This document shows positions 1 through 64,000 of a stretch of 64,000 nucleotides of DNA, piece by piece (position 1 is the stretch's first letter; every line of letters begins with the position of its first letter). The translations under genes and the position numbers were made by a program. This DNA is from Octopus sinensis (taxonomy: Eukaryota), in contig NC_043004.1 in assembly GCF_006345805.1 (NCBI RefSeq), positions 35,278,001-35,342,000 on the forward strand. Direction: 5' to 3'. A model generated the notes under the pieces. It had not been told where the DNA came from. It searched no databases and saw nothing but the letters and a program-made list of their open reading frames with translations.

Positions 1-176
1 GGAGCCAATCTGTGGCCCTGGCAAAAATCATGCTCGGATGTGCTTTTAACATTCTACTGGTATGAGTACCAATCAGGAAGTACTGCCATCGGCCACATCA
101 GCGATTTTGATTTGATTTGATTTCAATTGCCTCAATAGGTCTTCGCAAGCAAAGTTTATTGTCCAATGAGTGAGGG

Positions 177-690
177 GTGTCCTTATATTTTCAAACAAGG
201 GATGTCTTCTGGGGCTAAATTACAGCAACATTCATCTTAAACCAGGACTGCCATGATATGTTGGCAAACAACCTTTACTCCAAAGTACTGTTGCTGAATA
301 TCTCTCATTATGAGATTTACAAATAGTAATTTTCTAATTTATAGATCAGTGACTAGTTGTCACTTTGAAAACTATATATTTCAAACGGGTATTTGGCAGC
401 GCCACCTGTAGCCAAACAATTATTCCGAGCTGATGAAGAGAAATAACCCAGAAATCGTGATACACAGATGTTGTTTTGAGCTGAGTGGGGGTGCTAGATT
501 CCCTTGTTTGAAAATATAAGGACACAGATCATGACATATAGCCAGCTGGAGATGATGTCTCCTGGGGCTAAATTACAGCAACATTCGTCCTAAACCAGGA
601 CTGCCATGATATATTGGCAAACAATCTTTACTCCACAGTACTGTTGCTGAATATCTCTCATTATGAGATTTACAAATAGTAATTTTCTAA
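177..690. repeat. Direct plus inverted repeat structure around the degenerate hammerhead (probable Penelope-like pLTR or retrozyme remnant)
   Basis: A 137 bp direct repeat at 201-337 and 554-690 (6 mismatches by eye) and a perfect 25 bp inverted repeat at 177-201 and 501-525. Confidence 0.75.
424..468 (+). ncRNA. Degenerate type I hammerhead ribozyme motif
   Basis: CUGAUGA-AGAG(AAAUAA)CCCA-GAAA-UCGUG-AUA-CACAGA. The core is intact, but stems I and II carry mismatches, one consistent with CpG decay. Confidence 0.55.
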
Positions 691-864
691 GAGATCTGTT
701 GATTGGAAATTTGTGTGTGTTGGTGAGTGACTCCTAACTCATCAACCAGATAGCTTTTTTGGCGGGGATTCAGTCAGGGATGCTTTAGTGTGTAGCAATA
801 GTACTGTCCTAATTATGTAGTAACAACCAACTAGAGTCATTTAAATCTATTTATACGATCTCGG

Positions 865-1123
865 TCATGGTGCCATGTAACAAACACTAGTGTAATTGCC
901 ACATACTCATGCTGGTACCAAGTAAAAGAAACCAGTGCCAGTGACACATAAAAAGCACCCGGTAGACTCTGTGAAGTGGTTGCCATTAGGAAGGGCATCC
1001 AGCTGTAGAAACCATGCCAAATCATACAATGGAGCATGGTGCAATCCCCAGCCTTCCCAGCTTCAATCAAACTGTCCAACCCATGCCAACATGGAAGATG
1101 GACGTTAGATGATGATAATGATG
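865..1123 (+). mobile_element. (GAT)n-tailed SINE / LINE 3' end (family A)
   Basis: aaaagcacc..ttaggaagggcatccagctgtagaaac..aacccatgccaacatggaa..gacgtta..gatgatg. Other copies occur at 7113-7500(-), 14896-15025(-), 19080-19538(+), 40038-40437(-), 54018-54215(+), 58900-59207(+) and 63715-63995(-). Confidence 0.8.
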
Positions 1124-2238
1124 TTCAACTGCACCTCTTCATCTCTAGTCAAGTTATAATTTGAAATCAAGAGTTAATACAGAACAATTCACACGCAATA
1201 TAATAATTTTTGTCTCGTAATAAGACTTCTTGATCTCCACGAGATGAACAAGAGAACCACAGAAAGTTATAAGCTGCAAGAAAACAGAGCTTTGATCAAA
1301 GCAGATTTGAATTTTAATTAAATCTACTTTCATTTTATTGCTCTCTTCAGTTCGAAATACATTTAATAGATTTGTTCAATCAGGAGTTGAACTCCAAGCT
1401 TCATGATCAATAGTTACTTCAAATACTTAATGGCTGTTGTTTAGCTCCATGTGAGCAGATCTAGGATTAGCCAGTGATCTACATTGTCAAGTGTATCCTC
1501 CCAGTTTAAGATGCTTGAGTACAATTTGAATTCAGATGTGGCAACATTTTGTAGCAGGTCAGAGGAAAGGATTCCCCTTGGCTAAAATACCTACCCATTT
1601 CAGTTCTTTACTTGATTTTTGAGGTAGGATTTGAATCTAAGAATCATGGGTTCTGAAAATTGCTGATTTTTTTCTCTTTACCATGACAGGGTTCAAGAAA
1701 AATGAGAAGTTCCAATAAGACTAGAAACCAAACCTGGATGTTTGAAAGAGAAATCATACCTATAATTTAACTCAAGATTTTAAACAGGGTCTGTTCTTCT
1801 AAAGAGACTTAGGGTGTTAAACCATAAAATCCTTTCTACTCTAGACACAAGGCCCAAAATTTTTAGGGAGGGGACCAGTTGATTAGATTGACTCCAATAT
1901 GCAACTGGTACTTAATTTATTGACCCCAAAAGGATGAAAGGCAAAGTCGACCTTGGCGGAATTTGAACTCAGAATGTAAAGACAGATGAATACCACTAAG
2001 TATTTTTTGCCTGGCATGCTAACGCTTCTGCCAGCTCGCTACCTTAAACCATAAAATGAATGAAGTCTCCTCCCTAAAACGATAAATGCTCTTTTACATG
2101 GTTTCTATCAACCAAATTTTATTCATAAGGCTTTTATCAAACCCAGGTTTATGATAGCAGGTACCGACTCAAGCTGCCGTGAAGTGGAATTGAACTTAAA
2201 GTCATGTAGTTGAAAAGTAAACCTCTTAACTGTGCATC

Positions 2239-2292
<54 letters not shown>

Positions 2293-3108
2293 GAGAAAAT
2301 ACGTGTATCTGATAGTATGTATCCAGTTTCATTGGTTAATAAAGTTGTATTAAACTGTTTATTGAAAGGATCAGCCAATAAATGTATCCACCATAAAGTA
2401 GTTTAGGGCCAACTCAAGGACTGATGATTAATCATTAGTCAAGGTGATTAATTTAAAAAGACTAAAGACTCACACATTTACTTAGTACAGTAAATGTCTT
2501 TCTTGTTTTCTTTTTCTTTTATTGTCAAAGCTGTAATTTTCTATCCACAATTGTTTGATATGAAATACATTTGACAGATCATTGATATAGAAAACAAAAA
2601 CGATATATTTATTTGTCCTCAAATCAGACGTTTGAAGACACAGAAACATAAATAAAGAAATCAAAACTTTCTTTGTAACCATTAGGTAGTCATCACTTAA
2701 TTCTTGTTCAGTCGACTCCAAGTTTGATACAATTATAATAAATTGCAACCAACTCATAATGAAGTTACAAAATATACTTTATCATTATTATTATTATTCC
2801 AAGTTGAGTCCATTGTATGACAAGAGAAGGAAAAAGGTATTATATGGAACGTAGCTACAATTAAAGCTGTCACCCATAATGCATTCCTAACACATCAACG
2901 TATTTATAAGTGACAGTTTTATTATGGGTGTTTTAAAAGAAGAAAAAAATATTCAATTTGTAAGACACACGTCTGATATTGTTCCCGTTTCTTTAGAATT
3001 GGTAAGTTATCATAATAAGAACAGATGGCAAGATAAGAGAGTATTTAATCGGGTTCATTGAGCTACAGTTTATTTCTTGAGACTATACAAATGATCATTA
3101 TTATTATT

Positions 3109-3155
<47 letters not shown>

Positions 3156-4117
3156 CATTATTATTATTATTATTGCAGACTTTATTCAGCATCTTTCTCG
3201 TTCTATAGTATTTATTGTGTTTTCCTCTCAAAGCAGACCAAGCTTAGGTAGTTTAGAATATTAGAAACACATATTTACAGGATATTTACTTTATATGAAC
3301 AGAACAATGACAGGTATCCCACACATAAAACAATGATAAAATAACACTGTTGCCCATCTAATGGTGCTTCCATTGCTACTAAAGTCAACCCATGGAAACT
3401 TTAACCAGAGACAAAGATAGCTTCAATGGGGGGGAAAAATCTTCATTTCAATATTTACTTTTGCAAAGAAATAACTTGGAAAAATAATGCCATCATTAGT
3501 TTTTGTTTGTTTGGGTTTTTTTTCCCCTTAATGCAAGGTAAATATTTATTCAGGATTTAGAGATAATTGAATCGATTCCCAGTCTATTACTCCTACTTAA
3601 TTTAACAACCATCTACTGACGAAATTGTAGCTGGGATTCCAAGAATGGTGTTTCATGCTGCTACCTTCTCAGAAATGGCCATGAAACAATAATTTTTTGT
3701 TTTTGTTTCTTTATAACTTGATTTCTTTCCTGCTGATGTTGGTTAGAATATAGAGTTTCATGAGATGGCAGAAAGCAACAACTGCAGGCTGTGTGTGAGT
3801 TCTTGGAAACTTTTTTCTGCAAAAGTCATTGATCAGTAAATTAATTTAAGGCATTGTTTAATCCGTCATGGCCATATCAGTGGTGGATATTTGGTTAATA
3901 GGTTCAGTAGGCTTCTGAGAGACGTACGTGTGTGTGTGTGTGTGTGCATCTCTATGTGTGTGTTTCTGCATGTACATTTGTGTTTGTGTGTATACATGTA
4001 CATACAAACACAGAAGGTGCTGCTCCAGCTAGAGCCCACTCCCAACTGTGAAAGCCAAAAGAAACTATAGAAAGAACTAAAGGATGTGTATATGTTTGTA
4101 CATATACATGCACATCA

Positions 4118-4624
4118 CTAGATGGCAGGAGTTTGCTCCTCTGCTCTCAATGTATCGGACACCAGTTGCGTCATTAAGCAGCTGGTGAAGGTGTCCTCCT
4201 GAGGTTAGAAGGAGGAATTTCAAATAGGATCTAGTTAACTCAAGACATCATCAGGAGGAACCACGTCCAGTTTCGGATCCTACTCCTCTACCGTTTTGAT
4301 GTAGTGCACCCCCCCCTTTTGGAGGTGTCATCAGCTATGGTGTTGAGTGCATGTCTTCTTTCTTCTGTTCCTGGTCTCTTCGATGTAGCGTCAATGAGTG
4401 TCAGCGGGCGACTGACTCTCTTGTCAAATTTCCCTTTAAATAGTAGAAATATCATTCCATATTGAACAGCCATGTTGAAGTGGCAACAAACATTACTTTC
4501 CACTAGAATTACTACTTTTTAAAATCTTGCTTCTTTGCTTGTTGCAAGATCAGTGACTGAATGTTGCTTATCTTTTTATATACTGTGAGCTAGGGTGATC
4601 GACTGCCATTTCTAGCAGACAGGT
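4118..4624. repeat. Copy 1 of a diverged tandem unit; copy 2 at about 5490-5765 carries the hammerhead
   Basis: ctagatggcaggagtttgctcc.. and gtggcaacaaacattactttcc.. recur at 5553 and 5687. Copy 2 lacks about 200 bp of the interior. Confidence 0.7.
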
Positions 4625-5475
4625 AATTCACAAGGCAGGCAAAGCCAGCAGTGGGAATACCACCTCGATACTCTTTAGTGGGCTGGTAGAGTTCAAGAGG
4701 GATGACATCCTAGGAGAAGCTCTGGGACTCAATGAGGAACAGTTAGCCAACCTGTTCCAAGGAACTTTCGAGCCAGGGTATCTGGATAACTCACAGAAAT
4801 CCCTGACCTGGCAGTGCTATAGGAGTGCTTTACCTGTTCGCGATAAACTGTCTAGGCATGGAATGTCTGTGCCATCAGTATGCCCAAGGTGCAGGAAGGA
4901 CGATGCAACTGTTCTGCATGCCCTTGTTCAGTGTCCGGAGCTTTCAGGCTTGATAATTTACACAGAACATGTGCTGCTGCACATCTGGGAAGAGTACAAC
5001 TATCAGCTGAATCCATAATTAAGATTGTGCCACCATCCGGACTGTCAAAGGAAGGTAAGGTATGCTTTTTATGCACAGTTGTAGTACTGAAAGAGTGTAT
5101 ATGGAAAACTAGAATGAAAGGAGTCGTGACAGGAACATTCATCTCTGATCCTGGTTTGCTATAATACTTCAGATATCATCTGAAGAGCAAGATAGGGCTG
5201 GAGAAAAGATGCCTGTCATGATGTGTATATGGAAAAATATGGAAGGATGTGGAAAGAAAGTTGGGGGTTAATGACCCTGCTTAATTTCAACCATAGTAAA
5301 GTAGTACAGTGTAGCCGGTGGACTTCATGGTCAAGGTTTAAAAATTTTTAATTATATTAAAATATATCACCATATTTTTAAAACTCATTTATGAACCCGT
5401 GAACACTTTTCATTTGTGATGTTCTGTACTGTCCTCTTGATGTCCAATAATTATTATCACAATAAATAATTTATC
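4625..5475 (+). mobile_element. 5'-truncated Tx1/L1-clade non-LTR retrotransposon (ORF2 C-terminal zinc knuckle plus 3' UTR) with a 14 bp TSD
   Basis: KSLTWQCYRSALPVRDKLSRHGMSVPSVCPRCRKDDATVLHALVQCP is a CX2CX8HX4C (zf-RVT type) motif. An AATAAA lies near the 3' end, and tctagcagacaggt flanks the element at 4611-4624 and 5476-5489. Confidence 0.8.
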
Positions 5476-5492
5476 TCTAGCAGACAGGTGCC

Positions 5493-5538
5493 CAGTACTG
5501 AGGAAGGGTAAATACCCTGAAACTAGGCTGGTCTACTG
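5493..5538 (+). ncRNA. Type I hammerhead ribozyme (minimal, Penelope/retrozyme-like)
   Basis: CAGUA-CUGAGGA-AGGG(UAAAUA)CCCU-GAAA-CUAGGCUG-GUC-UACUG. The catalytic core is complete, stem I is 5 bp and stem II 4 bp (both perfect), stem III is short and near-palindromic, and GUC cleavage is predicted after 5533. Confidence 0.85.
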
Positions 5539-6149
5539 ATCCTCTCAAGTTGCTAGATGGTAGGTGTTTGCTCCCCTACTTGCAATATATCGGACACCGG
5601 TTGTGTTGTTAACCAGCTAGAGGAAGTGTTGCGCTGGGGTTAAAGAAGAGTAGTAACGTCATTCCATACAGAACAGCCACAGTGAAGTGGCAACAAGCAT
5701 TACTTTCCAGTAGAGTTACCACTTGCATCCCTCATAGAGGTTTTAGAACCAGCTACTTTGCTTCGTACATACACCAATTTCCATATAAACACACACATAG
5801 AAATACCCATAAATGTAACTCAAACACAGACACACACACAAACACATGCGAACACAAAATACACAAAAACTAAATATTATAAACTAAACACTGACTTATT
5901 ATTATAACATATTTTTTGCTCAGTGATTGTTCTGCTACAAATTTAGCCGAAGCTAAATTTTGTTGGCAGAAATACACAGTCAGTTTTGACTTCAATCAAT
6001 TTATACTTATGATATCAAACTGCGAAGACTGACAGGTAAATTGGATCTGTGCTGGATTTCTAACCAGAAAACCTGAGACACTGATCTTTTGTTACAAGCG
6101 TTTACTAATAACAACATTATTACACAGAGAAAAGACAAACAACACTGAC

Positions 6150-6203
6150 ATGGGCACATATACATATACACATACATATATATATACACACATATATATA
6201 TAT

Positions 6204-6250
<47 letters not shown>

Positions 6251-6365
6251 TATATACATATATATATAAATGTATATATATATATGTATACATATATATA
6301 AATGTATATATATATATGTATACATATATATATATACATATATATATAATGTATATATATATATG

Positions 6366-6401
<36 letters not shown>

Positions 6402-7115
6402 TATATACACATATATATATATAAATGTATATATATATATGTATACTATATATATATATTTATATGTATATATAATATGTATACATATATATATATATTT
6501 ATATGTATATATAATATGTATACATATATATATTTATATGCATATATATATATATATATTATATATATATATATATATATGCATTAATGCATGAAGGTGG
6601 TGCACCAGAATGGCCTTAACTGTAAAAGCTAAGGCAAACTAAACGACAAAATAAGATAATAAAGCAAGAAAATCCATCTATGCACACCACATCTCCCTTT
6701 TTTTTTATTATTTCCTGGTTTAACTCACAAGTTTTGGGAATTTGGCCATTCTTTTTCAAGGGATTTCAGGAATTATATTCTCCCCATGACTTTGTCCTTC
6801 ACTTACTGTTTTCATTAACACTCAAAGGTATACATGTTAGACACCCATTTATCAGTAGTTGCTGATACATACATGCATACATATATATATACATACATAC
6901 ATACATATATATATACATACATATATATATATACATACATACATACATATATACATACATATATATATATACATACATACATATATACATACATATATAT
7001 ATATACATACATACATATATACATACATATATATATATACATACATACATATATACATACATATATATATATACATACATATATATATATAATATATATA
7101 TAATATATATATATC
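6150..7115. repeat. Compound (TA)n/(TACA)n microsatellite blocks (6150-6580 and 6870-7115)
   Basis: Directly visible. Similar blocks occur at 10500-10800, 11270-11620, 16300-16790, 29820-30050, 35960-36140 and 62300-62420. Confidence 0.95.
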
Positions 7116-8614
7116 ATCATCATTATCATCATTTAATGTCTGTTGTCCCGTGCTGGCATGGGTTGAGTGGTTTGACCAGTTCCTTTCAAGCGCTGGTAAG
7201 CTGGAAGGCTGCAACAGACAACAGTCTGATTTGACATGGTTTTCTACAGCTGGATGTCCTTCCTAATGCCAACCACTCTGAAAGTGTAATGGGTGCATTT
7301 ACGTGCCACCGGCATGGATACCATTTGCGTGACACCAGTATTTGTTTTGACTGAGATTTTGCTCGGCTTGATGGGTCTTCTTCTCAAGCACGACATAATG
7401 CCAAAGGTTTCAGTCATTGCCTCTGAGAGCCCAACACTTGAAAGGAGCTCAACCACTTTACTTCCATGAGGCGCAGCACTTGAAAGGAACTCAGCCACTT
7501 ACAAACACACTGACACACACACATCAAAACATCATTATCAGCAGCAGCATTGATTGCTGAAGCTCTAGAGATGTTTATACACAGCTGATAAATGTAGGCT
7601 GATGTTGCAAAATATAGAGTCTCAGGTTCTGCTATGAGGTGACGCTATGAGCAGCACTCAGTTTTTTTTTTTTTACTTTCAGTTACAGACAGAACAGGTT
7701 GAAGTTCTTCAAAGATACGGTTAGTCTTCTCCATTAAAGAATAACACTTGCTCTGCCACATCACAAACACATCACAGGAGGGACCAAAGTTCCAACATAA
7801 GGTTTTAGTGATAGGAATTAGTGAGTAAAACTTACCTTACACTGAAACCGTAAATCAAAATGTTCTGATGCCCTAATGTCATAGCCAGAGATGCTAAGGT
7901 GCAGATCAACCTCAGATCTGACCCTCTCAATCCTAGGATCTAGTCTGCAAAAATGCCCAAAAGACTGAGCCAGAAGTACCTTAAAGCAGTACCTGAGCAT
8001 GCACCTACATTGCTTTAAGAAACTGCTCAACAGTTCTTGCACATGAAGGGTGTACAACAGTAAAGTTTGAGTATATTATTCCATAACAGCAAGAGGCCAG
8101 CAGAAGGCCACACCACAACACTTCAGTAATGACTATTGAAGAATATTAACAGTGTGCGGCCACAACACTAACATGTACGGTCTGAACACACCAGGGTGTC
8201 ACTGTTGGTTATCCATGGTAAGCAAAAACAGAGTGCTGTGAGCAGAGCATAGATCCTGACACCCAACAGAACAGACAAGACACAATATAAAATGCCTGTA
8301 GGACCCAAGGGAGTTTCATTATCTGCAGCTGCTAAAAGATCAGAAGTGGCACACAGCAGATTACCATAAAGCTATTTTACAATGGATTTTGGCAGTGTCT
8401 GTTGTGTTATATTTAGATATTTAAACTTCGCTGGAGTTGTATGTGAACATCAAGGAGCAGCACCGGAGTCTCACTAAATGCCAGGTGTAAATGGCATAGA
8501 AACAGATCACCTGGAGCAGGAATCAAAAGTTGAGAACAGATTACAGCATTACCTCACAGCTGCACCTCTTAGTCTTGTGATTATATTTTGTAGTATTTCT
8601 TTGTTTTTAGCTGC

Positions 8615-8645
<31 letters not shown>

Positions 8646-9038
8646 GGAATGGCTGTGTGGTAAGTAGCTTGCTAACCAACCACATGGTTCCGGGTTCAGT
8701 CCCACTGCGTGGCATCTTGGGCAAGTGTCTTCTGCTATAGCCCCGGGCCGACCAATGCCTTGTGAGTGGATTTGGTAGACGGAAACTGAAAGAAGCCTGT
8801 CGTGTATATGTTTATGTATGTATGTGTGTTTGTGTGTCTGTGTTTGTCCCCCTAGCATTGCTTGACAACCGATGCTGGTGTGTTTACGTCCCCGTCACTT
8901 AGCGGTTCGGCAAAAGAGACCGATAGAATAAGTACTGGGCTTACAAAGAATAAGTCCCGGGGTCGATTTGCTCGACTAAAGGCGGTGCTCCAGCATGGCC
9001 ACAGTCAAATGACTGAAACAAGTAAAAGAGTAAAAGAG
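8646..9038 (+). mobile_element. tRNA-headed SINE with a CORE-like ccttgggcaagt segment and an internal TA/TG microsatellite (family C)
   Basis: tggctgtgtggtaag..ggttcagtcccactgcgtggca(t/c)cttgggcaagtgtctt..tail gtaaaagagtaaaagag. Near-identical copies occur at 60310 and 37320. Confidence 0.85.
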
Positions 9039-10567
9039 TATATATATATATATATATATGTAAATGTGTGTGTGTGTGTGTGTGAACATTCATGTGAGTG
9101 TTTGTGCCTGAATGTGCAAGTGTGTGTGTGTCACTTTACAGTTATCAATTATAGACTTGCTGTATGTGAAATTATTACAACACATACAAGGACTAATACA
9201 TCATAATCACCATCATCATCATTATCATTTACGTCTACATTTTCCAGCCTGGCATGAGTTAGACAAGATTTATTGGGGCATGATGCAGAATTCTATGTTT
9301 GAATGCTTTCTTTTACCAAGTTTTACCAATCTCCAATCAAGACACATAAATATAGGAACAGATATAGCAGTGAAGTTGCGAAACTTTATAGTTTCAGGTT
9401 CAATCCCACTACACAACACCAACAAATGCCTTGTAAGTGAACTCGGTAGATGGAAACTGTGTGGAAGCCTGATGCATGTGTGTGTGTCTTCGTGTTTGAC
9501 CCCTGCCATAGCATGTCAACAAGTGTTGGCTCATCTGCATCCCCATAACTTAGCAGTTCAGCAAAAGAGACTAACTGAATAAGCACTGGAGTCGGTCTTT
9601 GTGACTCTACCCTTTGAGGTGGTGACTCAGTATGGCTGCCATCCAACGATTGGAACAAATGCAAAGTAAAAAGAATACAAATGTACATGTGTGTGTGAGT
9701 GTGTATGCATGCATATGTGTGTGTATGTATGTGTGTGTGTGGGGGGGTGAAGGTAAACTTCATATGTGGCAGATGTACTGCCAGCTTGGGGGGTCTTGCA
9801 CATTTTTGCTATGAACACTGCAGCATAAGCAATTTAGCACTATAATGACAAACTTGCTATATATTACATACATACACACATATTTCCACACATACATAAA
9901 TATGTTTATATGTGCGTATATATGTGTTGGGTTTTTTTTTACTCACACACACATTCTCATTTTAAGTACTAAAACACACCCACAAACAAATACATCTGCT
10001 TGTTACACTATTTGAATAGAGACTTGCTTATTTAAAATTTTTTGGTTTGTTAATCATAACAATATTGAATTTGGATGTTCGTTATGGATTATAATATTTT
10101 TTACTTTCAGACATTATTTCCCCACCTTTTTTTTTTTTTCTTTTTTCAAAAATGAGACTTGACAAATCTCCCAACCACTTTCCTCCCATCTAATCCAGAT
10201 TCATAAACTCTATATTTTACATTCTAATCTACATTTTGTCAGAGCAGAAATTGTTAATGATATCCGTGTTAGTCAGTGGAGCAGAACAGACTGGAACCAA
10301 CCAGCTACCACACACAACCATACTATATTATTCTATATAATTCAATAACAAACTATTGACAGACCTACTATAGGACCTATTTTGCTTCTTTATTTTACAT
10401 TATTTTTTTTTCAGCAAACTCTTTTGTACTTGTTTTTCTACTCATTATTGCTGGCAAAATAAATAAATGAATAAATAAAAAAAATAAATGAATGAACACA
10501 CTGACACACACACATATATGTGTAAATATATATATATATATATATATAAAGTGTGTATGTAATTATG

Positions 10568-10606
<39 letters not shown>

Positions 10607-10643
10607 TGTGCATGTCTGTGTATATATGTATATGTATATATAT

Positions 10644-10683
<40 letters not shown>

Positions 10684-10720
10684 TTGTGTGTTGTTATATA
10701 TATTATATATATATAATATA

Positions 10721-10766
<46 letters not shown>

Positions 10767-11480
10767 AATATATATATAATTATATATATATATATATAAC
10801 TTTATGTTTATGTATGTATACATGTTAAAAATATAATCAATAAATGCTGCTAACAATTCGATGATCAACAATCAATTAGTGTTTTGAAAATAGCAGCAAG
10901 CATTCATTGAATAGAAATGATGTGGCTGAAGTGGTCAAGGAATTTGGGAAATGACTATTGATCCAAAACTGAACACTCTCTTATATACTAATAGTTTCAG
11001 GGTAATGAAATATTCACTAATATGTTACAAGTATTTCTATTGAGAGAAAAACACTTAGTTCTTCATTTTCTGCATGTCCCACCACCACCACTGCCACCAC
11101 CTCACTCTACTGACCCAGCCAGAAAAGACAAAATAAATCCACTGTTCTCAATGAACAGTTGTCCATTGATAAAGAAATTAGCATCAGAGTTGCCTGGCAA
11201 GCAGTTTTATGCATACACACACACACACACACACACATACATAGATTCATACATACACATATGTGTCATATATATATTATATATACTTATAATGTATATA
11301 TTTGTGTATATATAAACATATATATTATATAATAATGTATATATATTATATATACATATAATGCATATATTGTGTATATATAATATATATATTATATAAT
11401 AATGTATGTATATTATATATATGTATAATGTATATATTGTATATATGTATATTTATGCATACATACTTATATATACATGC

Positions 11481-11547
<67 letters not shown>

Positions 11548-11555
11548 CTATATGC

Positions 11556-11586
<31 letters not shown>

Positions 11587-11890
11587 AATGTATGTATGTA
11601 TATACGTATATACATGTGCATGTGTGTATGTGTGCATATGAGGTGAAAGAAATAAACTTTACATCTGTTAATATTCCGGTAAATTCGGTCATTTCCATTG
11701 AAAGGCTTAGAGAGAAAAAGCAACAAAAATACAAAACACAAAAACCAACCAAACAAAAACAAAGAAATCGTTGCAAAATTGGCATTGTAGGAGGCTTAGA
11801 AAGATTAGCAGTCGCTGGAAGGTGGGGAAGGCCGGGGGGGTGAGGGTAGATGGTGAAGATTGCTTCGACAAATGAAGCGGTGATGTGTAT

Positions 11891-11934
<44 letters not shown>

Positions 11935-12894
11935 GCTAATGCATGGGCAATTAATAACATAGCATCAATAGGGTATTGATTAAATGGAAAATGGCAGGGC
12001 AAAGAAAACTTTCACCATAGTCATTTCTCAATCTGTGTAACACCAATTATTATTATTATAATTGTTATTGTTATTATTATTATTATTATTATTATCATTA
12101 TTATTATTATTATTATTATTGTTATGATTATTATTATTATCATTGTTATTATCAATAATGCTGATTAGGCAAGTTTCATTATTACAGTAATTTTCTCCTC
12201 ACTGTCTTCTTCATTTAATGACATATGTACGTGTGTGTGTGTGTGTGTGTACATGTGTGTGTGTGTCTGTATGCACACACATGCACTTAGACATACATAC
12301 ATATATAAACACTCATATATATGCATGTATATAAGTATAAAGATACAGATATGTATGTACATATGCGTGTGTGTGTGTATGTGTGTGTATTGTGTGAGTA
12401 TATGCATGTAAGTGCAGTTGTTTATGTGCACAACTATGCTTGTATACCTATGGTTGTATAGAAGAGAGAGAGAGAGAGAGAGCTGGGTGGGTGGGAGAGG
12501 GAGAAATTGTCAAAGGGTTCCTAAATATGTATGAACTAAATGTGTTATAAAAATAGGTGGCTATTGATGTAAAATTATCATCATCATCATCATTACCATC
12601 ATAATCATTATCCTTGCCATCAGCATTATCTTTGTCGTCGTTTTGTTTTCACAGCCATTACGACTAATAAAGCGAAGACTTTGCATGTATTTTCTCAATG
12701 TTGATACAATATAAAATGTTTTTTTCTGTTTGCAAGATCAAGAATAAGGGCAGTAGGGTAGATAGATAAAGGGTAAAAAGGATGAAATAAGGATGCATAG
12801 AATAAGAGGAATAGCATAGATGGAAACCAAAATGAGTAGATGACGAGCGAGAGAGAAGACGTGAATCTAAGCTGATACAGGCTGGATACTGCAA

Positions 12895-13128
12895 CGATTT
12901 CATCTCAATCGAAGGAGAGGGGCTTTCTCCGTCCGGGTTGCGGATCCGTGGAATAAGCTGCCAGACGAGATGGTGAAGATGCCGACGACCGCTCGGTTCA
13001 AAGTCCCCCTTGACCTCAAGTGGCCTGAACTATTTACATGAACACCACCCTGTACATAACTCCATGTCCCCCTACATGGCCTTGCTTTTTGCTTTTTGAG
13101 CCAAAAAATTAACTAATTAACTAACTAA
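12895..13128 (+). mobile_element. CR1-clade LINE 3' end
   Basis: RFHLNRRRGAFSVRVADPWNKLPDEMVKMPTTARFKVPLDLKWPELFT* is a typical CR1/L2 ORF2 terminus. It is CpG-rich and ends in a (TAAC)n tail. Confidence 0.8.
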
Positions 13129-14539
13129 TACAGGGTAGGTAAATAACCTCAAAGGACTTCTGCAAGTACAACGCATTAAAAAAAAATGTAGAAAAATATA
13201 TATTACAATGCATCTGAGTACATTAAAATGAAACAGAGTTATCATCATCATTATCGTCGTCCTCAGTTCTAACATCCACTCTGTCATGCTCACATGGGGC
13301 AAACAGAATTTGTTGAGGCAGATATCCTATGGCCGGATGCCCTTCCTGTTAGCAAGCATCATATGTTTCCAAAGTAATGCAGCATTGCTCCGTAGACAGG
13401 CATCTTTCCTTGGAAGATTTGAGACAAAGTATATCACTTGTGTACGATACTGACAGTCACAAATATCACGTGATGTAAAGGCAAGGCTAAAGTTACACAC
13501 ATACACATGTAAAAACATATATATAGTAAGCTTCTTTCAGTTTCCTATTTCTTTATTGCACACAACGGGCTAAACATAGAGGGGACAAACAAGGACAGAC
13601 AAAGGGATTAAGTCAATTACATCGACCCCAGTGCATAACTGGTACTTAATTTATTAACTCCGAAAGGATGAAAGGCAAAGTTGACCTCAGCAGAATTTGA
13701 ACTCAGAATGTAACGGCAGACGAAATACTGCTAAGCATTTCGCCCGGCGTGCTAACATTTCTGCCAGCTCACCACCTTTCAGTTTCCATCAGTCAAATCT
13801 ACTCACAAGGCCTTGGTTAGGTCAGCCTGAGGCTATAGTAGAAAACATTTGCCCAAGGTGCCACGTAATATACAGTTACCTAAGGAGATCTATATATTTA
13901 TTATAACAGTTTATAGATAAGAATATTGTGAGGTCTAAGCAAACAACAGGTAAATACCACAAGAGAACATATATGGTAACATGGAAGAGGTAACATTGCT
14001 TCAGGGAACAGGGAACCTGGATGCCTTCATGAACAAATGACGCTGCTCTGTCACTTGGTCTAGACCAGCTAAAAGAGGTAAAGACTTGTTCTTGGATTCA
14101 AGGAGAAGGAAAAAAGGAATTACAGAAATCCTTGTCTCATTGAGGGCTGCCACATTTTTCTTTTATTTATTTTGTCTTTCCTTTTACTTGTTTCAGATAT
14201 TGAACTCTGACCATAATGGGGCACCATCTTAAAAGGGGAAAAATAGATGCACAAGGCAGTGACTGAGGTAAAATAGATTTGAAACATCTCCAATCAGATA
14301 TTTAGCATCCTAGTATGACAAAGTATTCACATGGCTAAACTTCCAAGTGTAGAGTTTAGTAACACAATTCTTCTTCTTCTTCTTCTTCTTATTATTATTA
14401 TTATTATCATTATTACTACTACTATTATTCTAAGGGGTAATGGCCTCATCAATAACACCAATAAAGAGCTGCTATTTGGATGGCCATTGACTCCTCAAAG
14501 TTCATCTGCTCTTAGGTCTTGTGTTCCCTTCTGCAGGGT

Positions 14540-14830
14540 GACCAAATAGCAAGAAAAACACTCTCCTCACAAAGCAAATTCTTCGGGGTTGCTGGTTTAG
14601 TCACTGTCCAACGTAATCTAAAAGCAAACTGGTCATGGGAATTTAAAAGAGAACTGGAAGATGGAACGAGACAAGAGAATAGAGCAATCACAGGTAAGAA
14701 GAAAAAGAAAAGATTAAGAAAATACCAACCTGGAAAACCACCGGAGCAGATGGTGTCCAGGATTTCTGGCTCGAAAATCTCCCAAGTATACACAACTACA
14801 TAGGGCAGTTGTGAGACAGCTCTCTGGCCT
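14540..14830 (+). mobile_element. R4/Dong-clade non-LTR retrotransposon fragment (pre-RT region)
   Basis: ..WSWEFKRELE..RQEN..IT..KKRLRK/IPTWKTTGADGVQDFWLENLPSIH matches the NWK.PGPDG.QG.WLK motif of R4/Dong. One frameshift is present. Confidence 0.65.
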
Positions 14831-15289
14831 TCAGGAGTCCATTTCGACAACCTGTGACTGCAGCTGACCTTTCACTGAGCTTGCTTTGACCACCAACATC
14901 ATCATCATCATCATCATCATCATTGTTTAATGTCCGCTTTCCATGCTAGCATGGGTTCGACGATTTGACTGAGGTCTGGCGAACCAGATGGCTGCAGCAG
15001 ACTCCAATCTTATCTGGCAGAGTTTCTGCAGCTGGATGCCCATACATGAGTCAGTATCAGCCATGGGTCTACATCATGTGGTGCACCTGAGCACTGTATA
15101 CAATAATTTCATTATTATAAATAATAACACTTGTATGAAACGAAGAAAACAACATCTCAAAATTAAGCAAACCTGCCTCAACAGGGTTATTTGGGGGAAC
15201 CTTATATATTCCTCATGATTACTCTGACTGATCAAAGGCCAGTGTCTTCCCCCAGTTCTGTTATCAGCTCATAGCCATACAGGAGGCTG

Positions 15290-15530
15290 CTCTACCCGCT
15301 CAGTTTCCTTATGATCAAGCTCTATGCCACATGAGAAATTTACCAGAGCATAGCATCTTCCTCTCGACCCACATTTCCCTCTTTAAACCATATTCAATGT
15401 GGTCTTGTCTTCACAATACAACTTGGTCCTCAAACCTGTCAACTGCATTCGCTATGGCCACCAGACAGAAGAAGACTATCCACTCTTCGTTGCCACAGGA
15501 AGCTGGTCATAATAATATTTTATTTTGCAC
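15290..15530 (-). mobile_element. Decayed Tx1/L1-like ORF2 C-terminal fragment
   Basis: The minus-strand translation ..FFCLVAIA..LKREMWVERKMLCSGKF resembles the C-terminus of the element at 4625-5475. Confidence 0.45.
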
Positions 15531-16299
15531 ATATGCCTTGAAGAATAACTGTTAATCAATCTTAGCACAAATGCAGATATTTATATATTCATGTTTGTGT
15601 TTGATATAGACTATCAAACTCATACAACTGTTTTATATTGCAGTGTAGAAGCTGAGGCCATTGGCAATATAGTGTTATCATAGTTTCACTTTTTCCCTAC
15701 TTTGTGTGTGTGTGTGTGTGTCTGTGTTTACATGGAAGAGACAAAGTGTGCGTGCATATGTGTGTAAGAGAGAGAGAGAAAGATAAAGAGAAAGAAAGAG
15801 AGGGAATGAGAGGGAGAGAGTTAATGATTTATGGTGAAGATTTACAGTAAGAGAAGTGACATCCAGCTTGTTGCAGACTCGTATGTCAGTTCATGTTTTA
15901 CATATTACTCTTGTGTATGTGTGTGTGTGTGTGTGCGTGCGTGCGTGCGTGTGTGTGTGAGTGAGTGTGTGTTTGTGTGTACATGGTTATGTGTTTATTG
16001 GCATGCATGTATATACACATCTGTGTGTATACATGCCTGGGTTGCTTTACTCACCATATATACATGTGCATGTATGCATCCCTCATGAAAAGCCTTAATT
16101 CTTCTATTAATTTGCATACAAGTTCATAAAGCCTGTTCTAAAATGAAAGCGGAGCAGTAAATTAGATGTGTAATGTTCTACAAAGGCAGGCATTTATCAT
16201 AAAACAACCAGTCACAAACTCACAACAGCCTTACTTAAACATCCATTCATGGGTGTTATTTCCTTTCCACTACATGGTGTGTTGTGTATTGAATAAGCA

Positions 16300-16354
<55 letters not shown>

Positions 16355-16507
16355 ACACACATACATATATACATACATACATACATACATACATACACAT
16401 AATTGTACATTAGATATATATATACGTGTATATATATATGTACGCACATACATACATATATACATGCATACATACACATAATTGTACATTAGATATATAT
16501 ATACACG

Positions 16508-16539
<32 letters not shown>

Positions 16540-16622
16540 GTACACACATACATACATATATACATACATATATATATATACATACATACATATATACATA
16601 CATACACATATAATTGTACATT

Positions 16623-16663
<41 letters not shown>

Positions 16664-16680
16664 CATACACATATAAATGT

Positions 16681-16728
<48 letters not shown>

Positions 16729-16797
16729 AACATACACAAATATACAAACATGATATACACATGCATATACATTCTACCATATATATATATACATATA

Positions 16798-17656
16798 TTG
16801 GGTGCAATGGGTAAGTTGTCACCATTTTATATTTCTAATTTTGCACATGCACATTGTTTGTTTTTTATTTTGTCAACTACACAGTATAGTAGGGTCATTG
16901 GGCACAGCCTGTTAGAAAAATAGCACCACGGCACAATTCACTCTGCCAGAGAATTGGAAACAGCATGCTGTACTGCTTGGTATTTGTGCCGAAAGCTCCA
17001 ATACAAACAGATGAACACACAGAACATCCGTTGGCTTGCTGTGTCCCCAAAACATGTACTGAGATAAAAATCAAACATCCAGTCAACATCATGGCGTCTG
17101 GAATGATCACTATACCATTCATCTTCCCACATGGCTTCAAACTCAACATGGAGGCCTACATCAAGTGCCTGGAGGAGATAGCTGCCCTGGATGAAGGGGT
17201 GGCTGCTGGACGACCCTATGTCTGGCAACAGGACTCTGCACCATGCCACACAAGCAAGAAAACCCAGTCACGACTGTCAGACAGTTTCTGCGACCACATC
17301 ACCCCTAACATCTTGCCACCTAACCCCCTACACTGCAGCCCCCTTAATTATTACATGTGGAGCACAGTTGAATGAGAGACCAACAAAACTCCCCGTAACA
17401 CCAAAGATGAACTGAAGGCAAGGATTATGGCAGTGTTGACCAATTTAAACAAGGATACTGGCAGAAGAGTTGCAGAAGATTCCAAAGTTGTTTGGAGGCC
17501 ATGGTCGAAGCCAATATTGATTTTATTGAATAAATTTACTCTTTAGTATTTTAAGATATTTTTATGTAATTTTGGTAAATATATCTGTTAAAATGAGATG
17601 TCAGTGTTATTTTCATTTTTGCGTAATTTAGATGACAATTTATTCACCACACCATG
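16798..17656 (+). mobile_element. Internally deleted Tc1/mariner element of the maT (DD37D) type
   Basis: ..AGRPYVWQQDSAPCHTSKKTQSRLSDSFCDHITPNILPPNPLHCSPLNYYMWSTVE*ETNKTPRNTKDELKARI. It has imperfect TIRs (gggtgcaatgggtaagttgtcacc versus the rc of gatgacaatttattcaccacaccatg) and a TA at both ends. Confidence 0.85.
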
Positions 17657-18892
17657 TATGTTTGTATACATAAATAAACACACACATACACATTGACAGA
17701 TAGATAAGTAGACTAGCTGACAAACATACAGACAGATGGAAACTGAATGAAGGCTTGGCATATGCGTGCTTTCATGTTTAGACATCAGAGGATAGATATC
17801 AAAGTCCCCTTCATACGAGTGGAGTCCCTCATTTTCAGTCTTCAATGGAATCATGTCTGGCCATGGGGTAAAAGTACTTTGCTGGAACTGGGTGAGGGCT
17901 GGTGACAGGAAAGTTCGTCATCAATCAGTACAAAATCCACCTCAACCGATTCTCTTTGACTCATGCAAACAGGCAGAAATGGAGATTAAAGTGATGATAT
18001 ATAATTTCTACATGTATATGTACCAAGTAATTGTTCAAGCTTCTTTGAAAGTCGAGATCATCATAGTCATCATCATCATCATTATCACCACCGTCATCAT
18101 CATCATCACTGGATCTAGTTTTTTACATTCGTAAAATATGCATTTTTTTAAAAGAAAGTACAAAATCTGAAAATCAGTTATAATAATGTAGCCTTCTAGT
18201 CTCATTGCTTTGAAGGTATGATTGTTGTGGAGCAAAAAATTGGAGAAAAAAATTACTGAGGTTTAGAAATCGAAAAAATATGGGTATTTTTAGCCAATAG
18301 CGAAACAGAAATTTTCTGTGTTTACTGGAGCGGTGTCATCTTGAAGGTTGTACCCAGTGATCTCTATAGTTTAGCGTCTGACCCGTTCACTGTAGGTTTC
18401 TAAATAAACAGAAGTACCTAATAAAATCAGCATGTATCACATTACTGTTTCTTTTGTCTCTTCATTGATTGTATTTCTTATCATTTTTTAAAATTTGTTA
18501 TATTAACATATTTGTCTGGATGTGTTTACTTTATGCATATTTCAGTATTATGTACACCTGTTATGTATTTGGGTAAATCATTAATATAATAAGTGCATGT
18601 GTGTGTGTGTGAAAAGGGGGAGTCTGTCTCCAAAATTCCAAAGTTGAGTGACGTTTTCATGCTTGGATTTATAAACTACAATAACAATATATATAATGAA
18701 TGAGAAAAAAGATTATAGGTACTTGGCATAATTAAATTTATATATATATATATATGAATTATCCTTTCTTTACTGTTAACATGGAAAATTCAATAAACAG
18801 TTACCAGGGTAGCAAAATTCACACAAGTAACAAGGATGTAGCGACTTATTCAAAGGTAGAAACTCCGGGTTAATGTGCAGTAATTTGTATAG

Positions 18893-18945
18893 TATAAGTA
18901 AATAAATGGAGTTGAATAATATCTGCGTTCAACTCCATTTATTTA

Positions 18946-18951
<6 letters not shown>
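18893..18951. repeat. Perfect 24 bp inverted repeat with an 11 nt loop
   Basis: tataagtaaataaatggagttgaa-taatatctgcg-ttcaactccatttatttacttata. Confidence 0.95.
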
Positions 18952-18980
<29 letters not shown>

Positions 18981-19079
18981 CTGTAGAAACTTTGCCAGAT
19001 CAGATCAAGACTGGTGCAGCCTTCTGGCTCCACAGGAGCTAGCTGAAAGGTTGCTTTTAAACTAGTATATATATATATA

Positions 19080-19534
19080 TCGAAGTCGAAATCAAACTAG
19101 GTGACTGGCATCCCTTGCTAGTGGAACACAAAGAGTACCATACGAGTGAGATCGTTGCCAGAGCAACAAGCTGGCCTTCGTGCCGATGGCATGTTAAACA
19201 CACCATTCGAGTATGATCATTACCGTGTTGCCTTACTAGCACTTGTGCTGGTGGCATGAGAAACATTTGAGCGAGGTCGTTGCCAGTGCTGCTGGACTGG
19301 CTCCTGTGCAGGTGGCACATAAAAAGCACCATTTGGGTGTGGCCATTGCCAGTACCCCCCAAACTGGCCCTCGTGCCGGTGGCACATAAAAGCACCCACT
19401 ACACTCTCTGAGTGGTTGGCATTAGGAAGGGCATCCAGCTGTAGAAACTCTGCCAGATCAGATTGGAGTCTGGTTCGCCAGACCTCAGTCAAATCGTCCA
19501 ACCCATGCTAGCATGGAAAGCAGACGTTAAATGA

Positions 19535-19538
<4 letters not shown>
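19080..19538 (+). mobile_element. Long family A element with tandem ggcacataaaaagcacc units
   Basis: Repeated gca(c/t)(g/a)taaaagcacc units lie upstream of the conserved GAT-tailed 3' end. Confidence 0.75.
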
Positions 19539-19601
<63 letters not shown>

Positions 19602-22196
19602 CATGTATGTATGTATTATTCATTACCAAGAATTGTATTAACAGTGACTTTGAAGAATCGGTCAGCTAAGCCATCATTGGACTGTAATACATTTGAGTTC
19701 ATCTTGGGTTTAAAGAATCTCTGTTTAGCTGAAATTTTCTGGAGTAGATTAAGTTTTGTTGAGTAATAATTAGATCTTAGGTCAGACAATTCTGAGGAGC
19801 AGGGGCCATTTTAATTTCAAAAACATGTCAGAAAGTGGAGACTGTACAGCTGTATATATAGGAGTGTGCATGAATGTATGTATGTGTAGTGTGTGGTGTG
19901 TGTGTGTATGTGTGCATGCATGTGTGGCTGTGTGTGTGTGTGTATTCTCTTTCTCTTGTTTTTTCTTATAGAGACACTGACCGTTCACTTTGTGTTTATG
20001 TGTAGCCCTAACTCTCCTCTTTTACCTTTGTGTATGTGTGTGTGTGTGATTTAAATAACTTGATATGTTTTAAGCGAAGCTTGGCCCAGGCCAGAGAGGG
20101 AGAGAGAAGCTGGGTAAGAGTTTGTTGTTGCACATTTCTGAAATTGTAGTATGGATGATGCTAAGAACTATAAAATGTCTGTTAGAGTATTGAAAAAATA
20201 TGGAAAAGTGTTCCAGTGCTGGAACTGAAATTGACATATGTAAAAATAGGTCAAGGGACAATAAAAAAAAAACCCATGAAAAGCATGCAAAAAACTGTTG
20301 CAAAAGTCCAGTTGAAGTTGCAGTCGACTGGTTTGAAGAGAGTGATAAATAGCAGGTTGACTATTGACTTATGTTCTGCAATGAGCTTCCACTTGTGATA
20401 TTGATTTTGTAGCAGAAATAAACAAATAAATGCAATGTCGAATAGTTTAGGATCAATGGAAACTGTGATAGCTAATGGACAAGCTCTGGCAATTGGATCG
20501 CTGAGCAACAGAACTGACTTCCACTTACCAATCACCCACCATAACAAAAACAAAAACGAAAAGATAGAAATATGTATCAAAACAATAAAATATAAAAGAA
20601 AGAGCTGATGTAAAAATAAAATATGATAGACTAACAGAAGCATATGAATTATAATTTCATGCTAGCTTGCTAAAATGTTGAGAGAATAGAGAGACATGCA
20701 TTTATAGATTTGCAAATTCAACTGTGACCAGTCACTACTATCATTTCAATAGGCGACTGTTTATCTTCTCAGCCGTTTCATGGTCTCTGAATGTTTGGCT
20801 TGCAATTTTTGCTTCTTGTTTTTGCTTTCTATTTATTTAATTTGTTCCTTTTTTTGTACACCTGTCTCTTTTGCTGTTTTTCATTAATTTCATTTGCTTT
20901 TGTTCATTTACTGAGTGTATGTGCATCTACATACATATATTTACATAGAAATACGTACATGCCCAGATAGTCATATACATGTGTATGTATACATATACAC
21001 GTGCACACACACATACACACACACACGGGTGCATGCAAACACATACATGCCTATATCTGGAGATGGGTGTTAGGAGCTCCTCGTGTCTCTGTTGTCCTAC
21101 AGAGAAACATTACTGTTAGGTAAAGAACTATATGTATAAATCAATATCTCCAGAATCCCTTGCCAAACCTGAGAAGCAAAATATATTTTAGGAGAAGGTA
21201 AAGAATGGACAAATAAAAGACAACATGCAATTCACTCAGAGGTGGACGTTAAGTTCACTTAATGAACATAATAGGGGGGAGATCAAAATCTAAGCAAGTA
21301 GTTATATTATGACGACGATACTAACACAACTAATACAATATGCATTTTTTAAAGCTAGCTTTATGTTCTTCCATGGAGATGATCAGAAGAGAAGAGTAAA
21401 TTTAGCCTCAAGGTCATAAAACATTAACAGAATAAAATCCGTTTATTATCATCAATGGCATAGAATAGATCTGCTTACAATAAGTTCAAATATCCTCTCG
21501 TGTTTTACAGTCTCGTGCCATCTTCCCTATGACACTTGAATGTCAACTTTATTTTCGATTCTTCTAGGACCAATTAAAAAACATACCAGCTATATACTGG
21601 GATCAATAGAATTCTCAGGGATGACTCTTAAGGCTGTGAAGGAGAATGTCTTCATTTGGATTTATCCAAAACGATAAGAAATTACTTCTGCTTTCCATAA
21701 AATGTGTTACAGAGTATTTATATAAACATTTCCTAATCAGTGACTGTTAGGTAGAAAGTTTGCTTCCTAACCACATGGTTCCAGGTTCAATCCCTCTGCT
21801 CGGCACCTTGTGTGAGTGTTTTGTGCTATAGCCTCAGGTCAACCAAAGGCTTGTGAGTGGATATAGTAGATGGAAACTGAAAGAAGCCCACCATGTGTGT
21901 GTGTGTGTGATTAATTTCCCACTATTGTTCGACAGCCATTTTTGTTTGTTTATGTCTCCATAACTTTGCTGTTCGGCAATAGAGACCAATAAAATAAGAA
22001 CCAGGATTAAAAAAAAATACTTGGTTGTTTCAGTCAACTAAAACTCCTCAAGGTGGCGCCTCTGTCTGGCCAGGGTCTAATTAAAGGTGAAGATAAAAGA
22101 TTTCCAATCCAGCTAAAGCTAAATATCTTTCATTCATCCAAAATCAATGAAATGTCAATTATGCTTCCTCTCTCCTTCCATATTTCTGATAACAAA

Positions 22197-22655
22197 GTGG
22201 GTGTGCTGGCAGAATCGTTTCCATGCCAGGCAAAATGTGAGCATTTAATCTTTCTTTACATATTCTGAATTCAAATTCAAAGAAGGTTAACTTTGCCCTT
22301 CGTCCTTCTTGGCATTGAGAAAATAAGTACCAGTTGAGCACAGGGGTTAGTGAACTTACCCTCAGCCCCTAAATATCAGGCGTTGTGCCTTTTAGTAGAA
22401 AGGCTTATTAATAAAACAGAACGGAAGAGAATTGGATGAAACATTAGTTTCAGATTTTGACACAAGGCCAAAGGTTCTGGAGGAAGGGTTAAGTTGATTA
22501 CATTGACTCCCTCCTTATGCAACTGGTACTTATTTTTATCAACTCTGACGAAAGGGAAACACAACTTCAGCAGAATTTGAACTTAGAACATAAAGCCTGA
22601 CTAAATACCACTAAGCATTTTGCCTGGTGTTCTAACGATTTGGCCAGCTCGTTGC
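22197..22655. mobile_element. Two family D SINEs in convergent (inverted) orientation
   Basis: Plus copy at 22197-22403 and minus copy at 22445-22655. Confidence 0.7.
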
Positions 22656-22869
22656 TTTAATTAAATTTAAAATTATGCATTGTTTGGTTGGTTATCTTTA
22701 TGTACTGGGTTCAAATACTGCTGAGGTCATATTTGCCTTTCATCTCTTTGGGGTTGGTAAAATAAAGTTCAAGAACCAGGGTATATGGGATCAACTAATC
22801 TCCACCTATCAAATCTGCTGACCTTGTGTTAAAATCATAAACTGGCAAATAAATAAAGTCATTATTATT

Positions 22870-23257
22870 ATCTGTTGTTGTTGTTGCTGCTTCTTTGTTT
22901 GTTTGTTGAGCGAAGAGGTCTTCATCCTAGAAGTCTGAAACATGGTCCTTTGCTATTCGTAAGACCCGAAGAAGAAAAAGCAGGTCAACCCCTGACACCG
23001 AGAGCATCAACGGATGGATGAATGTGCATCCAGGCTCAGTGGTTGTGTAGGAAGTCGGGGACAAAAAACAGGAAGAAAGAGTGAGAGACAGTTGGGGCGA
23101 AAGAGTACAACAGGGGTCACCACTACACCCTGCCGGAGCCTCATGGAGCTTTAGGTGTTTTCGCTCAATAAACACACACAACACCCGGTCTGGGAATCGA
23201 AACCGCGATCCTCCGACTGCAAGTCCGCTGCCCTAACCACTGGGCCATTGCGCCTCC
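22870..23257 (-). mobile_element. tRNA-headed SINE (family B head, different 3' tail ending in (CAA)n)
   Basis: The head and first ~180 nt are shared with 62425-62806; the 3' part is unrelated. Confidence 0.75.
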
Positions 23258-23871
23258 ACTGTTGCTGGCGTTGTTGTGAAAGAGCAAAGGAAATGGCAGT
23301 GTCAGGTTATAAGCCTAGAATATTTAATTTCAACTTTCAACATTCATAGTTTGGCTTCTGCAGAGGATAAACTGGACCCAGGATCAACTGAATTAATACC
23401 AGGCATATATTGGGGATCAATAAACTGATAATTTTTGTAAAAAAAAAATCCCCAAAAGTTACCCATAAAGTTGTAGTAATGTATGACATCCTTGTTACTG
23501 CCTTAAGACTGTGTCCTTTAGATTTGAAGATATCATACTCTGGTAACTATTTATTCCTCTTGTTGGCATCATTTAATAGCAGTTATGCCTAAAATAGACT
23601 ACAACCATACTGGAGCATTGCTTTCAAAGGTTTTTGCTGCTTATATTGACTTCAGTGATTTGTTATTATTTTATTGATCTTGAAGCTGGTCAGATAACAT
23701 TTATCAATAGTCAAACACTGCAAAATACTTTTGTTTCTTGCTCTGCACCAATTCTGTCATTGCATACTTATATATATATATATGTGTGTGTGTGTGTATA
23801 TATACACACTCATATATATATATATATATAGTGAGAATTTATGAAAAAGCAAAAGATGTATTAAGGAGTGA

Positions 23872-24440
23872 GAAAGTCTTTGGCACGTTTTGACACAACT
23901 ATCCTCATCCATTCTCCCCACATGACCATACAAGCACAGATGTCTCTCTTGCACACCACATCTGATGCTTCTTAGGTCCAACTTTTCTTTCAAGGCACTT
24001 ACACTCTGTCATGTATGCACATTTACATTATACATCCAGTGGAGCATACTGGCTTCATTCCTTGCAAGCTTACGCATGTCTTTAGCAGTCACAGCCCATG
24101 TTTCACTGTTATGTAGCATGGCTGTTCGTACACATGCATCATACAGTCTACCGAGAGGCCCTTTGTCACCAGTAGAGGTAGGAGCTCTCTGAAATATGCC
24201 CAGGCTATTCTTATTCTAGCAGCTACACTTTCAGAGCATCCACCTCATCTACTGACTTGGTCACATAGGTAACGGAAGCTGTCAATTACTTGTAGTTTTT
24301 CTCCCTGGAATGTAGAAGTTGTTCTCTGCACACTTTCAGTGTTTATTGCTCCTGAGTATCTGCCACATACAAAAACTATCTTCCCAATTAGCCTTCCTTT
24401 GATATTGCTGCACACACTAGTAAATTGTGAAACCTTGCAA
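23872..24440 (-). mobile_element. RTE-clade LINE fragment (ORF2 C-terminal region)
   Basis: KGRLIGKIVFVCGR..LQVIDSFRYL.DQVS..GGCSESVAARIRIAW..FRELLPLL..EKLDLRSIRCGVQER.L..YGHV.RMDEDSCVK, with stops and frameshifts. Confidence 0.85.
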
Positions 24441-25677
24441 GAGCTGAGGGCAACTGAATGCAATCCATGGTACATGCAACATAGTGAGAGAACAGCACCA
24501 CATTTACAGAAATGGTGCTTAACACCTGAACGCTTAACACCTGAATACATGCAAAAGACAGGAAAAACATGTGCTGCAAAAGCATCATTATCATCATCGT
24601 CCTCATCATATGAAAATCAAATCTGATTGAAAGTAATTATACACATATGATGGGGTTTTGCATTGATTCTGACAAAATTTTGGTCACCCCTGAAGATATG
24701 GTAGAGCAGACTTGATCCTCCGAAGCTAGTGATAGCAAAGTAAACTACCAGCCACATGGCCATATTTGGCAAAATATATTTGTTAAAGACAGTAAGACAG
24801 TTTTTGTTTTTTTGTGTGTAATTTGAAGACATCATTTGCAACAATATTTTCTCCATTACCAAGTAAATAAATGAATGAAATGACAATGCTACAGGACAAG
24901 AAAACAAAAGAGAAATAGCCATAGAAATCGGGAAAGAATTCGATATTTTGCATTCTTTTGTTGACTTGTTTCAACAAATATTATCCTCATTCTGTTTTGT
25001 TATACAAACAAAACAATGACTGCTGAGTGACATAATTTACCAATAAACGAAGAAAAAAAAGAAGAAGCTGAAGGAAGAAAACGAAAGACGCAGACACAAA
25101 AATGGAATGAATGAATGAAGTAGATTATTTTTCAATGTACTGCAACAACTTTCAGTGAGATTGATCACTTACTAAAATTCCCAACGAAAGTTAATTAGAA
25201 ATGTAAAGACCATTCAGAAAAAGCCTTCTTGAATATAAAGTTTCATGTAATTGATAAAAGAGATGATGAAAGAGTCTTGTTAGTTGTCTATATAGGGTAA
25301 ATATCAGAGCAGTAATGGGAGAGAGTTTAATTGTTGATACACCGTAAATATGAAATTGATAGCAAGGAAGTTTAATAGTTTGATATAGAGTAAATATGAT
25401 ATTGGTTATGAGAGAGAGAGAGTTTAATAGTTAATATAGTGTCAATATGAGAGCAGTAATGAGAAAGATTAATACTTGATATAAATCTATATAAATATAA
25501 ATATGAAATAAGTGAAGTGAGTGGCTAGTAATTGATACAAAGTAAATATAAGAAAGATGTAAACCAGTTTATTAGGTAAAGACCTTAAGAATGTTGTTGT
25601 TGAGCCTCCCTGGGTCAGCCTTCATCTATCAGACCTATGATTAAAGACATTCAAACCACGAGTATCCTATTTTTATA

Positions 25678-26056
25678 TTATTACCTCTGCCTTAGCGACC
25701 TCGGAGGTATTGTTTTCGGTAGCGTTTGTTTGTTTGTCCATAGTCAAGATATCTCAAGAACCGTTGGATGGATTCTGATGAAACTTTTTGGAATGTTTGG
25801 CCTTGTGATTGGCACGAAACTGATTAGATTTTGGGATTGACTGATCCAGTACCGGTCAAGGATTCTGGATTATTTTTCCTGTTTTTTTTTTTAATTAATT
25901 TTTGAAAATGGTCATGTTCATCTTTAGTATTCTCGTTTGTGAGAGCAGTCGAGTGTATTTCAGATATTCTCGTTTTAAAAAATCCTCTCTGGCAAATCGT
26001 CAAAAGGATGTTGGTGTTGTCTTGGCAGAGGTTTGCACTCTCTGAGTGTTTTTGTT
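25678..26056 (+). mobile_element. Non-autonomous Helentron-type element (HINE/DINE-1-like)
   Basis: subTIRs acctctgcc (25683-25691) and ggcagaggt (26024-26032), an internal IR acctcggaggt, a (GTTT)n microsatellite, a 3' stem-loop gcactctctgagtg(t), and T-rich flanks. Confidence 0.7.
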
Positions 26057-28229
26057 CATTTTACTTTCTTTTATTTTATTCATATGGTTTCAATGTCAAA
26101 TATGACAATTTGTTTAAGACAGCAGGTTGTGATTTGAAGCTTATCTGATCTGACTGCTATATTTAGCAAGTTAAGTAGTTGCATAGGAGCCCCATCCAGT
26201 TGTAGCATTTGTGGTATTTGTACAGGTGTTTGGGTACGGAAGGCTAATGGTACCAACAATGAGGACAATTATGTTGGTAGGACCCTACTGCAGAACTGTG
26301 CCCCTGTATACGTAGGTAGTCTCTCATATTTAGCATGGTTTTTTGTAGCTGTTGTCATTTGGTCTCAAGTCAGCTCTGATTGAACATGACTTTGAGCAGA
26401 GATGTTCCATCCATGACCATCTTGTCATTATCTAATATAACACTATCCCATTTGTTCTTCCTATTTCATGATGATAGGGCCTTATTTAAAGGACATGCAG
26501 CTGCTATTTCTAGCAGGTCCCATGACAGGATAGAAGTTCCTGGGTTCCCCTGATTGTGAAGATGGTATATTGGTATTTAAATGTGACGATGTGATATGCA
26601 CCAGTTTTTGGTGTTGTGCTATTTGATATAGTTTGTTGTGGTGAGGGCACATGGCCCAGTGGTTCAAGTTTTGCGTTCAGAATTGCAAGATCATGGTTTC
26701 AGTTCCTGGACTGGGTGATTCATTGAGTTCTTAAAAGAAAACACTTCACCTCCTGTTGTGCCACAGTCACTTTGACATCATGACATGGGGCACACTGTGC
26801 CTTTGTACAGGCAACATCGATTTCATAGAGTGAGTGAGCTAATATACAGCACAAACTTTTGATCACAATAAACAAACCATCTTTCTTAGTCTACCAGACA
26901 CTACCATCATCATCATCATAGTTTGTTGTGGGGAAATCAGAGACCCAGATAAGTCTCATATCCAAGATGTCTATTATCATAAACAGATAGAGCCTCAACA
27001 GAAAGTACAAGCAGAACAATAACACCCACCACCACTACACTACACAACATGATGGTTAAAGACAGAATAGGAGGAAAAAACACAGATACAAACAATATAA
27101 TACATAAACCAATACACACACACACACACACACACACAAAAGACACCCATACACATACTTAAGATGAAATAGAGAGGTAAGTAAATAAATATTAAAAAAT
27201 TAAATAAATATATAAAGGACATCGATACAAATAGTATAGTAAGTAAAGCCATATACACACACAAAACACACATACAAAAACACATAGAGACAGATACACA
27301 CACACACATACATATGCAGACTCAACCGCATGCACAGATAAGAATACGTATCATAGAAAGACAGAATGGAACAAACAGAACAGGGAGATACGTGGGATGG
27401 AGTGTTGCTGAAGAGGTCACAGGAGTGTGATGAAAGGTTTCCAGACAATGGACATAAAATAAGAGCAGAAATAGACAAGTAAAGAACAAATACAAACAAA
27501 TAACTGTCCCAAAATATAACAACAGATGCTATTTCTGCTTGTTTGACAATTTGGACCCTTTTCAAAGCCCTAACAATATTTCTACATCTCTTTGCTATCT
27601 TGCATGTGTATTGTAATAGTTAGCTGTAATTCATTCTTGACCAGTCAGACCCATGATCACAGGTGCCCCAGGAGCGGTCTGCTTTTAATTTAGGTATTGT
27701 GTATTGAGGACTACATTATTAATGTGACCTTATTTTGTTTGTGTGTTGTTGTTTTTTAAGACATTAGAAAGTAATCTGAGAGAGATTCAGCTGCTGTTTT
27801 TATTAGGATAAGCAACTATGGTAGCACTGCCTCATTGGGTCATGTGATTCTTAGTATTTCAATCTCCATGAATCTCTGTGAGTTAGTTATTAGAGAGAGA
27901 AATATATGAGTTAATGTTGTTATGGACATGAAGGTGATGGAATGGTAGAATCATTTGCATGCTGGGCAAAACGCTTAGCAGCATTTCATCTACCATTATG
28001 ATCTGAGATCAAATTCCACCAAGGTTGATGTTGCCTTTCATCTCTTCAGGGTCAATAAAATATAAGTACCAGTTGAACACTAGGGTCAATGTAATTGACT
28101 GACCTCTTCCCCTGAAATTTCTGGCTTTATGCCAAACTTTGGAGCCAATATTGTTAAGGATGTGTGTTTCAAGGGTTTAAGGTATTCATAAGGAGAGTGA
28201 TTGGTCCCTGTGATGCTGCTTCAGCTGGA

Positions 28230-28520
28230 TTGATATTAACTTGTAAAATATTGCAAGGTTTTTGGTGAATCAAACTAGAGGGTGTCCCCTGGCTCAGCAA
28301 ATGGAAGTGTTTGTAGATTCATACTTTCCTGGGGTCGCTTACTTTGCAAGTGTTTCGTTTTCTTCATAGGTAACCTAATTAAGGTTGGGCAATGCTTAGA
28401 TATTGGTGTCTAGTTTTGGGAGGGTCAGTGGCATTATGTTTAAAACGTTGCCTTATGGGATATGGTTTTTAAAAGAGTCTATAATAATTCTGTTGAATGC
28501 CTGCACTGGATTCTTTAACC
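28230..28520 (-). mobile_element. Possible Penelope-like RT thumb fragment
   Basis: The minus strand gives ..NHIP*GNVLNI../DPPKTRHQYL..LGY, loosely like the IPY(S/G)Q.LR..R..L..LGY region. It is very degenerate. Confidence 0.3.
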
Positions 28521-28681
28521 CTTAATCACCCTCAACCAGATACTTCATTATTCAGGATGTAACAGAAACATTTCCCATAGTTTAAACCCACGTGTGATAT
28601 TAGTGAAGTTAAGCAGATGCTAATAATGTCAGCATTCAGCTAAGGTTTAACCGTTTTTTTCTTTTTCCTTCAGTTACCAGC

Positions 28682-28790
28682 ATGGCTTTGACTGGTGCAC
28701 TTTGTACATTTGCTGTTGAAACGTTTAACAAGAATGGTAAAACTGATGTTTGGGTGGCACCCAGCATTTTCTGCAGAAACTTAATGAAGG
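28682..28790 (+). mobile_element. 5' fragment of a mariner-like transposase (DUF4817-type HTH start)
   Basis: MALTGALCTFAVETFNKNG resembles the M.WT..QRAFAVE.FFKNG N-terminus of these transposases (recognised by eye). Confidence 0.45.
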
Positions 28791-29831
28791 AGATTTTCTT
28801 TGTTATTCTTGATTTGTAATTTTGAATTAGTTTTATTGAGATGAATGTTTTTATGCCTCGTCTTTTGTTGGAGTTGCTGTTATCTGCTGAATATTTTCTT
28901 TGTTTTGTACAGAATCATCACCTCTGACTTTCAATCAGACATAGTTCTGCTGTTGCCGATGATGATGCTGCTGACCTGTCTGTGTCACTGCAAAGTGCTT
29001 CCTCTGTCAATATTCCTCAGCCAACCACCCTGTCTGTTGCTTTTACTTTTGCCACCTCTGTTTGTTTTCCTGTCATAATTTAACCAAGAGAATGAGAACA
29101 AAATACATCATTATGTAGTCTATCTTATTTGTATTAAGATGGTGGATTGTATTCCAAGAGAGATTTAGCAAAGAATTCTGGCAGATTGAGTCAGCGCATA
29201 AAGAGCCATTCAACTCAATTGTTTTGAAATGAATATAAAATACAGAATAAAGGGGATTCCACAGTTGATTTGGTAAAAGCATAAAGCAAGGGACTTTAGT
29301 GTCTGGTGTGATTCAATTACTACATCAGGTGTAAATATAGTAGATATCAATTGGAGAAAAAGGATAGGAATTTCGTTAAAGAGATAATAAAAACTATCAA
29401 AAGGAAATTGAGTGAAGAAAGTTTTCTTTTTATAAAACCTTGATAGATAATGTATTTTAAACAGTTGGCATTATCAAGACTATTATCTTCAGTAAGTTCT
29501 TTCAGAGAGAAAACACTATAAGCAAAAGCAAATGAGATTGAAACGATAAAGCAAGAGTAAAAGTGGGATTGAGAAGAGTGAGATTATAAAAGAAATGTTA
29601 TTGAAGAAAAGTAAGAAGTTGGTTGTTGTAAGTAAAGATTTACAACAATATGGAGGGATGATGGATAAGAAAAATAAGAGAAGTAGCTGCATGGAGATGT
29701 TGAAATTGCTTTCTGATAATGTAATATCAATATTGCAGGGAGAGGGAAAAAAATTAACAAAATATATTCCCTATGGGTATGTGTATATGTGTGTGTGTAT
29801 GTGTGTGCATGTGTATGTATGTGTGTGTGTG

Positions 29832-29922
<91 letters not shown>

Positions 29923-31839
29923 TATATACATATATATGTATATATATATATATATATGTATATATGCATGTATATATATAAGTACATCTACATATGTATA
30001 AATATATATATGCATACACATATATACATATACATATATACATACACATATATAGTTGTCTCTTAGTTTACACATTACTTGGTTTGAATGGTTTCACTTT
30101 AACATGTTTCTGGTTTGAGTTCAATTTTTTTTCCTGGTTCCCTTTACATATCCAGAGACTTTATTTAGTTGGATCCATTTCAGTTTTCTTATTGTTTTTC
30201 CTTTCCATACTTCAATCGTGTGGAAGATTCTATGCTAAACTAACACTTATGTCAGATTTAAGTTTTATTCTTTTAAATATTTTGTTACATATTTTCAAGA
30301 TTGGAAAGCAAGGTTTCTAATATCAAAACAGAAAAGGATGAGAAAGTTGATTTGTCTGGATATGAAAAAATTAGGAAATGAAATCAATTTTAAGATAGAA
30401 ACATACTGACAAAAGCTATGCAGCAACAGTTGAACGAATCAAATTATACGACAGAGATAATCAGTCAGTATGATCAAAAGATTTTGGAAAAAGTTTCATA
30501 AACTATAAGAAAAGTGCCAAAGACTTTGTGTTACACTAAGTTACAATAATTGAAGAAGGTTCCTATTTTTTTAAATAAGCATTTAATGCATGAAACTGAT
30601 TTCTTATAGACAAAAATGCCAAAAAAAGAATCTTTATATCAAGAATAGTGTCTAAAATTTTATTGGCTAAACTGGCAAAATGACCGTTCCTAAATACAAA
30701 AATATGTTTCAACACACGACTTCACATCAAGAATCTTGCAAAACAAATACATAAACGTAAGTGTCTAAAATGTTTTGCAGACTCAAAGCATCTAAAGATC
30801 AATTCTCAATATGTTGGTGGGGCCTGGGACCCATTCTTTAATACAAAAGAATCAGTGAATACTTTGTTCAAAATGAAAGGTTCCAAAATGTGGTTATGTG
30901 ATGAAGATGAAAGGAAACAGCCAAACACTGCCATTTCAGCAAAGGAACTTTTGATTTGTTTCTCCCTGTTTCACTTGGTTTAGTGTGACTTTAGTGCTTC
31001 GAGCCAAGAGAAGCAGATTTGAAATACGGTGATTTAGGGCTGGAAATTGTCTCTTCAAATCAAGGAAATTTGCCAAAATCACCCAGGCACTAGTTCCTCA
31101 TTAAAGAGATTCACTTTTTTTGCTGAGTCATTAATGTACTTGTTTTTTTTGTACTCAGTACTTAATAAATGAATTACTGTTAGATTCTGTTGTATTAAAT
31201 GATTGTGATAAAATATTAAAAATGAAGTATTTTTTCCTTTTCTCCAACAACAGTTAGTGCATACAATTTCTGGAAAGTTGCAGTGGGTCCTGGGGGAAAA
31301 TGGGGTTGGGAAACACAGCTGTAATGCATTCAGTGATTGCAGCATGAAGCTAATTATCAGTTAATCAAGCTCTTAATCCATGAGTGAACTGAATAAAAAT
31401 ACTCTGAAACGTTTTGGAGAGATATTGCAAAATTCCAAAATTGGGTTTATCAAATCTTTGCTCCTCAAGTTGTAATTTATCTTCCCCCTCCTCCCCTTCC
31501 TCTCCACCACTGCCATCGCAACCACCACCACCACTGTCATCATCATCTTAATGTAAACGTTTCCATGATTGCATAGATTAGAGTTTTACTGAGGCAGATT
31601 TTCTACAGATGGATGCCCTCCTTGCCACCAAACTTCATTTCCCCATGGCCAGACATGTTGTTGCAAGGTAATGAAGGTGAATGAATCTGCTTTTACAGCA
31701 GTAACATTCGTTTACAACTATCAGACAAGGACACACACGCGCACACACATACATACATACACACACACATACCCACACAGACATACACATACATACACAC
31801 ATACATGCACATACATACCCACGTACACACACATACATA

Positions 31840-32480
31840 CATACCAACACATACATACACAAATACATGCACACATACGTACATTCACACACATACATAC
31901 AGACACACACTCTCTCGCACACACATACATACACAAATACATGCACACATACGTACATTCACACACATACATACACACACACACTCTCTCGCACACACAT
32001 ACATACACAAATACATGCACACATACGTACATTCACACACATACATACACACACACACACTCTCTCGCACACACATACATACACAAATACATGCACACAT
32101 ACGTACATTCACACACATACATACACACACACACTCTCTCGCACACACATACATACACAAATACATGCACACATACGTACATTCACACACATACATACAC
32201 ACACACACTCTCTCGCACACACATACATACACAAATACATGCACACATACGTACATTCACACACATACATACACACACACACTCTCTCGCACACATACAT
32301 ACACACATACATGCACACATACGTACATTCACACACACATACATACATTCACACACATACATACACACACACACTCTCTCGCACACACATACATACACAA
32401 ATACATGCACACATACATACATTCACACACATACATACACACACACATACACATACACACACACTCTCGCACACACATAC
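31840..32480. repeat. Minisatellite of about 72-74 bp, 8-9 copies, built from CA/TA dinucleotide tracts
   Basis: The unit aaatacatgcacacatacgtacattcacacacatacatacacacacacactctctcgcacacacatacatacac recurs with near identity. Confidence 0.9.
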
Positions 32481-32949
32481 ATGACAGTCTTCTTTAGCAT
32501 TTCTGTCTACTGAATCCACTCTCAAGTCTTTGGTCAGCTTAGGGCTTTAGCAGAAGATGCTTGCCCAAGGGGTACGCAGTGGGACAGAACCTGAAACCAT
32601 ATAACTTGGAAGCTAACTTCTTAGCCGCTTAGCCATGCCCAAGCCTGACAAAATCAAACGCTCCATCACATCCTTCTGGTTCAGAACACCCAGCCATTAA
32701 AGGGATTTTAAGGCAAACTGTGTTGAAATTTTGCCTGAAAAAACACTGGACGATGCTGCTGTGCACAGAAAGAAGAATGTTTTATGAGGAAGGGCATGGA
32801 AAGAGAGGATTGGATGGGGTGAGTGGGTAATTTCACAAGATTGTGAAAGGAGAGTGGGAGATGGTGAAGAGGGGGGTGTAGTGAGTGGGGTAGGGTGTTG
32901 GGAGGGTGTGTTGTGGGGGAAGAGATTCAGTAGGGACACATTGTGTGCA

Positions 32950-33182
32950 GGCGGCAAGCTGGCAGAAACGTTAGCACACTGGACGAAATGCTTAGCGGTA
33001 TTTCGTCTGCTGTTACGTTCTGAGTTCAAATTCCGTCAAAGTCGACTTTGCCTTTCATCCTTTCAGGGTCGATAAATTAAGTACCAGTCACTCACTGGGG
33101 TCGATGTAATTGACTTAATCCGTTTGTCTGTCCTTGTTTATCCTCTCTGTATTTAGCCCCTTGTGGGTAGTAAAGAAATAGG
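32950..33182 (+). mobile_element. tRNA-headed SINE (family D)
   Basis: ggcggcaagctggcagaaacgttagc..gagttcaaattcc..gtcgactttgcctttcatcctttc..gtaaagaaatagg. Further copies occur at about 1800-2043(-), 13552-13775(-), 27945-28150(+), 44690-44882(-), 49897-50105(+) and 57200-57350(+). Confidence 0.85.
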
Positions 33183-33339
33183 TAGTTTCATGAGAGAGAG
33201 AGAGAGAGGGAGGTGAGATAAAGGGGAAGAGAATACAGTGAGTGGTAATCAGAGGTGGAAGGGGAGGAGTAGGTAGAGTGTATGTGTGGATGTGGGGGGG
33301 TTGTCAGGGAATGGAATGTGTGCAACGACATGGACATGC

Positions 33340-34470
33340 CTTTTATACCCAATTATTTGCTCAAAATACTGAACCTTTGTTGTACACTGCCACACAGACA
33401 TTGCACATCCAGGGGAACATGCTGGCTTCATTTCTTTCAAGCTTTTGCATGACCTCCACAATCAAAGCTCACAATCCACTTGCATGTAGCTGTTTGTACA
33501 CAAGCATCATACAAATCTGCTTTTCACAGTGAGAGAAGGGTCCTTTATTATTCACAAAGGTAACAGTTTCTGAACCTTGCCTGGATAGTTCTGATTCTTA
33601 CAATTATGCTTTCAGAGCTTCTGCCCTCCCCCCATTACTAATTTGGCCACCTAGGAAATGGAAACTATCAACTATCTCTAGGGATACCCCTGAGTGTTTG
33701 AAGAAGGCTACTTTTTGTGTATTCTTATTATTTATTGTTCCTGCATATCTGATACACACAAAGACTACAATCCCACTTAATCTTCCTGTCATACCACTGT
33801 ACCTCTTACGTGTCCATAACTTTCACTAGGTACACTGTATGGAAATTGTACCTTTTCTACATATTAGGCAGGGCCATTTCCCAGAAGGGATTAGTAATTT
33901 CTCTTACTTTTACTTTGGTAAATTAACTCTAAGGTCCTTTGATTTCAGGCCTTGCTTCTACACATGAAATTTCTCAAATTCTTACCAGAGATTCAGCTAT
34001 AAGAACAATATCAGCATCATAGAGGAGGTCCCATTGGCAACCAGTTTTAAATTCTTTTGTTATGTCCTGGAAGATTTTGATAAACAAGGGAGGGCTGTGA
34101 ACCAATCCTTGGTGAAATCCTACTAGCGCACTAAACTTGTTGCTATATGCATTGCTGACTTTCACTTTATTGACAGCATCCCTGGCTCTCACTAGCCACT
34201 CATCTATCCTTAGATTCTGCATTGACCACTAGATGTGGGAGCAAGGGACCCTGTCAAGTCTCCTTGTTGACAAATGCCAAGTACAGTAATTTATTTTTTG
34301 GCTAAATGCTTCTCCTGCAATTGCCTCACCAGGAATATAGCATCAGTGGTGCTTCTCCCCAGCACAAAACCAAGCTTTATCTCATCTAGGTTGACTCTTT
34401 TCCCAAACTGTGAACCAATAATCTTTTCTGTAACTTTCATGACCTGGTCCAGCAATTTGATACACCTGCA
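33340..34470 (-). mobile_element. RTE-clade LINE fragment (RT core and C-terminus, interrupted near 33830-33960)
   Basis: LRIDEWLVRA..VKV..YS.KFS..VG.HQG.V.SP.LFI..QDITKEFKTGC.W.LLY.ADIVLIAES; SLEIVDSF.FLG.QIS.GG. Confidence 0.8.
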
Positions 34471-34519
34471 ATTACTTTGGTCTCAGATAAATTTAATATT
34501 TTTCATTGGGGGGAGACAA

Positions 34520-34960
34520 ATGTAGTAGAAATTTGTTAAACTTCATTAAATGTGTATTAGAAGGTTATTTTGTCTAGATTAGAGCTGAATGGGTGTGATA
34601 CTGGAACCAAAGCAAAAAAAATCTGGACTCAGAACTAATTAATATTGCTCATTCAGCAGGATTGATTAGTTTTGTTGACAAAGAAATTTATAGACTGTTT
34701 GAGGAACAGGAGTTGGAAAAAGATTTTATTGATATCATCACCTTATTACTAAATGATGAATGTGTGGCATTGGGGGTGATGTTGATGAAGCATACTCACT
34801 GACTCCTGTAGAAATGGGCTAGAAATGGTAAGAAACCTAGAAACTGATTGTATTAAGAAGGATGGTTGTAATACAGAGCACAGTATAAAATTACAAAGAG
34901 GATCAAAGCCCTTGAAAGCAAAGAAGGAAAACCTTTTCAATAATTAAAAAAAAAACGGTT
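34520..34960 (+). mobile_element. Tigger/pogo-like transposase C-terminal remnant
   Basis: INIAHSAGL..VDKEIYRLFEEQE..GLEMVRNLET..NTEHSIKLQRG resembles Tigger C-termini. It is heavily decayed. Confidence 0.4.
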
Positions 34961-35974
34961 TTGCAACCTAAAATTACAGATATCATGCATTTGCTGGCTA
35001 CATTAAAAGTAGAATTAGAAACTTTAAACATGTAGAGATAAGACTGAAGATTAAAGACCAATTAAGGAAAAAGAATTGTTCTGATATCTTCTAATGGAAA
35101 GACAAACATTACAAAAACCATGTTATGAATGTGATTCCATGTGGAAAGACAAACAGTACAAAAACCATGAATGTGGCTCCATGATGTACAGTTCAGTCAT
35201 TAGATTATGACCATGTGGATTAACATCTTCAGGGATTTTAATTGATTAAATCAACTCCATTACTTACTTCTAAATGAAACCTATTTGTTGAATTGCAAAG
35301 TGATGGGACATAGTAACGTAACAAGGGTTGTTATCTTAGTGTAAGACATTGTAATTCATGTAACTCATATGTAAGTGTAACACAATATCAGTGTCACACA
35401 GACACAGGCACACAAGACATATATACACACACACAAACATTAGCACTTACCTGTTCTTAAAGCAAGAGGTGTCTAATGAAAGGTGCAAAGCCAGTGGATC
35501 TCTTTTGACAGGGCAAATGACAGCAATGTCAGTGTGTCCTACAATTAATCTGACAATGAACCTAACTCTGCCTTATTGTTCTTGAGTACCATTATCAGAA
35601 TCCCGTCCATTGCTAGCATTTTGGCTAGGATTAAACTCTGGGAACAAAACAATAGGCTGATGTGCTGCTTTGTATTGCAGTTAAGATAGAAATCAACAAA
35701 ACTCCACCTGGAGAAATAGACAAACTTATTCAGTCGGATGCATTTGTTTCATCATTAGTGTTATGTTAATTAAAAAATGCCAGAAGCTAAATTCTAAAAG
35801 ACTGTTCTTGAGAAAAATTAACATTTTAAACAACAACGCCAACAAGAAGACAAGGAGAGGAGAGGAGGTATTTCTCTGGAAGAAAAATCACTAAGATAAG
35901 ATGAGGAGATACGTACACACATACATGCATGCCCACATACATACATACATACAATACATACATACACACACGCA

Positions 35975-36044
<70 letters not shown>

Positions 36045-36095
36045 CTTGCATACATACATATAGACAGACAGACAAGTAAATAGATAGATAGGTAG

Positions 36096-36143
<48 letters not shown>

Positions 36144-36531
36144 AGAGAGAGAGAGACTGACAAACAGATAAACAAACAGCCGGATGGACAAACATACAGA
36201 TGTATGAATAGACCGACAGACAGACAGATGTATGAATAGATATGGCTCAAAATGTACAACACAAAACGTAGGTGTGTGTGCTTGCCTGTATATGTACTGT
36301 GAACTTGTGCATGTGTGTGCATGTGTGTGTGTATGTATGTATGTATGTATGTATGTATGTATGTATGGATGGATGGATGGAGGGATGGATGGATGGATGG
36401 ATGGATTTACATATGTATGCATGTGTATGTATGTTGTACACACACATACACATATATATAACTGAATATATTCTTATATCATACATCTTTATATCTTTTC
36501 TTATTTAAAAATGATTGTAAAGCGATTTTGC

Positions 36532-36583
<52 letters not shown>

Positions 36584-37319
36584 CTCCATGTTTCAACAGT
36601 CAAGTTACTCATGGAACTCGGCAAATAAAAGATGCTGTTATACATTCAGATATGCTACGGAACAACAAAATCTATACAAGTAATTAAATATTCATATTAT
36701 CTACTATACAAGCAGATATTAAGCATAAATATTTAATTAAAATAGAACCAGGTATTAATTAATGTTTTGTATGTCTGCTTATCCGTGGAGAAAAGAAGTG
36801 AAACTGCACGCACGTTTGCTATATATAGCAACAATATGCCTGAGGGGACGCAGCTGGGGCAAGCATTCAGCTTAACTAAATGGAAATAAAGTAGCATTTC
36901 TCAGATCTAATATGTGATATGTAATATTTGTAACATGGTGTATTGAAAATTCTTGATCAATTCAGATTGTCCAAGCCGTTATTAGACAAGAGTATCTTGG
37001 AGTGTTTTAAATATTTTTTTTAAATCAAGGTAAATAATTGTTATAAAATCAATTAATCAAAATTTTCAGTCAATACAGATTAGAGCGGATTTAGGGATTT
37101 AGTCTTTAAAACTCATTGGTGAAAGTAAGAGACAAGTTTTGATCTTATTAAACCTCTTCAGAGAAGCATATTCATAATTAACATTACTGTATTTGTTCTA
37201 GCATCATCATCCTCATCATCAACATCACCACTGTCGTCATTGTTGTCATCATCATCATTATCTCCACCACCACCACCACCACCACCACCATCATCATTAT
37301 CTTCTTCATCATCTCGATA

Positions 37320-37725
37320 TTTACTCTTTTTTACTCTTTTACTTGTTTCAGTCATTTCACTGTGGCCATGCTGGAGCACTGCCTTTAGTCGAACAAATCG
37401 ACCCCAGGACTTGTTCTTTGTAAGCCTAGTGCTTATTCTATCGGTCTCTTTTGCCGAACTGCTAAGTTACAGGGACGTAAACACACCAGCATCGGTTGTC
37501 AAGTGATGTTGGGGGGGACAAACACGGATGCACAAACATATACACACACATACATAAATAAATACGATGGGCTTCTTTCAGTTTCCGTCTACCAAATCCA
37601 CTCACAAGGCTTTGGTTGGCCCGTGGCTATAGTAGAAGACACTTGCCCAAAGTGCAACACAGTGGGACTGAACCTGGAACCATGTGGTTGGTAAGCAAGC
37701 TACTTACCACACAGCCACTCCTACG
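37320..37725 (-). mobile_element. Family C SINE
   Basis: Reverse complement of 8646-9038. Confidence 0.85.
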
Positions 37726-38359
37726 TTAATTATATGTAGTTTTGCCAATACACTTCAATTTCTAACTCTGAGACAAGGGTTAGGGGTTGGGGTGTATTTG
37801 TAAAGGGTTTCTTACTATTCAGTCAAGTAGTCTTTAATTTTGGAAACCTGTAGCTAGAAAACCTTTATGTAGTCACTCAACTTGTTAGAAATAGCAGTCA
37901 ATGTTTATTCCAAATCACATTCCACTGTCTTCAGAAAGGGGAAGAGACACATGAGATAGTTCAGTCATAGATACCAAAAACTACAACTGGATGGTCATGG
38001 CTGGAATATCTTTGCTCAAAGGTCTGTTCAGTCGTAGTTGATCTGAAACCAAACAACAACAACTTGCTTAGTAAACGTCCAAGAAAGCTCACAGATATAT
38101 ATGACTGAGTCTACAAGATGTGGTTTATACTCCATGGTATACAGTGGCTAAATAATCCTTCTGGGAAATGGAGATTTACAAAAAATATTTTAAACAACAG
38201 AGCAGAGAATAATACATGGCAAAATGTTGCAGGTTAATGAATAGCAAAAATATATAGAATTTCTGAGTTAATGGGTGGAGTGGAATATAGGAGGAAGAGT
38301 TAAGACACAACTAAATTGTTGACAAGTTCTTAGTGTGAATTTGTTATAGAAATCTTTCC

Positions 38360-38829
38360 TGTCATCGTCGTCGTCATCATCATTATCAGTATTATCATTA
38401 TCATCATCATTATTATTATTACTATTATTATTATCATCATCATTATTATTATTACTATTATTATTATTATTATCATCATCATCATCATTATTATTATTAC
38501 TATTATTATTATTATTATTATTATTATTATCATCATTATTATTATTATTATTATCATCATTATTATTATTACTATTATTATTATTATTATTATCATTATT
38601 ATCATCATCATTATTATTATTATACTATTATTATTATTATTATTATTATTATTATCATCATTATTATTATTACTATTATTATTATTATTATTATCATTAT
38701 TATCATCATCATTATTATTATTATTACTATTATTATTATTATTATTATTATCATTATTATTATCATTATTATTATTATCATTATTATTATTATTATCATT
38801 ATTATTATTATTATCATTATTATTATTAT
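38360..38829. repeat. Compound (ATT/ATC/ACT)n microsatellite, about 470 bp
   Basis: Directly visible trinucleotide array. Confidence 0.95.
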
Positions 38830-41800
38830 TTTCCCCTCTAGCAGCAGATGGATTTAGATCAAATATATGTTTATCTTGTGAATATTGATATGTCAGAAGA
38901 ATTCTAGTACAAAGAAGAAAAAATATGAAAGAAGACATAGTAAACATCTTTTTTGATTCTGGTGCTAAATATATTTGAGAGGCTGAAGAGTGAGATATAA
39001 AATAATTTGAATTTATTCCATTGTAAGTGTTGCCCGTTTAATACTGAGTTCATTCATTTCCAATCAATTTACGATCGTTTAGGAAAATGGATACTTGTGG
39101 ATTGATCTATCAACCATTGCCATAATTCTTCAATGTTATCCAACTTGTTAGATTTCGGTTTGGAATGGTTACACTTTATGCTTATTGAACTTTGCCTATA
39201 AATGTGGGATATTAATCAGATGAAACTTATACACTTCCAATTGAAAAATTGTAAAGCAATTCTGTATGTCAACAGTATGAAGATAAAATCTTGGTTCTGG
39301 AAGTGTTCTTATCATAATCATAAAAATGCACCATTCTCTAGATTCTGCCTGTCAAAAGGGTGGGTAAGAAAATAACAATAAGCATAAGAAGAAAAAATAA
39401 TTTAGACATATATTTCATTTCTATTGCAAGCAAAAGTATTGAACTTGAACAACTTACAGAATAAACAATTTAAAGTACATTTCTTTTTCTCGTATTTAAT
39501 ATATTCTTGTTAATATTAAGTGACTTACTGAGAATTGAGTGGGAAATATGGCAAGGAACCAAAATCTGCAAAAGAAAATATGAAGGCCAATAAGTTAATT
39601 AATAACTATGATATGAGAAAAACCTTTAGAAATCAAAATTTGGCTTCAGTGTATAGAAACGATGAATACATGGATTAATAAATAATGTAACTAATTAACT
39701 AAAGTAGATGAAACTGAAATATATACAGAATCTAATTTATAGATTTCATTTTCTCTGCAGTTAGGGGTCAGTATTTTAGAGAACCATTAGGTAAATCTGT
39801 AACATATATGGCAATTGTCTGGTTATAAGACATATTGTGGAATATATGGTAAGTGGGAGTGGAGAGATATTTTATGTTATTGAAGGAGAGAAGACTAACA
39901 GAATTGGTTGATAGGGGTGGACATTGACGAGAATGACAGAAACAAGATTAGAATGTTTGGCATTTACAACAACAACAACACAATATAAAATCAAGCAACA
40001 TCACAACCGAAACAGACACACTCTAGTTCTCTTCCGATCATCATCATCATCATTTCATTTAACATCCGCTTTCCATGCTAGCATGGGTTGGACGATTTGA
40101 ATGAGGGCTGGCGAACCAGACGGCCACACCAGGCTCCAATCTTGATCTGGCAGAGTTTCTACAGCTGGATGCCCTTCCTAATGCCAACCACTCCAAGAAT
40201 GTAGTGGGTGCTTTTACATGTCACCAGCACGAGGGCCAGTTTGGTAGTACTGGCAATGGCCATGCCCAAATGGCGCTTTTTATGTGCCACCTGCACAGGA
40301 GCGAGTCCAGTGGCACTCGAATGTTTCACATGCCACCAACACAAGTGCTAGTAAGGCGATGCGGTAACGATCATGCTCGAATGGTGTGTTTAATGTGCCA
40401 TCGGCACGAAGGCCAGCTTATTGCTCTGGCAACGATATATATTCTTACATACTATCACTTATTTTTGTTCTTGTTTATTAGTTTTATTTGTTATATATTT
40501 TACTATTTGTATTTAGCATCTTAACTCTTGAAGCTAAAAGCTAAATGAAGTTGGCTGATTCTCATTGCAATAAAGAAGATTTATTTTACTTTGTATAATG
40601 CTAAATGGAATTTCCCATATCCATTGAAAGGAATACACCAAGATGCCAAACAAAGAGTGAAAGAAATCTGAAGTATTAATAGGCAAAGAAGTACCACTAA
40701 AATGGTGTTAGTGTGAATATGTTAACTAGCCAGAAATATTTACTTCAGGAACCACTAAAAAATGCAAATATGAATAAAACCTGGCTAGTGTCAGATTTAA
40801 GGGTCACCAAAGGGTGTAAATATGAATGTATTACATAGAGAGAGTCATTTAGATTAAAATACCACAGAACATTGTAGACATGAAGGAAGTATCATAGTTT
40901 CTGTTCATGTCAGTTCTTTAATATTGTACAATTCTATAAATTTGGTTGAACACAGAAGGCCCAACACCATACAACATATACACAGAGAAAGATGAAAGCC
41001 TTGAGGAATTTAAGGGACTCCAACCTAACCTGCTGGGACTTAACTCTGATTTCATCATCACATAAAAACAATCAGGGATAAGTTTTCACTTGGAAATTAT
41101 GAAATTCTTTAATTTTCTTCAATTCTTTAACTCTTTTCAATCATTGAACATTGGCCATGCTGGGGCACTGCTTTGAAGGGTTTAGGTGAACAAATTGATT
41201 CCAGTACTCATTTTAAATCTGGTATTTATATTATTGGTTTCTTTTTCCTGAATCATTAAGTTACTGGGATGTAAACAAACTTACACCAGTTGTGAAGCAG
41301 TGATGGGATGGAAATACACACTTTATAAGATGGGCTTCCACACACTTTCCATCTACCAAATTTATAAGAGATTTGTTGGCCCATAGTACAAAGAAGATAC
41401 TTAGCAAAAGAGCTGCACATTAAGACAGAACCTGAAAGCATGGATTTTGGGAAGCTAACATCTATTTCCAACATCCAGGTGAAGCAAAGCATCTGGAATA
41501 AATTCTTCCATTCATACATAACAAAATACTTGCAAGAAGACTCAAACCATAGACAGGTTGCTAGTTAAAAATGCTATTCATTTCCTTAATTGGCTGTGAC
41601 ATTGCACTCATCATTTATGTTTTTACATTGTATTCAATGTTTTCACATTAATAATGATTTCTTTTGACTTAGTAGAAAACCAATTTTGTAGACAAGTGAA
41701 CATAGTTGATTGTATTAACCAGAATATGTTTGGTATTGTATTAATGATAACCCAGGGGAAATTTTAACAACCATGTTTACTCGAATGCTATGCAGACTCA

Positions 41801-42399
41801 GCTAGAATGTGGTCACCTCGTTTTGTAGCTAAAAATTAGTTATGTCTCCTTAGATTATGCTATGACTACAGCCATTGTTATTTATATATTTGAAGAAACC
41901 AACAGCATAAAGCAAAAATGCTACAACTAGAATAAATTCTAGCTTTGCTCCTTCACTTTTACATATAAGTGAGAGAGCAAAAGTTCAGGTCATTGTTCAT
42001 AAACTGAGTTTATCACTCAAAAACAGAATCATATTCAACAGCTAATCCTTGAAATAACAACCACGAATCCGTCTTGATTTAGTTTTCCTTTCCTCGTAAT
42101 TTTACATTTAGTTTTGTTTTTGAATTTGGTTTGCAAGATTCTTTATATGAGTTCGTGTGTTGAAGCATATTCTGTTGTGTCTGGGGTGAGTAATTTTCTT
42201 TTTGTGCCTTATATTGTAACACACTCACCCGTAAAATTTCCACTTTTTTTTTTATTTTTATTTTCCTAAAATTTTCGTTGCATCTTGCAACCTTTTCGAT
42301 AGTGTTATTACAATACATCCAGCTTTCTCCTGTCTTTCCCTCCTTCACTTAATTCCCTTCCCCAATTCTGCAAACTGTGACAGCTTCCCCAACAGACAT

Positions 42400-42540
42400 C
42401 GATTACTGATTGACATTCTCACTGACTGCGTAGTCATCTTTCTCCTCAAATTTCTAAAGCTACATAATTGTTCCTCTTTTTCAATAAATTCTATCACTTG
42501 AAGTTTAAATTGTGCACTGTAAGCAATATGTCTCATTTAT
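42400..42540 (-). mobile_element. pogo-like transposase N-terminal (Brinker-type) DNA-binding domain remnant
   Basis: MRHIAYSAQFKLQVIEFIEK matches the R..Y.A.FKL.V.E.AEK motif. Confidence 0.5.
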
Positions 42541-42904
42541 CGCATCTCTGCTTCTATCATGATTCAGCATCATAAAGATGTTTTCCCCACTGGCAGATAT
42601 CAGTAACATAACTTCCACTTCTAAAACTGCAATCCTATCAGTAAAATAATTACTTTTCACTAACCAGGTGTAAAACACAACACCGTCAGTCTGCTAACAG
42701 AATTAGCAACTGCCCTTAAAAGTATTCACTAAGCAGGCAGAAATTCTCAGCTACAAACTATGAAAGACTGCAAGTGTCTTTAGATGTTGTTGCAGATGCC
42801 ATCTTCAACGTCTTTGTTTCCAGGGATTTGCAAGTGCAGATACATACTTTTGATACTTGAGTATGGTACATCTACTCCCTATATATTCATATATATATAT
42901 ATCA

Positions 42905-43625
42905 TGAAGGGTACAAGTAAGGTTCACCAAAGATCAGTCCTCAGCTCCCTCATAGTCCTCCAGACAATAACAGAGGAATTTAAGACAGGCTGTCCTTGGG
43001 AGCTCCTCTATGCTGAAGACCTTGTTCTTATAGTGAATTACTGCCAGAACTAGAGAAGTAATTTCAGGCATGGAAGCAAGGTCTAGAATGGAAATGCCTT
43101 AGAGTTAACCTAACAAAAAGCAAAGCCTTAGTAAGTAGAAAAGCAGACAAATCACAAATGCTTTCAGGTAGATGGCCCGGCTTGATAAGTAGCAAAGGCA
43201 TAGGTATAAACTCCATGAGATGTACCCAGTGCAAGCTATGGACACATAAGAGGTGAAGCAATATCAGAGGAAGATTAACAGGGAAAATAGTTCTTGTGTA
43301 TGGCAGATGTAACTGAAGCAAATACCAAGGGAGATATCTAGAAGTAGTTGATAGCTTTCTTTATCTAGGTGACCAAGACAGTAGCAGAGGTGGATGCTCC
43401 AAGTGTGTAGTCTTGAGAATAAGTTTAGGCTGGGCAAAGTTCAGAGAGCTCCTGCCTCTGTTGGGCCTCTCCCTCAGAGTAAAATGCAGGCTGTATGATG
43501 CCTCTGTGCAAATAGCTATGCTACTTAGCAGTGAAACATGGACTGTAATTGCTGAGGACATGTGTACATGTGTAGGCTGAAAGAAATGAAGCCAGTATGC
43601 TTTGCTGGACATGCAATGTCAGTGT
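42905..43625 (+). mobile_element. RTE-clade LINE fragment (RT C-terminal half with a PHD-like finger)
   Basis: VHQRSVLS.L..VLQTITEEFKTGCPWELLYAEDLVL..CTQCKLWTHKR*S..GRLTGKIV..GRC..LEVVDSFLYLGDQ. It is truncated by a SINE at 43625. Confidence 0.85.
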
Positions 43626-43789
43626 AGGCGAAAGAGTACAGCGGGGATCTTCACCACCCCCTGTGGAAGTCTCATGTAGCTTTAGGTGTTTTCTCACAAT
43701 AAACACTCACAATGCCCGGTCTGGGAATCGAAACCGTGATCCCATGACCGCGAGTCCGATGCCCTAACCACTGGGCCATTGCACCTCCA
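43625..43789 (-). mobile_element. Partial family B SINE
   Basis: Head sequence ..ccctaaccactgggccattgcacctcca is present on the plus strand. Confidence 0.75.
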
Positions 43790-43793
43790 CACG

Positions 43794-43829
<36 letters not shown>

Positions 43830-45202
43830 CATATATACACACATGCACACGTTTATGCACAGAAATCTTTGTGAAGAGAGAAAAAGAGATTGTCACTATT
43901 GTCGTTTATTGTTTTTTAGTCACTTTGAATTTAAATAGGATTAGTGGTTGGGGCTTAGAGGCTAGATTTGTCTCTTGAAATCAGCCCTTTTTGTTACTTC
44001 TTATGACATGCATGCATATTGTGTACCTATTGTAAAACTGGAAGATACAACATATTATAAATACATATATGTGAGTGTGTGTGTATACATATATTTACAT
44101 ATGTGTGCATATATATATATATAAATACACCCACACACACATGTATTTATGTGTGCATACACAGGCATACACATGTATAATTTCTAAATTGTAGGAATTT
44201 CAGAAAATTTTATGCAAAATTCTTCAAATTCAGAATATTTCGGAGCATCAAAATTTAAAATTGAAATCGGATGAATTGCAAATTTTATTCATGTCTCATT
44301 CATTGAAAATATAGTACTTTCAAAATTATTTTTAAGTATAACTGAACATGACAAAATAATTGCTTTACCAAAATTAATTTATATCATACTTATTTTGTTT
44401 TATTTAATTTGTTTTAATTTGAAAAGTATTTAAGTGTTTTTAACGGAATATATTGCAAAGAATTACCCCAATTTTGCACAGTTCACCTTGAATTACCATA
44501 AATTACAATTCATTAGCATAAATGAAACTCATGGAGTGGTAAGCTTTCCTAAACAACGAAATTGTGTTTCCAAAGAAAATTTCATGCTCGGATATAAGGA
44601 TTCTCAGCCAGCTTAAAAAGAAAAAGGAAATTAAATTGTTGTATTTTTCGGCATAAATCCAATTCTGTTCATGGATGATAGGAATGAAGAATATTCTTAT
44701 CTACTCTAGCCACAAGGTTCAAAATTTTGGGGAAGAGGCCAATCGATTAAATCAACCCCAGTATGCAACTGGATGAAAGGCAAAGTCGACCTCAGTGGAA
44801 TTTGAACTTAGAACATAAAGACAGACAAAATACTGCTAAGCATTTCGCCCGGCGTGCTAATGTTTCTGCCAGCTCGCTACCTTTTGAATGAAGAATACTA
44901 CTGGTGTCTGAGATACATAAGATATAAGTTGATCTATCAGGTTGAATTTTGATCTGAAATTGGTAGAATTAAACAAAACAAATGGAACCATATTGGTCTG
45001 CAATTTTGGCATAAAGCTAGCAAGTTCCGAGGAAGGGAAAAAGTCGATTACATCGACTGCAGTGTTCAACTGGAACTTATTATATTATCAATGCCAGAAG
45101 GATGAAAGCCAAAGTCAACCACACTGGAATTTGAACTCAGAATATGAAAGCTAAGCATTTTGACCAAAGTGCTTATGATTCTGCCAGTTCAATGCCTTAA
45201 CA

Positions 45203-45421
45203 CTGTGCTTTTCAAACTTTTTGCTGAAGTGGAACCCCAAGGAAACATTCCACTGGCTCAAGGAACCCCTGTGCAATAATTTAATTGTCTTATGCACACA
45301 TATCTGCACAGGAGAATTAAAAATTACTGTCGATTTTAGCATTTTTGTAACTTCTTGCAGAAACCCTAGACTGTACTGGCAGAACCCTAAGGTTCCGCGG
45401 AACCCTGGTTGAAAACCACTG
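45203..45421. mobile_element. hAT-type MITE
   Basis: TIRs ctgtgcttttcaaac and gttgaaaaccactg; 8 bp TSD ccttaaca and tcttaaca. Confidence 0.8.
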
Positions 45422-46581
45422 TCTTAACAAATGAAACCATTTTACATTGAAGACATCAACTGCGTTTTTTAACCATTTTCATTACCTTAGGTCTTAGAGT
45501 GGCACTGTTGTTGTTATTGTTATTGATAGTTATGAATGTTAATATTTTAATGATAGTCAGTAACCACTGGTCAGTATTCAAGCCATCAAATGGACAGTTG
45601 CTGTATTACTTCAGTTCTGCAAAACTCACCTTCAAATGACACCCAATAAATTTGACTAGTGGGAATGCATTGGATAATGTAGTCCTAGATACATAATGTC
45701 CAAGAAAAAAACCAGACAGTTATGTTGTAATGTCACTGGACTTTGGTCTACTCAATCAAAGCTGACCAAAGACAAAACAACACCTGACAGTATTTGTCTA
45801 TTTAACCATTACTTTGTCGTTTATCTTCGTTTCATTCCAATAAATCGTTTCATTAATGCTGTGTTACTGAAATGTCGTAATTATTTATGACAGATGCTGT
45901 AGTGTTTAATATAACATTTGTAACAGGATGATAAAGAGCAGATTTGATGAGGGGAGGAGGAACGGGTGTCTCAAGAAAGTCTGAAAGAAGCAGCTATGGT
46001 GTTTACCAGCTCAGAGAAACATGTTATTCTAATGGTAGAAGAAATATTGTTTGTTTGGATTCTGTTGCTAAGATTGTTGAAGAAATGTAAAACTTGCTAA
46101 ATTAGTGATTCCAAATCTTCAACAAAATACATTTGTATAATCAGTTATTGTAGATTCCAAATTCCCTGTCGCTGGAGTTGACAAGATTTCTTTCACAGTT
46201 TTCACTAGACTTCTTTCACAGCAAGTGCTTTGCAGTAAAGAGCTTCACTAGATATCCTTCACAGCAAAGGCATCACTATTGCAGGGAGGTTTAGTTCACT
46301 CTTATCCAAATGGAGACAGTCCCATGAATGGACATAGCACTACCATCAGATTAATTTCTTCAATGCAAACATGGAACTGAACTGAGGTATGACACACATG
46401 ACATGTGACGTGTGTTTGCTTTGTCAATTCCCACACAAATCTATGAATCTCAGTGAAAAACAATTGAATTCAGGGAAATTTTCTGTCATGAGCCGAATTT
46501 ATTTTGCATTGTTGTGTGTTTTGTTGTCACTGACGTTATCTCTCTCTCTCTCTCCCTACCTACCTACCTATCTATATTCTG

Positions 46582-46915
46582 TTTCTTTTTTAATTGTTTC
46601 AGTCATCTGACTGCGGCCATGCTGGAGCATCACCTTAAACAGCATTAGTTAAAGAAATCAACACCAGGACTTATTCTTTGCAAGCCTGGTATCTATTCTA
46701 TTGGTCTCTTTTGCCAAACTGCTAAATTACAGGGAAATAAATGCACCAGCATCAGTTGCTATGCAATGGCAGGGGGACAAACGCAAACACTCACACACAC
46801 AAATATATACATACCTATAGATACAACGAACTTCTTCCAGTTTCTGTCTACCAAATTCACTCACAAGGTTTTGGAAACATACTTCTTACCACACAGCCAC
46901 TCCTGCACCTATATG
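46582..46915 (-). mobile_element. Family C SINE (internal deletion)
   Basis: Reverse complement of the family C head and tail. Confidence 0.75.
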
Positions 46916-46919
46916 AGTG

Positions 46920-47870
46920 TGTGTGTGTATAGCTATGCTACATGACAGTGAAACATGGGCTGTAACTGCTAAGACATGCATAGGCTTGAATGAAATGAAG
47001 CCAGTATGCTTTGCTGGATGTGCAAAGTCAGTGTCCATGTATGACAGAGTGTCAGCATCTCGAGAAAAAAGCTGGGCACAAGAGGCATCAGATGTGGTGT
47101 GCGAGAGAGACGAATGCACTGGTATGATCATGTGATGCATATGGATGAAGACAGCTGTGTTAAGAAGTGCCGATATCTAACTTGTGGGGGTAATCTGTAG
47201 AAGATGTAGACCCAGGAAGACATGGGCTTCATGCAAGTGATGACAAGTGACCGAAAGCTCTGGCAATATGTTGTGTGGGAGAAGACTGATCAGGCCAAGT
47301 GAAATTGTAATTGTAGCTGGCGCCATGTGAATGGTACCCATGCATCTTAGTCATGGTCATTGCCAGTGCCATGTAAATGGTACCTATTTCTTTACTACCC
47401 AAAAGGGGCTAAACACAGAAGGGACAAACAAGGACAGACAAATGGATTAAGTCGATTATATCGACCCCAGTGTGTAACTGGTACTTATTTAATCATCCCT
47501 GAAAGGATGAAAGGCAAAGTCGACCTTGGCAGAATTTGAACTCAGAATGTAGCGACAGACGAAATACTGCTGAGCATTTCGCCCGGCATGCTAACGTTTC
47601 TGCCAGCTCTCCACCTTAAATGGTACCTGTTAATCAGTCAAGGTCGTTCACTACCGGTGCCATCTAAATGACACCTGTGCATCATAGTTGTGGTCATAGA
47701 CAATGCCATGTACATTGGCACTTGGTAATCATGGTTGTTGGTAGTGCCATGTAAATGGTTTGCATGAGCTGTACATGTTGCGGGTTCCATGCAAATCGCA
47801 ACAATGAATCCTCATGATCTCTGCTGGTTCCATGTAAATGACACCTGTACACCGTAGTCATGGTCGTTCA
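46920..47870 (+). mobile_element. RTE LINE 3' end with an approximately 45-50 bp tandem 3' array, interrupted by a SINE
   Basis: IAMLHDSETWAVTAK..NE.S.L.WMC..REK..IRCGVRERR..WYDHV.HMDEDSCVKKC, followed by repeated gtgccatgtaaatgg(t/c)acc units. Confidence 0.75.
47383..47616 (-). mobile_element. Family D SINE inserted in the RTE 3' array with a 12 bp TSD
   Basis: taaatggtacct at 47374-47385 and 47617-47628. Confidence 0.85.
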
Positions 47871-47937
47871 ACAATTTCATGGCCACCCCTGTTTTAATTT
47901 TGCCAAAATCTGCTGTAGGGGCTGAAGACATACTGTA

Positions 47938-48165
47938 TACCTATTTCTTTACTACCCACAAGGGGCTAAACACAGAGAGGACAAACAAGGACAGACAAAT
48001 GGATTAAGTCGATTATATCGACCCCAGTACGTAACTGGTATTTAATTTATCAACACCGAAAGGATGAAAGGCAAAGTCGACCTTGGCAGAATGTGAACAC
48101 AGAATGTAAAAACAGACGAAATACCACTAAGCATTTTGTTCGGCATGCTAACATTTCTGCCAGCT
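47938..48165 (-). mobile_element. Family D SINE
   Basis: Near-identical to 47383-47616. Confidence 0.85.
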
Positions 48166-49039
48166 GTATACCATCGTGATTTTTCACATACCTTCTAAAT
48201 AGTTGTCCAACCTTTCCTGTAAAAGTAACAACTCTACCCTTTCATTGGATCCTTAAAGCCAGGAATTTTTCAACACCCCTTCATACATATATATACATGT
48301 TCTTTTATTCTTTTATGATTTTACTTGTTACAGTCATCTGACTGCGACCATGCTGGAGCACTGCCTTGAGGGTCTTAATCGAACAATTTAACACATCTCA
48401 CAACCACTGCTTAGTAAGTAAAAAAATGACCGCATGAGTAAATAGCTCAGTAACAGCATGGTTTTTTACTATGGAAACAGACATGAATGTGTCTGTGGTT
48501 TATGATTGGTTAAAATCAACCAAAAATTTGCAAACTTTAAAAGCTATTAGCTCTGTTTTTATTGATTTATGGTGCAAATGAATTTCATGTCAGGGATTAG
48601 CATACAAAACTACATCATTACACCCAATATGAAATCAATTGGAACAGAAATTAAAGAAACTGTAAAGTAGCAGCCAAATAGAAAAGATCGGTCCATTTCT
48701 TTTACTTTGATGTTTAACCCTAGGTCAACCGGGATGAGTAGATCTTTGGATAAAGGCATTCTAGCCATGACTATCTCCCCTGTTTCTCAAACATAAAACA
48801 TTTATGATAGCATTATATGATTTTTGTTATTAGTTGGTAGACTTGAATTTGGAGTAGACTTAGCTGTTATTTTTAGCAGATCAAACAACTTAGATGTTTC
48901 TTTCTTGACATGACTGCTGAATTTCATACATTTGTAAGCCTATGTGTGTGTAAATATAGCTGTTAGTTTGAGTATATGAGCATGTATATCAATAGATGGT
49001 TATCTGTGTGTATGTATGTGTGTGTGTATATCTTTAAAT

Positions 49040-49264
49040 ATTAGTCTTTATTCTTTTATTAGTTTCAGTCATTTGACTGCAGCCATGCTGGAGCACCACC
49101 TTCAGTCAAGCAAATCAACTCCAGGACTTATTCTTTGTAAGCCTAGTACTTATTCTATCAGCCTTTTTTGCAAAATTGCTAAGTTACGGGGACATAAACA
49201 CACCAGCATCGGTTGTTAAGTGATGGTGGGAGGACAAACACAGACACACAAACACACACATATA

Positions 49265-49328
<64 letters not shown>

Positions 49329-49437
49329 ACAAGCTTCTTTCAGTTTCTGTCTACCAAATCCACTCACAAGGGGCCACACAGTAGGACTGGACCTGGAACC
49401 ATGTGGTTGTTAAGCAAGCTACTTACCGCACAGCCAA
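49040..49437 (-). mobile_element. Family C SINE with an expanded internal (TA)n
   Basis: Family C sequence with ~65 bp of (TA)n at about 49260-49325. Confidence 0.8.
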
Positions 49438-51065
49438 TCTTGTGCATTGTATGTGTGCGTATAGATGTTAGCTTGTGTGTGTGCTTGTGTAGATGTTAGA
49501 TTTTGAGTGTTTGTGTGTATTATTGTATATTTGAATGTATGTTTATAATCAGTCACTTTGATATTTCACTGACTCAAACATCATCAACACAAAGTAGAGT
49601 CACCTAATCTGCAGGATTCTTACACAGCACAAATCACTACATTAAATTATTTACCTGTTCACACTTCAAATTAGTCCATAATTGAATACACTCATTGACA
49701 GATTATTTATGTAAATGAGATAGTCTGTGGATATAAACATGAAATATTTGTACATTTTGATATATTACGTATTGTATGCAATATCTAAACTTTTCTATAT
49801 AAATACACTGTTACCTCATATGTACACCAAATTATTATTATTATTATTATTATTATTATCATTATTGTTGTTGTTGTTGTTGTTGTTAGTTATAAGATGG
49901 CAAGCTGGCAGAGTCATTAGCATGCCAGGCAAAATGCTTAGTAGCATTTCGTCTGACTTTATGTTCTGAGTTCAAATTCCACCAAGGTCGACTTTGCTTT
50001 TCATCCTTTCAGGGTCAATAAATTAAGTACCAGTGAAATACTGGAGGGGATGTCATTGTAATTGACAAGTCCCCTCCTGCAAAATTTCAGGCCTTTATTA
50101 GAAAGGGTTGAAATTGGTGAGATTTGGCAACACAAAGAGCATCTGCCCAATAAAAGCTGCCACGTCAACATTTGTCTGACCCATGCAAGCATGGACAAGT
50201 GGATGTTAAACAATAACGATGATGATGATGATGACCATTAAATTCTATATATTTTGTGTGCTTATGTCTACCCATCCAAATCTATATTAACATTGTATGT
50301 ATAGCATGTTTTAAGCCAGGTATTTAGGTTTTCCAATGTGACAACCTTAATTCTTTGAATACTGTTTCCAAATATTTCCCTTGAAAATAAATTCTGATAA
50401 TCCAACAAAAGATGTGTGGAATTTTTATTTGCATCACAACACAAGATTACGTTGTAAGAACTGCATATGATGATTAGCATCTTAATTTGGGCAGCACTCA
50501 GTGGTATTTGAAGCCATTCCTAAAATATATGATAAAGCACTGATATGGCCTTCTCATTCGGAGCCATTACGATCACTAATGAGATACCTAAATGTAACAT
50601 ATCAGAAGAGAAGCTAAAGAAGCCATAAGCTGAAAATCCAAATATCTCTTGAGCAGGCTATTACAGATGGAAATGTAATGAAATTAAAAAGAATCTCTTC
50701 AATTTCATTTTCTTTCACATCAATTTGTTGATATGTATGCAAAATGGGCTGAACTCACTAACACATAAAGCTTAGTCACATACTTCAGCTTCCTTACAGC
50801 AGGCATTCTATTTTAGTACACAACTAATGACAAAATGAAAAGCTAAATAGAGATCATTATCACCATCACCGTTTTTATGACTCTTCGTTGCTATGAGGTG
50901 GAGAAGTTAGCAACAGCAGAACATTTCCATTTGTCTTCATTTTGTGTTGCTAATTCTATGAGGCTCAGCTTCTTAAATCTGATTTTAACCTATATTTCCA
51001 TATGTTCTCCATCTGCTATTATATTGATTATTACCTGCCCCATTAACCCTTTCTAGTTTTCTCCT

Positions 51066-51442
51066 CCCATGGCCCAGTGGTTAGGGAAGCAGACTTGCTG
51101 TCATAGGATCACGGTTTCGATTCCCAGACCAGGTGTTGTGAGTGTTAATGAGCGAAAACACCTAAAGCTCCACGAGACCCTGGCAGGAGGTGGTGGCAAA
51201 CCCTGCTGTACTCTTTCACCACAACTTCCTCTCACTCTTTCTTCCTGTTTCTCTTGTACCTGTATTTCAAAGGGGCAGCCTTGTCACACTCTGCATCACG
51301 TTGAACCTCCTTCAAGAACTGCATTAAGGGTACACATGTCTGTGGAGTGCTCAGCCACTTGCACGTTAATTTCACAAGCAGGCTGTTCTGTTGATCGGAT
51401 CAACTGGAACCCTTGCTGTCATAACCAACGGAGTGCCACGAT
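51066..51442 (+). mobile_element. tRNA-headed SINE (family B)
   Basis: Colinear with the reverse complement of 62425-62806, but more diverged. Confidence 0.8.
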
Positions 51443-53591
51443 CCTTTGTCCCCATCTGGCACCCCTAACGTTTACCAATTGATACCCTAGATGGTCAGTG
51501 GCACAGAGGAAAAAAGAACCCATTAAATATTTGAAATATTCAAACAAATCTGATTTCACAAAATTGTAAAAATAAGAGTATTTCCTCGAAGTAATCCACA
51601 TAAATATCATTTGTGATGTAAGTAAACTTGAATATGATTTGTTTAAGAAAACAGAGACAAACGGATAAAAAAGAAAAAAAACGTATTATTTTCAATAGAG
51701 ACTTTTGGCTTATGTGATTTAGAAAAAAACATTTTTCTTGAAAGAAGATATAAACTTCATTTCAATAACAAAGCCAGTACATAATAAAAAAAAATCTGCT
51801 TGAGAGATCTCTGAAATTCCACCAAGTCACACATCTTCCAACTCCATCCATCTTTGTTTCTCTCGCTAGTCTCTTCTCTCTTTCTTCTTCCCTACTATAC
51901 TCCTTTTACATCTTCTCTTCTACTTATTCTCACTTATCCATCTACCTAGAATCCTTTCCTACAGTCTCTTCAATTCTCCTTCATTTTTAGGTCCTTAACC
52001 TTGCAAGTTATAAAGTGTTGTAATCCAAGCATCAGACTGTTATAACGCCCACTCTGCTATAACAGTGCCGTTAGTTACACAAGTAAGACACAATTATAGA
52101 TGACCGACACTCTCTCGACTTCCATTACAGTATTTGTAATGACTATCACATACCACTCAGCACATGGAAGAGGTGTTCCATTATCATTATCTCCATAACA
52201 TAAAGTGTTTCCCAACAGTGACGGAATGGCATGTAGCAATAAAAACAATGCCAAAAGCGAATCTGAAGGATAATGGAGACCTCTGGAAAATATCATGGTT
52301 ACCCAAATATTTGAAAAATTACTTTTTACAAATTATGAGTTTAATACAGCATCAACCAAATTATGTTAATCCAAGTGTCCTTTCATATTTATAGAGTGAT
52401 GTTAAAGAAACAGAAAACTGGATAAGAAAAATGGTTTTAATTTGCACCAACTGGACATAATTACAGAATGGCACCCCTCCGATTCCAATTTTGTTTCCAC
52501 TTAACTTTCAGAAAATTAAGAATATTTTAATAAAATTTTCTGCAAACACCTCTCGCACAGATTAAAATTATATCAGAATTTAATGGCAAAAAATGGGGAG
52601 GAGGATATTTCATGCCTCTCAGTTTTGTTCTCTTCAGAAATTTTGATGAGTTCATTAAAATTAAGTTGGAAAAAATCAATTTTAGGGACAATCTACCCTT
52701 TTCCAAAAATATTTTTGGAAGAACTCTTTCTATAAATATTATTTTCATTATTTTTCTGCAATCTTAATTTCTATCTTTTAAACAAACTCAAAAGTGGTCT
52801 GTCCTTTGTATGGTCATTTAGTATGCTAGAAATAGTAGGGATCACAGGGTTGTCAAAAGGGCTAGAGTTAGTAATTTTTTTTCAACATGCTTGTAATCAA
52901 ATCATTAAAATGATCATGAAACAGAGATATACAAAATACTCATTTCCCTCCCAATTTTTATGACATGAAATTCCTTACCCTAACCATAATCTAACGTACC
53001 TGAAAGTTAACTGTAGAAAATTTCAGTAAAACCAAAAAGATTTCCTGAAAGTTATCAGGAAATAAAATCAAGGCATGTGAATTATCCAAAGCTCTTCTCT
53101 TCGAAAGCTTTTAAGCACAAATTCCAATTTAATCTTAATTTACACTATCTGGAACAAATTTGTAGAAATTTTCATAAATAAATATCCATTTTTTAAAAAG
53201 TTATGTGGGAACAAATTTGGTGGAGCAGAGTTCTGCAGTTATACCATAAATTTACTAAATGAGTGAAATGAAATGAATAAAGAATTCAAAGAAAAATTAG
53301 ACGTAACATATCAGAAAAATTTAGGAATCAAATATGTAAATATTATTTCGTGATGAGCAGAAAACTGCTCCAATATAGGTGTATTCAATATAGGTGTCTA
53401 TCTTATTCTTTCACTTACATTAGTCATTGGATTGTGGCCAAGATGACATGCTGCCTTGGTGGAGTGGGGTTAGCTGGTCAGACCAATGCCAGTACTTATT
53501 GAAGAAGTTATTTTATTGAACTCATTTGTCAAATTGTTAAGTTGTTGGGATGTAAAGAAACTAACACCTCTTGCCAAGAAGTAAGATTACT

Positions 53592-53634
<43 letters not shown>

Positions 53635-53701
53635 CAAATTCATCAGATTCTGTCAAACTGTCCAACTCATGCTCATATGGAAAACAGATGTAAAATGGTA
53701 A

Positions 53702-53735
<34 letters not shown>

Positions 53736-54017
53736 GTCATTGTTAGCAGTTCATATATCTGGAAAAGATAATTATAAAACCCAGCCAACATAAAAGGGCA
53801 GCATGGTAATTTATTTATAAATATATATGCATATCCAAACAAATTATATCAATGATCAATTAGAGCAGACATGTCTGTTCATTGGTGTGTATGTGTGCAT
53901 GTGTGTGTGTGTGTGTGTTTTTGTGGTGTGTGTGTGTGTGTATCTAATAGTGTATATAATGAATGTCTTGTTGGGTGTATAAGTATATATGTATATGTAT
54001 ATTTTCGGTAGTGTATG

Positions 54018-54215
54018 GCATGTAAAAAGCACCCACTACACTCTCAGAGTGGTTGACGTTAGCAAGAGCATCCAAGTGTAGAAATTTTGCTGGATCAGAT
54101 TGGAGCCTGGTGCAGCCTTCTGGGTTGCCAGCCCTCAGTCAAACCCTCTGACCCATGCCAGCATGGAAAGCAGATGTCAAACAGCAACACTGACGATGAT
54201 GATAATGATGATGAT
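54018..54215 (+). mobile_element. Family A element whose (GAT)n tail abuts the RPB1 pseudogene
   Basis: ggcatgtaaaaagcacccactacactctc..ctgacgatgatgataatgatgatgat runs directly into gttggttctaattctccat. Confidence 0.8.
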
Positions 54216-54222
54216 GTTGGTT

Positions 54223-55433
54223 CTAATTCTCCATAAGCCTGTGTTTTTCATCATCAGCTGAGTTGTAAATCGGACAGGCTGGAGAAGGTTTTGGTAAACT
54301 AGGAAAATATGTAGGACTGCATGGAGAATATTTAGGACTTGTGGAGCTGTATGTAGGGCTAGTAGGAGAGTATTTGGGACTTGATCTTGGACTGGTCAGG
54401 CAATATCTGGGGCTGGTTGAGCTGAAAGTAAGACTGGTTCGTGAGTATCTAGAAGTCAAACTATACTGAGGAGACGTTGAGCTGTACTCAGGAGAAGTAA
54501 GACTGTATCTTGGTGAAGCAGGAGAATAAGTTGATGTGTGTATTTTGGACTGATGGGAGAGTATGCAGGGCTTGTAGGAGAAAATTTCAGAGAAGAAAGA
54601 GAATACTGAGAAGTAGGGGAGTAAGATGGTGATGTAGGGCTGTGTTTCAGACTGCTGGTGGGGGGAACTCAGACTGCTAGGACTATAGTTGAGGCTGGTG
54701 GGAGAGTATGAAGGACTAGTAGGAGAATAAGATGGGCTAGTTGGAGAATATGGAGGGCTGGTAGCACTGTAATTAGGAGAGGAAGGCGAGTAAATGGGGC
54801 TTGCTGGACTATAACTAGGGCTAGTCGGAGAATAAGATGGACTTATTGGGGAATAAGAAGGACTGGTTGGAGAGTTAGAAGAAGTGGGGCTGTAGCTAGG
54901 ACTAGTTGGAGATAACAAGGGGGTAGTAGGATTAAAACTAGGATTGGTAGGAGAGTATGATGTACTAGTTGGGGAGTAGGAAGGGCTGGTTGGAGAATGA
55001 GGGTGAAGTTGTGCTATAAGAAGGACAGATAGATGAGTAAGATGGTGATGTTGGGCTATAGCTTAGTGAAGATGGAGAATAGCTTGGGCTGTTTGGTGTC
55101 ATAGCTGGTGACACAGGTACATAAACAAGAGATTTAGGTAAATAACTTGGAGACAGTGCTCCAGCAGGGCTTGGAATGTAAGCACTGCCTGGCAATGACA
55201 GAGATCCACTGAGAGAAGACTAGTATGTGTTGTAGCCAGGACTGCAACCACTTTCACTTGCAGCTGATGGTGAAAAGCCAGCATCACCAAGTGTCATTCC
55301 ACTTCCAATATGAGGGGACCAAGAACCAATATAATCAGGTGTGGCATGTGTGAGCCATGGTGTCACCTGTGGTGACATTCCAGTCACAAGACTTCCACCA
55401 GATCCAAAGAACATTCCAGTGCTCACACCCATA
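54223..55433 (-). pseudogene. POLR2A: Decayed copy of the RNA polymerase II largest subunit C-terminal region (linker plus roughly 40-45 YSPTSPS-type heptads)
   Basis: The minus strand reads [61 protein letters not shown], then heptad repeats to ..[11 protein letters not shown]. This matches the RPB1 linker and CTD. There is an in-frame TAG at 55220-55222, frameshifts near 54998, 54665 and 54535, and many degenerate heptads. Confidence 0.93.
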
Positions 55434-55484
55434 CTGATGATGATAAGAAAGAAACATGAGGTCATGGAGAATTAAGACCCACAT
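55434..55484 (+). pseudogene. POLR2A: Second, oppositely oriented copy of the RPB1 extreme C-terminus and stop codon (..DDDKKET[E]VMEN*)
   Basis: ctgatgatgataagaaagaaacatgaggtcatggagaattaagacccacat aligns with the reverse complement of 54214-54256 (ctgatgatgaaaaacacaggcttatggagaattagaaccaacat). The outer 21 nt match at 18/21, including an exact atggagaatta. Confidence 0.7.
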
Positions 55485-55665
55485 ACACAACAGAAACTAT
55501 ACAAATATGTATGTACTTATACACACTGTTAGATACACACACACGCACGCACACGCACACACACACACACCAATACAGAGACATCGCTGAGAAAGAAGCA
55601 CACTCTAAAGTATTAGAGCAGCAAATTTTTAGAAAGTTAACTTTTAACTTCCTGGAACCTGGTGC

Positions 55666-55960
55666 CAGTGGTGGACTGGGTCTAAAAATATTGGTTGCCA
55701 GGAGACTAAGGAGGCCAACCTGCAACTACAGTGCTATGGTTTAATTAATTTTTTTTTTTTTTGTTAAAAGTATTTTTTTTCAACTATCTACAAACACAGC
55801 CAGGCTGAAATAATTAATGCATTCTTCCAGGAGTGAATAAAGAACTCTCAAACTTGAAGGGATGGGCGGGCCCCTTAGATACTAATATGGGCCCTCATAT
55901 ATGGATTCTAATGGCACAGGGGCCCACTTGTCATCAGGCAAGCTGACCAGTCCATCACTG
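55666..55960. mobile_element. hAT-type MITE inserted into a SINE fragment
   Basis: TIRs cagtggtggactgggtc and gaccagtccatcactg; diverged 8 bp TSD cctggtgc and cttagtgc. The flanks rejoin into a GAT-tailed SINE. Confidence 0.75.
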
Positions 55961-58900
55961 CTTAGTGCAACCCTCTGGCTTATCACGTTTAGTCAACCTG
56001 TCTAACCCATGCCAGCATGGAAGGCAAACGTTAAGTGATGATGATGATGATGATGATATATACATATAATATATATTTGTGTAAATAAGTATATACATGT
56101 ATACTTAGGTGTGCTTGAGTTCGATGACAACTACAACCTGTTTTTTTCCTCCACTTAAGATTGATAGTGTCAGAAACAAAACTTTTATGTTGAAATATAT
56201 ATCTTGAAATTCGGTCTGAGAACATATTAACTGACATATAGTAACGACACAATTACAGATGATGAGTTTAATATTTGTGAAAGCTTATATTAGTGGAGAG
56301 AAGAGAATTCAGTTGAAAAATAAACACATGCCTTCAAAAACTGTATTTAATGAAGTGAGTCAGATGTGATTTTGAAATATTTATTTACAAGTTACAGACT
56401 TATAATGTTTCAATGGCTTCAAGTTATTCACCCAAAATTTAATATTTTAAACCAGAAATGGTTCTGAATTATGTTTTATAACAAGAAATATGTTTTTATT
56501 TTTCCTTTCTATTTTTTCTGTGATGCTGGAGAATATAATTCAAATTGATAAAACCATGATATTTTCATAGATTGAAAAATGGGTAAGGAACTTAAAAATT
56601 GAAAATTCATTTTGAATTTTGGTTTTATTAAATTTCAGTTTGAAAATATTCACAGCACAGCTTTTTGTCTGCATTTTTTAGTATTTAATGCTTTTTTTTT
56701 TTTTAACATTTTGAAATTTCTAAGTCAGAATTTTCTAAGTAATATATATTTTTATCTAAAATACATCAATTTGATAGACTTAGTCAATGTGAATATCAAA
56801 ATATAACAGCATGGCCTTAGCCAGCAGAAAGAAGCAAGAGTAGGGGTAGAAGGAGTTTGGCAAACCATGGTAAAAGTTGAATCACACCTTTCTCAGTTAA
56901 AACAAAAATCTGGTAAGGACTGAGCTGCCATCTTATAAGAATCTTTTACACTACTTTTGGACTATTTTGGTATTAAGTTGCTGCAGAAGCTTTCTCAAGC
57001 TTACAAAAAGATTTCCTGCTTTTCATATCTGATAGATGTTCCCGCTTTAGGAATATTTAGTCTGTTTAGAAAATACTGGCGTCAGAAATAAATATTTCTC
57101 TGCTGATGGTTTAACGGAAAGTAATTGAAATGGAGTAGGAAGTGATTTGTCTGTTCTGATTTGTGCTGTGTGATTTTTCATATATTTCCCTATATAGTGG
57201 CATTTCGGCCATCTTTATGTTCTGAGTTCAAATGTTATTGAAGTTGGCTGTGTCTTTCACCCTTCCAGGGTCAACGAAATAAGTACCTGTGAGTACTGGA
57301 GGTTGATGAAATCGACTAATCGCGACCCCACAAAAAATTCAGGTCTTGTTAAGAAAGAATACACTGAGGTCATTATTACATGGAGCTAGCTGGAATTTGA
57401 TGAGTAGGGTTAGATGAAGCATGTTTGAAATAACCTCATTATCACAAGGTACACCAGCACATGTTGTAGCACTAACACTCTAAAAAGGGGTCAAGGCTTT
57501 GGTATTTCAATATGTGGGTTAATTTTGTTTGAAGATACCCCAATCTTGAGTGGAGAATAAAAGTGGTGCCGGTAAAACTTAGTTGCATCATTATCTTAAG
57601 AAATACAAGAACATAACTGTAGAGACCATTCAAATGGAGGAAGATCCTTCAAATGGAGGAAGGTGGCTGTAGTCTTATGTATTTTACAGAGAAGCAAAAG
57701 GCACATTATTATATTTCAGTGGTTGATGAAATGAATGAAGGTGATGAGGTACCAATGAATATCTGGAAATGTGTTTCAAGTAAAGCTGACACATACACAC
57801 TTGAATGTGTACATATTTCAGCCTCATATTTATTGTGACTGCTTCATAATACAGTGAAGAAACAAGCTTTCAGAAGTAGAAATTGAGTTTCCTATTGATG
57901 TGTCATCTACAAGTCAGAGTAAAATGGAGGTTGTGTTGACCAATAAACCTTTATCTATAGTTGAAGTTACCTAATATGGAATTATAAAAATTGAAAAGAC
58001 ATCACTATCATTTCTGGTTTGTGCTGTAATTACTGGTATATTTCAACATACTCCAAAATATGTTCCAACTTACTACAGTGTGGGCCATGTTGGAATGTTT
58101 AGAATTAGTTAACAAAAATTTCTTTACTCCGTTATTTCTCTCAGTCTCTGCTGAACGCTTCTGCTAAGTCTGTTAAACACAAATCTATCTATAAAATATA
58201 TGACAAAGTAGATTTATTAATAAGTCTTTTCAGAAAGTGTCTTCCAACTAAATCCACCTTCCTCTGTATTAAGAAGTAAATTTTCAAATGTTGAATCTAC
58301 TTCACTCATTTCATACAATTCATTGCAAAACTATTAAATGGTATTTTTTCTTTTTAACACAAGCCAGGATTACTGATTGTGGTTGTCTTGCATAATTCCG
58401 AAATTGAATGCTTCCTTCTAAAATGCATTTAACTCTATCATTGAAATTCAACTTACTTAAATAGAAAATAAGAAAATTCTTCAAGAAAAATTACTATTTT
58501 TACTATTTTAACATTTCTATGTATTACTACCTCAATATATCAGAATGGTAACTGATTAAATATTAGAAATAGTTGAATATTCTACATATTGAGAGTTAAA
58601 CTCTCAATTAAACATTTGTGAAACTGAAATTTCTTTAGACATAAATATATTATGTTTACACTAAATTTCTTTAGACATAAGTATATTATGTTTACATTTA
58701 TTGTCAGGCAAGAATAACAAACATATCATCAGAAATCAGTGGTGAAATATAAACCTCTTACAAGCTTATAAGTGAATTTTTGTTACAGAGTAAAACTAAC
58801 TTTGGGAATGAGTAACATAGGTTTCGCCGTCTCCCTATCTCAAGCCTGACCAAGTTTGTTTCTAGTCTCTAGGAATGTGTTATTCTTTTATATGGAGACA

Positions 58901-60309
58901 CGTTAAAAGCACCGTCCGAAGTGGCAGATGCCAGTGCCACCTGACTGGCATCCGTGTCAGTGACACATAAAAGCACAAACCAATCGTGGTCGTTTGCCAG
59001 CCTCTTCTGGCCCCTGTGCCGGTGGCACGTAAAAAGCACCCACTACACTCTCAGAGTGGTTGGCATTAGGAAGGGCATCCAGCTGTAGAAACACTGCCAG
59101 ATCAGACTGGAGCCTGGTGCAGCCTCCTAGCTTCCCAGACACTGGTTGAACCGTCCAACCCATGCTAACATGGAAAACGGATGTTAAATGATGATGATGA
59201 TAATGATCCTTACTTTACTAATTCATTTGGCATTACCATAACCGAAAGAATCACAAAATGTAGTTTAGCTTTCACTTTCAGCTCAAAACTTTTATGTAGT
59301 CCTGCTATCTAATTTAACCTGTCAAAGGACAAGAGATGAAAAGCAAAACAGATGTGAGATTTTAACTCTATACTCTACAGAGTATAAAAATATAGTTAAA
59401 GCAATTAACTTTCTTTGCCAGTCAAAATTACCATATTCCGACTTTCTTCAGCATTTAGCTACTGAGTAGAGCATTTGAGTTTCTGACATCTCAATTAATA
59501 GCCCATGAAACTGTTTAACATATTAAACAGACAAAAATCTTAAAATTCAGCTTGTTCAAATAAAAACCTCCCCTCAATAGAATAATAATCACTGGTTACA
59601 GGTGATAAAATTGTTACCATGATACTTTTGAAAGTAACACAGCAATTATTTTCTTACAGATGAATACATGTTGAATTCTTTGCCATAATTAGCTTTCAAT
59701 ACTATCAACAGAATCCTTTAATCCTAAGAGAAAAAAACATTTAATCCGGCTACTGAAGTTCGATTTTTGGTGATAAGGTTTGATACAAACTACAAATAGA
59801 ATTAACTTGTGTTTCTTCCGTGATTATTGAATTAGGAATTTAACATGCTTTTTAATTACTTTGCTAAATTTCAAAAGCATATAAGAGGAAAGTATGGATT
59901 GAAAAACATAGAAGAAACGACTATTGTAAGCCCAGGTGTTTATTAAATATTTTGAAATGTCTTTGCCACTTATCTAAACAATGGAAACAATGATAATTGA
60001 TAATTGCCTCGTTAGCTTTAAACGAAGGACTGAAATCTTGCTCTAAACAACTGGAGAATTTCCGAGTCTCTGGAAATAGTTAGTATGAGCAGCTGTATTA
60101 TGACATGTGTGGCATCTGTTTTGGATACATAGATGTAGTTAGTCCAATTTATCTGAGCCTGTTAATGTCTCTGCTGAGTGTTGCTCAAGAGTTCCAGATT
60201 CAGTTTCCCCTTTCTTAAGTGTTTATAGAGCTGATGTGACAACAGAGCAATCTACATCTTAAAATCATGTATCTTATTAAACACAAAGAACAAAAATATA
60301 TTCATTATA

Positions 60310-60712
60310 GGTGCAGGAGTGGCTGTGTGGTAAGTAACTTGCTTCCCAACCACATGGTTCCGGGTTCATTCCCACTGCGTGGCACCTTGGGCAAGTATCT
60401 TCTATTATAGCCTCAAGCCGACCAAAGCTTTGTGAGTGGATTTGGTTGATGGAAACTGAAGGAAGCTCATCATATATATGTATATATATATATATGTATG
60501 TGTATATATGTTTGTGTGTCTGTGTTCGTCCCCCCAACATCACTTGACGACCGCAGCTGGTGTGTTTATGTACCCATAACATAGCAGTTCGGCAAAAGAG
60601 ACCGATAGAATAAGTACTAAGCTTACAAAGAATAAGTCCTGGGGTCGATTTGCTCGACTAAAGGCGGTGCTCCAGCATGGCTGCAGTCAAATGACTGAAA
60701 CAAGTAAAAGAG
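60310..60712 (+). mobile_element. Full-length family C SINE
   Basis: ggtgcaggagtggctgtgtggtaag..caagtaaaagag. Confidence 0.85.
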
Positions 60713-60975
60713 TATCAAGTTAGAAATATGAAAATGTGTCTACTGGAAACATACACTACGCCACATGGTGGCAATTTATAACAGTTTTCCCCCAAGTCAA
60801 CCCTGGGAGTAGACTTGTGATCAAAGACAATCCAGCCATGACCTTATTTTTTATTTTTGCAGGTACAGGATAGCCTAGAGGTACATTAGAAAATATTGTT
60901 CGAGACAACCTTTTTAAATGACATATATGATACAAGAGATAATTAGTCTCTCTTTCTAGCAGGTCAAATGATCAC

Positions 60976-61153
60976 ATAAAGGCTTTCTCATTGTCCAACC
61001 GATGGTAATGTCAGTAAGAGAGAGGGCGAAAGAATAATTATCCAGAGTTAAGAACTGGTAAAGAGTTCTTAACTCTGGATAATTATTCTTTCAATTCTTT
61101 CACCCTCTCTGTTACTGACATTACCATCAGTGGGTCAATGAGAAAGTCTTTAT
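60976..61153. repeat. 178 bp fold-back palindrome with a perfect 29 bp inner stem
   Basis: The arms at 61028-61056 and 61064-61092 are perfectly complementary with a 7 nt loop. Outer pairing continues to ataaaggctttctcattg and caatgagaaagtctttat. Confidence 0.95.
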
Positions 61154-62022
61154 TAGAACATTGACAGAATAATAGAGCAATTCTTCACAGAATAATTGGG
61201 ATGTCCACTTTATACTGTTCAGATCCCCTCTGACCCATGCAAGCATGAGAAAGTAAGCATTAAGACCAATAACAATAATAATGATGGTGGTGGTGACAGT
61301 GATGGTGATGTTGAAGATGGTGTAGGAAAAGCAAAAAGGTAATAGCTTGGAACCAAATGGTCAAATTTCTTCTAATTATGCAATGTGCCTAAGAGGATTC
61401 CCACAATGAGAAAACTTTAAAATATTCTTTAAATCTACAGAAAGAATATTAGAATTATTGTCCTTAGTTCATGAAAGATATTTCCAATTTCATGGAATAA
61501 AATAATTTTGTAGTTATATTTAAACACAAAATTTTGTCATGAATATTTTGTTGGCCAAACAATAAGAGTTGGGTATTTTATGATAACTAAAATATAGTTC
61601 TAGGCTCTTAGAACTACACCATAAATGTTCCACTGTATTTTGGAAAACATTATTAATGTATATTTTAATACAATCATAAATCTATATAATTTAAGTTCCA
61701 CAATAATTTTTAATTTAATGATCAAGAAATAGTATATGGCTCACATTTCATAAATTTTGATAAAACGGTAAAAATGCAGCTGTCAATGTGTTTTAATAAA
61801 TCAATACAAAGTAAACAGTTTTTATCAACTGTTTTAAAGAATACTTGAATGCAAACCAAATGGCAATCTACAATGTTATAAGATAAAAATTCTTTACATA
61901 TTCCCATTAGACACCATTTTCAACAAATTGGCCCTAAAGTCATGTTATTTGGAAACAATAATTCTTCTAGTCACTGATTAGTCAGTTATCATTAACAGGT
62001 CAATAAACAATACTAAACAAAG

Positions 62023-62064
<42 letters not shown>

Positions 62065-62292
62065 GCATGTACACACACACACTCAAATATTTTATTTTAT
62101 ATTTTGCTCATCATAGGTGTGGTAGTGTAATTAACAAGCTTGCTTAGCAACTATGTGGTCTTGGGTTCTGTATCACTGCATACCATCTTGTACAAGTCAC
62201 TTCAATGATAGCCATGAGCTGACAAGTGCCTTGTGAGGGAAATTGGTGGACAGAAACTGAGTGAGAGCATGTTTTGTACGTGTGTGTGTGTG

Positions 62293-62411
<119 letters not shown>

Positions 62412-62424
62412 GTAGATAGATAGA

Positions 62425-62806
62425 TGGAAGCACTCCGTCGGTTACGACGATGAGGGTTCCGGTTGATCCGATCAACAGAACAGCCTGCTCGTGAAATTAA
62501 CGTGTAAGTGGCTGAGCACTCCACAGACACGTGTACCCTTAACGTAGTTCTCGGGGATATTCAGCGTGACACAGAGAGTGACAAGGCCGGCCCTTTGAAA
62601 TACAGGTACAACAGAAACAGGAAGTAAGAGTGAGAGAAAGTTGTGGTGAAAGAGTACAGCAGGGATCACCACCATCCCTGCCGGAGCCTCGTGGAGCTTT
62701 TAGGTGTTTTCGCTCAATAAACACTCACAACGCCCGGTCTGGGAATCGAAACTGCGATCCTACAACCATGAGTCCGCTGCCCTAACCACTGGGCCATTGC
62801 GCCTCC
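62425..62806 (-). mobile_element. Full-length, young tRNA-headed SINE (family B here)
   Basis: The head ggaggcgcaatggcccagtggttagggcagcggactc..gtttcgattcccagaccggg has A and B boxes, CpGs are intact, and the copy is embedded in (GATA)n. Confidence 0.85.
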
Positions 62807-64000
62807 ACAGATAGATAGATATAGATACACACACACAATTATTTTTATGTACATATATATAAACACACATATATATTCTCATCCATAATGGATGAGTACC
62901 AACATTCCCAGATAGAAGACTTCATAACTGTTAAGAAATTCCTCTCTTCATGAAACTATTGGTAGCCTTATTAATCTACAAATAAAGTATATGTATACAT
63001 TTGTACATATACATATACATACATACATACATTTGTACATATGTATAGGTCACTTTAAATAAAAACCTTTGACTCTGCAACACTGTATATAAATTCTCTA
63101 CAGGGAATGACCAATTTTAAAAATCTGCTGTATCTCACACATAAGGGAATCTTACATTACTTATAAACTCTATATTTGGATGGACTCATTTTAATCTCTG
63201 TTGGACTTTTGGACTTTACTCATAGGATATTGGAATATTGCATATATACCATTATGCCTAAAAGATGGATTTACAACTTCAATACCCATACATATCTTGC
63301 ATCTATTTTCTTTCCTCCACCTCACTCTCTATTTTGTATCACATCGAAACTAACTATGACTTAGCTTTCCTCTCACACCGTCTCCAATGAAGGGATATTA
63401 TTAATATCCTAGAAACAGCTGTAAGACCTTCTATCTATAAATGCTCTAATATCTACACAGCCTTGGTTTTTTTATCTTATTATGCAAAAAATTATTATAT
63501 ACACACACTGACATAGAACCAACGTTGAACCCTTTATTCGCAATAATACCGAATTTGGAACTTAACTATGGTCTGTCTATAGCACTTATTCAGCATTACC
63601 TGACACCTTTGGGTCTCAATGACACCATTATCTCATATATATGTATGTGTGTGTGTGCATCTGTGTGTAGGGAGGGTGCATGTGTGTAAATAAATAAATA
63701 TATCATCTCATTGTTACTTTACATTTCCTTTCTATGCTGGCATGGGTTAGATGGGTTGTCAGAGTCTGAATCATTTCTTACTGAGAGGTACATTTGCTGA
63801 GATGATCGAAGAAGAGATTCGAACACAAAGCAATGAGATCAGAAGGATGAGGAGGATGGTTGGGTTGAAGAAAAGGTCAGTTGTCTGATGTAAACTGCAG
63901 TTAACATCGCTTTTCCATGATGGTATAGGTTGAACATTCTGACTGAAGTGCTGCAGGACTGCATCAAGCTCCAATGCCAGTTTTTGCATGGTTTCTAGGG

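What the first reader, a model, noticed from the sequence alone, without database searches (positions are those of the whole stretch)
54214..55650. RPB1 CTD copy has the architecture of a twin-primed, 5'-inverted retrocopy
Seen: a 1.2 kb antisense segment running from just past the RPB1 stop codon (left edge, 54214) back to the linker (55433). It is joined head-to-head to a sense segment that restarts ~45-50 nt before that same point (55434-55484, DDDKKET[E]VMEN*TAA) and continues into non-coding sequence. Established: this layout (inverted upstream part, then a sense 3' part, with a small overlap duplication) is the signature of twin priming during L1-type target-primed reverse transcription. 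Inference: an RPB1 mRNA was retrotransposed in trans, possibly primed from the (GAT)n SINE tail on its left (atg/cat microhomology), and 55476-~55650 is the start of the parent 3' UTR. As far as I know, twin-primed processed pseudogenes are documented mainly in mammals, so a cephalopod case would be notable. No poly(A) or TSD is visible; later SINE and MITE insertions cover the right end.
Basis: partly seen in the sequence, partly recalled or inferred. Interest (0 to 1): 0.8.

Follow-up and report, generated by a model that had tools for sequence, protein, structure and literature searches.

The report
Hairpin-shaped dead copy of RPB1 tail
This is an old, broken copy of the last exon and the start of the 3'UTR of the RNA polymerase II largest-subunit gene, and it carries a roughly 155-base inverted repeat of its own end, so it looks like a DNA strand that folded back and copied itself rather than a textbook twin-primed retrocopy.

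Summary
The sequence features are real. The key geometric premise of the reading is wrong.

- **Parent and copy.** The parent is an intact, intron-containing RPB1 gene on contig C9. Window 54214-55434 (minus strand) copies its last exon with 9.7% substitutions and six frame-breaking deletions. Window 55435-55589 (plus strand) copies the last ~27 coding bases plus ~116 nt of the parent's 3'UTR.
- **The left edge is not an edge.** The antisense copy does not stop at 54214. A 5'-truncated SINE (54016-54213) was inserted into it later. The antisense 3'UTR resumes at 54015 and runs to ~53743, which is 238 nt past the parent's stop codon.
- **Consequence for twin priming.** The sense piece lies wholly inside the range of the antisense piece. 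This makes a ~155-nt inverted repeat around a 1.2-kb loop, not a ~50-nt overlap. In twin-priming terms the overlap is 265 nt, against a median of 12 bp in human L1.
- **No 3' hallmarks.** There is no poly(A). Neither piece reaches the parent's transcript end, which lies about 1.8 kb past the stop.
- **No intron test.** The copy lies inside one exon and ends within 0-7 nt of that exon's first base.
- **Age of the arms.** The two arms are as diverged from each other as from the parent, so one event made both.

Best reading: a self-primed (snap-back) copy, probably a cDNA made at an AT-rich SINE tail. A DNA-level template-switch insertion is not excluded. It is ordinary pseudogene biology with an unusual shape.

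The parts
53640..53739 (+). Left flank. It holds the 3' end of an older SINE-like element (83% to the SINE consensus over 48 nt), then an (AT)17 run at 53700-53733, then 'ctgtca'. This is the likely target or priming site of the insertion.
53743..54015 (-). Antisense copy of the parent's 3'UTR, from stop+25 to stop+238 (L014 3965-4178). It includes the (GT)n at about 53885-53945. It also holds a 16-nt segment (about 53866-53885) that is shared only with the sense arm and is absent from the parent.
54016..54213 (+). 5'-truncated SINE with a (GAT)n tail, 91% identical to the family consensus. It was inserted into the copy after the copy formed. Removing it restores colinearity with the parent (gtagtgta|tgttggttc vs parent gtagtgtg|tgttggtcc).
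54214..55434 (-). Antisense copy of the parent's last exon (linker plus CTD heptads) with 24 nt of 3'UTR. It has 9.7% substitutions spread evenly over codon positions. All ten gaps are deletions in the copy, and six of them break the frame. The parent's stop aligns to 54239-54241.
55421..55436 (.). Head-to-head junction. 'cccatactg' fits both the antisense exon start (parent cccatacctg) and the sense C-terminal region (parent cccaactg). There are two possible parsings. In one, the antisense piece ends at exon base 1 and carries a 6-nt insertion. In the other, it ends at exon base +7 and the sense piece starts about 9 nt earlier.
55435..55589 (+). Sense copy of the last ~27 coding nt, the stop (now tga at 55457-55459) and ~116 nt of 3'UTR (L014 3913-4056), plus the 16-nt segment shared with the antisense arm. 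This is the right arm of the inverted repeat.
55590..56057 (+). An older SINE copy (78% to consensus) at 55590-55665 and 55961-56057, with a (GAT)7 tail. It is split by a MITE at 55666-55960, whose terminal inverted repeats are cagtggtggactgg and ccagtccatcactg. This element bounds the sense arm.

Best explanation
**What it is.** A roughly 1.6-kb piece of RPB1 sequence was copied once into an AT-rich SINE tail on another chromosome. It comprises the last exon plus the first ~240 nt of a ~1.8-kb 3'UTR. It has since decayed as a pseudogene.

**Proposed mechanism.**
1. A 3' end at the (AT)n target primed on the AU-rich part of the 3'UTR.
2. Synthesis ran antisense through the CTD exon to its first bases.
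3. The free 3' end of the new strand (...GCCCATAC-3') folded back and annealed by an 8-9-nt microhomology to its own template-complement about 27 nt before the stop.
4. It then copied itself for about 155 nt and was joined to the other side of the break.

The result is a stem (about 155 nt) and loop (about 1.2 kb) arrangement. This is the 'snap-back' class of 5' junction, not classical twin priming. Two SINEs and a MITE arrived separately.

**Shown:** the anatomy, the parentage, the secondary nature of the SINE at 54016-54213, the equal age of the two arms, and the microhomology.

**Inferred:** that the template was RNA, that a LINE reverse transcriptase did the copying, and the direction of synthesis.
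For: - **Parentage and extent.** Searches give the matches. The parent is an intact intron-containing gene.
- **The antisense piece continues beyond the SINE.** Colinearity is restored when the SINE is removed.
- **The sense piece lies inside the range of the antisense piece**.
- **Equal age of the arms.** Pairwise identities over the shared arm are parent-R 82.7%, parent-L 86.0% and R-L 84.9%. Site patterns are 14, 14 and 17. This gives a star tree, so the arms date from the copying event.
- **Microhomology at the junction.** CCCA(T)AC(C)TG fits both sides.
- **No intron sequence.** The copy ends within 0-7 nt of the exon's first base, and no other parent DNA is in the window.
- **Setting.** The copy sits on a different chromosome from the parent and next to an (AT)17 SINE tail.
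- **Precedent.** For R2-type reverse transcriptase insertions, a cDNA 3' end that primes synthesis on its own cDNA before 5' joining is a described junction class, seen especially after full-length cDNA (PMC11371274). Self-annealing 3' overhangs at L1-made breaks give inverted duplications (bioRxiv 10.1101/2024.12.14.628481).
Against: - **No positive mark of an RNA template.** There is no poly(A) and no recognisable target-site duplication. Intron loss cannot be scored.
- **The 3' end is internal to the transcript.** The copy stops 238 nt past the stop codon, while contigs of transcriptome-sized runs extend about 1.8 kb past it. Priming would therefore have been internal, or on an unproven proximal poly(A) site.
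- **No A-to-I editing footprint.** A>G changes number 11 and T>C changes number 11.
- **An overlapping twin priming on two RNA molecules would leave the same sequence.** So would a DNA-level template switch.
- **The exon-start coincidence is less exact than it first looks.** The junction is ambiguous over about 13 nt.
Confidence: 0.5

Rival explanations
1. DNA-level templated insertion. A broken end at the AT-rich target was repaired by microhomology-mediated, replication-type copying from the RPB1 locus on C9. One template or strand switch occurred at the CCCA.AC.TG microhomology (MMBIR/FoSTeS style, or fold-back of a resected 3' overhang). No RNA was involved.
For: - It produces the same architecture and the same microhomology junction.
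- There is no poly(A) and no target-site duplication.
- The 3' end of the copy is internal to the transcript.
- The microhomology is 2 nt longer if the unspliced sequence (intron cag) was the template.
Against: - The copy stops within 0-7 nt of the exon's first base. It carries no unambiguous intron base, although 1.3 kb of intron lies next to it in the parent. A DNA template gives no reason for that.
- Small gene fragments dispersed to another chromosome next to SINE tails are more typical of reverse-transcriptase activity (my own knowledge).
Confidence: 0.25
2. Twin priming in a loose sense. Two separately primed cDNAs of RPB1 RNA, one from each target strand, were joined by microhomology. 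One orientation is the reader's. In the other, the long piece is the non-inverted one. The two cDNAs overlap by more than 150 nt, which needs strand displacement or two RNA molecules.
For: - There are two opposed pieces of one transcript region, joined by microhomology.
- Processed pseudogenes with 5' inversions exist, at 13% in one human set (PMC12016303).
Against: - The overlap is 265 nt between the start of the inverted piece and the end of the non-inverted piece, against a median of 12 bp (quartiles 4-17).
- The short piece lies wholly inside the long one, rather than upstream or downstream of it.
- There is no poly(A) on either piece.
- The proposed primer, the SINE tail at 54200-54213, postdates the copy.
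Confidence: 0.15
3. Two steps. A simple copy of the RPB1 3' end, retro or DNA in origin, arrived first. A later local rearrangement then created the short inverted arm. Candidates are an inversion with staggered breaks or a palindrome followed by an asymmetric deletion.
For: - Such rearrangements are known to leave inverted duplications at breakpoints (my own knowledge).
- With only about 110 comparable sites, a lag of up to about a third of the copy's age cannot be excluded.
Against: - The arms are no closer to each other (84.9%) than to the parent (82.7% and 86.0%).
- Branch lengths since the arm split (about 0.06 and 0.09) match the exon's total decay (0.097).
- It needs more events, and it still leaves the exon-start end unexplained.
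Confidence: 0.1

Closest known systems
Twin-primed (5'-inverted) L1 insertions and processed pseudogenes (Ostertag & Kazazian 2001 model; survey in PMC12016303)
   Same: Two opposed pieces of one transcript region lie side by side and are joined with microhomology. The event inserted away from the parent gene.
   Different: - The overlap is 265 nt, not about 12 bp.
- The short piece is nested inside the long one.
- There is no poly(A), no target-site duplication and no consensus endonuclease site.
- The long piece ends internally in the 3'UTR.
Snap-back 5' junctions of non-LTR retroelement insertions (R2-protein-mediated PRINT insertions, PMC11371274)
   Same: The end of the copy that corresponds to the cDNA 3' end is joined to the complement of an internal part of the same copy. 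This gives an inverted repeat with a loop. In that study such events were noted especially after full-length cDNA.
   Different: - Those cases are experimental, site-specific rDNA insertions in human cells with a known RNA template.
- Here the template and the enzyme are inferred, and the locus is about 10% decayed.
Inverted duplications or fold-backs from self-annealing 3' overhangs at LINE-1-induced breaks (bioRxiv 10.1101/2024.12.14.628481), and MMBIR-type templated insertions
   Same: A single-stranded 3' end pairs with itself or a nearby template through a few bases and is extended. This gives an inverted duplication at an insertion site.
   Different: - Those cases mostly duplicate flanking genomic DNA.
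- Here the duplicated material is the inserted gene fragment itself, and the flanks are not duplicated.

Membership tests
Twin-primed 5'-inverted retrocopy | An inverted piece and a non-inverted piece of the same RNA lie adjacent to each other. | tested here: met
   Both pieces match the C9 RPB1 last exon and 3'UTR on opposite strands.
Twin-primed 5'-inverted retrocopy | The inverted piece comes from RNA upstream of the non-inverted piece, and the breakpoints nearly abut (overlap or gap of a few to tens of bp). | tested here: not met
   The inverted piece covers L014 2583-4178 and the non-inverted piece covers 3913-4056. The smaller is fully nested, and the overlap is 265 nt. The median overlap in human L1 is 12 bp.
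Twin-primed 5'-inverted retrocopy | The non-inverted piece ends at the transcript's poly(A) tail. | tested here: not met
   The sense piece ends at 55589 against a SINE with no A-run. Contigs of transcriptome-sized runs carry the parent's UTR to L014 5713-5804. The distal UTR is absent from the window.
Twin-primed 5'-inverted retrocopy | Target-site duplication and an endonuclease-type target. | tested here: inconclusive
   No direct repeat was found between the flanks. The left flank is an (AT)17 run, and the right flank is masked by a SINE and a MITE.
Processed pseudogene (retrocopy) | The parent's introns are absent across exon junctions. | not testable with these tools
   The copy lies within the single last exon, L002 1502-2859 plus UTR. 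It ends 0-7 nt from the exon start and has no unambiguous intron base.
Processed pseudogene (retrocopy) | A 3' poly(A) at the mRNA's cleavage site. | tested here: not met
   The antisense copy ends at L014 about 4178, which is 63 nt past the first AATAAA and about 1.6 kb before the contig-supported end. It is followed by (AT)17, not by a T-run.
Snap-back (self-primed) cDNA or fold-back insertion | The end of the copy is joined to the complement of an internal site of the same copy, with microhomology at the join. | tested here: met
   The exon-start end is joined to the sense sequence that begins about 27 nt before the stop. CCCA(T)AC(C)TG is shared by both sides.
Snap-back (self-primed) cDNA or fold-back insertion | Both arms were made in the same event. 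| tested here: met
   The three-way comparison is star-like: 82.7%, 86.0% and 84.9% identity, with site patterns of 14, 14 and 17. The resolution is limited, at about 110 sites.
Snap-back (self-primed) cDNA or fold-back insertion | The first strand was reverse-transcribed from RNA. | not testable with these tools
   The only indirect hints are the end at the exon start and the SINE-tail target. There is no editing footprint.
RNA polymerase II largest subunit CTD (Pfam PF05001) | YSPTSPS heptad repeats in an open frame that continues from the rest of RPB1. | tested here: not met
   Heptads are recognisable (PF05001, E=7.5e-11). The frame is broken by six deletions that are not multiples of 3 and by stops. 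No other RPB1 exon is in the window. It is a pseudogene fragment.

The most novel reading that the evidence does not exclude
A poly(A)-independent, LINE-made retrocopy of an mRNA 3' fragment in a cephalopod. It would have been primed internally from an (AT)n SINE tail, and its cDNA would have run to an RNA 5' end at, or a few bases inside, the last exon's 3' splice site before snapping back on itself. If true, it would be a natural fossil of snap-back TPRT outside mammals and laboratory systems. It would also hint that a 3'-exon RNA species, not mature full-length mRNA, served as the template.
Probability: 0.25. Interest if true: 0.45.

Novelty: new member of a known kind. Interest (0 to 1): 0.25.

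Why it matters
The locus has little biological consequence. It is a dead, single-copy fragment with no open frame.

Its value is mechanistic and cautionary:
- A later SINE insertion can make a large inverted repeat look like the small-overlap signature of twin priming.
- It adds a candidate natural example of a fold-back or snap-back insertion in a mollusc genome rich in SINEs and non-L1 LINEs.
- If more such fragments exist and their ends pile up at exon starts, that would bear on which RNAs cephalopod LINE enzymes can copy in trans.

Tried and rejected
- **Continuation of the sense arm beyond the right-hand SINE (56059-56135).** It resembles the parent's AATAAA region, but 8% of background tiles in this window score as well, and BLAST does not rank it. 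I did not count it.
- **Other parent DNA in the window.** I searched for intron, upstream exons and distal 3'UTR. None was found.
- **RNA-editing footprint as a mark of an RNA template.** A>G changes (11) equal T>C changes (11). I attribute the excess of C>T (47) over G>A (13) to the C-rich coding strand of the heptad repeats, which I judged from the sequence and did not count.
- **A shared stem between the two arms.** The first MAFFT alignment suggested arm-specific shared characters. Most were misalignment around a 22-nt deletion in the sense arm. Only the 16-nt segment next to the (CA)n is truly shared, and a deletion in the parent explains it.
- **C9002 as an alternative parent.** It holds a divergent RPB1-like gene with only 67-75% nucleotide identity to the C9 gene, so it is rejected.
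- **The SINE at 54016-54213 as primer.** Rejected, because it interrupts the copy.
- **Literature and earlier notes.** The Ostertag & Kazazian paper is not held. There are no earlier notes near this place.
- **Reads.** I laid contigs only on the parent's 3'UTR and downstream DNA, not on the conserved CTD.

Full report
**1. What is in the sequence**

On the minus strand, 54214-55434 reads as degenerate YSPTSPS heptads preceded by the RPB1 linker. The reading switches among all three frames and contains stops. Its longest ORF matches Pfam PF05001.

A whole-genome search finds one strong relative, G000:C9:91562582-91563964, on the opposite strand (E=0). The next stretch of the window, 55428-55570, matches C9:91563910-91564054 on the same strand (E=1.2e-15). 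They derive from one place in the genome, and they overlap in parent coordinates.

**2. The parent**

The C9 locus has an intact 451-codon ORF: linker plus heptads, ending ...DDDDKET*. The ORF starts right after a good acceptor (tttatttacag|GT ATG GGC). About 1.3 kb upstream lies the previous exon, ending ...GPGMLGTG with a gtaag donor. Rpb1 domain 7 lies in two further exons about 7 kb upstream. This is the functional, intron-containing RPB1 gene, and linker, CTD and 3'UTR form a single last exon.

I laid contigs from four transcriptome-sized runs of three closely related organisms. Whether these runs are RNA is the tool's guess. They cover the 3'UTR from the stop (L014 3940) to L014 5713-5804 and nothing in 5822-5920. 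The breaks fall only at microsatellites. AATAAA motifs sit at about 5795 and 5812. The 3'UTR is therefore about 1.8 kb long.

**3. The left edge is a SINE insertion, not the end of the copy**

Positions 54016-54213 are a 5'-truncated member of an abundant SINE family with a (GAT)n tail, 91% identical to a consensus of 29 genomic copies. To its left, the antisense copy resumes:
- 53926-53995 matches L014 3979-4048 (83%).
- 53743-53908 matches L014 4023-4178 (82-85%, E=8e-37 and 7e-30).

Across the SINE the parent's sequence is fully accounted for (gtagtgta|SINE|tgttggttc vs parent gtagtgtg|tgttggtcc). The antisense copy (L) thus spans the parent from the first base of the last exon to 238 nt past the stop. 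The SINE is a later insertion, so its tail cannot have primed the event.

**4. The sense piece**

R runs from 55435 to 55589. It covers L014 3913-4056 plus a 16-nt segment (ccaatacagagacatcg) that is also present in L (ccaatgaacagacatgt) but absent from today's parent, next to the (CA)n.

At 55590 a second, more diverged SINE begins (78% to consensus). That SINE is itself split by a MITE at 55666-55960. A possible resumption of R beyond this SINE is not significant.

R therefore lies entirely within the range of L. Together they form an inverted repeat with arms of about 155 nt around a loop of about 1.2 kb.

**5. The junction**

The 9-mer cccatactg at 55428-55436 fits both the antisense exon start (parent cccatacctg) and the sense C-terminal region (parent cccaactg). 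This is an 8-9-nt microhomology. There are two parsings:
- L ends at exon base 1 and carries a 6-nt insertion.
- L ends at exon base +7 and R starts about 9 nt earlier.

In both parsings L ends within 0-7 nt of the exon's first base and contains no unambiguous intron base. No other part of the parent (intron, upstream exons, distal UTR) is present in the window.

**6. Age and relation of the pieces**

In the exon, L differs from the parent at 9.7% of 1191 aligned sites. The differences are spread evenly over codon positions (42/31/42). All ten gaps are deletions in L, and six of them break the frame. This is neutral decay.

Over the shared arm, identities are parent-R 82.7%, parent-L 86.0% and R-L 84.9%. 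Site patterns are 14, 14 and 17. The tree is star-like, and the two arms are as old as the copy. A much later duplication is excluded. A modest lag is not, given about 110 comparable sites.

**7. What this does to the twin-priming reading**

Twin priming predicts an inverted piece from RNA just upstream of a non-inverted piece that runs to the poly(A). In 287 human L1 cases, nearly half have breakpoints within 20 bp, and overlaps have a median of 12 bp (PMC12016303).

Here the result is different:
- The overlap is 265 nt.
- The short piece is nested in the long one.
- Neither piece reaches the transcript end.
- There is no poly(A) or recognisable target-site duplication.

A looser twin priming on two RNA molecules cannot be excluded, but it needs more assumptions.

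**8. Best mechanism**

The plus strand reads as follows: left flank, antisense (stop+238 back to the exon start), sense (stop-27 to about stop+116), right flank. This is what a single nascent strand gives in four steps:
1. It is primed from the left flank.
2. It copies RPB1 sequence up to the exon start.
3. It folds back and anneals by its last bases to its own complement 27 nt before the stop.
4. It extends on itself.

This snap-back class of 5' junction has been described for R2-protein-mediated insertions, especially after full-length cDNA (PMC11371274). Self-annealing 3' overhangs at L1-made breaks give inverted duplications.

I favour an RNA template at about 60-65% overall, for three reasons:
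- The copy stops at the exon start.
- It lies on another chromosome.
- It sits against an (AT)17 SINE tail.

No positive RNA mark exists. A DNA-level template-switch repair copying from the C9 locus would leave the same sequence.

**9. Unexplained**

I cannot say why the copy ends at, or within 7 nt of, the exon's first base. A random end would fall there with a chance of roughly 0.3% for this junction, or a few percent for any junction of the mRNA. That figure is my own estimate. Options are coincidence, an RNA whose 5' end lies at the 3' splice site, or a pause there. None is tested.

**10. Verdict**

A retro-type origin with opposed pieces remains possible. Classical twin priming with a 50-nt overlap, primed from that SINE, is refuted. 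This is a decayed, fold-back-shaped RPB1 fragment pseudogene, a new member of a known kind and of low to moderate interest.

I did not check it.

Noticed in passing
G000:C9002:258000-264000 (locus L045): A second RPB1-like gene sits on an unplaced 500-kb scaffold. Rpb1 domain 7 lies in one 379-codon open frame with no intron, and there is a CTD-like repeat. It shares only 67-75% nucleotide identity with the C9 gene. GC is 40%, against 36% for the C9 region. It could be a divergent paralogue or DNA of another organism in the assembly.
   Followed up: partly
window 55666-55960: A 295-bp MITE with 14-nt terminal inverted repeats (cagtggtggactgg / ccagtccatcactg) is inserted into the older SINE. 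It has a diverged target-site duplication of about 7-8 bp (ctggtgc / cttagtgc).
   Followed up: no
L014 4166 (= G000:C9:91564166), parent 3'UTR: Contigs of two of the three related organisms (runs X3 and X4) carry a 19-nt insertion here (TAATCAATGAATACACACA) that the assembly and organism A lack. This shows that the parent's 3'UTR evolves by small indels.
   Followed up: no
loci L016-L044, consensus: The abundant (GAT)n-tailed SINE has a conserved core of about 175 nt. Upstream of the core are tandem units of about 70 nt (gcacgtaaaaagcacc...ccggtggcac). Both copies next to the RPB1 fragment start at nearly the same point, at the last 'gtaaaaagcacc'.
   Followed up: partly
L014 3941-5804 (G000:C9:91563941-91565804): The RPB1 3'UTR appears to be about 1.8 kb long and holds (CA)n and long (TA)n microsatellites. 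Contig coverage stops at 5713 in organisms B and C and at 5791-5804 in organism A.
   Followed up: partly
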